Assembly (NCBI GenBank): GCA_030264375.1
Contig: JASCQW010000105.1
Coordinates: 39,835,414-39,899,406, forward strand
Source of the DNA: Carcharhinus longimanus
Taxonomy: Eukaryota
Reading direction: 5' to 3'
Length of the DNA stretch: 63,993 bases
The position numbers and the translations under genes are program-made. Positions 1-63,993 of this stretch are shown one piece after another (the stretch's first letter is position 1; the number at the start of each line of letters is the position of its first letter). The notes beneath the pieces are model-generated. The model did not search any database. It saw nothing but the letters and a program-made list of their open reading frames with translations, and was not told where the DNA came from.

Positions 1-485
1 TATTAACTGTAACAAAAGATATAGTGCCACCTTTTTAAAAGTATCTGCCTATGGTGTTAGTTTTAACTATGAATGATGATGATTTTCCCTGTTTGATGTT
101 TGTTGTATTTCACATCGTCCTCCTGGTACAGCCGTTTGAGAATAATGCTCCATCCTAAACAATGTGATTAATCTTAAGGGCATTTGAAACTGAAAGTACG
201 TCAAAATAATAGTTTCTGTTCTTAGCGGGGAGATTGTACCAGGTCTTTTCCAGAACTGGGAGGGGGAGGCCTTTATTAATAATTCTGGGAGGGAGGACAG
301 GCTTTTTGTGAACACTATCCGCCTCCTTATGTAGCCACGTGACAATTTGCAGAATTCGCAGCAAATTAAAAGATATCAACCAGAAAGTAAAATAGCACTG
401 TGGTCCCACCAATAAAACAAATCAGACCTTTCAAAATTTGATTTTTTGTTCACCATCTACCTATTGGAAGGTGGGATAATATCCA

Positions 486-650
486 TTGATTTGATTTATT
501 ATTGTCACATGTATTAGTGTAAAGTATTGTTTTGTGTGCAGTATGCAGATAAAGCATACCGTACATAGGGAAGGAAAGGAGAGAATGCAGAATGTAGTCT
601 TACAGTCATAGGGTGTAGAGAAAGATCAACTTCATGTGAGGTAGGTCCAA
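486..650 (-). mobile_element. REX1-like LINE 3' UTR fragment (same family also at 1979-2101 minus and 22940-23127 plus)
   Basis: ttgatttgatttattattgtcacatgtattag...gaaggaaaggagagaatgcagaat...gtaggtcca matches 30944-31115. Confidence 0.8.
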
Positions 651-1904
651 CTGTAGATATCACACTTTCAAGTGCCATTACTGCATGTACTTGATGTCGC
701 TGGTTAAAAAATAACACGTGCACAAAGTGCCATCAGTGAAACCTATGATAATGCGTGCACAAGCTACAGGCTGATGTCTGTTAGATATGAAATTGATAAG
801 TCACTGTTTCCATTAAAAATATGCTTCATAACGAAACTGCAGTTTCAACGACGCAAGGAATAAATGCAGAACTCCATGTTGTGATATCTTGGGAAATAAA
901 AAAAAGCTGAATAAGTGATGTTCGCCCAGCAACTGGTAAAATAATCTGTACTTTGACCTTTTTCACCCAGCAGCTGTAGAAAGACAAAACACTTGATTAT
1001 TTGCCAAGGAGCAATGTGAATAAGGCCCTGTGCCGCTCTTATTTACCATGGGGGTTATGATGTAAACAGCCATTCCCAGTTGTGCCCTAAATCAGCCTAA
1101 CACTAGAATTCAACGTTGCCTGCCGTAATCCTATAATATACTAGTCCCAATTATCCATTTGTCCATTTCTGAATTTAGTCTGTCAATTTATAATCAAACC
1201 ATTGTATGTAACATGAGATTCAATTCACCGGTGATCCTCATGCAAACTAGCATAGACTAGATAGAAACTAGTACATAGCTGCTGCATCAGACTAGCATTA
1301 ATTTATATTGGGATTGTCATTAAATATAATCCTGTTATTTACAGTAGTTTGGATTATATTTAATTGTCATATATCCATACTACTCAGACTAAGTCACCTA
1401 GTCACTTTGTAAGGCTCACTGCATAGCATGGACACCATACCTTTTTAATATCATGCAGTACAAATATTTCTTAATCTGTGGTTAGCATGTGATAATTGCA
1501 TGTGCAGTTAATTTTGGCATTTTATCTAAATTTGTTCCAAAAGTACAAGCAATGGTTTTGAACCTCAGTAATGTCAGTTACATGCATACTACACCTGGTG
1601 GAATCAATTTTGTGTCAAGTACTGTATGAAGATAAAACCAACAACAGTACCTGACCTACCAGTGCTCGATGTTGACATTTGGTGCTGAAATTAGAAAAAG
1701 TGCCTTTTAGTTCCATTCTTAATGGCTGGTATCTATCACTTAAGTTAGAGAGAATTCATCATTCTTTCCCCTTCCTGCTCTCCTCAGCGTTCCCTTTCCC
1801 AACCCCTACATAATCCTTCTTGAATCACTGGATTATAAGGTCTTAATTTTCACCACCTAATGAATTCACAGGGAAAATATATCCATCAAAAATATTGTAT
1901 TTTA

Positions 1905-2400
1905 AAATTGTTCATAGGGTGTGGATATCACTGGTAGGGTTAGCATGTGTTGCTCATCCCATTGAGAAGGTGGTGGTAATTTGATTTATTATTATAACAT
2001 GTATTGGTATACAGTGAAAGGTATTATTTCTTGTATACCACACAGACAAAGCACATCATTCATAAAGTACATAGGGGAGAAGAAAAGGAGAGGGTACAGA
2101 ACGTGAGCCACCTTGAATACAACTGAGTGGCTTGCTAGGCCATTTCAGAGGGTAATGAAGAGTCAATCATTACCGTGGCTCTGGAGTCACATACCAACCA
2201 GACCAGATTTCCTTTTCTAAAGGACGTTAGTGAACTGGGTGTTTACCATAATCTGTTAATTTCATGGTCACGATCTGTTTTATTCCAGATTTTATTTAAT
2301 TAACTGAATTTAAATTCTACATCCGCTTTGTCTGTGGTGGAATTGAACTCCGATCTGTGAATAGTTAGTTTACTAGTCCAGTAATATAATTACAATCCTT
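1905..2400 (-). mobile_element. Old tRNA-headed SINE-like repeat (related pieces at 17020-17230, 31620-31840, 38385-38660) with a nested REX1 fragment
   Basis: Shared blocks gagtcacat...agacc, aaaggac.ttagtgaa and gtggaattgaact...tactagtccagt. Confidence 0.6.
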
Positions 2401-2999
2401 CCATACCTACCCTTTCCTGTAAGTAGAGGCCCTAAGGCTCAAATTGATTCACGTTCCGATTCCACGCGATTTACAGGTTACCAGTTAGGAGCGGTGAGTG
2501 AAAGCTAGCACAAAAACACATGGTGGTTGGGTCCTAGAAAATATTTTTTAAAAACTGCTATCACTGATGACAATGGTTAGCGCTAATTAGTGCTGTGCAG
2601 TTAATTGGTATCTGGACAGTTTGTAGTGTTGGCAGATCATATCTTGGCTGACATCCATGCTAAAGTGTTTATAACTTAGTAATAATTTGTCACGTTTACC
2701 CACTTTTTTATGCACACTTTTCTTCAATGCTTTTCTAACTTTGCTTGCTCAAGAAAATGTTGGTCTGTGCTTGGCTTTTATAAATTGATGTGCAATGTTT
2801 TTAGTTTATTTTTTTCATTTTGTCTCAAGTTAAATTGTGCTTGTCATATTTAGCTCTGTATGTCATTTTCCTGTTCCACATACGCGCTGACTAAATAGAG
2901 GAAGAATGTTTCAATCTTGGGCAAATGTATTCAGAAGGCCAAATGTGTGGTGCCTTAATGCGGAAGTCTTTAGCATTGTTTCCTGCTTTAAAATAATCA

Positions 3000-5900
3000 C
3001 AAGCCGATAGGTCAAAATTAGACCGGAGCTGCATTCGAGATCTACACAGTTATTGAGTGCAGTTACACTAAAACGTTAGCATTTATTCACATAAGTCTCT
3101 GGTTAGCACGAGTACTAACGTAAATCGGTAACCGTGCCCTGACCTAAGTGGTTGAGACTTCCTGGAATGTAGATTCAGCGTGGTATCAAGTCAGATGTCA
3201 AAAGTATCCTTGGTAATCTTACATCTCCTGGATACTTGAAGCTTGTCTGCAATTAATTTGAAACGTTTAGACAATGCAGATGCAGCTGGCCACATGCTTA
3301 AAGTTTAACTGCTCGCCGAAGATCCGTGTAAATACACAACACGGAGCTCGGTGTGAAGGAGCAGAATTTAGCGTCCAGCCGGGCAGTGTAAACTGGCCAT
3401 TGCCTGAGTGAAAACTGGGCTGCATTCAGATGTAAATAAAGGCTGCGCGGTAGAGGTATTTGTGCACTTTATCATTAGCATGGATAGGAGTCCGCTGGCC
3501 AGTTACAGAATTAAACCATCGTTCTTCACCCCGATGCAATCTCAAAACCCTCATGCTTTGCCTTGGATTTGGTTTGTCGCTGAAGTCCTCAGTTCATTTA
3601 CACGGCAAATTTAACGTCGGTGTGAAGCAACAGGGTATTCTCTCACGCTGATTCGGTTTGTCACTGCACGGATTGTATGTTCACCCTGGTGTCAAACCTG
3701 AAATGCAAAGTGTTCAGTTTGTAAACCCACCCGACCCAAATTTAAATGCTTAGAGCAGAGAAGGAAATTGTCATCTCCCTGCTCTTTTAACATTATCTTT
3801 TTTTTTGCCTGTTGGAATGTTGTTCTGTCCGTGTTCGTATTCAAGGATGGTCCGAGAGCTCTCTTCCCAACATGACGATTAGACTTCCAGCTAGGCAAGA
3901 ACCAAACATTGTCGCCAGAGCTTTCCTGACTGGAAGCTACTGATAGCTGTATTTCAAGTGCCAATGAGACAGGGGCTTCAGTGTAAATACACCTTTATTC
4001 TCAAATGGCGTGCATTGGTGCAAAACAACTGCCGAATAGCTGGACTATTGTCATACAGCCGGTCACTGATCTCTTAACTAAAACACACCAGTTGGCAGAT
4101 TAATAAAACATGGCATAAGACCATAGGTTCCGGTTTCATCTTAAAATATTCGTCTGTGTATAAATACATACCTACATCCATCCGTGCATCTGCTTATACC
4201 ATAGACACGGAGAGGTCGCTGGTTTATTTACAAAACTGACTCTCCAGCTGGTGTCACTTACCAGTTGTGTCACGAGATCAGACTAAAACAGTCCCTATGT
4301 TGTATGCTTATTTCGGATTTTTGTATAAAAATGCAAAGGGTATATTTGTGTATATAATGGGTATGCCGTATCAACAGGAATCCATAACTTGGCGGAAGTA
4401 GCACACGAAAACAAAATACTGTCAACTCCTGGTATATTGGTCTTGTAACTTCCATCCTCCTCCGGCATTCATGAGTTTATTAGGCCCAGACATGACACGG
4501 CGCTTTGTGTATAAAAGGGAAAACCTCCAGGGAGGGAGGAGTACAGGTGATCTTTCATGAGTGCGAAAAGATCTCCCTAATCACTATTCCCTGTCGAGTT
4601 GACTCTTCTTCGTATATCTTCATTTTGATAATATTGACAAACAGTGCGTTATTTTAGCTTCGCAACTGAATTGTGATTCGGAGTGGTTATCTATCTGAAG
4701 CATTTAGGTTTAACCGTGGGACCCCATTTTAGGCGAGATGTGCGTGTACGACAGCAATTTTGCATTTAACGCGTGGGATCTGTTGTGCTTTTGTTTTCCA
4801 ACCATGGCCGTGTCTCTGGCGAAGAGGTGACCTGAATATTGTCTTTCGATCGTCGCGGTGTTGGAAACTCCAGTGGTAGTCCCCCACTGAGTCTGAGCCA
4901 ACTACCATGAAATAAACTATTGTAACTAACTCAGCTTCATTTACTGGTTGGTTATATGGCCGAATCTATTCGATTTTCACGTTGTAACTTACCACCAGAA
5001 GGAGGAGTCGTGTACCATCTGCCCACGCGTGAGAGAGAAAGAGAGGGGGAGAAACGAAACCTTCCCAGGTTTAATATTGGCTATGGATGGCGAAGTCACG
5101 TAGGATAATTCCAGTGAATAACAACTGTGCATTTTCAGATGAATGAAATTGCCTTCCCCACTGAAATCCCTCGCCTTGCTATTGTTTTAAGAGGTCACCC
5201 AGTTAAAGCCTGTTCCTGTTGAAATGATTGCTGGCGCCGCTGTTTTCTGGGGCAACCGTCTTCGTGGCTTCAGTGGTTCATGATGTGGGTATGCCGGCGT
5301 TGGACTGGCGTAAACACAGTAAAAAGTCTGACAACACCAGGTTTTAGTCCAANNNNNNNNNNNNNNNNNNNNNNNNNNNNNNNNNNNNNNNNNNNNNNNN
5401 NNNNNNNNNNNNNNNNNNNNNNNNNNNNNNNNNNNNNNNNNNNNNNNNNNNNNNNNNNNNNNNNNNNNNNNNNNNNNNNNNNNNNNNNNNNNNNNNNNNN
5501 NNNNNNNNNNNNNNNNNNNNNNNNNNNNNNNNNNNNNNNNNNNNNNNNNNNNNNNNNNNNNNNNNNNNNNNNNNNNNNNNNNNNNNNNNNNNNNNNNNNN
5601 NNNNNNNNNNNNNNNNNNNNNNNNNNNNNNNNNNNNNNNNNNNNNNNNNNNNNNNNNNNNNNNNNNNNNNNNNNNNNNNNNNNNNNNNNNNNNNNNNNNN
5701 NNNNNNNNNNNNNNNNNNNNNNNNNNNNNNNNNNNNNNNNNNNNNNNNNNNNNNNNNNNNNNNNNNNNNNNNNNNNNNNNNNNNNNNNNNNNNNNNNNNN
5801 NNNNNNNNNNNNNNNNNNNNNNNNNNNNNNNNNNNNNNNNNNNNNNNNNNNNNNNNNNNNNNNNNNNNNNNNNNNNNNNNNNNNNNNNNNNNNNNNNNNN

Positions 5901-6900
5901 NNNNNNNNNNNNNNNNNNNNNNNNNNNNNNNNNNNNNNNNNNNNNNNNNNNNNNNNNNNNNNNNNNNNNNNNNNNNNNNNNNNNNNNNNNNNNNNNNNCT
6001 CCTATTTACTCTCCCGCCTTTGTCTTCCTTCCCTCTCCGCCCTTGCCGCCTTCCCCGACTGTTTTATTTCCCTCTCGCCACCCTCGCCTTCCTCTATCTT
6101 TTATTCTGCCTCCGCGTTCTTTATATCTCTTATCTCGATGTCTGTTTCTTTTCTCTGTCGCTTTCGGTGTGTCTAATTTTGCCTCCCGTGTCTCTGGAGG
6201 TTGGTGCGCTACTGGCGAAGGCAGCGCTTTTTTTTATCTGCAAGACGTGGAGTCGCCTCAGTCAAATGCCCCGGGGGAGCGGCACGATCTCAGTTAATCC
6301 TAACGAGCTTGTACCCCCTGGAGATCAGCGCGATAACCCTCATCACGTGGGGATGGGCTGCATACTTCCCTGAACCATACACACAAAACGCCTCGGCAAA
6401 GACTCGCAAGGCGTCAGAGAGAGTTCACACATCATCTAATCAGGACTCCAGATCAACTTTTCCGACCCTTTTATCCCAATATACTGGAAATCGGAATCAG
6501 GTCTCCACCAGAGGGGAATAAATAGAGAATCGTGCCACAACTGGAGACCCACCTTTTANNNNNNNNNNGAATTTCCGGCAAATGGGACGAGTTTTCATTT
6601 GTGAGCCTGTAGTCTGACCGTGAAACTCTGCACGTTGGTGGATTTCACAACGATCTGACTGCAGATATTGCACAGTTTTAAAAATCTACATGTAATTTCC
6701 GACACTGGTTCTAGAGAGGTTCAACGTGCTCTTTTCAACGTATTCACAAGACCCCAGCCTTCAAAAGAAAGACAAAATGTTTTTTCCGTGACAAAAAGGC
6801 CTGGATTGAAAACCAGCAGCTTACCCCAGTCCAACGCAGGCATCTTCACATCTTGAAAACCCGCCCTATCTCTTGACTGACCTTAAGAATTCTGCTTCAG
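3000..6900. promoter_or_regulatory. CpG-richer, largely repeat-free region; putative BCOR promoter, first non-coding exon or enhancer zone
   Basis: CpG dinucleotides are visibly more frequent than in the rest of the window. TATAAAAG at 4510-4517, pyrimidine/CpG-rich tract at 5999-6200, about 15 kb upstream of the ATG exon. No TSS can be pinpointed, and a 646-N gap lies at 5353-5998. Confidence 0.45.
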
Positions 6901-7061
6901 ACACCCGAGTTATGTGCTTAATTTGTGAGAAAGTTATCAAAATATTTACCAGAGACACCAAACGATTAATCGGAAACTTGCCACAAGATGAACAACACAC
7001 TGCCGTCTTTTAACCTTTTTGTGGGTCGTTGTCAAGCCTTTGCTTACAGCTTCTCAACACT

Positions 7062-7377
7062 GGTGCGGCACAATGGTTACCACTGCTGCCTCACAGCACC
7101 AGGGACCTGGGTTCCATTCCCGATTTAGGTCGCTGTCTGTGTGAAGTTTGCACTTTCTCCCTCCTCCGTGTTTCTGTGTGGATTTCCCAGGTGCTCCCGT
7201 TTCCCCCCAGCCCAAAGATGTGCCGGTTAGGGTGATTGGCCATGCTAAGTTGCACTTTAGTGAAGGGGGATTTACAGGGTAAATGCATGGGGTTATGGGT
7301 TTAGAGCCTGGGCGGAATTGTGGTCGGTGCACACTCAATGGGCTGAATGGCCTCCTTCCGCACGGTAGGATTCTATA
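7062..7377 (+). mobile_element. HE1-family tRNA-derived V-SINE
   Basis: A box ggcacaatggttacca, B box ggttccattcc, V-domain gctcccgtttccccccagcccaaagatgtg, CR1-type tail atgggctgaatggcctcctt...ggattcta. Confidence 0.9.
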
Positions 7378-9904
7378 ATATTATTTTGCTAAAACTGTGG
7401 CATTTCATGTTCTATTTATTACCTTCAGGAACCGATGAGAAAGTGTGCTGTAATCATTTAAAAAGCTTCACCATAGCCCTCATAGAGTGATCCACACACC
7501 CAATTTTCCAGGGTCATTCTCCAGATGAGGTTCAATGTCCCTGGAGGAGTCCCTGGTTTAAAAAACGCATCGCAAATATCCTAACTTTTAATCTTGCACT
7601 GAAATCTGTCTGATATATAAGTGAGGTACTGCAGTAGTGTAAATCATCTTGGGTAAAGGAGTCTCCTAATGAGCTAATGAGAAATATCTAGAGCATTTGG
7701 AATAATATTACTGTTAGATGTAACTCCTGGTACAGCACCATTATAAGTTGTCACTCTTATAATGCTGACTGAATGGCGTTTGACAAAGAACACGCGCAAT
7801 TTACAATTCCGTGTAAGGTGAAAAAAGTATTGTCAAAAAAGCATAATTGTTTTAGCATCCAGCTTCTAAATAATTTTCCACATTTACACCACATCTACAC
7901 CATTTGGACTGCACCAGTTCAAAAAGGTGGCTCACCATCACTTTCTGGAACAATTATAGATGGGCAATAAATGCTGGCTTAGCTAAGCATGTTCACATCC
8001 TATGAAAGAATAAAAAAAATACAGCCAATTGGAAAAAAACATCTATTATGTTCTATACACTGCTCTGTATTTTCTATTTCGAAAAGAGGCATGGCATCTG
8101 TGAAAGAACATGAAGGCACCACTAAACATAAGGCAGCTCTCACATTACCTTTTAGTTCCAATTCTATTTGTAATTTATTTTGTTTCACAAATTTGAACCT
8201 AAACAAATAAGGGCATAGTGAGTGCCAAAAAACTGACCTTCCTGTAGAATGTTGTTTTATTATTTCTAAATAGTGTTTGAATACAGTTCAATAGTTCATT
8301 TTCACATTCAAGGTATAGTCTATATCTGTCATTGTTAAACCACGGGCAGCTAAAAAGAATCACCTTGATACACTGCAAAAACTACATTTTCCATCCTGAT
8401 CACTTTGCTATGCTCCTACCCTGTGTGTCTCTGGATTTGATGTAGAAAACATAGTCATGGTATCTCATAAGTGTAACTTGCAAAGGTGTAGACATGAAAA
8501 TTAAAATGTTCACACTTTCAATTGCTCCACCTGCACAGTGCAGATACTTAAGGCAGATCAGAAAATGTGCTTCCTTTGAAAATGTTTTGAACTTCTGCAA
8601 TGAATGATCCATTTTAAACAGTTCTTAACTGTTTACAAGTACTCCATGCTTTAAATCTGAAAACAATTGTAGGAAAGATGTAACAATTTGTTATATTCTT
8701 CAACATACAAATCAGGGTAGCACAAAAGTTACTTTAACAGCAACTGTACTTCCCTCTCAAGGGCATTGCCTTCATTCTTTTCCCTACTTCACAGAGGCAA
8801 ACTTCATCTACACCCTTTTCCCCCACTTTATGCCCCATCAAATTTAATGGTACCTCCTTGATGTGTTCATCATTGCCAATCCTGGCAGCAATGCTTGTCT
8901 GACTCTGCTTCAGTTCAGGATTAGGTATTTTCCTGCCGGCAGGAATTCCTGATTAATCATGATCAGGAATTCCCATTTGCAGCGGAGACTAGGTTCCCAG
9001 AACAAAGCAATAGATTGAATATGAGCAGCAGTTGGGACCAGCATGCTTTTATGCCAAGCAAAAGCTGACCATCGGTTTCAAAAACATTTACTTGAGCTTC
9101 AGAAAGCTCCAAATTTATATTATGACGTGCAGTCAAATTGAATAGGTTGTGGACATAACTTAAGTCATAACTTGAGCTGCAGCTCTGTACCATTCCAACA
9201 CTTGACAGTGTCAAAAATCACAGAACCTCCTTCATTATTTCCTGGAGAGTAATTCTGAATTACGGTGACTATATATTCGTGCTTGTCATTTCTCAACTTA
9301 ATGGTAATTGTTTTAAACTGCCTTGCATGCTTGCTACTGTCACACAGATATTATTTACCTTTTACCCCCGGGTTTGCAGAGACATGTCTTCTCTCCTTCA
9401 TTTGTGTTTCTCTGCTCCTCTGACATTTCCTCTCTTCACACCTCCCACCACCCCCCCTTCAGTTGAGGCTAAGATTTTTTTAACCCCCCACCCCCAGCAC
9501 TTTAATAATCCTCTCCGTTCCACTTATTTACCTCCTGAATTTCATTGGCACACTTCTCTTCAGCAGCATTTCTGGCTGCAGTTGACTGTTGCTGTGGGCG
9601 ACTGGAACATTGCTGTGAGACTGGAAAATAGCCAAATGTAAAGGAGTCAGGATGGAGGTAAACAAGAGAAAAGTATTTACAGAGGTGGAACAGCAGTGGG
9701 CAATATTTAAAAGAGATTGATGGAGAGTTCAATAAAAATAAATTCAAATTTATGAAAAATAAGCCATGAATAAGACTCCGTTGTTAGCTATAGGTAAGGA
9801 TAAAGGGAAAGGCATAAAATGATTGGATTACAAAAGCGAATATGATGAATGTCGGGCAGAGATTTTAAAAAATTAGGAATACCAAGAGAGAATTGTCAAA
9901 ACTT

Positions 9905-10760
9905 TCAGCACAGAAATGGACCATTCTACCTGTTGTGCTGTTCTGATTCTTCCAAAGGCCAATCAAGCTTGGTCCAGCATTCCTGTTTCTTTTTTTGGTC
10001 CATAACTCTGTAAATTGCTTGCCCTCAAGTACCAGTCCAACTTCCTTTTAAAATTATTTATGGACACAGCTTCTAACATTAGTTTTCAAATAATGTTCCA
10101 AATCCCAGATTTTGAGCCAAAGCATTTCTCTTCATCTTAATTCTAGAATTTTGCTGATGATTTTGAATCCATGACCTCTAGACATTAATCCACTCACTGG
10201 AGTGAATTAATGGTTTACCCCTATCTATTCTACCAAAATTTCTCATCATTTTGAAAATCTCTGTTAGGTTGCTTCCAAGGAGAACAGTCCTAACCTTTTC
10301 CAACTTTTCATCATAACTGAAGTTCCTCATCTCTGCAAAAATCCTAGTAATCTTCCTCCATATCCTTGGCTTTCACATCTTTCCTCAAATGGGTGGCCAG
10401 AATTATCCATAATACTCCAGCTGAGACATAAATAAAAATTTATAAAAATTAACTTGAATTATTTACATTAATAGTTCTTGTATTTTTAAACCCGAGTAAC
10501 TCTCTCATCTTTCTAATCACTTTACCATGTCACCCTTATTAAGATTTTAGTATATGTACACCAAGGCTTTTTTCCCAAACCTTTTCAACATGATGCAATT
10601 TTGGTATAATTCATTGCCTATTAGTCCTCACAAAGAATTATTGTTTCACACTTTTCTGCATCAAACTTCTTTTGTCATGCTTCTGCCTATTACACCATCC
10701 AGAAGCCTATAACTATACTCATTATTACTGGCTATTTTGCCAAGTTTCATATCATTTGAA
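9905..10760 (-). mobile_element. Old CR1 LINE 3' fragment
   Basis: Degenerate CR1 motifs (ccaaggagaacagtcct, ataactgaagttcctcatc, ccagaattatccataatactccagctga); no ORF. Confidence 0.7.
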
Positions 10761-11404
10761 ATATGAAATAACAATATCAAAGAATATAAAAATAAATTAA
10801 TGAAGCATTTTATAGATGCACAAGTAGCAAGTGGAGAATTAAGATGGCGATAGGGTTACAGAAAGATGAGCATGATAATCTCATGGGAGGTAAAATTGAA
10901 TATAGCCTTCTGAGACAAAGGGGAAATGAGCATAGTAGAGGTTGTCAAGAGGAATATTACAATCAGTAAGATAGAGAGAATGGAGAAAGTAGTCAACCTG
11001 AAGAACAACATAAAGTTCAGATGGATTACACACACACACATTCAAAGGGACAAGATATCTGAAATACTAGTATTCAGAATTGTCAATAGAAAAATAAAGT
11101 AGACAACATGTGCAATTTCTAACTTTCGGAGTTGAAACTGATCCAGGGTACCTGAGATCAGATGGTTTATGTTGTGAATAGCAAAAATACTAGCATGTTG
11201 GCTAAAAGATAAGAAAAAACACATCTAGAGATGAAAACTATAATAAAAATACACATATTTCTAAAAAGGAAGTATGTTAACCAATCTTACCAGGTATCAG
11301 GAAGTAGAATGAATTGAAAGATGACTACACATTAAGAAAACAGAGATAGGACTTAAGGAATTTTGCTCAAAATGGTTACCTACAGGTTTCATGCTGTTGG
11401 AACA

Positions 11405-11910
11405 GTATTTAAATGATTAGAACTGAGGAGTTGGAGGTATGTCGTTCAAATTTGCAGGTGACGCTAAATGGCAGACTTGGCTAAGNNNNNNNNNNNNNNN
11501 NNNNNNNNNNNNNNNNNNNNNNNNNNNNNNNNNNNNNNNNNNNNNNNNNNNNNNNNNNNNNNNNNNNNNNNNNNNNNNNNNNNNNACATTAAATTCCATT
11601 TGCCAGTTCCTGGCCCATTCACCCAGCCTATCTAGATCCTTCTGTAGACTCTCCACACCCTCCGCGCAAGAACAAATAAAATCAAAGAATTTGGGCAGAG
11701 TTTTGTGACACAGAAAGTGGTAAGAACATGGACCCCTCTGCCACATATAATTGAAGCAGAAAGTATTGATATATTAATGAAGAGGCTTGATAGATACATG
11801 AGGAAGAAGGGATTACCACTTTTTGGGGCAGGGAGGGACAAGATCACTAGTTTAGGGAAGCTCATATGGAGCATGAACACAAAACAATTTGGGCCAAATG
11901 GCTCTGTCAA
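11405..11910. mobile_element. CR1 fragments on both strands around a gap
   Basis: Plus strand FKFAGDAK (FADDTK-like). Minus strand AEGVESLQKDLDRLGEWARNWQMEFN. Confidence 0.8.
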
Positions 11911-12747
11911 GCCACCATAATCTGAGATTAATAATAAAATGCTCCACCGCATTCCATCACTAACCTATTGCTTGTCTTGTCCTTCATAACTGCACCTAAC
12001 ACTGTGTACTACGCAAATATGTCTGTCATTTATTGATATAATTTTTACTGATATCCAACTTTAAACAAATTAAGAATATTTCATCAGAAAGCTACAAAGC
12101 CTCCTTTAATTTTGCATGGAACTTTTGTTTTGCATGGAACTATTTGGATGAAATCATATAATTTGCCACTGCATAAACTTGAAATGCAGAGCACGCAAGC
12201 TTTTGGTCCATTGATATTGCATACAGGTGCACCAAATGGAGGAGGCTTCACAGATGTTAGTTTCCTGTGTGTTGGACTCCTCTTTTTTTATAAGGCAGGG
12301 TGCTCCCTTTGAAGCATAAGAACATGTGCTAGCTTGCATAGCTTAGCAGGTCACAATTCTGATTGCTCACCTACCAAGACTGCATTGCATATTGTGATCA
12401 AGCTGATAACTTGGCCTGATCATGGCCAGAAGAATGGCAGCAATATATGTTTTGCTTATAGTTGCATTTCCCCCTATTGAATGAACTAACACCATTTCAT
12501 TTGTCCTTTTGTTTGCTGTTGAAAGATGAAAGAAGCTGAATTTCTGTTCACCTAGTATTTTAGTGATTGAACTTAAAAATCAGTCTTTGCACATAATTAG
12601 CTGTAACAATAATTAATTCTTCACTCCAAATTTCCTTCTGATTTTTCTCCTCTTCCCTATTTGTACTGTAGATGAGACTTGTTGGGATATATAGCCCAGT
12701 TCCAAAATTTTACTTGGTGGCTGTTCTTTGCACATGAGCCCTGATCT

Positions 12748-13248
12748 TTGGTGCAGAATTTTGCAGGCCTCTGTTGGGCAGCCTATTCTCTGCCTGATAC
12801 ACAATTATATGGGGGCCAGGGCAGAGCGAAGCTAAGGTGGTCTGCCCTCATCCCAGTTGAGGCCGCTAAGTGGTTGGCTAATGGCCTGCTTTCCATCTTG
12901 GCTTCAATTTTGAATGTGGCAGGAGGGATTCAGGATGAGGTGATGCTAGACAGGATGTCCTGCTGGGCCGTGCGGGGGGGGGGGGGGGGGGGGCAGATGT
13001 CTTAGTTAATGACAATCCCACCCCCCTTGCTTTTTGAGATCAAGTACCTCTTCCAATGTCTGGGATTCCTGGGGGCTCCAATCAGATTTGCCAGTAGTGC
13101 ACTCAAATGGAATTTCTGCTCTTGACTGAAGTCTTGCATTTTGCCTCCTCCTCAGGTTGTAAGGCAGTTTGCACTGGTATGAATAGATTTCCTGTCAGCT
13201 ACTTCGGTGTCAGGGCGAGAAATCCCACCATTGGAAAAATTCTGCTCT
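12748..13248. mobile_element. Non-autonomous DNA transposon/MITE (GGGCAGAATTTT-type termini); similar elements at 14133-14823, 19932-20054, 63937-63993
   Basis: Terminal inverted motifs gcagaatttt / aaaattctgc bracket GC-richer interiors. Confidence 0.55.
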
Positions 13249-16200
13249 GTGCATTGGAAAGTTAGTTGATCAAAGCTGAGCTAACCGTTTCATGTGTGTG
13301 CTTTGCAGCAATCTGTCTTTAGAGGCTGACCAGTGTGGGAGTCTGACTGTTTCTCTTCACTCCCTGTATTTCAGTAATACTCTGAAGCTAGTTCTTTTGC
13401 TGTATTGTCATGTTAACTGAGATGCAATAATTCACCTCTCTTCTCTGTGCCCAGTAATATAGCATGTGATGCAATAACCTACCAAGGGTATGTTTGACTT
13501 TTGCATAATAACATAAAATGGATGATATCAACACATCTACCCTAATTATCACTTCCGTTGACATGCATAATGCATGGAAGAATCAATATTGTTGTTGTTA
13601 CACCAGCACCTGAAGATTTATGCCCTAATGGGGGCTAAATTAACAATTGAATGTTCAGCATCATGGTCCCACCTGATGCCATAAAAACTAGAGTTCAGCA
13701 TGCATTAGTAATCATGGAGTAGAATCTGAAACAAATGTGACTTCCTTGTTCTTGCTTCTCAATAATCTGAACCGGTTCTAGTCAAGAACTTTAGAACATT
13801 TACACTGAGATTTCCAGCCTCTGCTGCACCATATAGCTCTAAAAATACTTCTAACATCTATTTTTCTTTAATTTGTTGTATGTAGATTTTCTATCTTGTG
13901 TATTCTTTCATCCGACTCATTTTGTAAACTGTTTACAATCTACTTTGTAAACTGCTGCCCTATAAATCTGCCACATACCACTAAAATCTTTCTCAGCTTC
14001 AAATCTTTTGGCAGTGCCTTTGTTAAACCATTATGACACTGTCTCTCAGGCTAACTTCTCCTTTGAATTTCTCTTTATCCTATTCTGAAGATGTGCATTG
14101 ACCCTATTAAATGCCCCCTTTGATAATCTTTAAGGGTAGAATTTTAAGAATGGTGAGCGATTGGCTGCTGACTCTCAAACTCCCACAGCCATTTAACGCT
14201 CAATTGAGTGTTGATTGGCAGTGGGTGGACTTCCGTCTGCCCTCAGTAGGAAGTCTCACCCGTGAGGATTGTCAGCCAATCAGATTGACCAACAGCTGTT
14301 CAACCCAGCCAGGCACAGCACAGCAGTGGTCAGATGCGGTATTGCGGTGCTCTGCTGAGGAATTAACTTTTCAGGACCTTTTGGAAAGGTAGGTCCCAGG
14401 GGGCAGGAAGGTAGATATTTCGGGGTGGGGAGGGGGGTGTTGTGACATCTCCTTCCTGCCCGAGATGGGGAAAAGAGCAGATGTCACTTTTCCATCCTAC
14501 CTGCGCCCATTCTCACCAACCTAAAAATTGAGGCTGGGCTACTTGAGCACCTTAATAGGTGAAATGGGCAGGTTCACTGCCTGAGACCCTGCCCATTCAA
14601 GCGTGAGATTGTGCTTGGGTTTGGGGANNNNNNNNNNNNNNNNNNNNNNNNNNNNNNNNNNNNNNNNNNNNNNNNNNNNNNNNNNNNNNNNNNNNNNNNN
14701 NNNNNNNNNNNNNNNNNNNNNNNNNNNTGGCTCCCCTGGGGGAATCACGTCCATTCAATTTTATGCACCCCACCTCTGATCCCACCTCGGGGAGGAGGCT
14801 GGTGAGAGTGTAACATTCTGTTCTGAATGTTAACTTTTCAATATACATCATGATATGTTCAGCTGAATATTGACATTGTAAATAACTGTTGTATTGATAT
14901 GCTCAGTAAAAACTTAATATGTTATGATCTTTGGCCAGATCACTGGGGGTAGATCCATTAAGGAACTTTTCCTTTAAAGTAGATAAAGGTTGAGATTCAA
15001 GACACCTGAGTTTGGAATAAAGCAACAAGATTCCACTAGTTTTGAACAAAACTAAAACTTCACCATACAATATCCTAAAGATAAAGCAATTTAAAATGTG
15101 TTTTTTACTCCAACGTTCAGGACAAGTGTGAGGTACATGTGAATTATCAGATGAACTGTGGTTGAACAAACCACATTGCAGAGTAAATAACAGATGCAAC
15201 CAAGACAGAGTCCAGGAATTTTTCAAGAACCCACACAGACATCAGTAAACACCAAATCAAACAATCTCATCGAAACTTCTCTTTCTGTCAAAGTTTTTCA
15301 ATCTCCATCTTTTGAAGATCCTGCCTGAGAATTCTCTCCAAATGTCTCCCCCATTCAGAAGGCTTTAAAAATGGTCCACCTCACAGAGTTTTAATTCCAA
15401 GATTTCCCCCCTGCCTGGCTTTCTGAGTACACGCAAACACTATTTGACATGCACACTTTCAAATCTATAGCCATGCCAAGCAAAGCACCACTGCTCCAAA
15501 GCGATGCCTTTGTCCCAATGGCCTTCTTTACCTAAAGTCTGTTACCCACAGCTCTTTCTTTAACTTAGCTGAGACCTGTTTGTGTCCCTGTGTCTGTGAG
15601 TGGCTGACTCCCCTGAAACTGACTGTCCTGAAACTGGTTGTTCATTGACCCTTGAACTGATCTGGGGACCTATCAAAACACTTCGAGGTCCCACCCTTGT
15701 TACTGGACAGAAGCTAATGCAAAGTGTGTCAGAACACCCTGTACCTTAAATATTGCAATCTCACAAACTTCTAATTTAGTATCCAGGGACACACAGGTCA
15801 ATGGACTTCATGGCAAATATTAGTAACCAAATTGAAAGAAAGGAAATATGTTTTTCTTTAAAAACGTAGTAAAATAATTCAGCAGCAAAGTGTCGAAGTT
15901 TACTGCTGTTAGATAGAAGTGATGTTGTAGTGACCAGCATTATCCAAGCTTATTGATAGCTTACTGATCTAACATTTCCACATATGTGGAAGACCATATT
16001 GTGTTTTGATAGGCACCAGTGATCCGGTATTACTGCAACCCTACAGCCTACAGTGTCTTAAATGTTAGATTTTCTTCACAGTAGTGACTAGTGCTGCAAT
16101 TTACGTAGTTATGATGGAAGATGCTGCTGCCTGCTGTTTTACTTGCAAATAGCAGTCCTCAATATTAATCATGCAGCACTGAAGCCGGGTAATGTCCTGT

Positions 16201-16609
16201 ATTTAAATCACTGTATAATTAACAATATCTGCTTGAGGGGAGCCTAAAAAAGACACATGTTGTTCTAAAATCCCTTCTGCATTGCAGAGTTCCTGTTATG
16301 TGTATGTGCAAATATTCTTCAATGATCTTGACCAACAGTCAGCTGCAAACATTTTACATAACAGAACCTTGCTTTGTCAATTTGTCAACATTTTCAAATG
16401 TGAATGAAACTTTTCACATAGCCTAAACTCAAATGGAATTTGATTGGGGTTGCTTTTCCAACATGTTTTTAGGCTGAAGTGGATTTTGGTATAAAACACC
16501 ACGGGCTGACAATCTTTAGTTCCCCAAAGCAGACACAATTGCAGCGGAAATTAACACCTTGAAGACCAGAGTAAATTTGCTCACCTACCTCATAAGAATG
16601 AATGAGACA

Positions 16610-18005
16610 AGTTGCTGGTGTCAAGATAGTAAGAATTATTTCATCCCTTTTTGGATGAAAGCTGTAATGAGGTCTGGAAATGAGTGGTTCTGGTGGAGCA
16701 CAATCTGGGCATCAGTGAACACAGTATTGTCGAGTGAGTGTTCTTCACAGTACTGTCAATAACACCTTTTAGATTACTTTGCTGATGATTGGGAATAGAC
16801 TAATCGGGGTGGCAAAGGATTAGATAAAATTTCTCACGCTTTTAGTGAACAGGATAAATCTAGGCAATTTTCCACTTTGCCGGGTAGATGCCAGTGTTGT
16901 AGCTGGACTGGAACAGCTTGGTTTGAGGCATGGTTAGCTCTGGAGCACAAGTTTTCAGCAGCACAGCTGGGATGTTGTTGGCACGTAGCCTTTGTTGTAT
17001 CCAGTAAAAGAGGGTTCAGTAGCGTTGTGTTTATATTACTGGTCTAGTAACCTAGTGGCCAAGACAAATGATCCAGAGACATGAGTTCAGATTTCAGCAT
17101 AGCAATTAGGGAGCTTAAATTCAGTGTATTAAATAAATCTGGCAAAAAAGCTAGCATCAGTAATGATGCATGTGAAATTATGGGTTTGTCATTAAAACCC
17201 ATCTAATTCACTTTAATATTCTTAATGTTTCATAATTGATCTCTGAAATTGACTTGCAAGTCTCTTGATTGTATTTAACTCCTACAAAAATTTCAAATAA
17301 GTATATAATCTGATGGACCACTTAGACACCAGAGAGGATGAAGGTGCACTTTGCCCAGTTGACCCTGCAAAGGCCCCATCATTACCATCTGGGACTTGTG
17401 CCAAAATTGGGAGCACTGTCCCATAGACTAATCAAGGAGCCAACTTAACATAAGGTACCCCTTAGAATTCTACATTTCAGTCAATATCCCAGGCCTCAAT
17501 GCCATCCCTGAGCATTTCCTGTCTAACCAGGTATAGGAGGGAGGGAGTCTGGCATTCCCCACTTGCCTGAATACAACGAGCTTCAACAACACTCAGAAAG
17601 CAAGAAACCATGTAGGACAAAGCAGCTGGCTTGATTTACACCCCATCCACCACCAGAGCACAGTGGTAGCAGATGTGCCATCTACAAGATGCATAGCAAC
17701 AACTTGGCAAGGCAGCGCCTTCCAAACCCACAGTCTCCCCTACCTAGAAGAACAAGGCTAGCAGATGCAAGGGAACACCACCACTTGGAAGATTCTTTCC
17801 AAGACTCAGAGTGTCCTGAGTTGGAACCATATCATTGTTCCTTCATCATTGTTTGATCAAAGTGCTAGAAGTCCCTACTTAATAGCACGATCCCTGTACC
17901 TACACCATAAGAACTGCAATAGTTCAAGAAGGCAGCTCACCTTCTCAAAGCCCGGTAGGAATGGGCAGCAAGTGCTGCGATGTCCATATTCCATGAACAA
18001 ATAAA
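16610..18005. mobile_element. Cluster of old LINE/SINE fragments
   Basis: Tail gcaatagttcaagaaggcagctcacc...cgatgtccatattccatgaacaaataaaaa is repeated at 7905-8018. Degenerate coding-like sequence. Confidence 0.6.
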
Positions 18006-18839
18006 AATTAAATGATCATGTCTGGTACTTGCACAAATTACCACTATTCATTGTTCACCTTAATGCTGAATGCTGCTAGACTATCACATACAGGAACATC
18101 ACAACCAATGCCAATTTTTGTCCTTACCGAATGTCCCTCGTGTGCATTTCAGTAGGAGCTGTTGGCTTGCAATTAGAAGCACTGATCATCCTGCCTGAAG
18201 CAGAGCGTTGCAGCTAATGTATGACCTGAAGATCAATCTGGGAACATTACTGGTCCATATGACGGAGATGTAGCTCGGATGGCCCATCACAGCCCATCAG
18301 TACTTCAGTCAACTCAGATCTGAGCCTGAGTGACTAAGTTTCAAAAATTTATTGGAAGTTTGTTTTCAGTATCACTTGGATAATGGCGTAGTTAGAACAA
18401 AGCTTCATTGCTGTAGCTATGGAAATAAATGCAGCCAATGTTGATGATCAGTCACTTCATTCTTTATGATTTAAAATCTGTCAACTTGCTGAGAGTGGTC
18501 ACAGGGTTGCTGTTTTAGAAAAACTCTCAGCAATGGTAAAAATTGCTGGACAGTCATCCATCCATATGGAGGTGCCATTGACAATTCTAGTGCGTTAGAA
18601 GCACATTGAGTGCAACAATGTAGAATGAGACAGTTCGTCACAGTAAAATGAGCTAGTGTGGAAATAAAGGATACTTGGCACAAACTATCTACCATAGGTT
18701 GGGACGCACCCAAGTATCGATTCCCAACTACACTGCTCGATATATTTATTTAACTATTTTAGGAAAGCACAATTATGAATCTTAGAAGTGAGCTTTTAAT
18801 TATTTTTGGAGACATTTTATATTATCCTTTCTCTATCTG

Positions 18840-19090
18840 TTAGCTGACCATGAGATCAAGCTCAATTCCAGGACTTGACATGCAATCTAGGCTGACATAC
18901 AGTATTTGGATAGTAGTGTTTAGTGTTAGTCCTTAAATTGGATGCTTATGTTTCCATTCTCTGCCTGAAGAGGAATAGGTTGTTTTTCCATTGTCCTTCC
19001 CATCACTCCTTCCTCAATGTCACTTGTGTCATTGTTTTTTGTAGGATCTTGTCAAGTACAAAGTGACATTTACCTCCATAAAAATTGACT
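18840..19090 (+). mobile_element. DeuSINE (SacSINE1-like) remnant; another fragment at 63635-63740
   Basis: tccaggacttga...aatctaggctgaca, tgaagagga...tgtcctt and tgtaggatcttg. The second copy has gtgctgcactg...ggatgagacattaaa. Match is to a recalled consensus. Confidence 0.55.
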
Positions 19091-19134
19091 TCGTTTTGAG
19101 GAAAATAGCATGAAATACATATTTTTAAAAAATA

Positions 19135-19419
19135 TTTATTAGTATCACACGTAGGCTTATAACACTGCAATGAAGTTACTGTGAAAATCTCCTAGTTGCT
19201 ATACTTCACTGCCTGTATGGGCACACTAAGGGAGAATGTAGCATGGCCAATGCAGTTAAACAGCATGCCTTTCGGACTGTGGGAGGAAACCAGAGCACCG
19301 GGAGGAAACTCATGCAGACTCTGGGAGAACATGTAGATTCTACACAGACCATGACCCAAGGCCAGAATTGAACCAGGTCCCTGGTGCTATGAGACAGCAG
19401 TGCTAACCACCGTGCCACC
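19135..19419 (-). mobile_element. V-SINE, alternative-tail subfamily
   Basis: Reverse complement of head ggtggcacggtggttagcactgctg. Tail acactgcaatgaagttactgtgaaaat is shared with 63348-63628. Confidence 0.9.
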
Positions 19420-19433
19420 TAAAGTTTATAACA

Positions 19434-19653
19434 GGAATTCTCCAATCTCGCCCACGTTGGGATTCTCCAGTCCCACTGCTATGAATGGAGATTTGGCTGA
19501 TAGCTAAACTCTCTGTTCTCGCTGGAGAATTCTGGCCTGTGTTAAAGGATATGTCACCATTGGCTATTCACACACCATTGCCACTGTCAGCCAAATCTCT
19601 GCTCACTGCAACAGGACTAGAGAATCCCAGTTGCAGGCAAAGTTAGAGAATCC
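19434..19653. repeat. Imperfect inverted repeat, about 70-bp arms (MITE-derived)
   Basis: tgggattctccagtcccactgctatgaatggagatttggctga pairs with tcagccaaatctctgctcactgcaacaggactagagaatccca. Confidence 0.75.
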
Positions 19654-21970
19654 AACCTCATTAAAAAAAAGTCAAATACAATTACAAAATGACCAACATT
19701 TTAACTTTCAGTTTGGATGTGAAATTTTAACTTTGTTTCTTTCTCCATAGGCCTGTTGAGTGTTTCTACACTTTGTTTATATTTCAGGTTTCCAGCATCC
19801 GCACTATTTTGCCATCACTTTTTATTTTGTTACCTTCTTTTCCATAAATTCACTAAAATTTTTAATGGAACCCTCTTTGCACAAAAAGAGTTCACTAAAC
19901 CAATTTTGATGAGGGAAAAGAACGAATGGTTAAATTCTATGACCCCTACCACCGGTGGTGGTACTTCTGGTTTCACCAGAGTCAGTGGAGTTTTGAACAG
20001 CTCGCCATGTTTTTCAGCCCCACCCCACCCAGAAAGAGCCATAAAATTCTGCCCTGTGTCACTTCTATCTTACTGATGTTATGTGCAACTGCCAATGTGA
20101 TGCATTTCAATCAAAGTTTAAAATGTTGACCTGAGTATTCTGTAAATACATGTGGAAAAAATTGTGAAGCACATAGTGGCAAATTACATCGGAAATACTG
20201 GATCACGAGCGCAAGAGATTTATGGCAGCAATTGAGTTTCTTGTTGCTGGAAATGCACGGTAATTGGCATTTGTATTTGGGACTTCTATTGCAAAATTGT
20301 TGTCCTCAACATATTTTGGTAACTGCAAAAAAGTGTCATTAGTGAGGTCATATCATTAACTTTACTGACTGCATCATAGAACGTGGTTGGAACAACTTTT
20401 CAAGCCCAAATGCATGGGAGAAAAGCTATCATCAGTAGCCTAACACACACAGGCCCAGATGCAGCATAATCACATCATGTTACTTAATTTCCTTAAAGTA
20501 TTCAAAAAGTCTGTTGAAATTATCAGAGTAAAATAATATTGATGTTCAATCTCAGTTCTTTGCAGTTCACTTTTTAATAAAAGACTCCTACGAAGACCAC
20601 TGTTGCAAAAGCATTATATATGTTGTAGAACTGAACTATGTTCACAGAAAGATCCCAGGTTTGCTCCCTGGTAGTGCTGAACTGATTGATTGCACCCAAG
20701 AAAGCAGGGCATAAAATTTTTTTAAATCACCACCTCAGAAGATGAGAATTAAAAGTAAAATCCTTTTTAGGAAACTGTTGTGTTCTTTGAGGGGGGGGGG
20801 CGGGGGGGGGGGTTGGTGGGGGGCGGCACTGGAGGGCACCAAGGTGAATCCTAGGCCTGTGCTGAATTTATGGTGCTTAGCCAAGTGACAGTAGTGTTGA
20901 TGCAGGTCCCGAGAGTGAGGATTGAACCTGATACCCTAGACTAAGAAGTATAAAAACTAATCAGATTTACCTTTCCCATTGCTCTAAAGGAATGCTGGTT
21001 GATGTGGGTAAATGTTGGTCCTTGGTATAAACTCTACAAAAAATCTGGCAGACCTATGATGGAAATTGCACAAGAAGTTGCTGAGTACTGTTTCTGAAAT
21101 ATCTGAGGGATATTGCATAAATCATGCCTGATAAAGCTTTCAGTGAACAATGCACTTAATTTCTCACAAAGTTGGCATTGCGCTCATCGTACTCTTTCAG
21201 TGTTATTTAACAATGTAAAATTAGAACAAATATGTTATAGGTCTGAAATGAGCATGTATAATTGGAGTGGAATTTTGGTTCAGCAGGTTTCTTTCTTTTG
21301 CCTTTGCATAGAGTGAGTACGACATTTAATGACTGCAGATGTGGCACTGAGTAGAAGTCCACAATTGTTTTGAATAATTTTGCAACAGGCAAAGACTTGT
21401 GGGAAAGCTATCTCATGCACTTACTTAAAATAAGTTAACGTGGTATTGATTATGAACTGCAACACTGATTTTTGTAGATCAAAGGGTCACTAATGATCAC
21501 TTGCCATATACAAATTAAAACTTGCTGCTGGTAACCAGCAATATTAATGATGTGGTCTGAGGACTGTGATCATTAGTATAGCAGCTTCATTTTGCTAACT
21601 TTAAATGTACAATAACCTACATTATTTATTGTTGATTATACTTTAAAGACACAAAGATGGAATACATGCTGTTTCAAACTGTCTACTAATCTGGACCATT
21701 ACAAACTATAATGTTTAACCCTGACTGACTAATATTTCTAACTTTAACTCTTAGAGTATGAAATTGGAAATGTAAATGAAATACAACTGTAACACGTAAT
21801 GATGTAAAATCTTGCAATACCTGTCCAAACGTATATAGATTTATCACAATCAAAATTGATTATATTATTTATGTAATAAGGGTATTTGATATAGATTTAT
21901 ATATTAATAACATTTTTTTTATTTAAAGAATAAAATCGTGGAGAAGGGAAGCACCAATCAAAAAGACGCC

Positions 21971-22056
21971 ATGCTGTCTGCAACCCCCGTGTATGGTAAC
22001 CTTCACAGCTGGATGAGTACAGATAGGGTCCGCATGTGTGGAATTAATGAAGATGG
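21971..22056 (+). CDS. BCOR: BCOR first coding exon (human exon 2 equivalent); exon starts at 21929 with 42 nt of 5' UTR
   Basis: Translates [28 protein letters not shown], near-identical to the vertebrate BCOR N-terminus (MLSATPLYGNVHSWM...RVRMCG). Kozak context GCC-ATG, acceptor tttttttatttaaAG ending 21928, donor GG|gtaaga, phase 2. Confidence 0.97.
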
Positions 22057-22564
22057 GTAAGACAAGTTACATTTTTGCTTGGCACTAAGAAAAACTACTT
22101 TTTGGCTCGGATTTTGCCGTTGTAATGATGGTAAATCTGTCCGCACTTGCCATCATTACTCTGTGAAACTGACAGTACCTTCTGGTGTCAGTACATGCAC
22201 AGTTAAACACATATATCCAGAAGTCGCTGTCAGTATTTCCATATTTCTCTACAGAGTATGCTAGTGGAAGTTCTCACAGAAAGAAATCAGCTAGAAATCA
22301 ATGATTTGACATGGACTTTCACTTATTACACTATTATTCTTGCTGTAAAAGCATTTGAAAATGTTACATCTTGTTGAATAAGGTGTAGCCTGGTTTATAA
22401 TGACATCCTAATTTATAATTCCAGCTGAGCAACCTCTCTGGCCCTGAAAAATTAATCCTTTTTGTGGAATGTCAAATTTCTCCATTTCATGCTAAAAATT
22501 CCATAGATATACTTTTCCTCTTTTATGTTTGATTTTTCGGCTTCTACCTTAATCCCATTTTGTG

Positions 22565-25500
22565 TAGGAACAGGAGTAGGCCCATCAAGCCTGCTCCACC
22601 ATTCAATTAGATCATGGCTGATTATCTACATCTACATCAACACCACTTTCCTGTGCTATGTCCGTAAGGCCATCATTCACAGGAGCAGAAGTAGGCCATT
22701 CACACCACTGAATCCACTCTGCCATTCAATGAGATCATAGTGATAGTCCTCCACCCTACTTTCTTACATTGTCCCCATAACCCTTGCTTTCCTCACTGAT
22801 TAAAAATCTGTCTATCTTAACCTTGAACGTAACACCCTCTGTGGTTAAAAAAAATTCCACAGATTCACAACACTCTGAAAGAAGAAATTCTTCCTACCTC
22901 TGTCTTGAATGGGCTATCTATTACTCAGATCCCTCGTGTGCTGTGGCTTCTTCCCTGCTGCCATCAGATTTTTAAATGGACCTACCTCGCATTAAATTGA
23001 TGTTTCTCTACCCCCTAGCTATGGCTGCAGTACTATATTCGGCACTCTGTTTCCTTCACTATGAAAAGTATGCTTTGTCTTTTTACAGTAAACCAATACA
23101 TGTGACAATAATAATTCAAATCAAATTTCTGCAGTCTTTCTCAATTTAAATAATATTCAATTCCTTTATTCTTCCCACCAAAATGCATAACTTCCCAATT
23201 TCCTACATTATGTTCCATCTGTCAAGTTTTTGCCCACATACCGAACCTGTCTATATCCCTCTGTAGGCTCTTTGTGTCATTCTCACCACTCGTTGTGAGG
23301 CCCTTTTGTTTCTATCCTTTGATGTCTCCAGAAATCTATCAGTTTTTGATTTGAACATACCAATGATTGAATTTCCAAAGGTTCACCATCTTCTGAGTGA
23401 AGAAATTCCTTCTCACCTCAGTCTTAAATGGCCTACCTCTGTTCCTAAGATTACGTCCCCTAGTATTAGACTCACCTGTCAGGGGAAACATCTTCATTTG
23501 ACACACCCTGCAAGAATTTTGTAAGCTTCAATTAGGTCACCCTTCCATTCTTCACAATTCTAAGTATGCAGACCTCAATCTCTCCTCATAAAACAATCCT
23601 GCCATCCCAGGGATTAACATGGTGAGCTTCTGTTGCGTTCTCTCTATGGCAAGTATATTCCTCCTTGGATAAAAAGACCAAAACTATACACAATATTCCA
23701 GGTGAAATCTCACCAAGGCTTTACCTAACTGTAGCAAGGCACCTTTACTCTCTACACAAATTGCAATAAAGGCCAACATACCATTTGTCTTCCTAATTGC
23801 TTGCTGCACCTGCATACTAACTTTTGGTGACTCGTGACCCAGGACATTCAGGTCCCTTTGGACACCTGCACTTCCCATTCTCTCACTATCTACAAATGAT
23901 TATATCTTCCTGTTTTTTTATACCAATAACTTCACATTCATTCACACTATATTCCATTTGCCATGTTCTAGCCCATTCACTTAACCTGTCCCAAGTCCTC
24001 CTTGCACACTCATCACAACTTGCATTCCCACCCAGTTTGGTGTCATCAGCAAATTTGGAAATATTACAATTAGCCCCCACTCCAAATAATTTGTACCGCT
24101 TGTGAACAGCTGTGAACCTAACATTTATCCTTGCAGGACCCCACTAGTAGCAGCCTGCCATCCTGAGAATAATCCATTTATTTATACTATCTGCTAACCA
24201 ATTCTCAATCCAAACTAGTATATTTCTCTGAATTCCCCATGCTATCATTTTATTTGTGAACATCCTGTGTGGAATATTATCAGAAGCCTTCTAAAAATCC
24301 AACTGCATCACATTCACTCGTTCTCCTTTATCAATGCTGCAAGTACAGATCTTTGAGTATTCTGAAAAAAGACATGTCAAAGTTTTTCATCTTGCACTCA
24401 TCAGGACACTACTGACATAAGAGGAAAACCACTATTTATTTATGTTTCAGGGCCCATGTAGATTGTATTCACATGGAAACCTGCCTAATCCCAACTCTCA
24501 TAAACATCTTTGTTGGGTTCCATGAGAAATATGTCTTTGATGGAATGACACACAGTCTCCTACCCCTTGCATATTTCTGATATGTGGATAACATTGTTAT
24601 ATTTAAATCTGCAGCAGCAGATCAATGTGTAATAATTTCCTTACATATCTTAATGGGCTCCATTCTGCATTCAAATTCATCTTTGAAATTGAGTAGGCAA
24701 ATTAAGTCCCTCTCCTTGATGTACTAGTTGAGAAATGTGTAAGGGTCTACAGCAAGCCACCTTCACCAGGCAATATATGCACTCGGACTCTAACAGTTTC
24801 ACACAGTACATTATTGCTCTTATTTGCAACCTTTTATGTAGGGCCCAAGCCGTTTGCTTACCATACAAGCTTGATGCTGAAATAGGGATTTCAAAGGCAT
24901 CCTGCAGGATGCTAGCTATCCTAATCAAATTTAGTTTGCACTGTATATCACACAAATTCATGTATGAGTCATAGGCCATCATTTTCAGCCCTGCAAAAGG
25001 GCCGGTCTACTTCAGATTACTCCAGAAGTATAAGGAATAAACAGTTGTCTTGCGAAGTGTCCTGATGAGTGCAAGGCAAAAAGTTTCAATGTGTCTTTTT
25101 TATGTTACAAATAATATCCTCAAAAAAACTCCAAGTTTGTCAAACATGATTTCCCTTTCATGTTCATATTGACTCTGCCCAATTTTAACATTCTTTCCTG
25201 TATGTCCAGTTATCGCATCCTTTATGATGGATTCAAACATTTTCCCTACTATTGATATCAAACAAACAAGTCTGTTGTTCTCCATTCTCCCCCTTCTTCC
25301 CTTCTTAAATTGAGGGGTTATATTTGCTACTCTTCAGTCTGTAGAATCTTTTCCAGAAACTATAGAATTTTAAAGGGTAACTATCGATGCATTGACTATT
25401 TCTCTAACCACCTGCTCCAACACTCGAGAATGAAGCTCATCTGGTCCAGGTGATTTATCAACCTACAACCCATTTAACTTTTCAAGTCCTACCTCTTTAC

Positions 25501-25770
25501 TAATAGTAGTTTCTTTTACTTCCTCAGTTTCGCAAGTCCTGTGATCACCTAGTATTTCAGGGAGATTTTCTGTATTCCTTGAAGACAGATGCAAAGTAAC
25601 TTTTTAGTTTCTCCACCATTTCCCTGTTGTCCACTTAAAATAGCCTGTCCATACCCTAAATGGGCCTGTGTTTGTCCTAATCTTTTCTGTTCGCATACCT
25701 AAAAGAGCTTTCACATTTTGTCTGTGTCCTCTCTAGTTTGCTTTCATATTCTCTTTTCCCTTTCCCAATC
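22565..25770 (-). mobile_element. Composite of old CR1 LINE copies with nested REX1 and Penelope insertions
   Basis: Peptides ISKFADDTKLGG...DRLSEWARTWQMEYSVNECEV, VQRDLNVLGHESPKVSMQVQQAIRKTNGMLAFI and RLVCLISIVGKMFESIIKD; several ggagtaggccattc tails. Confidence 0.88.
24367..25100 (+). mobile_element. Penelope-like element remnant with inverted termini carrying hammerhead cores
   Basis: 24367-24409 and 25057-25099 are inverted repeats. The internal peptide ATFTRQYMHSDS...LICNLLCRAQAVC..KLDAEI resembles the PLE RT thumb (KPTFTGQY...RA..IC...L..E). It interrupts a CR1 copy. Confidence 0.75.
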
Positions 25771-28383
25771 CTCCTGTTTTCTGTCAAATTATAAAGCGTG
25801 ACAAAACTATATTATTTCTTTGTTTACTGCATGAAGATTCTTCAACATGATTGGCTGCTTAGCCTGCTTGTTGAGATCACTGTTGCTGGATGCCAGTGAT
25901 CCTCATAAATAATGCCAGATGAAATGAATGTTGGGAAAAGTGAAATCAGTGCCACAGAACTTGTAAGATCTTTGTGGAAAGTACTCTTCAAGGTCAGCAA
26001 TGAGTGCCATCATTTTGCTGCTGACGATAAAATCTGGGCCATTTAAGGTGGGGATTCATCTGTGGCAAGTCAGTGTTGACAGAGAGTGCAATTCTTGTTA
26101 TGAGCACAGAATTCCACTGCGATTGCTAAACAATTCCTACACATGCACAGATTATATTTTGTTTGCTTGCATGAAATGGAGAAGTGATAACTAAACTTCT
26201 TATTTAGATATGTTGGTTTATTGTACAGGATAACTTCCTCTTCAAACCGGAATGAATCAATTTATAAAATCCATCCTGGTTAGTCAATTACTTTCAAGCA
26301 GCGATAACTGTTTGTGAATGTGGAGACAAACAGGTTCAAGTAAGAATTTGCAGAAATTTGGCCTTGTTTCTTTGCATTCAGTTTATTTACAAACAATTCA
26401 TTGCTTATCTGATATTGAGGAATGCTTCTCAACACAGCCAAATAAAGCAGAAGGTTCAGACAACATGCAAAAATGAGAAGAGATTCTAACTTAACTGGCA
26501 TAACATATTTTACAGTTTATAAGTTTGTAAGAGATTTACATTTTGCTTGTTCATTTATGTATGAATGACTAATTTGACTTTAGTTTCCTTAAATCCTGGA
26601 ATTACACTGTGAGTCACTGATGGAAAATCATTATTGGGTTTGTCTAAACTTCTTTGCCATTATTTGATGTCTACTGGAAATTGCTCTTACAATGTTAAAA
26701 CAAAATAGGCATATGAAAATGAAACAGAATTACACTTGTAGTCCAAACATTTTGCCATATGTTTTAGTACGTGATATGTTTTTATTCCATTTGTGCCAAA
26801 ATTGTTTGCACAGATGGGTAGGACTTTCCCAGCCTCTAAGCAAATTGGATCGAAACATGAGCTGTAGGAAGCATATTCCAGCAACATTTTAGAGAGCAAT
26901 GCATGTAGCCTGTGGTTTCTAGACTATAATCAATATTTTTGTCACCAGCATCCATACTTATGTANNNNNNNNNNNNNNNNNNNNNNNNNNNNNNNNNNNN
27001 NNNNNNNNNNNNNNNNNNNNNNNNNNNNNNNNNNNNNNNNNNNNNNNNNNNNNNNNNNNNNNNNNNNNNNNNNNNNNNNNNNNNNNNNNNNNNNNNNNNN
27101 NNNNNNNNNNNNNNNNNNNNNNNNNNNNNNNNNNNNNNNNNNNNNNNNNNNNNNNCTCTCTGCCACAGACAGACAACTCTTAACTCTCCCAATTGGGTAA
27201 GAAAGATGTGGATCTTGGATTTTTGCCTTATTGCCAACTACCTGATCAGACACAATCACTATCAAGAAAGACTTCTTACTTGAAGATTTATAGCATTAAG
27301 TGAAAACATTTGAACACTAGTGGCACCATTGCTATTTCAGCCCGCTAAGTTTTGAGATGCCAGTTGTTGATGTTGTTAGTACTTTCCAAAAAAGGATAGG
27401 GCTCACTGTGCTTGTGCAATACATATTTCTTTGTCAGCACATAAAAGGTTAATCTTGAAAGTAATTCAAAGCGGTTGAACTGGGACAGTAAGTGTGCTTT
27501 TTTTTAAAAAAAATGTCCTCTTGGCAAAATAATATGATAACCCACCTTTTTAATGGTGTTTTGCTTCTGGCTGGTTTGAAGGGACTGGGGCCTCAAAATT
27601 CAACTACCAATGTTTGTACTAATTGTAATTGGAAGTTTAATATATGAGGAATCTTGTTCGTGTAATTACTCCAAGTATGACCTTATTCTTTGAAATACAG
27701 CATTCAGTACAAAGCTCTCACAAAACCTCCCCTTTTGTTACTCTTTTTGACCTCCCTGTTACCACTTTTTTCTGTTACCATCTCATGTTCTTGACGTTAC
27801 TTGCACAAACATGCTTCCTGCAGAAAAAAATGAACTGAGAGTATGACCCATATCAAGGATAGAAACCACAGAAAATGGGGCCTACGTTGGTCTATGCTAA
27901 AGTTACAGTGGCCAATTCGGAGAACCCCGAGGAAATTTCCTGAGTAAAGTAGAAAGGAGAAGTTGGTCTGACCCTAAGAGTTTAGGTTATTTTAAAGGCA
28001 CAATGTCCCAGATGAGTTTTCCCTCATAGAATGATTGTCTGTCATATCCTGTTTGTATGAAAAGATTGTTTCAAAATAGTTCAATGTGGAAAACCTTATA
28101 GATATTCCGACACTATGGGACAGGTGAAGCTACATGCTGTACATGCTCCATAGAACTAGTGAAGGGGAAAAGTGCTGTTGGATTCTAAAGATCCCTATAT
28201 GATTTGTTCAGTGAATTTAGTTAGTGTGCGTACAGGTTAAAATTCACTTGGAAAAGTGGTAGTAGTTATGTCAGACCTTTGTTTTAAAACTAACCAACAA
28301 TTATGAAATGTAATATTCAATTAAACAGCTAATGTACAGAACAAGCTATAAAACACTATTAACTTGAGTTTGTTTTGTAGCAG

Positions 28384-28474
28384 GAAAGTCGCTGTAAGCG
28401 ATGGTGAAACACAGAAAAACATGAAGCGGTTTGGGATCAGGGAAGACAATCACATGACCCACAACTTGGGTGTG
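28384..28474 (+). CDS. BCOR: BCOR coding exon (human exon 3 equivalent)
   Basis: Acceptor tttgttttgtagcAG, reads (G)KVAVSDGETQKNMKRFGIREDNHMTHNLGV, similar to human KILVNDGD...REENPLNHNV. Donor GTG|gtaagc. Phase 2 to 0 fits both neighbours. Alternative start at 28381 (NAGNAG). Confidence 0.92.
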
Positions 28475-28789
28475 GTAAGCTGTTACTTATCCACTTCCTA
28501 CTAAAGAACACCATCTTATTGTCATTGCATTTTCCTGTTTAAATCCCCCTGTAATAACAAGGTTTTTGTAGTCTAATCTGAATTAATATTTTAAACTATG
28601 AATTACTTGTTTAGTTCCATTCTAATTGAGATTTACAGAACATTTGTATTCATAGGCAGCATGTGATGGACATTTTGAAAAGTTTATTCCTAATAATGAC
28701 TAAGTGGTGGCATCATCCAAGTGTTTAATACACTTGTATCACAATTCTCTCTCTGCCACTTTGATGGAAAAATTAACTTATATTTCATA

Positions 28790-29105
28790 GGTTAATGCCT
28801 CAGGTAGGGAAATCTAAAATAGAGGGCAGAGGTTTAATTTGAGAGGGGAGAGATACAAAGGGAATCAAAGGAGCAATTTTTTCATGCACAGGGTGATGCA
28901 TGTCTGGAAGAAGCTGCCAGAGGTAGTAACAGAGACGGGTACAATTTTGTCTTTAAAAAGCATTTGGACAGTTACATGAGTAAGATGGGCATAGAGGGAT
29001 GTGGACCAAATGCAGGCGACTGGGTCTAACTCCGCAGTTTTAAAAAAATGGGCAGCATGGAGAAATTGGACCAAAGGGCCTGTTTCCATGCTGTAAACCT
29101 CTATA
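28790..29105 (+). mobile_element. CR1/HER1 LINE 3' end
   Basis: agagggcagaggtttaa...gagatacaaaggg...tttttcatgcacagggtg...ggaccaaagggcctgtttccatgctgta. Confidence 0.8.
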
Positions 29106-30039
29106 ACTGTTAAAATGAGACAAAATTGATAGGTGTGAGTTAAATAGTAGCTTCAAAGTTTAAATTTATTGGAACAAATTTACAAATTGAAGTTGTGTTT
29201 TTGAGCACTGCAGGTTTGTATGAAGATTAAAATACATTTTCAAACTCAATTATTTGGCTACTACTTCTCGAAGTATGCACAAAGTTATTGTAATGTAAAC
29301 AGCTACACATACCATTTACACATACTATAAATTGAGAAAATTTTACATTAGATACTAGCATTGCAGTAATTATTGTTCCAAAGCAATAGGATCAAAAAGG
29401 AAAATTAAAATTAATTACTAAAATACTTAGAATAAAGTTCTATATATTTTTTCGTACATTCTTAAATTGTTTATCTGATCACAACAAAAAAAGTGTTCAG
29501 ATTTGGTCTTTTATGTCTGGAATATTGACTTTTTCAGATCCTTTCAATTTTAATCTTCACTACTCAAAATCAAAGATTGTAAGTTTGCTTTAGCTGTATA
29601 GTCATTTTAGTTTTAAGTGCCTTCTGATTCTCTCAGGAGCCACATTTCCACAAAAAAATCTTGGCTTGTTAATTGCTAGCTAAGGTCTTGTTGAGAGCTA
29701 ATTTGTGGAGCAATACATAGAATATATCAGCATGAGTTGATCGAGGAAGTTTAATTATTTAGTTACTATAAATCAGTGGTAAGAAATGCTGAGGATGAGC
29801 CCGAGTATTTAGAGACTGTGCTGCCTCATAAATGGCAGTTTGTGGGAAATAAAAACATTATGATCATCATTGTCTTTAATAATTCATTGTCACTGCTTTC
29901 CCACCGCTCCACAAAACCCCTATCCTGAATCTGACTTGAATCTTGCTGCCACCCAAATTCCTGATCTGCACCTACATTTGTCATTGATCCTGATCCATTC
30001 CCCAATGTCCCCCAACACTGATCTGACCCCAAGCCAGCT

Positions 30040-31620
30040 GACACACTCAAATGACGTAGAGCAGCTGATGCTGCATATATGGACTTTCAAAAGGCATATC
30101 AATAAAGTACCAAATGATCAATTTGTTAGCAAAATTGAAGCCCTTGGGATTAAAGGGACATTGGCAATGCGGGTATGAAGAGCAGAGCAAGCAGAGACTA
30201 GTGCTGTATAGTTGGCTGGTAACCTGGAGGAAAGTATACGGTGGCATCCACAGTGATTTAGTATTAGAACTATTGCTGATTTTGATTTATATTAATGACC
30301 TGGACTTCAGTATACAGGGCATAATTTATGAAGCTTGCAGATGATACAAAACTGCTATGTAATAAACAGTAAAGAGGATAATAACAGACTTCAGGAGGTC
30401 ATTGACAGACTCATGGCAGATGTAATTTTACACAGAGAAGTAAGAAATGATACATTTTTGTAGGAAGAATGAGGAGCTGGGTGGCCTTCGGCTGCGTATA
30501 CATAGATTTTTGAAGGTGACAAGACAAGTTGCAAAGCCCCTTAAATCATACAGGATCCATGACTTTATAAAGAGGTAAAAGTGAGAAAAAGCAAGCAGCT
30601 TATGCTAAACTTTTTATAAAGTGCTAATTAGGTCCCTGCTGGAGTATTTTGTCCAGTTGTAGACACCAAACTTCAGGAAGGATGTCAGGATCTTAGAGAG
30701 GGATAGAAAGAGATTTACTAGAAAGGTACAAAGTTCTTCAGTTACATGGAGAGTCTAGAGAAGCTGTGGATGCTCTCTTTGGAACAGATAAGGGTGAGAG
30801 AGGATTTAACCAAGAAGGGTGTTTAGTTACAGTAAATTAAGATCGACAATTTCTAGTGGCAGAGATATTGGTAACAAGAGGCCATAGATTTAAAGCAATG
30901 GAAAAAGAACCAGAGGCATGATGTGGACTTTTTGGAATGCAGTATTTGATTTGTTATTGTCATGTGTATTTGAATATAGTGAAAAGTATTGTTTCTTGCA
31001 GGCTATACAGACAAAGGATACCTTTCATAGAGAAGGAAAGGAGAAAATGCAAAATATAGTGTTACAGTCATAGCTGGGTGTAGAGGAAGATTAACTTAAT
31101 GCAACATAGGTCCATTCAAAAGTCTGATGGCAGCAGGGAAGAAGCTGTTCTTGAGTCATTTGGTACATGATTTTTGTATCTTTTTCTCGACGGAAGAAGG
31201 TGGAAGGGAGAATGTCGGGGGTGCATGGGGTCCTTAATTATGCTGGCTGCTTTTCCAAGGCAGCAGGAAGTGTAGACAGAGTCAGTGGATGGGAAGCTGC
31301 TTTGTGTGATGGATTGGCTTTCAGTCACAACCCTTTGTAGTTTCTTGCGATATTGGGCAGAGCAGGAACCATACCAAGCTGTGATATAACCAGAAATAAT
31401 GCTTTCTATAATGCATCTGCAAAAGTTGGTGAGAGTAAATTAGTTGCTGTGATCAGACATGCACACCCTGAAAGATAGTGGAAGCAGATTTTGTAATTTT
31501 CTAAAGAGAATTGGATAAATACTTCATGGAAAATTACTTTCAGGAGGAATGGACAGGTAAGTGAGATACCTGTAAATGGGATAGATTTTTCAAAGAGCCA
31601 CCACAAACACAATGGCCCAT
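30040..31620 (+). mobile_element. Old CR1 LINE RT/3' fragment interrupted by REX1
   Basis: atatggactttcaaaaggc (YMDFQKA), SKIEALGIKG, LIYINDLD, gcagatgatacaaaact (ADDTKL). Confidence 0.85.
30944..31436 (-). mobile_element. REX1/Babar-like LINE 3' end
   Basis: Peptide SFPSTDSVYTSCCLGKAASIIKDPMHPRHSPFHLLPSRKRY and (atttg)n tail. Confidence 0.8.
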
Positions 31621-32999
31621 ATGAACCAAGATCAGGATGACCTGTTCCCTTTACTAAAGGACACTTGTGAATCAGTTTGATTTTTGTGACAATCTGACAG
31701 TTTCAGGGTTACCTGCTTTTACAGATTTCAGGGGATTTATCTTTAAATAATTGAATTCTAGACAGATTTCCTTGGGTGAGATTTGCTTCTCTGAATCATT
31801 ACTCCAGATCTCTGGATAATCACCTGTTACAGTTCCTGGTTTGAAATGTGTGTTCTTGCCCTGGCCTGTGGAATGAGCTTTGCAGGTTTTTAGTTGGTGT
31901 TTACTGGTCAGATTTTTTTGCATTCCACATCTGGTTTTGCAGCAATACCACCATCTGAACCACTTAAAACAATGCTTTACTGGGTTAAAGTGTGAACAAT
32001 CAATTAATTGGATAGTTCATTTCCACAGACCTTGAAAATTTGAAAACCATAATTTAAACATGCAAGAGATAGATGTATTTTTACTGTATAAACAACAGCA
32101 AAAATAGAAATGATATTGATCTGATGATGCTTACCACTAACCTTGAAGAATGCTGCCCACAAAATCTTTGTGATATCTGTGTGTGTGTGGGTCTTCTCTT
32201 TCCCAATATCAGTTTGAGGCAAAGGGATCTCCAGTTGTCCAGCAGCAGCAAGCAGGGTGAAGAGCCAGCCATATTGACGTATTCTCTTAAGCAGCAAATC
32301 AGGAAGTAAAATGCACTAATTTAAAAAAAATTAAATTGAATAATTTAAGGAGAAAAAAATAAATTATTGGCTCATATGAGATTAGATTGGATGCTGAAAT
32401 ATCAAACTTTCAAAAAAACATAAAAATATTAGAGAAATTTGTGGCTGTTTTGAGTATTATTTTATTTGTTCATTTAATGTGTGTATTGCCGGCAAAGCTA
32501 ACGTTTATTGCCTGTCTTTTAATTGCTCTTGAGAAGATGACTTATGATCTTAGTGCACTGTTAAAGACCCAGTTACATCATTATCAATAAGGTGAAAATT
32601 TTTAAGGGTTTTTACAGTGGGACTAATAGAATACAAAGACATATTTTCATCAATTTAGTGATTTCTAATTAATTGCAATCTGGGGAATTTCAACAGTGCA
32701 CCCTGCAGTGAAGTGTAATGTCACTGACAACAACTTTTGGATCTCTGTGTTTAACTGTGAATGTACGGACTCCTGAAATTGCTGTCAGTTTCAGAGGAGT
32801 AATTATGGCAAATGCTAACAGTTCACTGTCATTACGATGGCAAATCCAAGTCACTGGATGTTTAAAATTTCAAAATCTTAAAGTGCATCAGAAAGAGAGA
32901 GATCAGGGAATGGACAGTTATTAACAAAGGGAAATATTAGGAAAACAATGAACAAATTCTTGGCTTTTGGAAGTGAGGAAAAGAGGAATGGTTTACTGA

Positions 33000-34200
33000 A
33001 TGTTGTAAAGGGCATGGCTGTGGCAGCTAAAGGAATTGGCAACAAAGGAGAGAATGGNNNNNNNNNNGCAGAACTTGTGGAAAAGGGAATAGGGTTGAAG
33101 ACAGGAGCAAATAAAATCTAGTGAGGCCATGGAGGAATTTGTAAATTAGAATAATGATTGAAAAATGAATGCATTGAGGAGAGGCACCAATGCAGGTGAG
33201 CAAGGATAGAATGATGGATGAGCAGGCCTTAAGGCAGAATAGTTTATAAACTTCGGACAAGTTACAATTAATTCAGGGCAGAATACTTCAGAGGTGGAAA
33301 TAAGTAGTCTTGGTGATAGATGGAATATTATTTGAAGTCTAGGCCAGAATCAAACTGGACCTGAGCTTTGACATAGGCTGATTTAGGCTAAGTGTATAGC
33401 CAGGGAGAAGGGATGAGCTTTGTGCAAAGGAATAAAGTTTGTAATGGGTACTGAAAGAGAGAACTTCAGTCTTCTCAATACTCAGTTGCACTGAACTGAA
33501 TTGATGTTGGACAAAAAGAGTCAAAAGAAATGGAACAGAGGTAGACCTGGGTTTCAAAAATCATGAAAAGGAAGTTAACGCCATACATGCAAATAGTGTT
33601 ACTTGGGGACAACAAATGAGTGAGAGAGGTTTATGAAAAATCCTTGAGAGAAATGATATGTGAAGGTGCGTGTAGGGGAATAAAAACTATTGCTGGAAAC
33701 GTGTTGATTGCATTCAGATAGATAGAAGCGGACTGTACTTTGGAGGAAGGCAGTGTGGTAAATCATGTTAAATAATTTGGGAAGGCTGCAGAGGACAAAG
33801 AAGGACAACACGCATGTCTCTCAGAGTATTTGTGATTTTGGTTAGTGCTGTTTTGTTGCAGTAAGAAAGAAACCAAACTGGAAGGGTTCGAATAGGGAAC
33901 TTTATGGGTCATGACATATTTGAGAACTTTGCAGAGGGAGGGAAGTTAGTGAGATGTCATTAGAGAGGAGGGATGGGTTATTTGAGACAGTTGCTGTGAA
34001 AGAGAACGGGATCAGAAGGGAAAGCTGAGTGGTCAGGAATAGATGGGGGNNNNNNNNNNNNNNNNNNNNNNNNNNNNNNNNNNNNNNNNNNNNNNNNNNN
34101 NNNNNNNNNNNNNNNNNNNNNNNNNNNNNNNNNNNNNNNNNNNNNNNNNNNNNNNNNNNNNNNNNNNNNNNNNNNNNCTGTTGCATGGTTAGTTTCAATC
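33000..34200 (-). mobile_element. Degenerate L2-type LINE remnant
   Basis: Purine-rich decayed sequence; aggccatggaggaatttgtaaattagaat is the reverse complement of the L2 3' motif also seen at 47125-47160. Confidence 0.55.
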
Positions 34201-34478
34201 TTCAAGACAAAATCCATAGTTCTTTGCTCTTGGGCCTGGCCTTGCCCTCAAGAATGAACTGGAAGTAATGAATTGTTTTTGAGACAACAAATGTGAGGGA
34301 CACACCAGAGAGGGCATCGTGGTTGGGAGTCAGTCTTGATTTGTTGGGTGCAAGACATTACAGAGGGATGCAAGAGAGCAGTATCATAACTTGAAAATGT
34401 TGATATTTTATACTCAGTAAATGAATTTGTGATCACCAGTACAGTTGCTCTATTTTCCTTTTCATAGCAACATCACCC

Positions 34479-34998
34479 GGGTGGCACGGTAGCGCAGTGG
34501 TTAGCACTGCTGCTTCACAGCTCCAGGGTCCTGGGTTCAATTCCTGGCTCGGGTCAATGTCTGTGTGGAGTATGCACATTCTCCTCGTGTCTGCATGGGT
34601 TTCCTCTGGGTGCTCCGGTTTCCTCCCACAGTCCAAAGATGCGTGGGTTAGGTTGATTGGCCATGCTAAAAATTGCCCCTTAGTGTCCTGGGATGTGTAG
34701 GTTAGAGGGATTCGTGGGGAGATGTGGGGGTGGGGCCTGGGTGGGATTGTGGTCNNNNNNNNNNNNNNNNNNNNNNNNNNNNNNNNNNNNNNNNNNNNNN
34801 NNNNNNNNNNNNNNNNNNNNNNNNNNNNNNNNNNNNNNNNNNNNNNNNNNNNNNTTGCCCCTTAGTGTCCTGGGATGTGTAGGTTAGAGGGATTAGTGGG
34901 GAGATGGGGGGGTGGGGCCTGGGTGGGATTGTGGTCAGTGCAGACATGATGGGCCGAAGGGCCTGTTTCTGCACTGTAGGATTCTATGTTCTATGTTC
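34479..34998 (+). mobile_element. HE1-family V-SINE (young; interrupted by a 100-N gap)
   Basis: ggtggcacggtagcgcagtggttagcactgctgcttcacagc... ending ctgtaggattctatgttctatgtt. Confidence 0.92.
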
Positions 34999-35233
34999 AT
35001 CATCCATTAAGAATTAAGGTGTATAATTTAAATGTTTGCTATGTTATTATGACCGTTTTATTTGCCCTTCCTAGGTTTTTTTTAAATCTTGCATGCTAAC
35101 TTATAATGGATTTTATCAATTTATTAAAACAGCAACTCTGACTAGGACCAAAAACATACCAAAATTGAAAAGAACACAAACTGCATGGGTAGAATGTATG
35201 TAATTAATAAATAATTTTTCTAATTCTGTCTAG

Positions 35234-38095
35234 GTGGACACAGCCTCAGTGAGACAGATTGATCGTCTTAGAGCTGCCAGTGGGATCATGCAAGAAGAAC
35301 TGAGGAGCCATAATGGTATTATGTATCCTACTGCACGTGGGCTTAGAAATGAAAAGGAACAAGAGGCTGCAGTTGCAATGGCCAGCTTGGGATTTATGAC
35401 TGACAGAATATCTGATTTGAATTATAAATCACATCCGTCAGAAACCCTAGAAAATGGCAGCGGTTGCACAAAGCCCCATGAAAGCTTCAGCACACTGTAC
35501 AAATCACCAACTGGACTACAAAACACTGCTGGTGCGAGAGGTGAACCATTGGGACTAGAAGGATCCTCGGCTGGTAAACAAACTCCAGTAAATGGAACCG
35601 GTCCTAATTATCTGCGAATTCCATGGGTTAGCCCATTCATGGAGAGCCCAGCTCCAGGGATGTATCCATTTGTGGACTCGCCAAGCAAGTACCCAATGAA
35701 CATGTATAAAACATGCTTGATACCTTCGCAGAATTCTTATGGCTTACCACAACACATCTCCTATTCACCTGTCTGTAGTCACAGTGATCGCTTCTTGTAC
35801 ATACCACCTCCCCATTACGGTTTGCCTCATATACCTTCATCTCTTCCTTCCCCACTAAGGATTACACCGGCTGCAACATCACCTATAATGTCTTCTATGG
35901 TTCATTGTCCTGATAAATGTCTATCAGGCATAATGACAGGTAATCCTAGATTGCAGGTTGATCCACACATTTTGACACATCAGATACCTAGTAGCAAGAA
36001 ATCGAGGGCTACAGCTAGTGAAAAGTCAAATGCTAGTAGCATTTCTACGGACCCTGCTTCACTGTTGCAATCTCCCAAGCCACCTTCCCGTCTTCATCTA
36101 TCCTCGTCACAAATCGGAGAGAGCTCTTCAGAATTTCAGAAACATCTTGCCAGGATATCTGGTCCTACTTCTGCAATGCCACTTCCACATGGTTACTTAA
36201 GCCTAAGTAGTGAATTTACTTCTCCGGCACGATCAACAAGCAGTAAAAATTCAAAACTACCAGAACCTAGTGAAAATTTCCAACAAACAATAACACATGC
36301 ACGAAACTCTCAGCCTGAACAAAAAACTACTAAGTCTCCATCACAGCAAGAAACACAAACACCCACCAAAGACTGCAATGAGAAGCCTCTAGATCTGTCT
36401 TCTAAAGTAGGCTGTGGTGAGACATCGAATGATCAGGTATCAAAGGCTGAAAGTACTGATAAGGTGGTGCCAGCATTAGCACCTGGCAAATGGCGAAACA
36501 ACTCCTCGCTGTCTGGCAGGGAAACACTGTCTAGCAGGGAAACTCATCCTGAAGGTTTTTCAACTTCAACACACAGTGATCTCCCTATTGAAAGACCTGC
36601 TATTATCAACAAATTGCACTCTACCTGGGCCATTCCTGGTACTAGTTCACCTGGAGACCATCAAACCAGTAGCATCTTGGTGAGCAATAAAACACTAGAG
36701 CGTATAATTCCCCATCAGAGGAGTTCCTCGTGCCCTAGGATTGGGAGTTCCAATGGTTCTGTAAATCATATTCCATGTTCAGTCTCTGGATTGGGCCGAC
36801 CTGCTTCTGCTTCACCATCGCCTAATGTTAGTACTGAATGGGGCCACTCTGAAAAGACCCATAGGAATAACTCCTCAAACAAAACATCTGTGATTCACCA
36901 AACAGGGCAGTCCTCTCCAGTACCCAGTAAGCAAACTAAAGGGACCAAAGGTGGTTGTCAGGATTTTGTTTCACATGTAACTGAAAGTGGTCATTCATCA
37001 AGTTCAATATTTCTAACCCCAAATGAAACATTTCTTTCGCCACCTTTACCATACCCAAACAGATATTTCACCTACTCTACACCAGAAGGAATCCCAATTG
37101 GCCATCTCCCCTTACCTGATAAAGGACTTGTATTTCCCCATCCTGCCTTATTGCCTAATGGCAATTTATATGCAGGAAACCTGGCACCAAAGCACAGACT
37201 TTCTTATAGCAGCTTGCCAACGTGCAGAGGTGAATACGTGTTTCACAACACTCAACATTTAATCAGCCCCATCATCTCGCCACACACTTCTCAAGAAGAG
37301 AAAAGGAGTGAGGGAACACAGCGGCGATCCAGATCACATGATCGGCTTCGATGCAGTGAAGAGCCAGTTAACAGAGAGAGACCATCAGAGATTTCACAGA
37401 AGTTAAATGCAACTCAGCAACATGTTTCAGCTGGAGCTGAACTCTCATGTAATAATCCAAAGAATCATGGCAAAACAGTTGCCAAAGATAACAAGGACAA
37501 ACATTTAATCATAGAACACACTGATCAATGGGGAAAAATTGAAGCAAAAGCATCTAAAAAAAGCATCCTGCTAGAAGGGAACAACAAACAATATTCTGCA
37601 AAGGAAATCAGTGAGAGAACAGCTGACCCTGCAGAAGCCAGCGTCATACAAGATAGTGTCCAAAAAGACAAAGATGGCCATAAGGCAGTAGAGATGTGTA
37701 GCTCATCACAGGGTCAGTGTTTACCAAATCAGAACTTAAACAAAAATTTTATTTCAGACTGCCAAAGTAAAGAGAGTGCAACAGTTCTGGTCGCTGACCT
37801 AGCAGCGAATGGTCGCATAGTTGATGGTGTTGCCACATCTTCGGGCAACACACATACCGTTAAGGAACTTGGTGCTGAAACTGAGCAGTTTTTGGCTCAA
37901 TTGAATCACAGTGATACCAAAGACAGAACTGATGACTTGGACATAGCAGCTGCTAAATTTATGAAGCCGAAAAAATCTAACCTAACAAAACGAATTGCAA
38001 ACTCAGCTGGGTATGTGGGAGATAAATTTAAGTGTGTCACAACAGAACTCTATGCTGACTCTAGCCAGCTTAGTAGAGAACAGCGAGCATTACAG
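35234..38095 (+). CDS. BCOR: BCOR large exon (human exon 4 equivalent), 2862 nt / 954 codons
   Basis: The 957-aa ORF carries BCOR hallmarks YLRIPWVSPFME, RFLYIPPPHY, KPLDLSSK (PXDLS at 36386-36400), QRSSSCPR and KRIANSAGYVGDKFKCVTTELYADSSQLSREQRALQ. Acceptor ctgtctAG|GTG, donor CAG|gtgagt. Confidence 0.99.
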
Positions 38096-39414
38096 GTGAG
38101 TTGTTGACTTGTTTATCATAGCCACTTAAATTGTTGAACAAAACTGGTAAGACCTTTTTAATTTCCAACACTTGATGTTCTCAGTGCTTGAGAAAAATTT
38201 AGAGCTACTGAAGGAATTTGTAAAATTCAGAGAGAAGAGCCTTTTTTTCTCTTGAACTTTCTGCCTTGAATTGTATCCAATACTATGCTGTGGTATAGAA
38301 TTGTCTTGCTGATTATTCTATTGTAATAATTTCATCAGCATGTGAGTAATGATGCATAGCAACAATTAGTCCAAATTGTTCTTGGAATATTGGCGACACT
38401 AGCAAGACAATATTTACTGTTCTTCCCTAATTGTCCTGAGGAATTAAGGACCAACTACATATTATAGGAGATGAGTCACATGTAGGTCAGACTTGGCAAG
38501 GCTTGCAGGATTAATGACAAATCTGTAGCTTTTATGGTAATTTTATCCATAAATTACCAAATATTTTGGATTCTGTTTCTCAAATTGTCATGGTGGAATT
38601 GAACTGAAGACCTGCTGGTTGCTAATCCATTATTGTGACACTAGACCGCTGTAACCATGTAATGTTTTGGCTTGTCTCAAAAATATTGCCAGCAGTCTTG
38701 TGATATTACACCATTGAGATCAAATGCCCTTTGTTTTTCATTATTAGTAATCTTTTTCTGTATAGTCAAATCATCCCAATGCAAAACATTTTCAAAAACG
38801 AAAATGGGGAAAAAATAATGTTTGTGTGTATGTGTGGTTTTTTTTTAAGTTGAATGGTCAGGGAATGTGCTACAGACTTGTACACTGTCACGTTTTCGCT
38901 TTGTCTTTCGTATACGTGGTTGTGCTGCTCAATGCAAATGAATTTTTGGAACTGTATACACAAATGTAATTTTATGTCCATGGACACCCCTATTCTATAT
39001 TTCTGTAGCATGCTCAAATGTTAGACATTGTCTGCTGTTATTGCTCTTGCACCAAATCTTTAAACCAGGAAGTATGCAGAGATAAAACCAATTAGTAACA
39101 TTGTGGTCAGTAGGCCCACAAAACTAAACCTTCCCCCTGTGGTAGTGACATTATAACTGTATGGGTCCACCTGCTGTGGTATGAACAAGGTGAATTCCTT
39201 CCAATTCATGCTTCTATGCGCTTTTTCACACATTTGTACTCAGCATTCTATACGTGTTTATTGTTTGTAAGATCTTCAGTAAACATTGCAGCTTTACACA
39301 TATTTCTGATAGGTGATAAGCCACTTGATTTTCATTCTTATTGTGAAATATTGGTTTATGTCTGTAAAAATGAATGAAAAAGTTCCCCACTGAGTGATCA
39401 TTTTAATTGAATAG

Positions 39415-39471
39415 ATGGAAGGATTATCACAAGAGGACAGTATTTTATATCAGCCTGCTGCTTACTGTGAG
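39415..39471 (+). CDS. BCOR: BCOR small exon (human exon 5 equivalent, alternatively spliced in mammals)
   Basis: atAG|ATG...GAG|gtcagt. 57 nt encoding MEGLSQEDSILYQPAAYCE versus human MEGLQEDSILCLPAAYCE. Phase 0-0. Confidence 0.95.
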
Positions 39472-39884
39472 GTCAGTTCTTAAGATTTTTCTCAGATTAT
39501 TTTAACTAAAATGAAAAGAACTGTTAAATGATTTTCATGAACAAAGTTTGGGCAGTGAGCCAATAGATGTGGACCCCAAGATGAGTGTACAAACTACTTC
39601 CCTTGTGTTGTGTTGAAACTCTCAAGCATGTTTCAGGATTGTGTGCAACAGAAATATACTGATTTTTTTTTTGTAACATACAACATTCTCCCTTTTTCAT
39701 GGGGACACTATAGCTTTTCATTTTATTAAATAGTTCATCAATACAACTTAGCACTTTTCAGTGTTTTAGAAAACCTTTCAACGGACGTACAGTATAGGGG
39801 TGAAAATAAGACAAATTTGGTACCATTAATTAAGAGTTACTAATAAACTATGTCATTATTTCATCTTTTCATTTATGGTTCTAG

Positions 39885-40065
39885 CGTGCTATGATGCGTT
39901 TCTCTGAGCTCGAGATGAAGCAACGGGATGATCGAGTATCTGAAGACTCATTAGAGGACAGCAAATTAAGTGACACAGAGAGCAAAATCTTCATGGGAAA
40001 GAAGGAGAAGAAGTCAAAGGGAGATTCAGAAGAAGAGAATACTTCAGTGGAAAATTTTGATGACC
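39885..40065 (+). CDS. BCOR: BCOR exon (human exon 6 equivalent)
   Basis: ttctAG|CGT, encodes RAMMRFSELEMKQRDDRVSED..., matching BCOR RAMMRFSELEMKE. Donor C|gtgagt, phase 0-1. Confidence 0.96.
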
Positions 40066-41630
40066 GTGAGTGATATCAGCAATTGCAATGTTAAAAGGTT
40101 ATTTGTACTGTTAAAATGTTGACTATAATCTCTAGTACTGATCAGTGCACTTAAATTCCCATGAAGTCATTGTCTTATTGATAGCTTATTCATTATCACA
40201 ATAAAGTGACAAATATGATGAAAGGTATAGTATCTCTCCAAAATGTCTACAAAATGGAAGTATGACATGGTTAGAACTGCTTATTCTATTGCCAATGAGG
40301 TTATATTTGGAATAGACATTGCAGATCTACTATGGTGTATACAATTTAGTGATTGGACTACTTGGACAATAAAATCAGCAACGATTGAGAAACTTTGAAC
40401 TTGTTCAGACAAGTAAGGACTTTTACACAGTTAGCTATAAAATGCTGAGAATTAGGCTTTTTAATTCAGTAATCTTGACAATCTGCTATTTTTCACATTG
40501 TACACAAGTAAACTAATTTACTGAGCAGCATATTTGTGCTGTGCTTCTTGGAACTTCATCAGGTTTCATGTAACCATAGTATGGAATATTTATTATGCAG
40601 TCATATAATGTACATGCATATTACAACAAACAAAACAGCTAGCATTGATAAAACAAAAGTCNNNNNNNNNNNNNNNNNNNNNNNNNNNNNNNNNNNNNNN
40701 NNNNNNNNNNNNNNNNNNNNNNNNNNNNNNNNNNNNNNNNNNNNNNNNNNNNNNNNNNNNNNNNNNNNNNNNNNNNNNNNNNNNNNNNNNNNNNNATCTG
40801 TCGTGGCTCAGTTCCACATTCCCACCCTCTCCCCATAACCCTTAATCCCCTCTCTTATCAAAAACCCATCAATAGGAAATCATATGACAACATCCAGCCA
40901 CCATGCCATAGGAAAACAAAATCAACAATATTTGTTATTATTATTATTTATATATCTGTTCCAAGAATCTATCCAATATAGAGTCTTGAACAGCTATATT
41001 TTGTATTATTGATTATCATTGCCTGTACTAATTTCCCTAACATATGTTGCATTCTAATTTGTCAGCAAGTACTCAGAAATCACCAACGTTGTAGCTTATT
41101 TCTATGTACGTCCAAAATAATGCTAACTTAAATGTATGTACATGACCAAGAAAAAATGTCCTGAAACTACTTTGTTGCAACATGCTATTTAGTGATACTT
41201 GAAGTGCTTCGCAGTCTGTTTTACTAACTTGTCTGCAACTGAGACCGATAGCTGCCATAATATTTTGACTGTTTTGAAATTTAGTGAATTTTTAAATACA
41301 AGCAACGGTAGCATCTAAAATAAACTTGCTAGGAAAATTGCCACGTCTGCCTGAAGTGCTTTCCCACAAGAGATGAAAAGTCTTTGGGCCATTTAGCAAC
41401 ACTATGGAAGCTCCACCCTGACTATTTTTATGTGGAAGATGAAAGGCAAATATGTATACAAGCTTACTTACAGGTGTATGATGGTTTTTGAAAATAGTTT
41501 TGAAACCCCAGTTTTAAACAGAAGAGCCACAATACCAACAAGCCTACTTCAATTATGGTCAAGGAGAAGAGAGGGGTTTTTAAACAACAAAATTCAGCAA
41601 TTATGATTTTCGGCTACTGAAATTACATTG

Positions 41631-41792
41631 AGAAGTCTCATGACACCAGATTAAAGTCCAACAGGTTTATTTGGAATCATGAGCTTTCAGAGCACTGCTC
41701 CTTCACTTGATAATTCCAGATAAACCTGTTGGACTTTAAGCCGGTGTTGTGTGAGAATTCTTACTGTGCCCACCCCAGCTGGCATCTCCACA
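41631..41792. mobile_element. Palindromic Penelope-derived short element; family ends also at 5280-5352 and 6820-6853
   Basis: Arm gacaccagattaaagtccaacaggtttatttggaat pairs with attccagataaacctgttggactttaagccggtgtt. Confidence 0.75.
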
Positions 41793-43852
41793 TTGAAACT
41801 ACATTGTTCTCGTTCATTTCAAAACTCCTTAATCTACTGGTTTTGGAAGCAAATGAAGTCATTTCAGAAACATCTTTATCTCAGATTGTGCTTTCAAGAT
41901 CATTGTCAGGTAGCAACCATTGACCGGCTGTAACATCATCCGTTAAATGAATTGGACGGCCCTATTTAAAAATAATAATGAAAGGGTTGAGTTTACACTT
42001 TGGATGCAACCATGAAATTGCATTGAAAATTGTGCTGGCTGAGTTACAGTTCAAGATTCAATACCATCTTTGATGGACCAACAATCAGACGGCATTATAG
42101 AGTGCCAGCATTTATCCTTTTTTCTGATTAAAATGTACTTGTTAATGTATTGTAAGATTGGTAATCTGGTCCAGAGTAACCTGATTTAAAATCACTAAAA
42201 AACAACTTTAAGGAGCTACGCTGAATTGTCTATCAGTTCTAATGTTGTAAAGAATTACTTAATAAATTACATATTCTACGGCATGAAAAAACTTTAAATG
42301 CCTTATCTTGCTAGCACGATTGACAGAATCTCACTATTTTCACATGGGGGGGGAACATGGCCAGTTTTGTCAAAGGTCTTGATCTCGGTAAATTGAATCT
42401 TAAACTAGCAAAACAATTGAAGGAAATATGCCCATTAACAGTTTTGTTCATAACATGCCTCTGTTTGAAATTTCTTGATCTTTTGCCAATTTTGGCCAAC
42501 TTTGCTTGGATTGTGTAAATGAGCTGATATGTGAAATAGTACGATTGTAGAGAGTACAGAATTAATGATCTACTGAATTCATTATTGTTCTATTGTTAAA
42601 TCCAATGTTTTTCAATACCAACTACCTCTGTATTTAATCTCCAGTATTTCAGTGAGTTGTATGATTATCACTGGTAGTATTTTAGTGTCATACAGTTTTT
42701 AATGCTTTATTCAGACCATCATCCTGAGTAGAGAAAGCTGGCCTATCTCCGTGATCATATCAGCCAATAGGTTCTTGCTGCACAAGGTCATTCATTAATG
42801 CTGCTGAATTAGTGGTTGACACTTCAATTCCCTGTTAGTCTACTTACTCACCTGCCAATCATCTGACAGTGAAAGACCAGTAATGAAACTGCCTGGTTGC
42901 TGTGGTGAATTGAAACTATTACCATGACAACAATGCTATGGAGTATTTCCATGGTACACCACATAGTGATAAATTACGGGATGTGCCATGTGTCATATGA
43001 TTCTTGTTAGCTGTGATTAGGTAATTTAAGCAACCACAAATAATTCACTGTTATACAAGTGATTGTCATGTGTTGGTCAGAAATTTTGAGCGCTACTGAT
43101 AAAACATTGTATTTACAGCAACATCAGTAAGTTAGATTTATGTTGTAAGAAGTTCTCTTCCTAAACTCACTGACGTATGGTACATTACTGTTTCAGTGGT
43201 GCTGGTAGTCCTTGCATAATACATATCTGTTCTTTAAGTATGAGCCAAAGCAGTAACTGTTGACAGACTATCAGACCACAGCTCAGCATTGCATTTAAGC
43301 TTCCACCTGTCCTCAGCCAGTGTGCCCACACCTATACTTTCCAACTATCCAAGCTGAGGGACATGGCTCATCTGTGATTAACTAACACAACACAGACCAA
43401 CTGTCAAACTGCTGGCTTCTTAGTCTATATGGCTTGGTAGCATAATAAGTGTGCTCCTGAATGGCAGAGAAATACTTTTGGATTCTCATTACAGGTCACC
43501 ATCCAATGACTCTTGGTGTAACATCTAAGTGTGATATAATTGATCAGAATGAGAGCACAGAAATAGAATTTGAACAATGACTCTTGAAATTCCTGCTGAT
43601 GATATTAGCAAACAAGTGTTTTAAAACATTCAAAGAACATTGCAACATTCATTTTTTAATACAAGCATTAACTCATTTATTTTAAAAAGGCTAATGCTTT
43701 TTACAGTAAATCAGAAAGATTACACGAATGCATCAAGCGTTCATACTTTAATAACATAAACGGTAATTTCAGAGTTTTATGATTGGTCAAATTGTCAATT
43801 TATCAGATACAATCAAAAAACTGTATTTTTATTTTTATTTCTTTTAAATTAG

Positions 43853-43930
43853 CTTTCCGAAAGAAACAAAAGAATGGGTTCCGAGATTTCATTCCACTTC
43901 TTCTAAAAGTGCAAACACAAAACCAGTCTG
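43853..43930 (+). CDS. BCOR: Candidate additional BCOR exon (78 nt, phase 1-1) with a BCORL1-like FRDFIP motif
   Basis: Strong acceptor tgtatttttatttttatttcttttaaattAG and donor G|gtatgt. Frame-preserving with no stop codon; encodes (P)FRKKQKNGFRDFIPLLLKVQTQNQS(D). Confidence 0.75.
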
Positions 43931-44633
43931 GTATGTACACATTCTGCTTTTGCAGAGAAAGAATCAAGAAATATTAAGTCTTCATACATTTTAATCCTAA
44001 TTAAGACATTATTAATTTAGCAAAAGAAATTCTGCTTGGACCAGAGCTTTTTTGTAATTCTGTGTTTAAATCTTGAATGTGTTTATGCGGACTCAAATAG
44101 GAACTAATGTTTTTAATTTCCATAATGTACAACTTTATATTCTACAGCTAACTATTATTCTGGAAAAAATGAACATTACATAAGAAGAACTAAAACAGAG
44201 TAGGCCCCTTTCCACATCTGAAATCATTATTTTTTAATTTTGAAATAATTATAAAAATCAGTCACCTGCTCATAAAAAATAGAATCGTAGAAATGTCAGC
44301 AAGGGAGACGCTTGGCCTGCAATGTTTGTGCCACTGTTGCTGTCGCTCTACGGGGCTACCTGCTTTAATCCAACCTTCTTGCTCTTTCATTGTACCCTTA
44401 ACAATTTTCTTGAAATGTTAGCCATGACTCAATTTTAAAAGTCTCTTGCAATATTGTGATGATTAGTGTCATAAAACCTTTGTGCAGGAAAATGTTCCCA
44501 ACTTCCCTTGTATGTTTCTAATACTAATCCTCAATTTATGCCACTTGCTACCTGTTTACTAACTAGTCCAAATAATCTTTCATTAATTACCTCTCATAGC
44601 TATTTAAAATTTTGGCCACACCACAGCCCAGCA

Positions 44634-44930
44634 ATGGCACGGTGGTTAGCACTGCTGCCTCACATTGCCAGGGTTCATTTCCAGCTTTGGGTCACTGTGT
44701 GGAGTTTGCACATTCTCCCTGTGTCTGCATGGGGTTGCTCTAAGTGCTCTGGTTTCCTCCCACTCCAAAGATGTGCAGGTTAGGTTGATTGGCCAAGCTA
44801 AATTGCCCCTTAGTATCAGGGGGTTAGCAGAATAAATGCACGGGGTTGTGATGATAGGGTCTGTGTGGAATCGTGGTTGGTACAGACTTGATGGGCCAAA
44901 TGGCCTCCTCTGCATTGTAGGGATTCTATG
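44634..44930 (+). mobile_element. HE1-family V-SINE
   Basis: tggcacggtggttagcactgctgcctcac...gatgggccaaatggcctcctctgcattgtagggattctatg. Confidence 0.9.
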
Positions 44931-45559
44931 ATTGTTGTAGTGAATACAATTCTAGTTTTTCAAGTCTCTTACAATTATGTTCTCTTATTCTTGGAAGTGT
45001 TATAGTAAATCTGTCTTGCACCTTTTCTGTAGTTTCATTATCTTTTCTGATGAGGTCATAAAAACTTCTCACAATGCTGCAACAGCGATAAGGTAGTCTA
45101 CACTTTTGAGTATCCAGTGACTTTGATGTTGCAAAAGACTCCTCAGGTGTGGGAACTTGCTCTGCTTTCTCAGCATTACATACTGCCATTCTACTTACTA
45201 AAGGCTTTTCAGCTCTTTCTATGCTCTCCCTTGTATATGTATTTTATTTCTTTGATTTCCCTCATTATGCTTTTGTGTCTCTTGAGTGTATTGCTTCTGC
45301 ATTGCAGCTATTCCCTAATCGCCACATGAACATCTCTCTAAGTCCTTTCCCGGGTGTGCTTGTGTAGTTTTGTCTCTTTCTTTGCTTTACCTGATTTCCT
45401 TTATTACTTCTTAAATGCTGTTCATCTGCATTATTTTTCAATTCAGTTCTGAGCATGTTTTCTACTTGAAACCTCAACTGCCTCATGTTTCCTTGACATG
45501 TTACGTGGCCTGTTGAGTTTCTCATATATTCTGTTTTTTGACCTGAGCAATATCTGCAG

Positions 45560-45790
45560 ATTCTATGAGGATGTGTCTAGGGCGGTGGATAGAGGAGAGC
45601 CGGTGGATGTGGTNNNNNNNNNNNNNNNNNNNNNNNNNNNNNNNNNNNNNNNNNNNNNNNNNNNNNNNNNNNNNNNNNNNNNNNNNNNNNNNNNNNNNNN
45701 NNNNNNNNNNNNNTCTTATTTAATGGCGGGGCAGGCTCGAAGGGCTAGATGGCCTACTCCTGCTCCTATTTCTTATGTTCTTATGTTCTT
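45560..45790 (+). mobile_element. Young CR1-type LINE, collapsed across an N gap
   Basis: RT-region peptide FYEDVSRAVDRGEPVDV before the gap. 3' end ...ggcctactcctgctcctatttcttatgttcttatgttct after the gap. Confidence 0.88.
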
Positions 45791-46119
45791 AATTATGCAT
45801 CTTTTTCCAATGAATGTTCATAGAAAATGAATCACATTCACTCTTAGGATTCACACAGAAAACTCTTATTTTCAAAGATCTACCTTTATGTGCTCCTAAC
45901 TGTCTCTATTTTCCCACAGTAATGGTGTAAAATTGGATATGCAACTCTCTATACCTTCAGCCAAGTCATATTTGCATACCAATCAGACAATTCCACTGCC
46001 TGATGACCTTTCTTGATATCTCTTCTTTCTACTTTTGTAATTGGGTCTTTAATCAACATTGCTCAATTTTCCTGTCTATTTTATAACCTGACAGCCTGGA
46101 CTTGCATGTTTAAATTCTT

Positions 46120-47260
46120 CCCACTAGGTTAACATTGCTGAAAATGCTCTTATCAAAATCAGAAATGACATTCTATGTCATTCTAACATAAGCAAACTAT
46201 ATTTCCATGTCTTTCTTGACCTGTCTGCAGCCTTTGACATGGTTGACCGCACAATCACAAGCCTCTTTGCCATTGTCCAGCTGTTGGGGGGGTGGTTACT
46301 GCACTTAGCTGGTTTCATTTTTAGCTATCTAATCAGTGTCAGAGAATCACTGAAATGGCTCCTCTTTGTACCCAGACCATTGCCTCTATGCCCTAAAGAT
46401 CTATCCTTTGCCTCTTCCTATTTCCCCATCCATCTGCTGCCTCTCAGTGACATCAACGGAAAACAGTATCATGTTCTACATGTATGTTGGTGATAGCTAG
46501 GTCTCAATTGCCACCACCTCTCTCATCCTTTCACTGTCTCTACATTATCAAACAGTTTTTCTACACAGTGCTGGATGAGCAGAAATTTCCTCCAACCTAA
46601 TATTGTGAAAAGCAAAGCCATGTTTTTAGGTTCCACCATCAGCCAAGTTGCCTAACCATCAGTTCTATTCTTCCTGGCAATGATCTATAACTGAACCAGA
46701 CTGTTTGCAAGATAAAGGTAAAATACTGTGGATGCTGGAATCTGAAAAAAAGAGAATACTGGAGATACTCAGCAGGTCTGACAGCATCTGTGGAGAGAGA
46801 ATAGAGCATTTTGAGTCAGGATCACCATGTTTGCAAACTGGGTGTTCTGCATGATTCTATGATGAACATTGGGCCATATCTATGCCAACACTAAGACTGC
46901 ATGTTTTCATCTCCACTCCTGCCTCAGCTTATTTGCTGTAACCTGTAGCTTATTTCTTGCAGCACACTCCTGGCTGGTTCCCACATTCTACCTGCTGTCA
47001 ACTTCAGGTCACCTAAATCTTTACCATTCATATCTCAAATTGCACCAAGTCCTGCTAACCTGTCACCTTCATACTTACTGATCTACATTGGCTCCCAGTT
47101 AAGCAACATCTCAATTTTTTTTTGAATTCTCATCCTTGTTTTCAAATCCCTCTGTGATTTCTCTTCTCCCTACCTCGGTGACTTCATCCAGCCCCACAAC
47201 TGTATGAGATATCATCTCATTCTGGCCGTTTGAGGATCTGCAATTTTAATTGCTTCACCA
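46120..47260 (+). mobile_element. L2-type LINE RT remnant with a nested Penelope terminal fragment (46712-46826)
   Basis: ctgaaaatgctcttatcaaaatcagaaatgacatt (ENALIKIRNDI) and cttgacctgtctgcagcctttgacatggttgac (LDLSAAFDMVD). Confidence 0.8.
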
Positions 47261-47925
47261 TGTAAGCTGTTGATATTGCTAGAATATTTAGTTCTCAGTT
47301 ATTCCCTTCTTGTATCCTGGCCTCTGTAATGGCTGCTGCATACCATTAAAATGGAATTTGTACTTCTAACTCATTTGTTTTATTTATGTTACTTACATTC
47401 ATAGGGTCACAGAATCCTTACAGTGGAGTCCTGATTCCCCTCCATCTCAAACTTAAATGCCATATGTTCATTTTCAAATCCCGTTATGGATTCACATTTC
47501 CCTGTCTCTTTAACTTCATCCAGCCCTCTATAACTCTCTAAGCATTGCTCCAGTTTTGGACACTTGTTATTTTGATGTCTAGTAGTTTTGCCATATTGAT
47601 GTGAGGCCGAGTTATCTATAGTCACTCGGTTTATTTCTTTACGCTTTTTGAATGTCACCCTCTAGTCATTTGACACAATTCCTCGTTCCTATGAATTTTG
47701 GAAAATTATGATTAGAACTGCTACCAATTTGTCACTACTGCCCTGTGTTCTGATGTTTGTACCAGGCTGATTTGCTTGTCACAAATTTACTTTGATTTGG
47801 TGCTTTGGATTTTTTTTAAATTTTGTTTTATTTCACAAGAAACAAAATAGTTCAGAAAACTTGCTTATTATCAAACAGAATATAGGAAATCTATCTGAGA
47901 ACTGATTAACCATATTTTTCTGCAG

Positions 47926-48282
47926 ATGATCCAGATGGTAATGCAAAACGCATAGATGGATTGGTTGAAAATTATAAGAATGGGGAATATTGGACTGATG
48001 GAACCAACACAGAGAATTTCACCACTGAGAAAGAACCTGCACCTAATGAGGACTTTGCAAAAACTCTACAAACATATCATCACAAGGATGCTAACTACAG
48101 TTCTGAGTCAAGTTTTGACAAGAATAGCCAATATTGCGAGGGAAGGTTACAGGACAAGCAGGAAGAAATAAACACTCATGAAGTACAATCAGAGATGAAG
48201 GGATATAATGAGAAATGCATCAGTCAAGCTGTGGAGCCAGAAATTTTTAAGATGAAAAGAAAGAGACGAAGTTCCATCATAG
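47926..48282 (+). CDS. BCOR: BCOR exon (human exon 7 equivalent)
   Basis: tttttctgcAG|AT, open frame DPDGNAKRIDGLVENYKNGEYW...EIFKMKRKRRSSII, ending in a basic NLS-like cluster like human LKAKRRRVSK. Donor G|gtgaga, phase 1-1. Body is diverged. Confidence 0.85.
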
Positions 48283-49695
48283 GTGAGAATGATGATATTT
48301 TGCTGTTGGTTACATGTATATTGTAATTATGAGGAATAATTTTAAAAGTCAATAAGTTGGAATGGGTAAAACACATGGTGTGTACCAGGCTGAGTTTAAA
48401 AAGCACTTCCTTCTTCAGAAGTCCAGCTGAATAAACACCTATGGCATATATTTAAAGTATAGCTTTCTGTTTGATATGCACACAAGATTTCAAAGATCCT
48501 TCTCCTTTCCAGCAATATAAACAGACGTTAAAATACTTTGAGCCCTCTAAGCACCGTGGTGGCTTTAGTTGTTCCAAAAGCGCAAAATTGTGTTCTATAA
48601 CAAAACATCTAGGAGGGAAGTTCTCAACTTCTAAATGTAAAATATTGTAAAATACGTTTGAAATAATTTGCAAAAATCAGATTCAAATTCACTGTATCTT
48701 TTGGGTTAGATGAGAATTATAATCTTATCGTATTTAAGTTTTGATCCAGAATCACTTGCTCAGACCTTAAAACCTTAACTTTCAAAAAGTGAATAATAGT
48801 TGAATACCTCCATGTTGAGGAGTATTCCATCTCCAGTTATTGTGATTTATGATAGTCGAGCATGAGAGGAAAATCCCACTGTTTGAGTTGTTCCGGCCAA
48901 AAAGGACAGTATAGAAGCTAAAGGGGAATCAACATAGCATTGAAACATAAAATTGATCATTATTAAGGAATGACGTGGCAGTATTTAAATCTTTTGAATA
49001 TTTGATTTTTTTATCCTTTACTTATTTTTCAAATTTCTATCCAATTTTCCTTAAAGCTGTTCTACATCTGCAAGTCTAGACAATGACTGCTGGTAGGCTT
49101 TGACCACAAGGAAGATGTCATAGACACTCAGTTTTATTTCTCATCCAATACACATGCATGTGCACAGACTTTTCATGTAGGAATCACTGAGGAGCAGCAT
49201 CATATCGTTGTTGTTTATATTTTCCCTCACAAGCCTGGGGTTACTGAGGCCAGCTCTAGTATCCATACTTGTAAGTTGATTGATAATCTAATGTGACACA
49301 ATATGTATTGATCTTGAATTTTCCTGGTCTGAAACACCTCAAAGAGTATACTTATCCATCAGGGGATCTCATCAGTTCTCATCAATTCATCAACAACAAA
49401 GCAAATTATTTATTCAAGGACAACTGATAGCATTTCTCTCTCAACAGTGCATCCTTTTGAAATAGATCATACTTTAACATGTTAAAAAATCAGTACAGGT
49501 TACAATTTCTTGTTGGCATTGTGCATGTGGAAGTGCGCCATCATGAGAAAAGAACACATTTCTTAAGAAAATGCATGTCATTATTGAATTTAGGAACTGC
49601 ATTATATGCAAGTAAAATCCAAATGTTTAATTACAAAATAATCATTTCTCAAGTCAAAATCCATATAAATATTTTCTTTGCCTTTTTAATGATTA

Positions 49696-49940
49696 TAAGA
49701 ACATAAGAACATAAGAAATAGGAGCAGGAGTAGGCCATCTAGCCCTTCGAGCCTGCCCCGCCANNNNNNNNNNNNNNNNNNNNNNNNNNNNNNNNNNNNN
49801 NNNNNNNNNNNNNNNNNNNNNNNNNNNNNNNNNNNNNNNNNNNNNNNNNNNNNNNNNNNNNNNTTGGAAAATAACCACCAAGGCATCCACTATCACCTCC
49901 GCCATTTCTTTCAGAACCCTTGGATGCATTCCATCCGGTC
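49696..49940 (-). mobile_element. Young CR1-type LINE, collapsed across an N gap
   Basis: Tail (ataagaac)n ataggagcaggagtaggccatctagccc. Peptide MHPRVLKEMAEVIVDALVVIFQ is typical of CR1 ORF2. Confidence 0.9.
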
Positions 49941-50233
49941 ACAGCTTGAATAAAATTGGGAATCTTGATAGGATAGAAAAATTGTTGCTGCTGTCTTTAA
50001 ATATTTAATCATTTCATTTGTAAAATGAACTTCAGAGTTATCTCAAGTCTTGTTTCTCCAATATCTTTATGCTGTGGTCACAGAAAATCATGCATTTATA
50101 TCATTGAGAATACATTGGTATTAAAATTGCAATGATTGTCTACTGGGTCAAAATATTAGTGCCATCTAAGGACTTGTTTATAGCGTTATTAGCTGTAGGG
50201 CATATTTCATTGACCTGAGCTTTTTCACAGTAG

Positions 50234-50596
50234 ATGAATGGACTGAGAAGGAGATGAATGATGAATCCACAGACAATTCAGAAGACTCTCATTCAAGTGA
50301 AGTAACAAACCTAAAGGTGTGCATTGAGCTGACAGGGCTGCATCCCCGCAAGCAAAGACACCTGCAGCATCTAAGGGCACTTTGGGAGCAACAGGTGTCT
50401 CCTGACAGATCCATACCTGCCAAAGCAGGTCGGCTCAGTAAGAAGGAATTAGCTGGGGCTAAAGAGCCAGAGCTCATTGCAAAGGAAACAGAATTCAAAC
50501 ACAGGGTCGAAGAAAGAGCCCCCAGGAAAGGACCAGAGGCCAAGTCCAACAGAAATGGGTTTGAAGAGAACTTCAATAGAAGTGACGTTGAAAAAG
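50234..50596 (+). CDS. BCOR: BCOR exon (human exon 8 equivalent) with AF9/MLLT3-binding motif
   Basis: Encodes DEWTEKEM...[33 protein letters not shown], matching human [32 protein letters not shown]. Acceptor tttttcacAGtAG (start 50231 or 50234), donor G|gtacat. Confidence 0.96.
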
Positions 50597-51244
50597 GTAC
50601 ATTTGGAACCTGGAGAAGTCTGTCTTTTTTTGTTTAATTTTGAAAATACTTAATATAATTTGCTGAGCAAAATGGAATGTCTAATGGTATCCATTCTTTT
50701 GTCTTTCACTAAATATGAAGCTATCCAGGTGAAGGAGTTTTGAAATGTTAAAGTACTTAAATCCAAGTCCATTGACTTTTTTTTAATTCTTTCACCCTGG
50801 CTATTTCTCAACAGAAGGTTATCAAGCATTTTTATACCATAATCTATTTATTCTCCAGATCATTTGCCTTTGTGCAGCTCAGAGTACGGTTGTGGGTCTG
50901 CCTGTGGGACCCACTGTCAGCGTTACTTCAGGGTGGCTAACAGAAGGTGGTAAACAAATTGTATCGAATCAGGTGATGCCAATTGATTGCCCTTTCAAGA
51001 AAGGGAAGAATTGATTTTGATATGCTTTTCCAACAAAGTACCTGAGCTAAATACTGGTGAATTAAGCTGCTTGAAGTAAACAGATAAGAACGTTTGACTG
51101 ATTTAAGGCTCAAGGTTGGGATTTTCACTTTCAGCTGTTTGCTGCCTGGCTAAATTGTTCTGAATATAATAAGATCAGTAAGTGAATACTTTGAAAGTGT
51201 AATGCTTGGCCTGATATTGTTGAGCAGAACTAAAATGACTAAGG

Positions 51245-52240
51245 GAAAATCCTGCCGATGCAGGTTTGGCCACATTTGTGAAAAGAGAAACACGACTTAA
51301 CGTTTCAGATCTGTGACATTTCATCAGAACTATGAAAAGATAGAGATGTAACAGTTTTTAAATGGGTACAGAGGCAGGAGAGGGAAGAAAGGAAGAATGA
51401 AGGTCTGTGACCAAGTGGAAGACAAAAGGAGATGATAATAAGACAAATAGAGAAACAAAAACTGGGTCCTGAGGAACTGTAAATAGCAACAGCAGAACTA
51501 TCGCCAACATCTGCTACCCAAAAAAAATAATGGGAGCAGTGGTCATGACCCGAAATTGTTGAACTCTGTTAAGTCATTAAGACCCTAATCGGAAGAGGAG
51601 ATGCTGTTTCTCGACCATCCGTTGAGCTTCATTATCCAAGGACAGAATGGTCAGTGAGACAGTAAATGGAGAATTAAAATAACACGCAACTGAAAACTCG
51701 GGGTAATGCTTGCAAACAAAATGAAGAAGTTCAGCAAGGCTCCCATCTAATCTGTATTGGTCTCAGCAGTGAAGAGGCGGTTGCATTATGAGCAGCAAGT
51801 NNNNNNNNNNNNNNNNNNNNNNNNNNNNNNNNNNNNNNNNNNNNNNNNNNNNNNNNNNNNNNNNNNNNNNNNNNNNNNNNNNNNNNNNNNNNNNNNNNNN
51901 NNNNNNNNNNNNNNNNNNNNNNNNNNNNNNNNNNNNNNNNNNNNNNNNNNNNNNNNNNNNNNNNNNNNNNNNNNAGTTTCATCAAAATGTTGAGAGAGAG
52001 GGAAGGGCAAGATGTGTTTAGTGGTTGCATAGTGCCAAAGGTGATGGAAATGGCAGAGGTGATTCTTTGACAGTGGATGCCAGTGGGATGGATGGTGAAG
52101 GGGTCCCTGTTCTGGGAGAGAGGGGAAGGTGTGAGATAAGAACTGCAAGAAATGGAAGATGCCAACAGTTGTGGAAAAAAAGCTATATCACTAGCATAGA
52201 AGTGGCATCATCAAAACAGATATGATGGAGAGACTTGGGA
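51245..52240 (-). mobile_element. Penelope-like element fragment with terminal hammerhead core; related termini at 19715-19810, 46712-46826, 57720-57797, 63020-63150
   Basis: Shared terminus aaaatactgtggat..tggaaatctgaaa...gtttcag...gac.tt.catcagaac; minus-strand CTGATGA...GAAACGTTA. Confidence 0.7.
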
Positions 52241-52799
52241 GAATAGAATTAAATATGAAGCTGTCCAAAAGAAGGAATTTGGAAATGTTAAAGCACATAC
52301 AATAAAAAAAAGAATCAATTAAGAAGCTCCATTCATCCAGACTATTAAAACATATTTGGTATGTCCAGTGTGGGTTAAATAGCTACTTGGTTTGAATTGA
52401 AACACCAGAACCAATTTTTCTGAAGACATTTTAAAACTGAGCTCATCACTGCAGCACTTGCACATTTAACCTGTGTTTGCAAGTTTTAAATTAAAGTGAA
52501 CTTAGTTTTTTTAAAAATTAGCAACACAATTCTCCATTGTTTCATTTGTTCTGCACTACATTGATTCAGTTCTGAGACAGCGAGACAAAGAACCACTTCC
52601 CTATTTTAGATTGAATGTTACTTCAATGGGATGCAACACATTATATTTTGTAATGTATAGTAGAATATTTTATGCTTTTTCGTCTTTCCTACTTTCTCCT
52701 TTTGGTCGTTTTGGGTGTATATTGTTTTTATTCAAAATTATGGTACTTTTTTCGAAAGTGGCATTTATTAAGTTCCCTTTCCAGGTTAATATTTTTGAT

Positions 52800-53605
52800 T
52801 AGCATTCTTGTCAAGTTGACATATTGCCTACATTTGATGACAGGTTTGTGAATGTAGAGAAATGTGAAATATTGTAATCAATTTCAGAAATAAATTTTAA
52901 GCTTTTAGCAGACTAGAAGAATTGAGGATCCTTGGTGATCATGTGTGCAAGACATTGTAAGCTGTTGTGCAACCTAAGAAGGCTTTAATAAAGATAATAA
53001 GGATGATTAATAAGGACCTTTGTTTTCATCTGAAGATGAAAACAGTGAGCTAATATTAAACTTGTGCAAGTCATTAGTTGGGTTATAGTTGGAATATAAT
53101 GCACATTCTTGGTAATTAAAGAAAGCATATAAAATAACAGAAAGGGTACAGGTAAAATTCATTAGGCTGCTCGTAGATAAGAATTATAGTTATGAAGGGA
53201 CTTCAAAAGTTGTGTTTTTTTTACTGGAGTGCAGAAAATTAAGTAGTGACTGATAACCTTTCACAACTAAGAAAAACTTTGTGAAAAGGTAAATACCAGT
53301 AAATTATTAACAATTTAAGTGAGATGGTAACCAGAGCTCACAAATTAGAGATAATGATATAATATATTAAAAGGGAGATTAGAAAAAACAATCTTTGTCT
53401 AGAGTGTGATTGGAATGTGGCATTCTCTGTTGCAAATTGTTGTTGTAAGAAACTCCATACATGCTTTTGAAAGGAAATTAGACTGTTTCGAAGGGCATGG
53501 AGAGCGAGCAGAAGAGTCAGATTAGACCGAGTTGCTCACATGGGGAAATACACAGTTCATTTCATGGGCTGAATGGCCTATTTCTGTGGTTTAATATTTT
53601 GTGAT
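52800..53605 (+). mobile_element. Old CR1 LINE 3' fragment
   Basis: tgtgcaagtcattagttgggttatagttggaatat (LYKSLV..LEY-like), tail atgggctgaatggcctatttctgtg. Confidence 0.7.
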
Positions 53606-53692
53606 TTTCTGGATCCCTTAGTGCTCTTGCACACAATTGTAGTGACTCATATTAGTTACTGGTCAGTCAACTTCCATCTCAGCAGTGATGCC

Positions 53693-54018
53693 TTTACTAG
53701 AGATGTGGCTGCAAGGTGACAGGGACTAGGAGCTGAATGTCCAGGGGTATCAAGTGTTCAGGAAGGATAGGCGGGAGGAAAAAGCGGGGGGCGTAGCTCT
53801 GCTGATTAAGGATAGCATCAGGGTGGTAGCAAGGGATGATATNNNNNNNNNNNNNNNNNNNNNNNNNNNNNNNNNNNNNNNNNNNNNNNNNNNNNNNNNN
53901 NNNNNNNNNNNNNNNNNNNNNNNNNNNNNNNNNNNNNNNNNNTCTTATTGAATGGCGGGGCAGGCTCGAAGGGCTAGACGGCCTACTCCTGCTCCTATTT
54001 CTTATGTTCTTATGTTCA
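53693..54018 (+). mobile_element. Young CR1-type LINE, near-full ORF2 collapsed in a gap
   Basis: APE endonuclease N-terminal peptide EMWLQGD..ELNVQGYQVFRKDRREEKAGGVALLIKDSI before the gap and the same 3' tail as the 45.7 kb and 49.7 kb copies after it. Confidence 0.9.
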
Positions 54019-56732
54019 AGGCAATTCAGCAAACCTCTGTTACTTACTCCCAGCAAAGATGTGCTTTAGATCTTTCAAGCCATTGATATCAGCTGCAGCC
54101 CTTGCTCACAGTTGTGTATAGCAGCAGAGCTCATGCATAATGAAATCATGCAACCGTGAGAGTTATCATCAATCACATAAGCAGAGTAAAGCAACAATTA
54201 TAATGTCTTGGAAGATCAGGCGGCAGCCTTCCAGTATCATCCAGTTAAAGAATCATGCATTATTATGGTTTGTTGTGTGTTCCATAATTTTGTTGTGCCA
54301 CTTGCTCTCTGAGATTCACATTTGTCAGCTCTGCGAGACATTCTACTCTATAGAATACTGCAGTCTCTTGTTAGGTGCACACCCCTCTCTCTTTTGGTGT
54401 TGAATTTCAGTATGGCTCATACCCCACACTCCTATCACAAGTGTAGTGTAGCATGCAGTCTTCTAAATGACACTGATGAGGCACCAACTTTTACTTTTAA
54501 AAATGTCATTTGCTGGGCAAATGTGGGACAGCCAAAGTGCAGCCAAAGAATGTTCTATCATTTTACTGTACAATGTGGATTCAACACAAGACACTAATCA
54601 ATGGGAAAGCTATTCCGTCTATTTGAATTCATCCATCCAGAAAGGACTTAAAACACCTTCCATTATCTAATTATCCAATTATTTTCAGGTGCTTCCAGGC
54701 TTTTTGCTTCCACTGCTCTTATCTGAAAGTCTATTCCATCCATTGATCACTCGTGTGAAGAAGCATTTCTTTATCTTTTCTCCACAACTGTCTTTTGCTG
54801 GTTAATTCACCCTTGTCCCATTTTCACAATTGTCAGTTTATTTCATTATCATTTTACCTCTAAAACCATTTCTCAGTCACCTCCTTTCTAAACTAAACAG
54901 TTAAGTTTCTTACCTCAACCTAGACCTTTTATACTAAAGATCTGCCTCAAGGATTTTTCTATTCTGAAGTGTCTTGGCAAGAAAAACTGGATGAGACGTT
55001 TAAGGCATGTCTGGCTACAGCATTGCACAACTTGCTCTGAACTGCATTCTCTTGTTCTGGATGTGTAGTTCAGCATTCTGTTGGCTTTGTCTTGAACTGC
55101 AATGGTTGGATGTTGAGCTTCTGAAGACTTTGCCCGCAGTAAGGTTCACTTTCCCCTGTTATGCTCATATGCACATTTTATTCAATTTATTCTAACTGTT
55201 CTATCATTTTTGAGTTGCATTTTCCATTTTTACTGTTTGGTATAATCTGCAAATGTAATCACTTTGCATTGGATTATTTAATCTAGTGCATCCCCATTCA
55301 GCTTCAGTGGCTGAGATTCAAATAGTCCTTACCTCTGTGAGCAGGTCCATGAACTTGACCTAGTTGCAGGCTATGTCACCTTGGCAGTTACAGAGCCAGC
55401 AAAACAACAGCAGGAGTGGAAGAAGGCAGTTGATGTGCTGGACATAGTAACATCATTTTTGGCCTTGCACCTGCTACTACTACTTGGCACTATCTTCATA
55501 TGTCCATGGGTCTGCATAATAACAGACTCAATACAGCAGTGAAATATGTCCAACCTCATCAATGAGATGCTAAGACTGGTCTTTGCTATAATGGGTCCTG
55601 GAGTTGCCATGTGCTTAATGATGTACTGCAAAGTTTCTTTCCCTTGCATCAGTACACAGAATGCAATCCTTACATTAACCTTTATTTTCTGAAAACTGTC
55701 CAAAGAATCCATCAATCTTTCATACAGTAATCATTCTTTTCTAAGCAAGACCCTTTAAAATGGGGACCTATCATTCATGATTAGAACAGCCATCAGCTGA
55801 CTTCTGACCAGACTCTTCTAACTCACTAGCATCTACATCCCTGGATTTATATACCTACCTGTGATGCAGCTTTGTAATGTTTGAGTGAGTGATGCAATTT
55901 GTCTCAGTACAATGCATGGTTTGGGGACAATGAGTGAGAACTAAGTAGAATGAGGAAGAAATGAGAGATAACAAATTTTGAGCTTCCTGCTTTCTATGCA
56001 GCTTCTCTTCCTGGGATTTGAAGAAAGCTCTCCTCAAATGCAGAGAATAGATTTTGGAGTTCTCCATGTATAATACTATTTGCCCTCTCGTTATGCTTGC
56101 TCTTCTGATAAACCAGTTAAATTCACTTGATATTTAACATTATTTCAGTGGTACGAGATACATGGTATTCGTGGATATTGATATTACAGATATGTGCATC
56201 ATGCAGGGACTGTACATAGAAGTATTTGTCAGGTGGTTCTGATGTTGACAATGTTAATGAAGGTTTTTCTGGAAAAGGAAAGTGTTTGAATTCTACGTAA
56301 GGTCATACTGAAGAGCCATCTAAAGCTAGGAAAGTTGTGCAAGATGATTTGGGTGGAATAGAACCTTTAATTTATACATACTTAATACACTGGATATTGC
56401 TGAGGTTACAATGAAGTACACTACCTTTGTACTCCTAATAAGCATATTAAACTTCTGGCATTTAGACTATGATGGCTGCACTGTGCTGCTAATATAGTAA
56501 TTATCTGCCACTTCCTGGTGAGTAACTTAACCCTAACAGCAATTTATCCCAAGCTCGTTGATAACCCTGTTGTTCCATACGACAAACTGATGTGGTTCTT
56601 TGCTAAAAAGCTAAATCCAGCCTTCACTGAAAGGTGCTGAATTTTCCAACTCTTAATGAGTGAACAATCAATCACCGGTATTAATTATGTTTGCCGATTG
56701 TCCACTCTATATTAATGCACCGAATCCAGAAT

Positions 56733-56962
56733 TGTCTGAGTGGAGTTTGCACGTCATCCCTATGTCTCCGTGAAATCTAGTTTGCTCTCACACTCCAAAG
56801 ATATGTGGGTTAGGTGGACTGGCCATGTTAAATTAATCATTAGTGTCAGGGGGATTAACAGGGTAAATACATGAGGTTACTGGGGTAGGGCCCAGGTGGG
56901 ATTGTTGTCGGTGCAGCCTCGATGGGCCAAATGGCCTCCTTCTGCACTATAGGATTCCATGG
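56733..56962 (+). mobile_element. HE1-family V-SINE, 5'-truncated
   Basis: gtctgagtggagtttgcacg...ccaaagatatgtgggttagg...gatgggccaaatggcctccttctgcact. Confidence 0.85.
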
Positions 56963-57264
56963 TTCTGAACTCCCTATGGAATCAATCAGGTTAAACATGT
57001 GCAGGTATTTTCGACCCTACTTATAACTGGGTGCTGAGATAATCCAAAGATCACTCTTGTTCTCTTATCAATGGAATGTGTATAATTGTAAACTCATATG
57101 ATGTATTCATTTATTCTGGAACACTTCATTCTGCAACTGATCATTGAATATTTTCACATATATAAAATGATGTTTAAAAAAAATGGCTATTCAAGTTGCA
57201 TAAAAACAGTACAAACTTAAGTTTCAAGAATCTATTACTAAAAATTATGTAAACATTTGTTTAG

Positions 57265-57599
57265 GTTTCGCTACGCCCCCAGTCTCCCCTAGGAAAAGGA
57301 CAGTTTCATCTGGCACCACAAGCAGCAACTGGCAAGGACAGCAAAAAACCAGCACACCAGTGTCACGATCATCAGCTAAACGACAGAGGAACAAAGAAAG
57401 CCACAAACGTGGTGTCTTGTGTATTGGAGAGGAAGAGGATCATTTATTTTCACCAATTTCACCAAAGTATTCAAACACAGAACGAGAAAAGCCTTCAGGA
57501 AAGCGCCAGTGTAAAACAAAACACCTAATGCGTCAGGATAGAAGAAGGTCATCGCTGACAGCAGATGACTCAACTGATGTTGAGAGTTCAGAAGACAAG
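57265..57599 (+). CDS. BCOR: BCOR exon (human exon 9 equivalent); gene continues beyond the window
   Basis: tttgtttAG|GT, encodes GFATPPVSPRK...VLCIGEEED...EKPSGKRQCKTKHL...SEDK, matching human VLCADEEED...EKPSGKRLCKTKHL. Donor AAG|gtataa, phase 1-0. Confidence 0.95.
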
Positions 57600-60500
57600 G
57601 TATAAGCTTAATTTACTTGTATTTTCGTGCGAGATATGATATGTAGCAGACACAGACACAAACAAATCTTCTCCATTCTTGAGTAAGGGTCGCAATAAGA
57701 CAGCAAGAATCATTAAAAAGATACAAAATACTGTGGATTATGGAAATCTGAAATAAAATTATTAAGATTTCAGGTTGATGACCTTTCTTCAGAACAAAAG
57801 AAAGATAGGAATGCAAGAGTTTTTTTAAGGCCTTCATTGACCTCTTTTTTGAAAAGACAAACTTGTATTTATGTACTGCCTTATTGTATCTCATAGAAAG
57901 GCCACAAAGCATTTTTAGTACTGGTTTAGTATTTCCACACGTCCTGTGAGTCCATTGAAACTCTCCTTGAGTATCCTGCAAAGGTTCAATAACTACAAAT
58001 TACTACAGCCATCTTTCTATTATCCCAGATTACAATCTAAAACACCTCATTACCCCATTGGTGCATTCATTAATATGAAACAGCCCCTTCCCTGTACCAA
58101 TGGCTGCAGCTTATGGCTTTGAGATGGTCCATAAACCTTTTCTTAACTCACTTTCATGTAAAAGTAGCACTTCAATATAACTGATATCCTCGTGAAGAAA
58201 TGGATGGAAGTTTGGCTAAACAGCAAGTCTCGTTGCACATTGCAGTAATGAACTGTGCAAAATGGGCAAACCCTAGATTCAGTCCTTAGACTGAGATGAG
58301 TTGTTTCATTCATGATAGCAGCAGGATTGCTACCGTGATGTCCCCAAATTAGAGAGCAAGAAATCAACAAGCGTTTTCATTCTTAATTACTAAATTAGTC
58401 GCTGCTGAAAAACTTGTGTATAGGATTGGGCTCAACTTGAACAATAACCCACCAGGTGACAGACAAAGTGAACTTTAGTCGTCTTGGATTCGTATACCCT
58501 TTGTGGGTGAGATTGGCAATAGTCAAAAGAAGAGAAAATATATTATTGTATTCGACTTTTCTGTGCTGAAATGCACTTATCAGTTATTAAGATGACTTGA
58601 GGTTTCAAAATACTAAATTTTATTTCATCTGATTTTTAAAATTATGCACAACTACTTTCAAAGTTGGATAAAGAGGTTTGTTGTGTCATACATTTTGGAA
58701 TAATTTAATTTAAAATCCGGTGGAAGTTACGCATGGATGGAAACAATTAATGGTAATTACACACTTTAGCATAAATTTCCTGGTTCCTTATTTTCTTGGT
58801 TAGCAATTCTGTACACACATCTGTAGGACTTGTTTGGTTAATGTGGAACAGAACTTGCTGTGGATCCAATTAGCAGGCATGCGCCACTTCTAATATCCGT
58901 TGTGTGAGATTTTGCCATGTGCTACCAAAGGGTTAATTGGTAGGGATAGGCTGCATAATGCATAATCGTGTTAAATTCTGTTTCAGCAAAGAGCAGGTGA
59001 AAATTTTGAAATACCCAAATAGTAAAACTTAGTATAATCTAGAGATGTGCCCCAAGTGTAATTAGAGTTCAGGTATATATTGTGAACATGTCTTTCTGCG
59101 TGGTAAGGAGTAATACCTCTTCTTCCACGAATGTCTTCCTCCATCATTATCCCTGTAGAGTCTGTTTTTAACATTGCAGAATTTTTTTTAAGAATTGCAG
59201 ATTTACTTTACGATGTTGGAAGAGGCAAATGTATTTCTGCACAATGTATAGTTTCTTCCACCTGCTTATAGCTCAAGCTGTACAAATAGCATTTAGTACT
59301 ATTCCAGTAACCAGGACCCAGTGTAATTCTTCTTGTGTTAATGGTAATCGTGTCTAGATTCGGTTGCTATATTATGCTGGGCATTATTGGTCTATTAACC
59401 TAATAAATGCAGAGTTTTGCTAAACTGCAAAAACAGGTAGGCAAGTCACCTCCATTTATAGCAACTTGATAGAAACTCCTTTGTCTCGTAGCTCAGCCCA
59501 GTTTCTAAGAACAAGTGGGAGATTTTACTTCACTAACATAATAACTTTGGAAATGTTATACTTGGTCAGTGTGATTCACAATGCAAACTTGCAGCTGAAA
59601 TATGAAAAGAGTTTCAGTGTGAGTTACTGAACTGTTAATTAGAGATTGATTTATGTTGAACACTCAAAATTGTACATGCAGCTTTGCATAGCATCAAGTG
59701 TCTGATTATTCTGAGTATTTAATTCCATCATGTAGTTAATTAAACTTGTTCTTAACTAATCAGGTATAGCCCACCTTTATTTTGAGGGAAAAATTGAACA
59801 TTTGAACATTTCAAATACTTTTTGGCCTTTATTTTCAGTACCTAAAGTAATCTTGATTCAAAACTTAAATAATCTGATTTCAAATAGAAATGTCTCTTCC
59901 TTGTAACCTGGGAACAACATAAAACACTATATCAGCAACAATTCTGTGACATGGGATAGAAATCTCAGGCATTCAGTGTAGGTTTTGCTTTTTCTGACAC
60001 AAACAGTATATCTTGACCATGAATATGATGTTTGAACACTAAGACGCTCAAAATATTTGATGTAATAATTAAGACCACTGTGGTTATTTGATAGCGCTCA
60101 GACTATTTTCTTGTATGAATGCATTTTAATAAATGCATTGATCTTGCTAACAGGTGTTAAGAGAGAGTCTGCTAGCAGAAAATTATGTCTTTGTTTTAAG
60201 ATTAGGATTTTCTTTCCACTTCCTTGCTTCCTGACAGTTACAGCCACAATTCTAGCCACATTAAACATGGTAGATGTTTACCATCTACTATTTCCTGCAA
60301 GTGCAGGAAAACCTGTCTTTGTGTTAAGTGTCACTCATGGCATAATATCACAACACAGGAAGCTTCCCATACCAAGCGCAGCTACCTTGCAATGGCTTTC
60401 GAGATTTGCTTCTGAAGGCTGTAACTGAGTAGGGAGGTATTAATTCAACTATGCCATTTCCTTTGTGTAAAAATATGGGCCCCAATTTATATATGTACCA

Positions 60501-60739
60501 TGCTCCTTCCAAACTGGTGTTGGGATGAACTGTCCACAGCTATATCAGGGGTAGAGATGTGTTATCAGCAGAATTTGTACTTCATTCCTTTCATCACTGA
60601 ACAAAGGCTGCAGTATGTGAGGATGATAGATCTGCTGAGTTTCCTAGAGAGTCCTCAATTGTACTTGCATTATCATTTAGTATCTTATAGAAAAACAGAA
60701 TGATACCTTGTGGAATAATTGGATGATATCTTAGAATAA

Positions 60740-61060
60740 TAGAACGGTTACAGCACAAGAGGAGGCTGTTCAGCCTGATTTGTCTATGCTAGCGCTCTGA
60801 AGAAGCAATTCATTTGGTGCCATTCCCCTGAAGCCCTTCATTTTCTTTCCTTTTCAGATGTTGATCCACTTCCCTTTTGAAAGCCTCAATTAAACCTGCC
60901 CCCACCAGGCTGTTAGGTAGTGCATTGCAGATACTAACCACTCACTTTGTGGAAAAGATTTTCCTCATTTCGCCATTGCTTTTTTTGCAAACTACCTTAA
61001 ATCTGAGCCATTGGTGGAACGTTCTTTATCCTTCCACCAATGGTAACCACTTCTTTTTAT
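60740..61060 (-). mobile_element. CR1 LINE 3' end (further decayed pieces at 54640-55290, 62530-62740, 63780-63905)
   Basis: atagaacggttacagcacaagaggaggctgttcagcc...gcattgcagatactaaccactcactttgtggaaaagattttcctc. Confidence 0.7.
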
Positions 61061-61947
61061 TCAGACCCCCCACTGTGGAAGAATAGGGATGAAATTTAAT
61101 TTTTCTTTTCCAGTGTTTGAGGAAAAAAACAATTGGGATTTGGAGAGATTAATTTCAGGAGGTGATCTTTCATGCCAAACACCACCACCACCACCAGAAA
61201 TGTATAGGCTGCCAAATAGAAACAGCCACTCAATTGTGGATTGACCAGACATCTTATAGTACGATGCCCTGGATTTCCAAAATAATTGTCTGCTGCATGC
61301 TCCATAACCTTGCCACAGAATAAAACCTCAGCATGAATCTAGAAGGCCTGAGTAGTCAAAGCATGATCGATCTGGAGGATGGAAATAGTAATGAGAAAGT
61401 AGCAGTGGTACCAGCAGAGAAAATGGATATTAAATGCAGATGCCTTTCAAGAAATGCCACAGCAACCCATTTCTCAAACCACATTTACTAAATAACTACA
61501 CAATCACTTTGAGAAGCAATTCCATATTCAGTTCTTCAAATACCATCCATTAGCACCTTATGTTGGGGCCCTGTTGTAAACAAAGATGAAAAAGTGCTTC
61601 ATGGCGTTCAAATCAGTTGCCTATCATTTCCTATGTTATGCTGCATGAAGGTTAGCAGCTTGAGTTGGCATGAAGCTGCCCCTCAATAGTTGTCACTTCA
61701 TTCAGATATGTGACATCAAACCTAGCACTTCTCCAAATTTTCCCTGTGACAATAATGAGCATGTTGGCTGAATGCAGGGTTTCAATGATAGTTTGCCAGG
61801 AATTTGGAAACCTGAAACCAGTCAGGGCTATGTATTGAGCGCTCTGCGTGTGAATTGGATACATTCAAGACTTTGGTCACTATGAGATGACTGTGATTTT
61901 TGCCTGCTTTCAGTTACCTCCTGCCATGAATGGTCCACTAATGCTTC

Positions 61948-62163
61948 TGGCACAGTGGTTAGCACTGCTGCCTCACCGCGCCAGGGACCCAGGTTCGATT
62001 CCCAGCTTGGGTCACTGTCTGTGTGGAGTTTGCATGTTCTCCCTGTGTCTGTGTGGGTTTCCTCCGGGTGCTCTGGTTTCCTTCCACAGTTTGAAAGATG
62101 TGCTGATTAGATGCATTGACCCAAACAGGCACTGGAGTGTGGTGACTAGGGGAATTTCACAGT
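61948..62163 (+). mobile_element. V-SINE, alternative-tail subfamily
   Basis: tggcacagtggttagcactgctgcctcaccgcgccagggacccaggttcgattccc...gactagggggaatttcacag-like end. Confidence 0.9.
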
Positions 62164-62270
62164 AGCACTACTGCCCCAGGAAATAATGTTTCAATCTGGA
62201 ATTTACCCAAGAAAAGATGTGTGGGCCATAACACCCGTGGAGTGGCAACCATGGAGAACCACTCCACTCA

Positions 62271-62515
62271 TAGGATCCCTACAGTGCATAGTTAATCCAT
62301 CTACCCTACACATCTTGGGCTACTAAGGGGCAATTTAGCATGGTCAATCCACCTAATCTGCATATTTCGTGTGGGAGGAAATGAAACCACCCGGAAGAAA
62401 CCCACACAGACATGGGGAGAACATGCAACTCCACACAGAGATGAATTGTCGAGGCCAGAATTGAACTGAGGTCCCTGGTGCTGTGAAGCAGCATTGCTAA
62501 CCACTGTATTACTCT
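62271..62515 (-). mobile_element. HE1-family V-SINE
   Basis: Reverse complement of head (gtccctggtgctgtgaagcagcattgctaaccactgt) and V domain (ggggcaatttagcatggtcaatccacctaa). Confidence 0.88.
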
Positions 62516-63347
62516 GCCTCCCTCTGTATTATCCACAGTAAAATACAGCCACACCTACCTCACCCAATCTTCTAAATCAGGCTGGGTGAGAAAGCTGCTG
62601 TTCTGTAAGTTCCCACCTAGCTTGTTAAATCCTTTAATCATCTTAAATACCTCAATTTGATCACCCCTAAATCATCAATGATCAACAGAATATAAGCCTT
62701 TTCTCTACAACCTTTCCTTATAATTGAACCCTTTTAGCCTGGGGAAACTGTTGGGGAGATGGGGATTATAAAATCACTTTTGATTTTTATATCCCAGCTG
62801 TGGCAGTAATACCACAATCCTTAATCACCAGACTGACCATCTGTATTGTTTTTAATAGCTTTCTCTCGCCTGACGGGACTTGACTTTAACAGGGTACAAT
62901 TCCCTTGCAGTATCTTACTCAGCTGACCATCATGGGTGATGGAAGTGCCAGCGAAAGCAGGAGCAGCATTGGCTGCGAAGCCCCGGACAGTCGAATAGCT
63001 CATCCAAACTAAAACAACAGCACCAATACTGTGGATATTGGAAATGCGAAAGAAACATTGAAAAATGCTGGAGAAAAGCAGCTGGTCGGGTAGTGAAGAG
63101 AGAAAGAGAAAGGTAGATATTTCAGATCAATGACCTGTCTTTCAAAGCTAAAAATGAACTGTTCTGAGGCAAGTACAGAATGAGGGAAAAGTGGGGAGAG
63201 AATTGTAGGGAGGTGGAGGTGGAGGTGGAGGGGAGCACAGGATTCAAGGAACGAGGTAAAGGAAGAAATATGTTCACATTGATTAAGTCAGAATGTTGTA
63301 GGGTCAGCACTATTCCAGAGATTGCGTGAAAGTTTAAGTTTTTATAT

Positions 63348-63628
63348 ATTAGCCACAAAGTAAGGCTTACATTAACACTGCAATGAAGTTACTCTGAAAA
63401 TCCCCTAGTCACCAGACTCGAGCACCTGTTCGGGTACACTGAGGGAGAATTTAGCATGGTCAATGCATGTAACCAACATGGCCCTCTGACAGTGAGAGGA
63501 AACCAGAGCGCCTGGAGAAAACCCATGCAAACACAGGAGAGAACATGCAGACTCCATACAGACAGTGTGGGAATCAAACCCAGGTCCCTGGCACTGTGAG
63601 GTAGCAGCACTAACCATTCTGCTACCAT
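63348..63628 (-). mobile_element. V-SINE, alternative-tail subfamily
   Basis: Same layout as 19135-19419. Confidence 0.88.
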
Positions 63629-63993
63629 GCAATCCCAGCTCCAGCACTGACAGGGTGCTGCACTGCTGGTGGTGCCAAAAGTGGATTGATGCCTGCATTG
63701 AGTGGATGAGACATTAAATCGCGTTCCTGCGTGTTTTGCAGCCACATAGCTGATATTAAATCTTCCGAGTATTTTGTTCAGATTTTTAATCAGCAAGGGA
63801 ATCAAAGGTTGTGAGAACAAGGAGGGAAAGTGGAGTTGTGGATTACATCAGAACAGCCATGGCTTCTTAATGGTGGAATGGCCCCTTCTGCTCCACTGTC
63901 TTATGACAGAATGAAGGACAGGCTCGCCAACACTGTGGGTGGAATTTTCCCTGTCTGGCCCGCCTTGGGAATTGTAGCAGGTGGGACAGGACC

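Follow-up and report, generated by a model that had tools for sequence, protein, structure and literature searches.

BCOR and BCORL1 are human disease genes that have their ankyrin and PUFD regions in common and differ upstream of them, and, according to sections of a 2026 review, their long middle parts differ widely and are poorly mapped (PMC13703134). The window analysed here, a stretch of 63,993 nucleotides from the shark Carcharhinus longimanus, carries a BCOR gene in which the intron between the equivalents of exons 6 and 7 holds a 78-nt open segment. An earlier note, made from the sequence alone, had proposed this segment as a hidden exon encoding a BCORL1-type motif. The locus thus raises the question of whether the segment is a genuine part of BCOR, from where it derives and what its peptide could do.

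The identity of the gene follows from several features (Table 1). Its large exon is 97% identical to the RefSeq BCOR of Mustelus asterias (P0001), a protein which contains all three Pfam regions (BCOR PF15808, ankyrin repeats and PUFD PF16553). The BCOR region, ankyrin repeats and PUFD occur in one gene whose best match is BCOR over BCORL1, and only two PUFD genes were found in this genome; the exons for the ankyrin repeats and PUFD are on contig C105 outside the window. The NLKVCIELTGL segment of the exon 8 equivalent is presumably the AF9-binding region of BCOR, and BCOR isoforms devoid of the AF9-binding segment occur. The window contains 13 runs of N.

Table 1. Features of the C. longimanus BCOR gene in the window (position 1 is the first nucleotide of the window).
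Feature	Position	Strand	Basis
BCOR large exon (exon 4 equivalent), 2862 nt, phase 0-0	35234..38095	+	97% to Mustelus P0001; contig joints
Cassette exon (exon 5 equivalent), 57 nt	39415..39471	+	contig joints
Exon 6 equivalent, 181 nt, phase 0-1; upstream partner	39885..40065	+	sequence, contigs
Acceptor of the 78-nt exon: T-rich polypyrimidine tract and AG	43826..43852	+	sequence; contig joint at 43853
78-nt BCOR exon, phase 1-1, encoding (P)FRKKQKNGFRDFIPLLLKVQTQNQS(D)	43853..43930	+	sequence, spliced contigs, chondrichthyan models, reciprocal match
GTATGT donor of the 78-nt exon	43931..43936	+	sequence; contig cover stops at 43930 in four runs
Exon 7 equivalent, 357 nt, phase 1-1; downstream partner	47926..48282	+	sequence; junction inferred from public protein models
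Exon 8 equivalent with the NLKVCIELTGL segment	50231..50596	+	tblastn of P0001; boundaries from sequence, not RNA
Exon 9 equivalent with EKPSGKRQCKTKH	57265..57599	+	tblastn, sequence; not RNA

Three further observations concern the upstream part of the gene. In BCOR models of shark and chimaera, MLSATPLY is preceded by 78 additional N-terminal residues which are missing from the aligned coelacanth and turtle models; residues 64-78 of this extension are encoded by an exon at 21926-22057, and residues 1-63 were not found in the window. An N-terminal R.RMCGI.ED motif is common to BCOR and BCORL1. Lastly, PLDLS is found in BCOR too (large exon, 35234-38095; P0001 residue 523), in 145 of 148 bony-vertebrate and 77 of 78 chondrichthyan models; PXDLS is presented as a BCORL1 feature in parts of the review literature (PMC13703134).

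The boundaries 43853-43930, the splice sites, the 1-1 phase and the open frame given in the earlier note proved exact. The acceptor reads ...tttttatttttatttcttttaaattag with its last base at 43852, the donor reads G/gtatgt, and the 78 nt between them contain no in-frame stop. Exon 6 ends ...GAC C/gtgagt at 40065 in phase 1, and exon 7 begins ag/AT GAT CCA at 47926, such that an in-silico join of the three exons gives the stop-free reading ...ENFDD-PFRKKQKNGFRDFIPLLLKVQTQNQS-DDPDG...; a direct join of exon 6 to exon 7 is likewise in frame. However, splice signals alone are weak evidence for this exon, because the same 7.86-kb intron contains 53 chance AG..GT segments of 60-102 nt that are stop-free and of phase 1-1, two of which survive a stricter pyrimidine and donor filter. 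The decision therefore falls to splicing and homology. Two short high-copy repeats, at 40796-40872 and 41625-41776, lie in the intron upstream of the exon and draw hundreds of unrelated contigs.

Splicing was read from the contigs of four runs (organisms A-D, from four studies), whose status as RNA is a guess. In all four, exon 6 is joined to 43853 across a 3787-nt intron, which is the 40065>43853 junction anticipated in the earlier note, and each contig covers exactly 43853-43930 with no nucleotide difference; in run X7 the joint is placed two letters earlier, with two other letters between. The downstream junction, 43930>47926, comes not from contig joints but from public protein models reading ...QNQSDDLDG... 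and from one contig in which the remaining 357 letters equal the length of exon 7. It had also been suggested that the exon could be a cassette. Shark BCOR has so far given no sign of this: contigs continue unbroken beyond the end of exon 6 at 40065 in 4/4 runs, and a direct join of exons 6 and 7 is seen in 0 of 78 chondrichthyan BCOR models, a single chimaera model among them skipping the 78-nt exon along with exon 7. Within the limit that both contigs and models drop rare forms, the exon appears to be constitutive in sharks. The 57-nt exon 5 serves as a positive control that contigs can reveal alternative splicing, as it is both included and skipped in X1 and X6 and skipped in X2 and X7 (joints 38093>39413, 39469>39883 and 38093>39883 in X1 and X6, all 'cut +2'). 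The 78-nt segment is a real spliced coding exon of BCOR in cartilaginous fishes. It is not a hidden one, in that RefSeq and Ensembl models of cartilaginous fishes already include it (76 of 78); what is new is its recognition as the BCOR counterpart of a strongly constrained, undescribed motif of BCORL1.

That relationship is seen most directly within the shark's own genome. A search of its 2.68 Gb with the 25-residue BCOR peptide recovered the peptide's own exon and a single further match, on contig C190 (E 0.2), in a gene identified as BCORL1, and the reverse search with the BCORL1 peptide returned the same pair only. The two genes are on different large contigs. The BCORL1 counterpart is an exon of 81 nt, also of phase 1-1 (G000:C190:90138457-90138537), and the order and phase of exons are equal in both paralogues (large exon ending in phase 0, then exons of 0-1, 1-1 for the motif exon, and 1-1). 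Between the two motif exons of this genome, 13 of 25 residues are identical. Alignment of the BCOR peptide to five BCORL1 proteins that bear the motif, from shark, lungfish, frog, caecilian and mole, gave scores of 63-75, with shuffle maxima of 39-45 and none of 1000 shuffles reaching the real score for any of the five; with BCOR of coelacanth and turtle, and with BCORL1 of coelacanth and sturgeon, the score stayed at chance level. The 78-nt BCOR exon is homologous to the 81-nt BCORL1 exon, and the earlier note was correct on this point. The BCORL1 large exon in this assembly is interrupted by a 100-N gap with a frame change (G000:C190:90105600-90105699), which is probably an assembly gap because public models are continuous there.

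Conservation in other chondrichthyans, on which the earlier proposal also depended, is extensive: the BCOR motif is present in 76 of 78 models, chimaera included, and in 14 of 15 cluster representatives, the two misses being the chimaera model described above and a fragment of 596 residues. In BCORL1 of the same group, the exon is present in 65 of 68 models spanning the region and cleanly skipped in the other three (electric ray 1, chimaera 2), six more records being fragments. Among bony vertebrates, BCORL1 models with the motif come from lungfish (4/4), mole (1/1) and a further record pair (2/2 long records), and include/skip pairs that differ by exactly 27 residues come from frog (motif in 1 of 2) and caecilian (2 of 3). 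For human BCORL1 the earlier note had cited a peptide with which that of mole (P0144) is in agreement. The motif is absent from BCORL1 models of coelacanth (0/2) and of sturgeon and paddlefish (0/17 records, 16 of them longer than 1000 residues). Judging from these sequences, BCORL1 seems to have lost the motif at least twice. When the motif region was used alone as a protein query, 11 candidates and 10 matches came back, all of them chondrichthyan BCOR; known positives were missed, every BCORL1 included, and this search therefore carries little weight as to absence in other groups.

Outside the cartilaginous fishes, the BCOR exon is found in none of 148 models (2 coelacanth; 146 turtle, crocodilian and bird), and coelacanth models are thereby without the motif in both paralogues (2 BCOR, 2 BCORL1). 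A motif profile run against the 148 found no domain, even at E 100. This set was drawn from the best 120 of 411 matches and the members of ten clusters, and is confined to coelacanth and sauropsids; all bony-vertebrate absences rest on gene models, not intron DNA. To our knowledge, human BCOR is also without the peptide. The earlier note had proposed that mammalian BCOR lost the exon. The absence itself holds in all 148 models, but it is not specific to mammals: as read from gene models, the loss from BCOR predates mammals, because coelacanth and sauropsid BCOR is already without the exon. It could be argued that there was no loss at all and that bony-vertebrate BCOR retains the exon as a rarely included cassette missed by annotation, especially considering that some BCORL1 models of frog, caecilian, electric ray and chimaera leave out the matching exon, which makes low inclusion plausible. 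We consider this very unlikely; the 148 models come from many independently annotated species, several of them with 5 to 9 BCOR isoforms each, and neither the models nor the profile search yielded a single instance.

The polarity of these differences can be approached from the motif sequences. Of 24 residues, the BCOR motif has 13.0 in common with chondrichthyan BCORL1 and 12.4 with bony-vertebrate BCORL1, which puts it at about the same distance from both, whereas the figure for chondrichthyan against bony-vertebrate BCORL1 is 18.1; silent differences between the two exons of this genome affect 7 of 13 conserved codons. From these values, in a comparison within jawed vertebrates, we infer that divergence at the duplication, before the split of sharks from bony fishes, fits better than later copying from shark BCORL1, in support of the pre-duplication origin that had been proposed. 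A copying event would mean that early cartilaginous fishes transferred the exon from BCORL1 to BCOR by gene conversion and that bony-vertebrate BCOR never had it, in keeping with the facts that within BCOR the exon is seen in cartilaginous fishes only and that the comparison includes no jawless or invertebrate outgroup. However, the BCOR motif is no closer to shark than to bony-vertebrate BCORL1, the conserved codons show the silent differences given above, each gene has its own large contig, and position and phase of the exon correspond in the two genes, all of which makes gene conversion extremely improbable. In the account that we prefer, the pre-duplication gene had the exon and both paralogues would have inherited it. 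BCOR would then have lost it once, either on the lineage that leads to coelacanth and amniotes or already at the root of the bony vertebrates, and BCORL1 would have lost it separately in coelacanth and in sturgeons and paddlefish, the symmetrical phase permitting the exon to be skipped or deleted without a frameshift. We regard this evolutionary account as highly probable on the sequences compared.

The pattern of conservation differs between the paralogues. In BCORL1 the motif reads F-x-D-F-I-P-V-V-L-x-x-R-T-R-S-Q-S, and the 16-residue window beginning at its first F is the best one upstream of the ankyrin repeats, with an identity of 0.88 against a median of 0.26 across eight BCORL1 proteins from shark to mole, in a ranking that took in motif-bearing sequences only; the CtBP-binding PLDLS window, at 0.65, falls below it. 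The same window is the third-best island common to BCOR and BCORL1, and six of its residues (F, D, F, I, P and L) do not vary in any group or between the paralogues. In eight chondrichthyan BCORs, by comparison, conservation of the 16-residue window does not exceed the median (0.73 vs 0.77); K..KNGF.DFIP..L.V..N.S is invariant across these aligned shark, ray and chimaera proteins, and the tail drifts. RxRxxS/T is the consensus of a basophilic kinase site. It is present in 29 of 29 motif-bearing BCORL1 models vs 8 of 76 BCOR models (chimaera and Heptranchias only) and is absent from the BCOR peptide of the window itself, a distribution which suggests that an ancestral tail is eroding in BCOR.

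Such erosion could also mean that the exon, although ancestral, is a decaying leftover in shark BCOR and that its function resides in BCORL1 only. The R-T-R-S-Q-S tail is eroded in 68 of the 76 motif-bearing BCOR models, the conservation of the BCOR window is only at the median, and the 148 coelacanth and sauropsid BCOR models do without the exon. Against this, the core string is intact in all eight aligned proteins, the exon is included in 4/4 runs without a nucleotide difference, and no model skips this exon alone. We consider a mere leftover unlikely.

Other islands were noted in passing. Strongly conserved BCORL1 stretches in the large exon (RKTPPMPVLTP, GVANxxPAS and KQEPISI; P0121 residues 431-446, 526-541 and 549-564; G000:C190) are unnamed in the portions of the BCOR/BCORL1 literature covered. 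A mirror case is offered by the end of the large exon, where shark BCORL1 keeps a BCOR-like block (G000:C190:90107313-90107411, L004, against window 37990-38095; ANPSSCIGEKFKC...LNREQQTIQ against ANSAGYVGDKFKC...LSREQRALQ). Chondrichthyan BCOR keeps this block without variation, and BCOR of coelacanth and turtle keeps it nearly so, but it has decayed in bony-vertebrate BCORL1.

A few invariant hydrophobic residues within a charged, disordered linker are the usual anatomy of a short linear docking motif. Structure prediction for a 134-residue region around the exon gave no fold (mean pLDDT 55.6, pTM 0.18, from a 12-row alignment and of low confidence), with pLDDT of 43-69 by block and one helix away from the motif. 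The motif thus lies as a conservation island with few invariant residues in a region predicted to be disordered, and these features, drawn from alignment and modelling, are consistent with the uncharacterised linear motif that the earlier note had envisaged. The peptide had no match in the PDB by sequence, and the best 60 of 292 PDB matches to mole BCORL1 fell on PUFD and ankyrin only; Pfam had no domain over the peptide, the ESM Atlas gave no usable match for two motif-containing stretches, and a second copy of the motif was not found in about 374 kb of the BCOR and BCORL1 loci.

The motif was also compared with established classes. It is not the CtBP-binding PXDLS, since P-x-D-L-S is not in the exon and PLDLS is located elsewhere in both proteins. 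The nuclear-receptor box LXXLL does not fit either, with IPLLL in some BCORs and IPVVL in BCORL1. The HP1-binding PxVxL consensus has P at -2, an invariant V and L at +2; BCORL1 has I-P-V-V-L and BCOR has L or F at the valine position. The canonical PCNA-binding PIP box (Q-x-x-aliphatic-x-x-aromatic-aromatic) has a glutamine and a second aromatic residue that are missing from K-x-x-F-x-D-F-I, and a non-canonical PIP-like mode could still apply. As another option, the peptide could be a nuclear-localisation or basic patch with a kinase site in a linker rather than a specific docking motif, as most copies start K-K/R-x-K and BCORL1 ends in RxRxxS. The invariant residues are, however, the hydrophobic F, F, I, P and L and the aspartate, and it is the basic ones that vary (NKTHK in chimaera); moreover, the predicted nuclear localisation signal of human BCORL1 is elsewhere, at 1328-1336, in the feature map of one report (PMC8005212). 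A basic patch is for us a distinctly remote prospect.

How such a docking motif could act may be outlined in a few steps. First, a globular partner, most probably from among the chromatin or corepressor proteins, would offer a surface on which the invariant hydrophobic core F-x-D-F-I-P-h-h-L (h, hydrophobic), embedded in a charged and disordered linker, could fold; PRC1.1 would thereby gain one optional interaction. Second, the adjoining R-T-R-S-Q-S/T could be a basophilic kinase site that tunes binding in BCORL1, and most shark and ray BCORs would have lost this tail and kept the core. Finally, splicing may act as a further switch of docking in BCORL1. Alternatively, the motif could act intramolecularly, either folding back on the ankyrin-PUFD end of its own protein or forming pairs between two copies. 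Both paralogues retain the ankyrin repeats as well as the motif core, and section 3.2 of the review states that what the ankyrin repeats bind has yet to be characterised (PMC13703134). Nevertheless, the ankyrin repeats and PUFD are equally conserved with or without the motif, and nothing appears to have changed along with its loss; we hold an intramolecular role to be very unlikely. Docking on another protein is retained as the preferred role, and the reading as a whole, that of a BCOR exon homologous to that of BCORL1 which encodes an ancestral short docking motif unevenly kept after the duplication, is in our judgement probable. Against it stand the dispensability of the motif in entire lineages, with coelacanth models devoid of it in either paralogue, its average conservation in shark BCOR, and the fact that no partner emerged from the PDB, Pfam and peptide-display comparisons. 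It is conceivable, and we propose it only tentatively, that a splice-controlled, phospho-switched docking motif constitutes an undescribed third recruitment arm of PRC1.1 that the earliest jawed vertebrates had in both paralogues, and that its loss from BCOR helps to explain the differing partners and diseases of mammalian BCOR and BCORL1.

The motif has so far escaped the literature that could be searched, most subscription papers lying outside it: no paper was found for the strings FRDFIP, RFSELEMK, TRTRSQS and DFIPVVL, and keyword searches returned nothing on it among the papers listed. By mole numbering, which matches human at PLDLS (621), we infer that the core starts near residue 1216 of human BCORL1. 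The features and variants of human BCORL1 set out in the accessible part of one compilation do not list the segment and include none near ~1216 (PMC8005212). In a peptide display screen (PMC8769072), 16 supplement files held no RDFIP or IPVVLST, and BCORL1 peptides occurred at other positions only, among the rows listed. BCOR is not named in the main text of PMC13370473, one text supplement of which had no match, nor in the main text of bioRxiv 10.1101/2022.08.26.505496, whose supplements may include tiles over the region. The portions covered of PMC9755447, PMC8955265, PMC8021618, PMC5348601, PMC9451159 and PMC6595546 held no information on the motif. In endometrial stromal sarcoma, fusions keep BCORL1 exons 5-12 or 7-12, as described in parts of two reports (PMC8955265; PMC5348601). 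The motif exon would be exon 5 or 6 in that numbering, and the shorter fusion (7-12) would therefore be without it, such that the motif would not be needed for that activity.

In summary, comparison with a shark singles out a 26-residue, exon-bounded segment that is probably older than the split between BCOR and BCORL1 and forms the most constrained window of BCORL1 upstream of the ankyrin repeats. The segment is a place to look when judging BCORL1 missense variants, and it makes cheap, direct experiments possible. It often happens that one of two paralogues loses a linear motif, and the surprise is moderate.

Set against known systems, the shark gene is an orthologue of BCOR, the BCL6 corepressor and PRC1.1 scaffold, with exon 5 as a cassette, and it differs in adding the 26-residue exon between exons 6 and 7 that the 148 coelacanth and sauropsid models are without. 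In the covered sections of the review, the named regions of BCOR are the BCL6-binding, AF9-binding, ankyrin and PUFD regions, with no motif of the F-x-D-F-I-P type among them (PMC13703134). The closest likeness is to the 81-nt exon of BCORL1, in the equal position and phase and the invariant F.DFIP..L core; the BCOR exon differs in its length of 78 nt, in having L or F where BCORL1 has V-V after the proline, in the RxRxxS tail, which is mostly lost, and in splicing, since models that skip the exon alone number none in BCOR and come from four species in BCORL1. In a wider sense, the motif resembles the AF9/MLLT3-binding segment of BCOR and the CtBP-binding PXDLS of BCORL1, which are likewise short motifs in a long non-domain part that bring an optional partner to PRC1.1, and the AF9-binding segment is also splice-controlled, according to the same review (PMC13703134). 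Those two segments have shown partners, unlike the F-x-D-F-I-P motif, and do not resemble it in sequence. By analogy of their arrangement, however, they are the likely model for how the F-x-D-F-I-P motif works.
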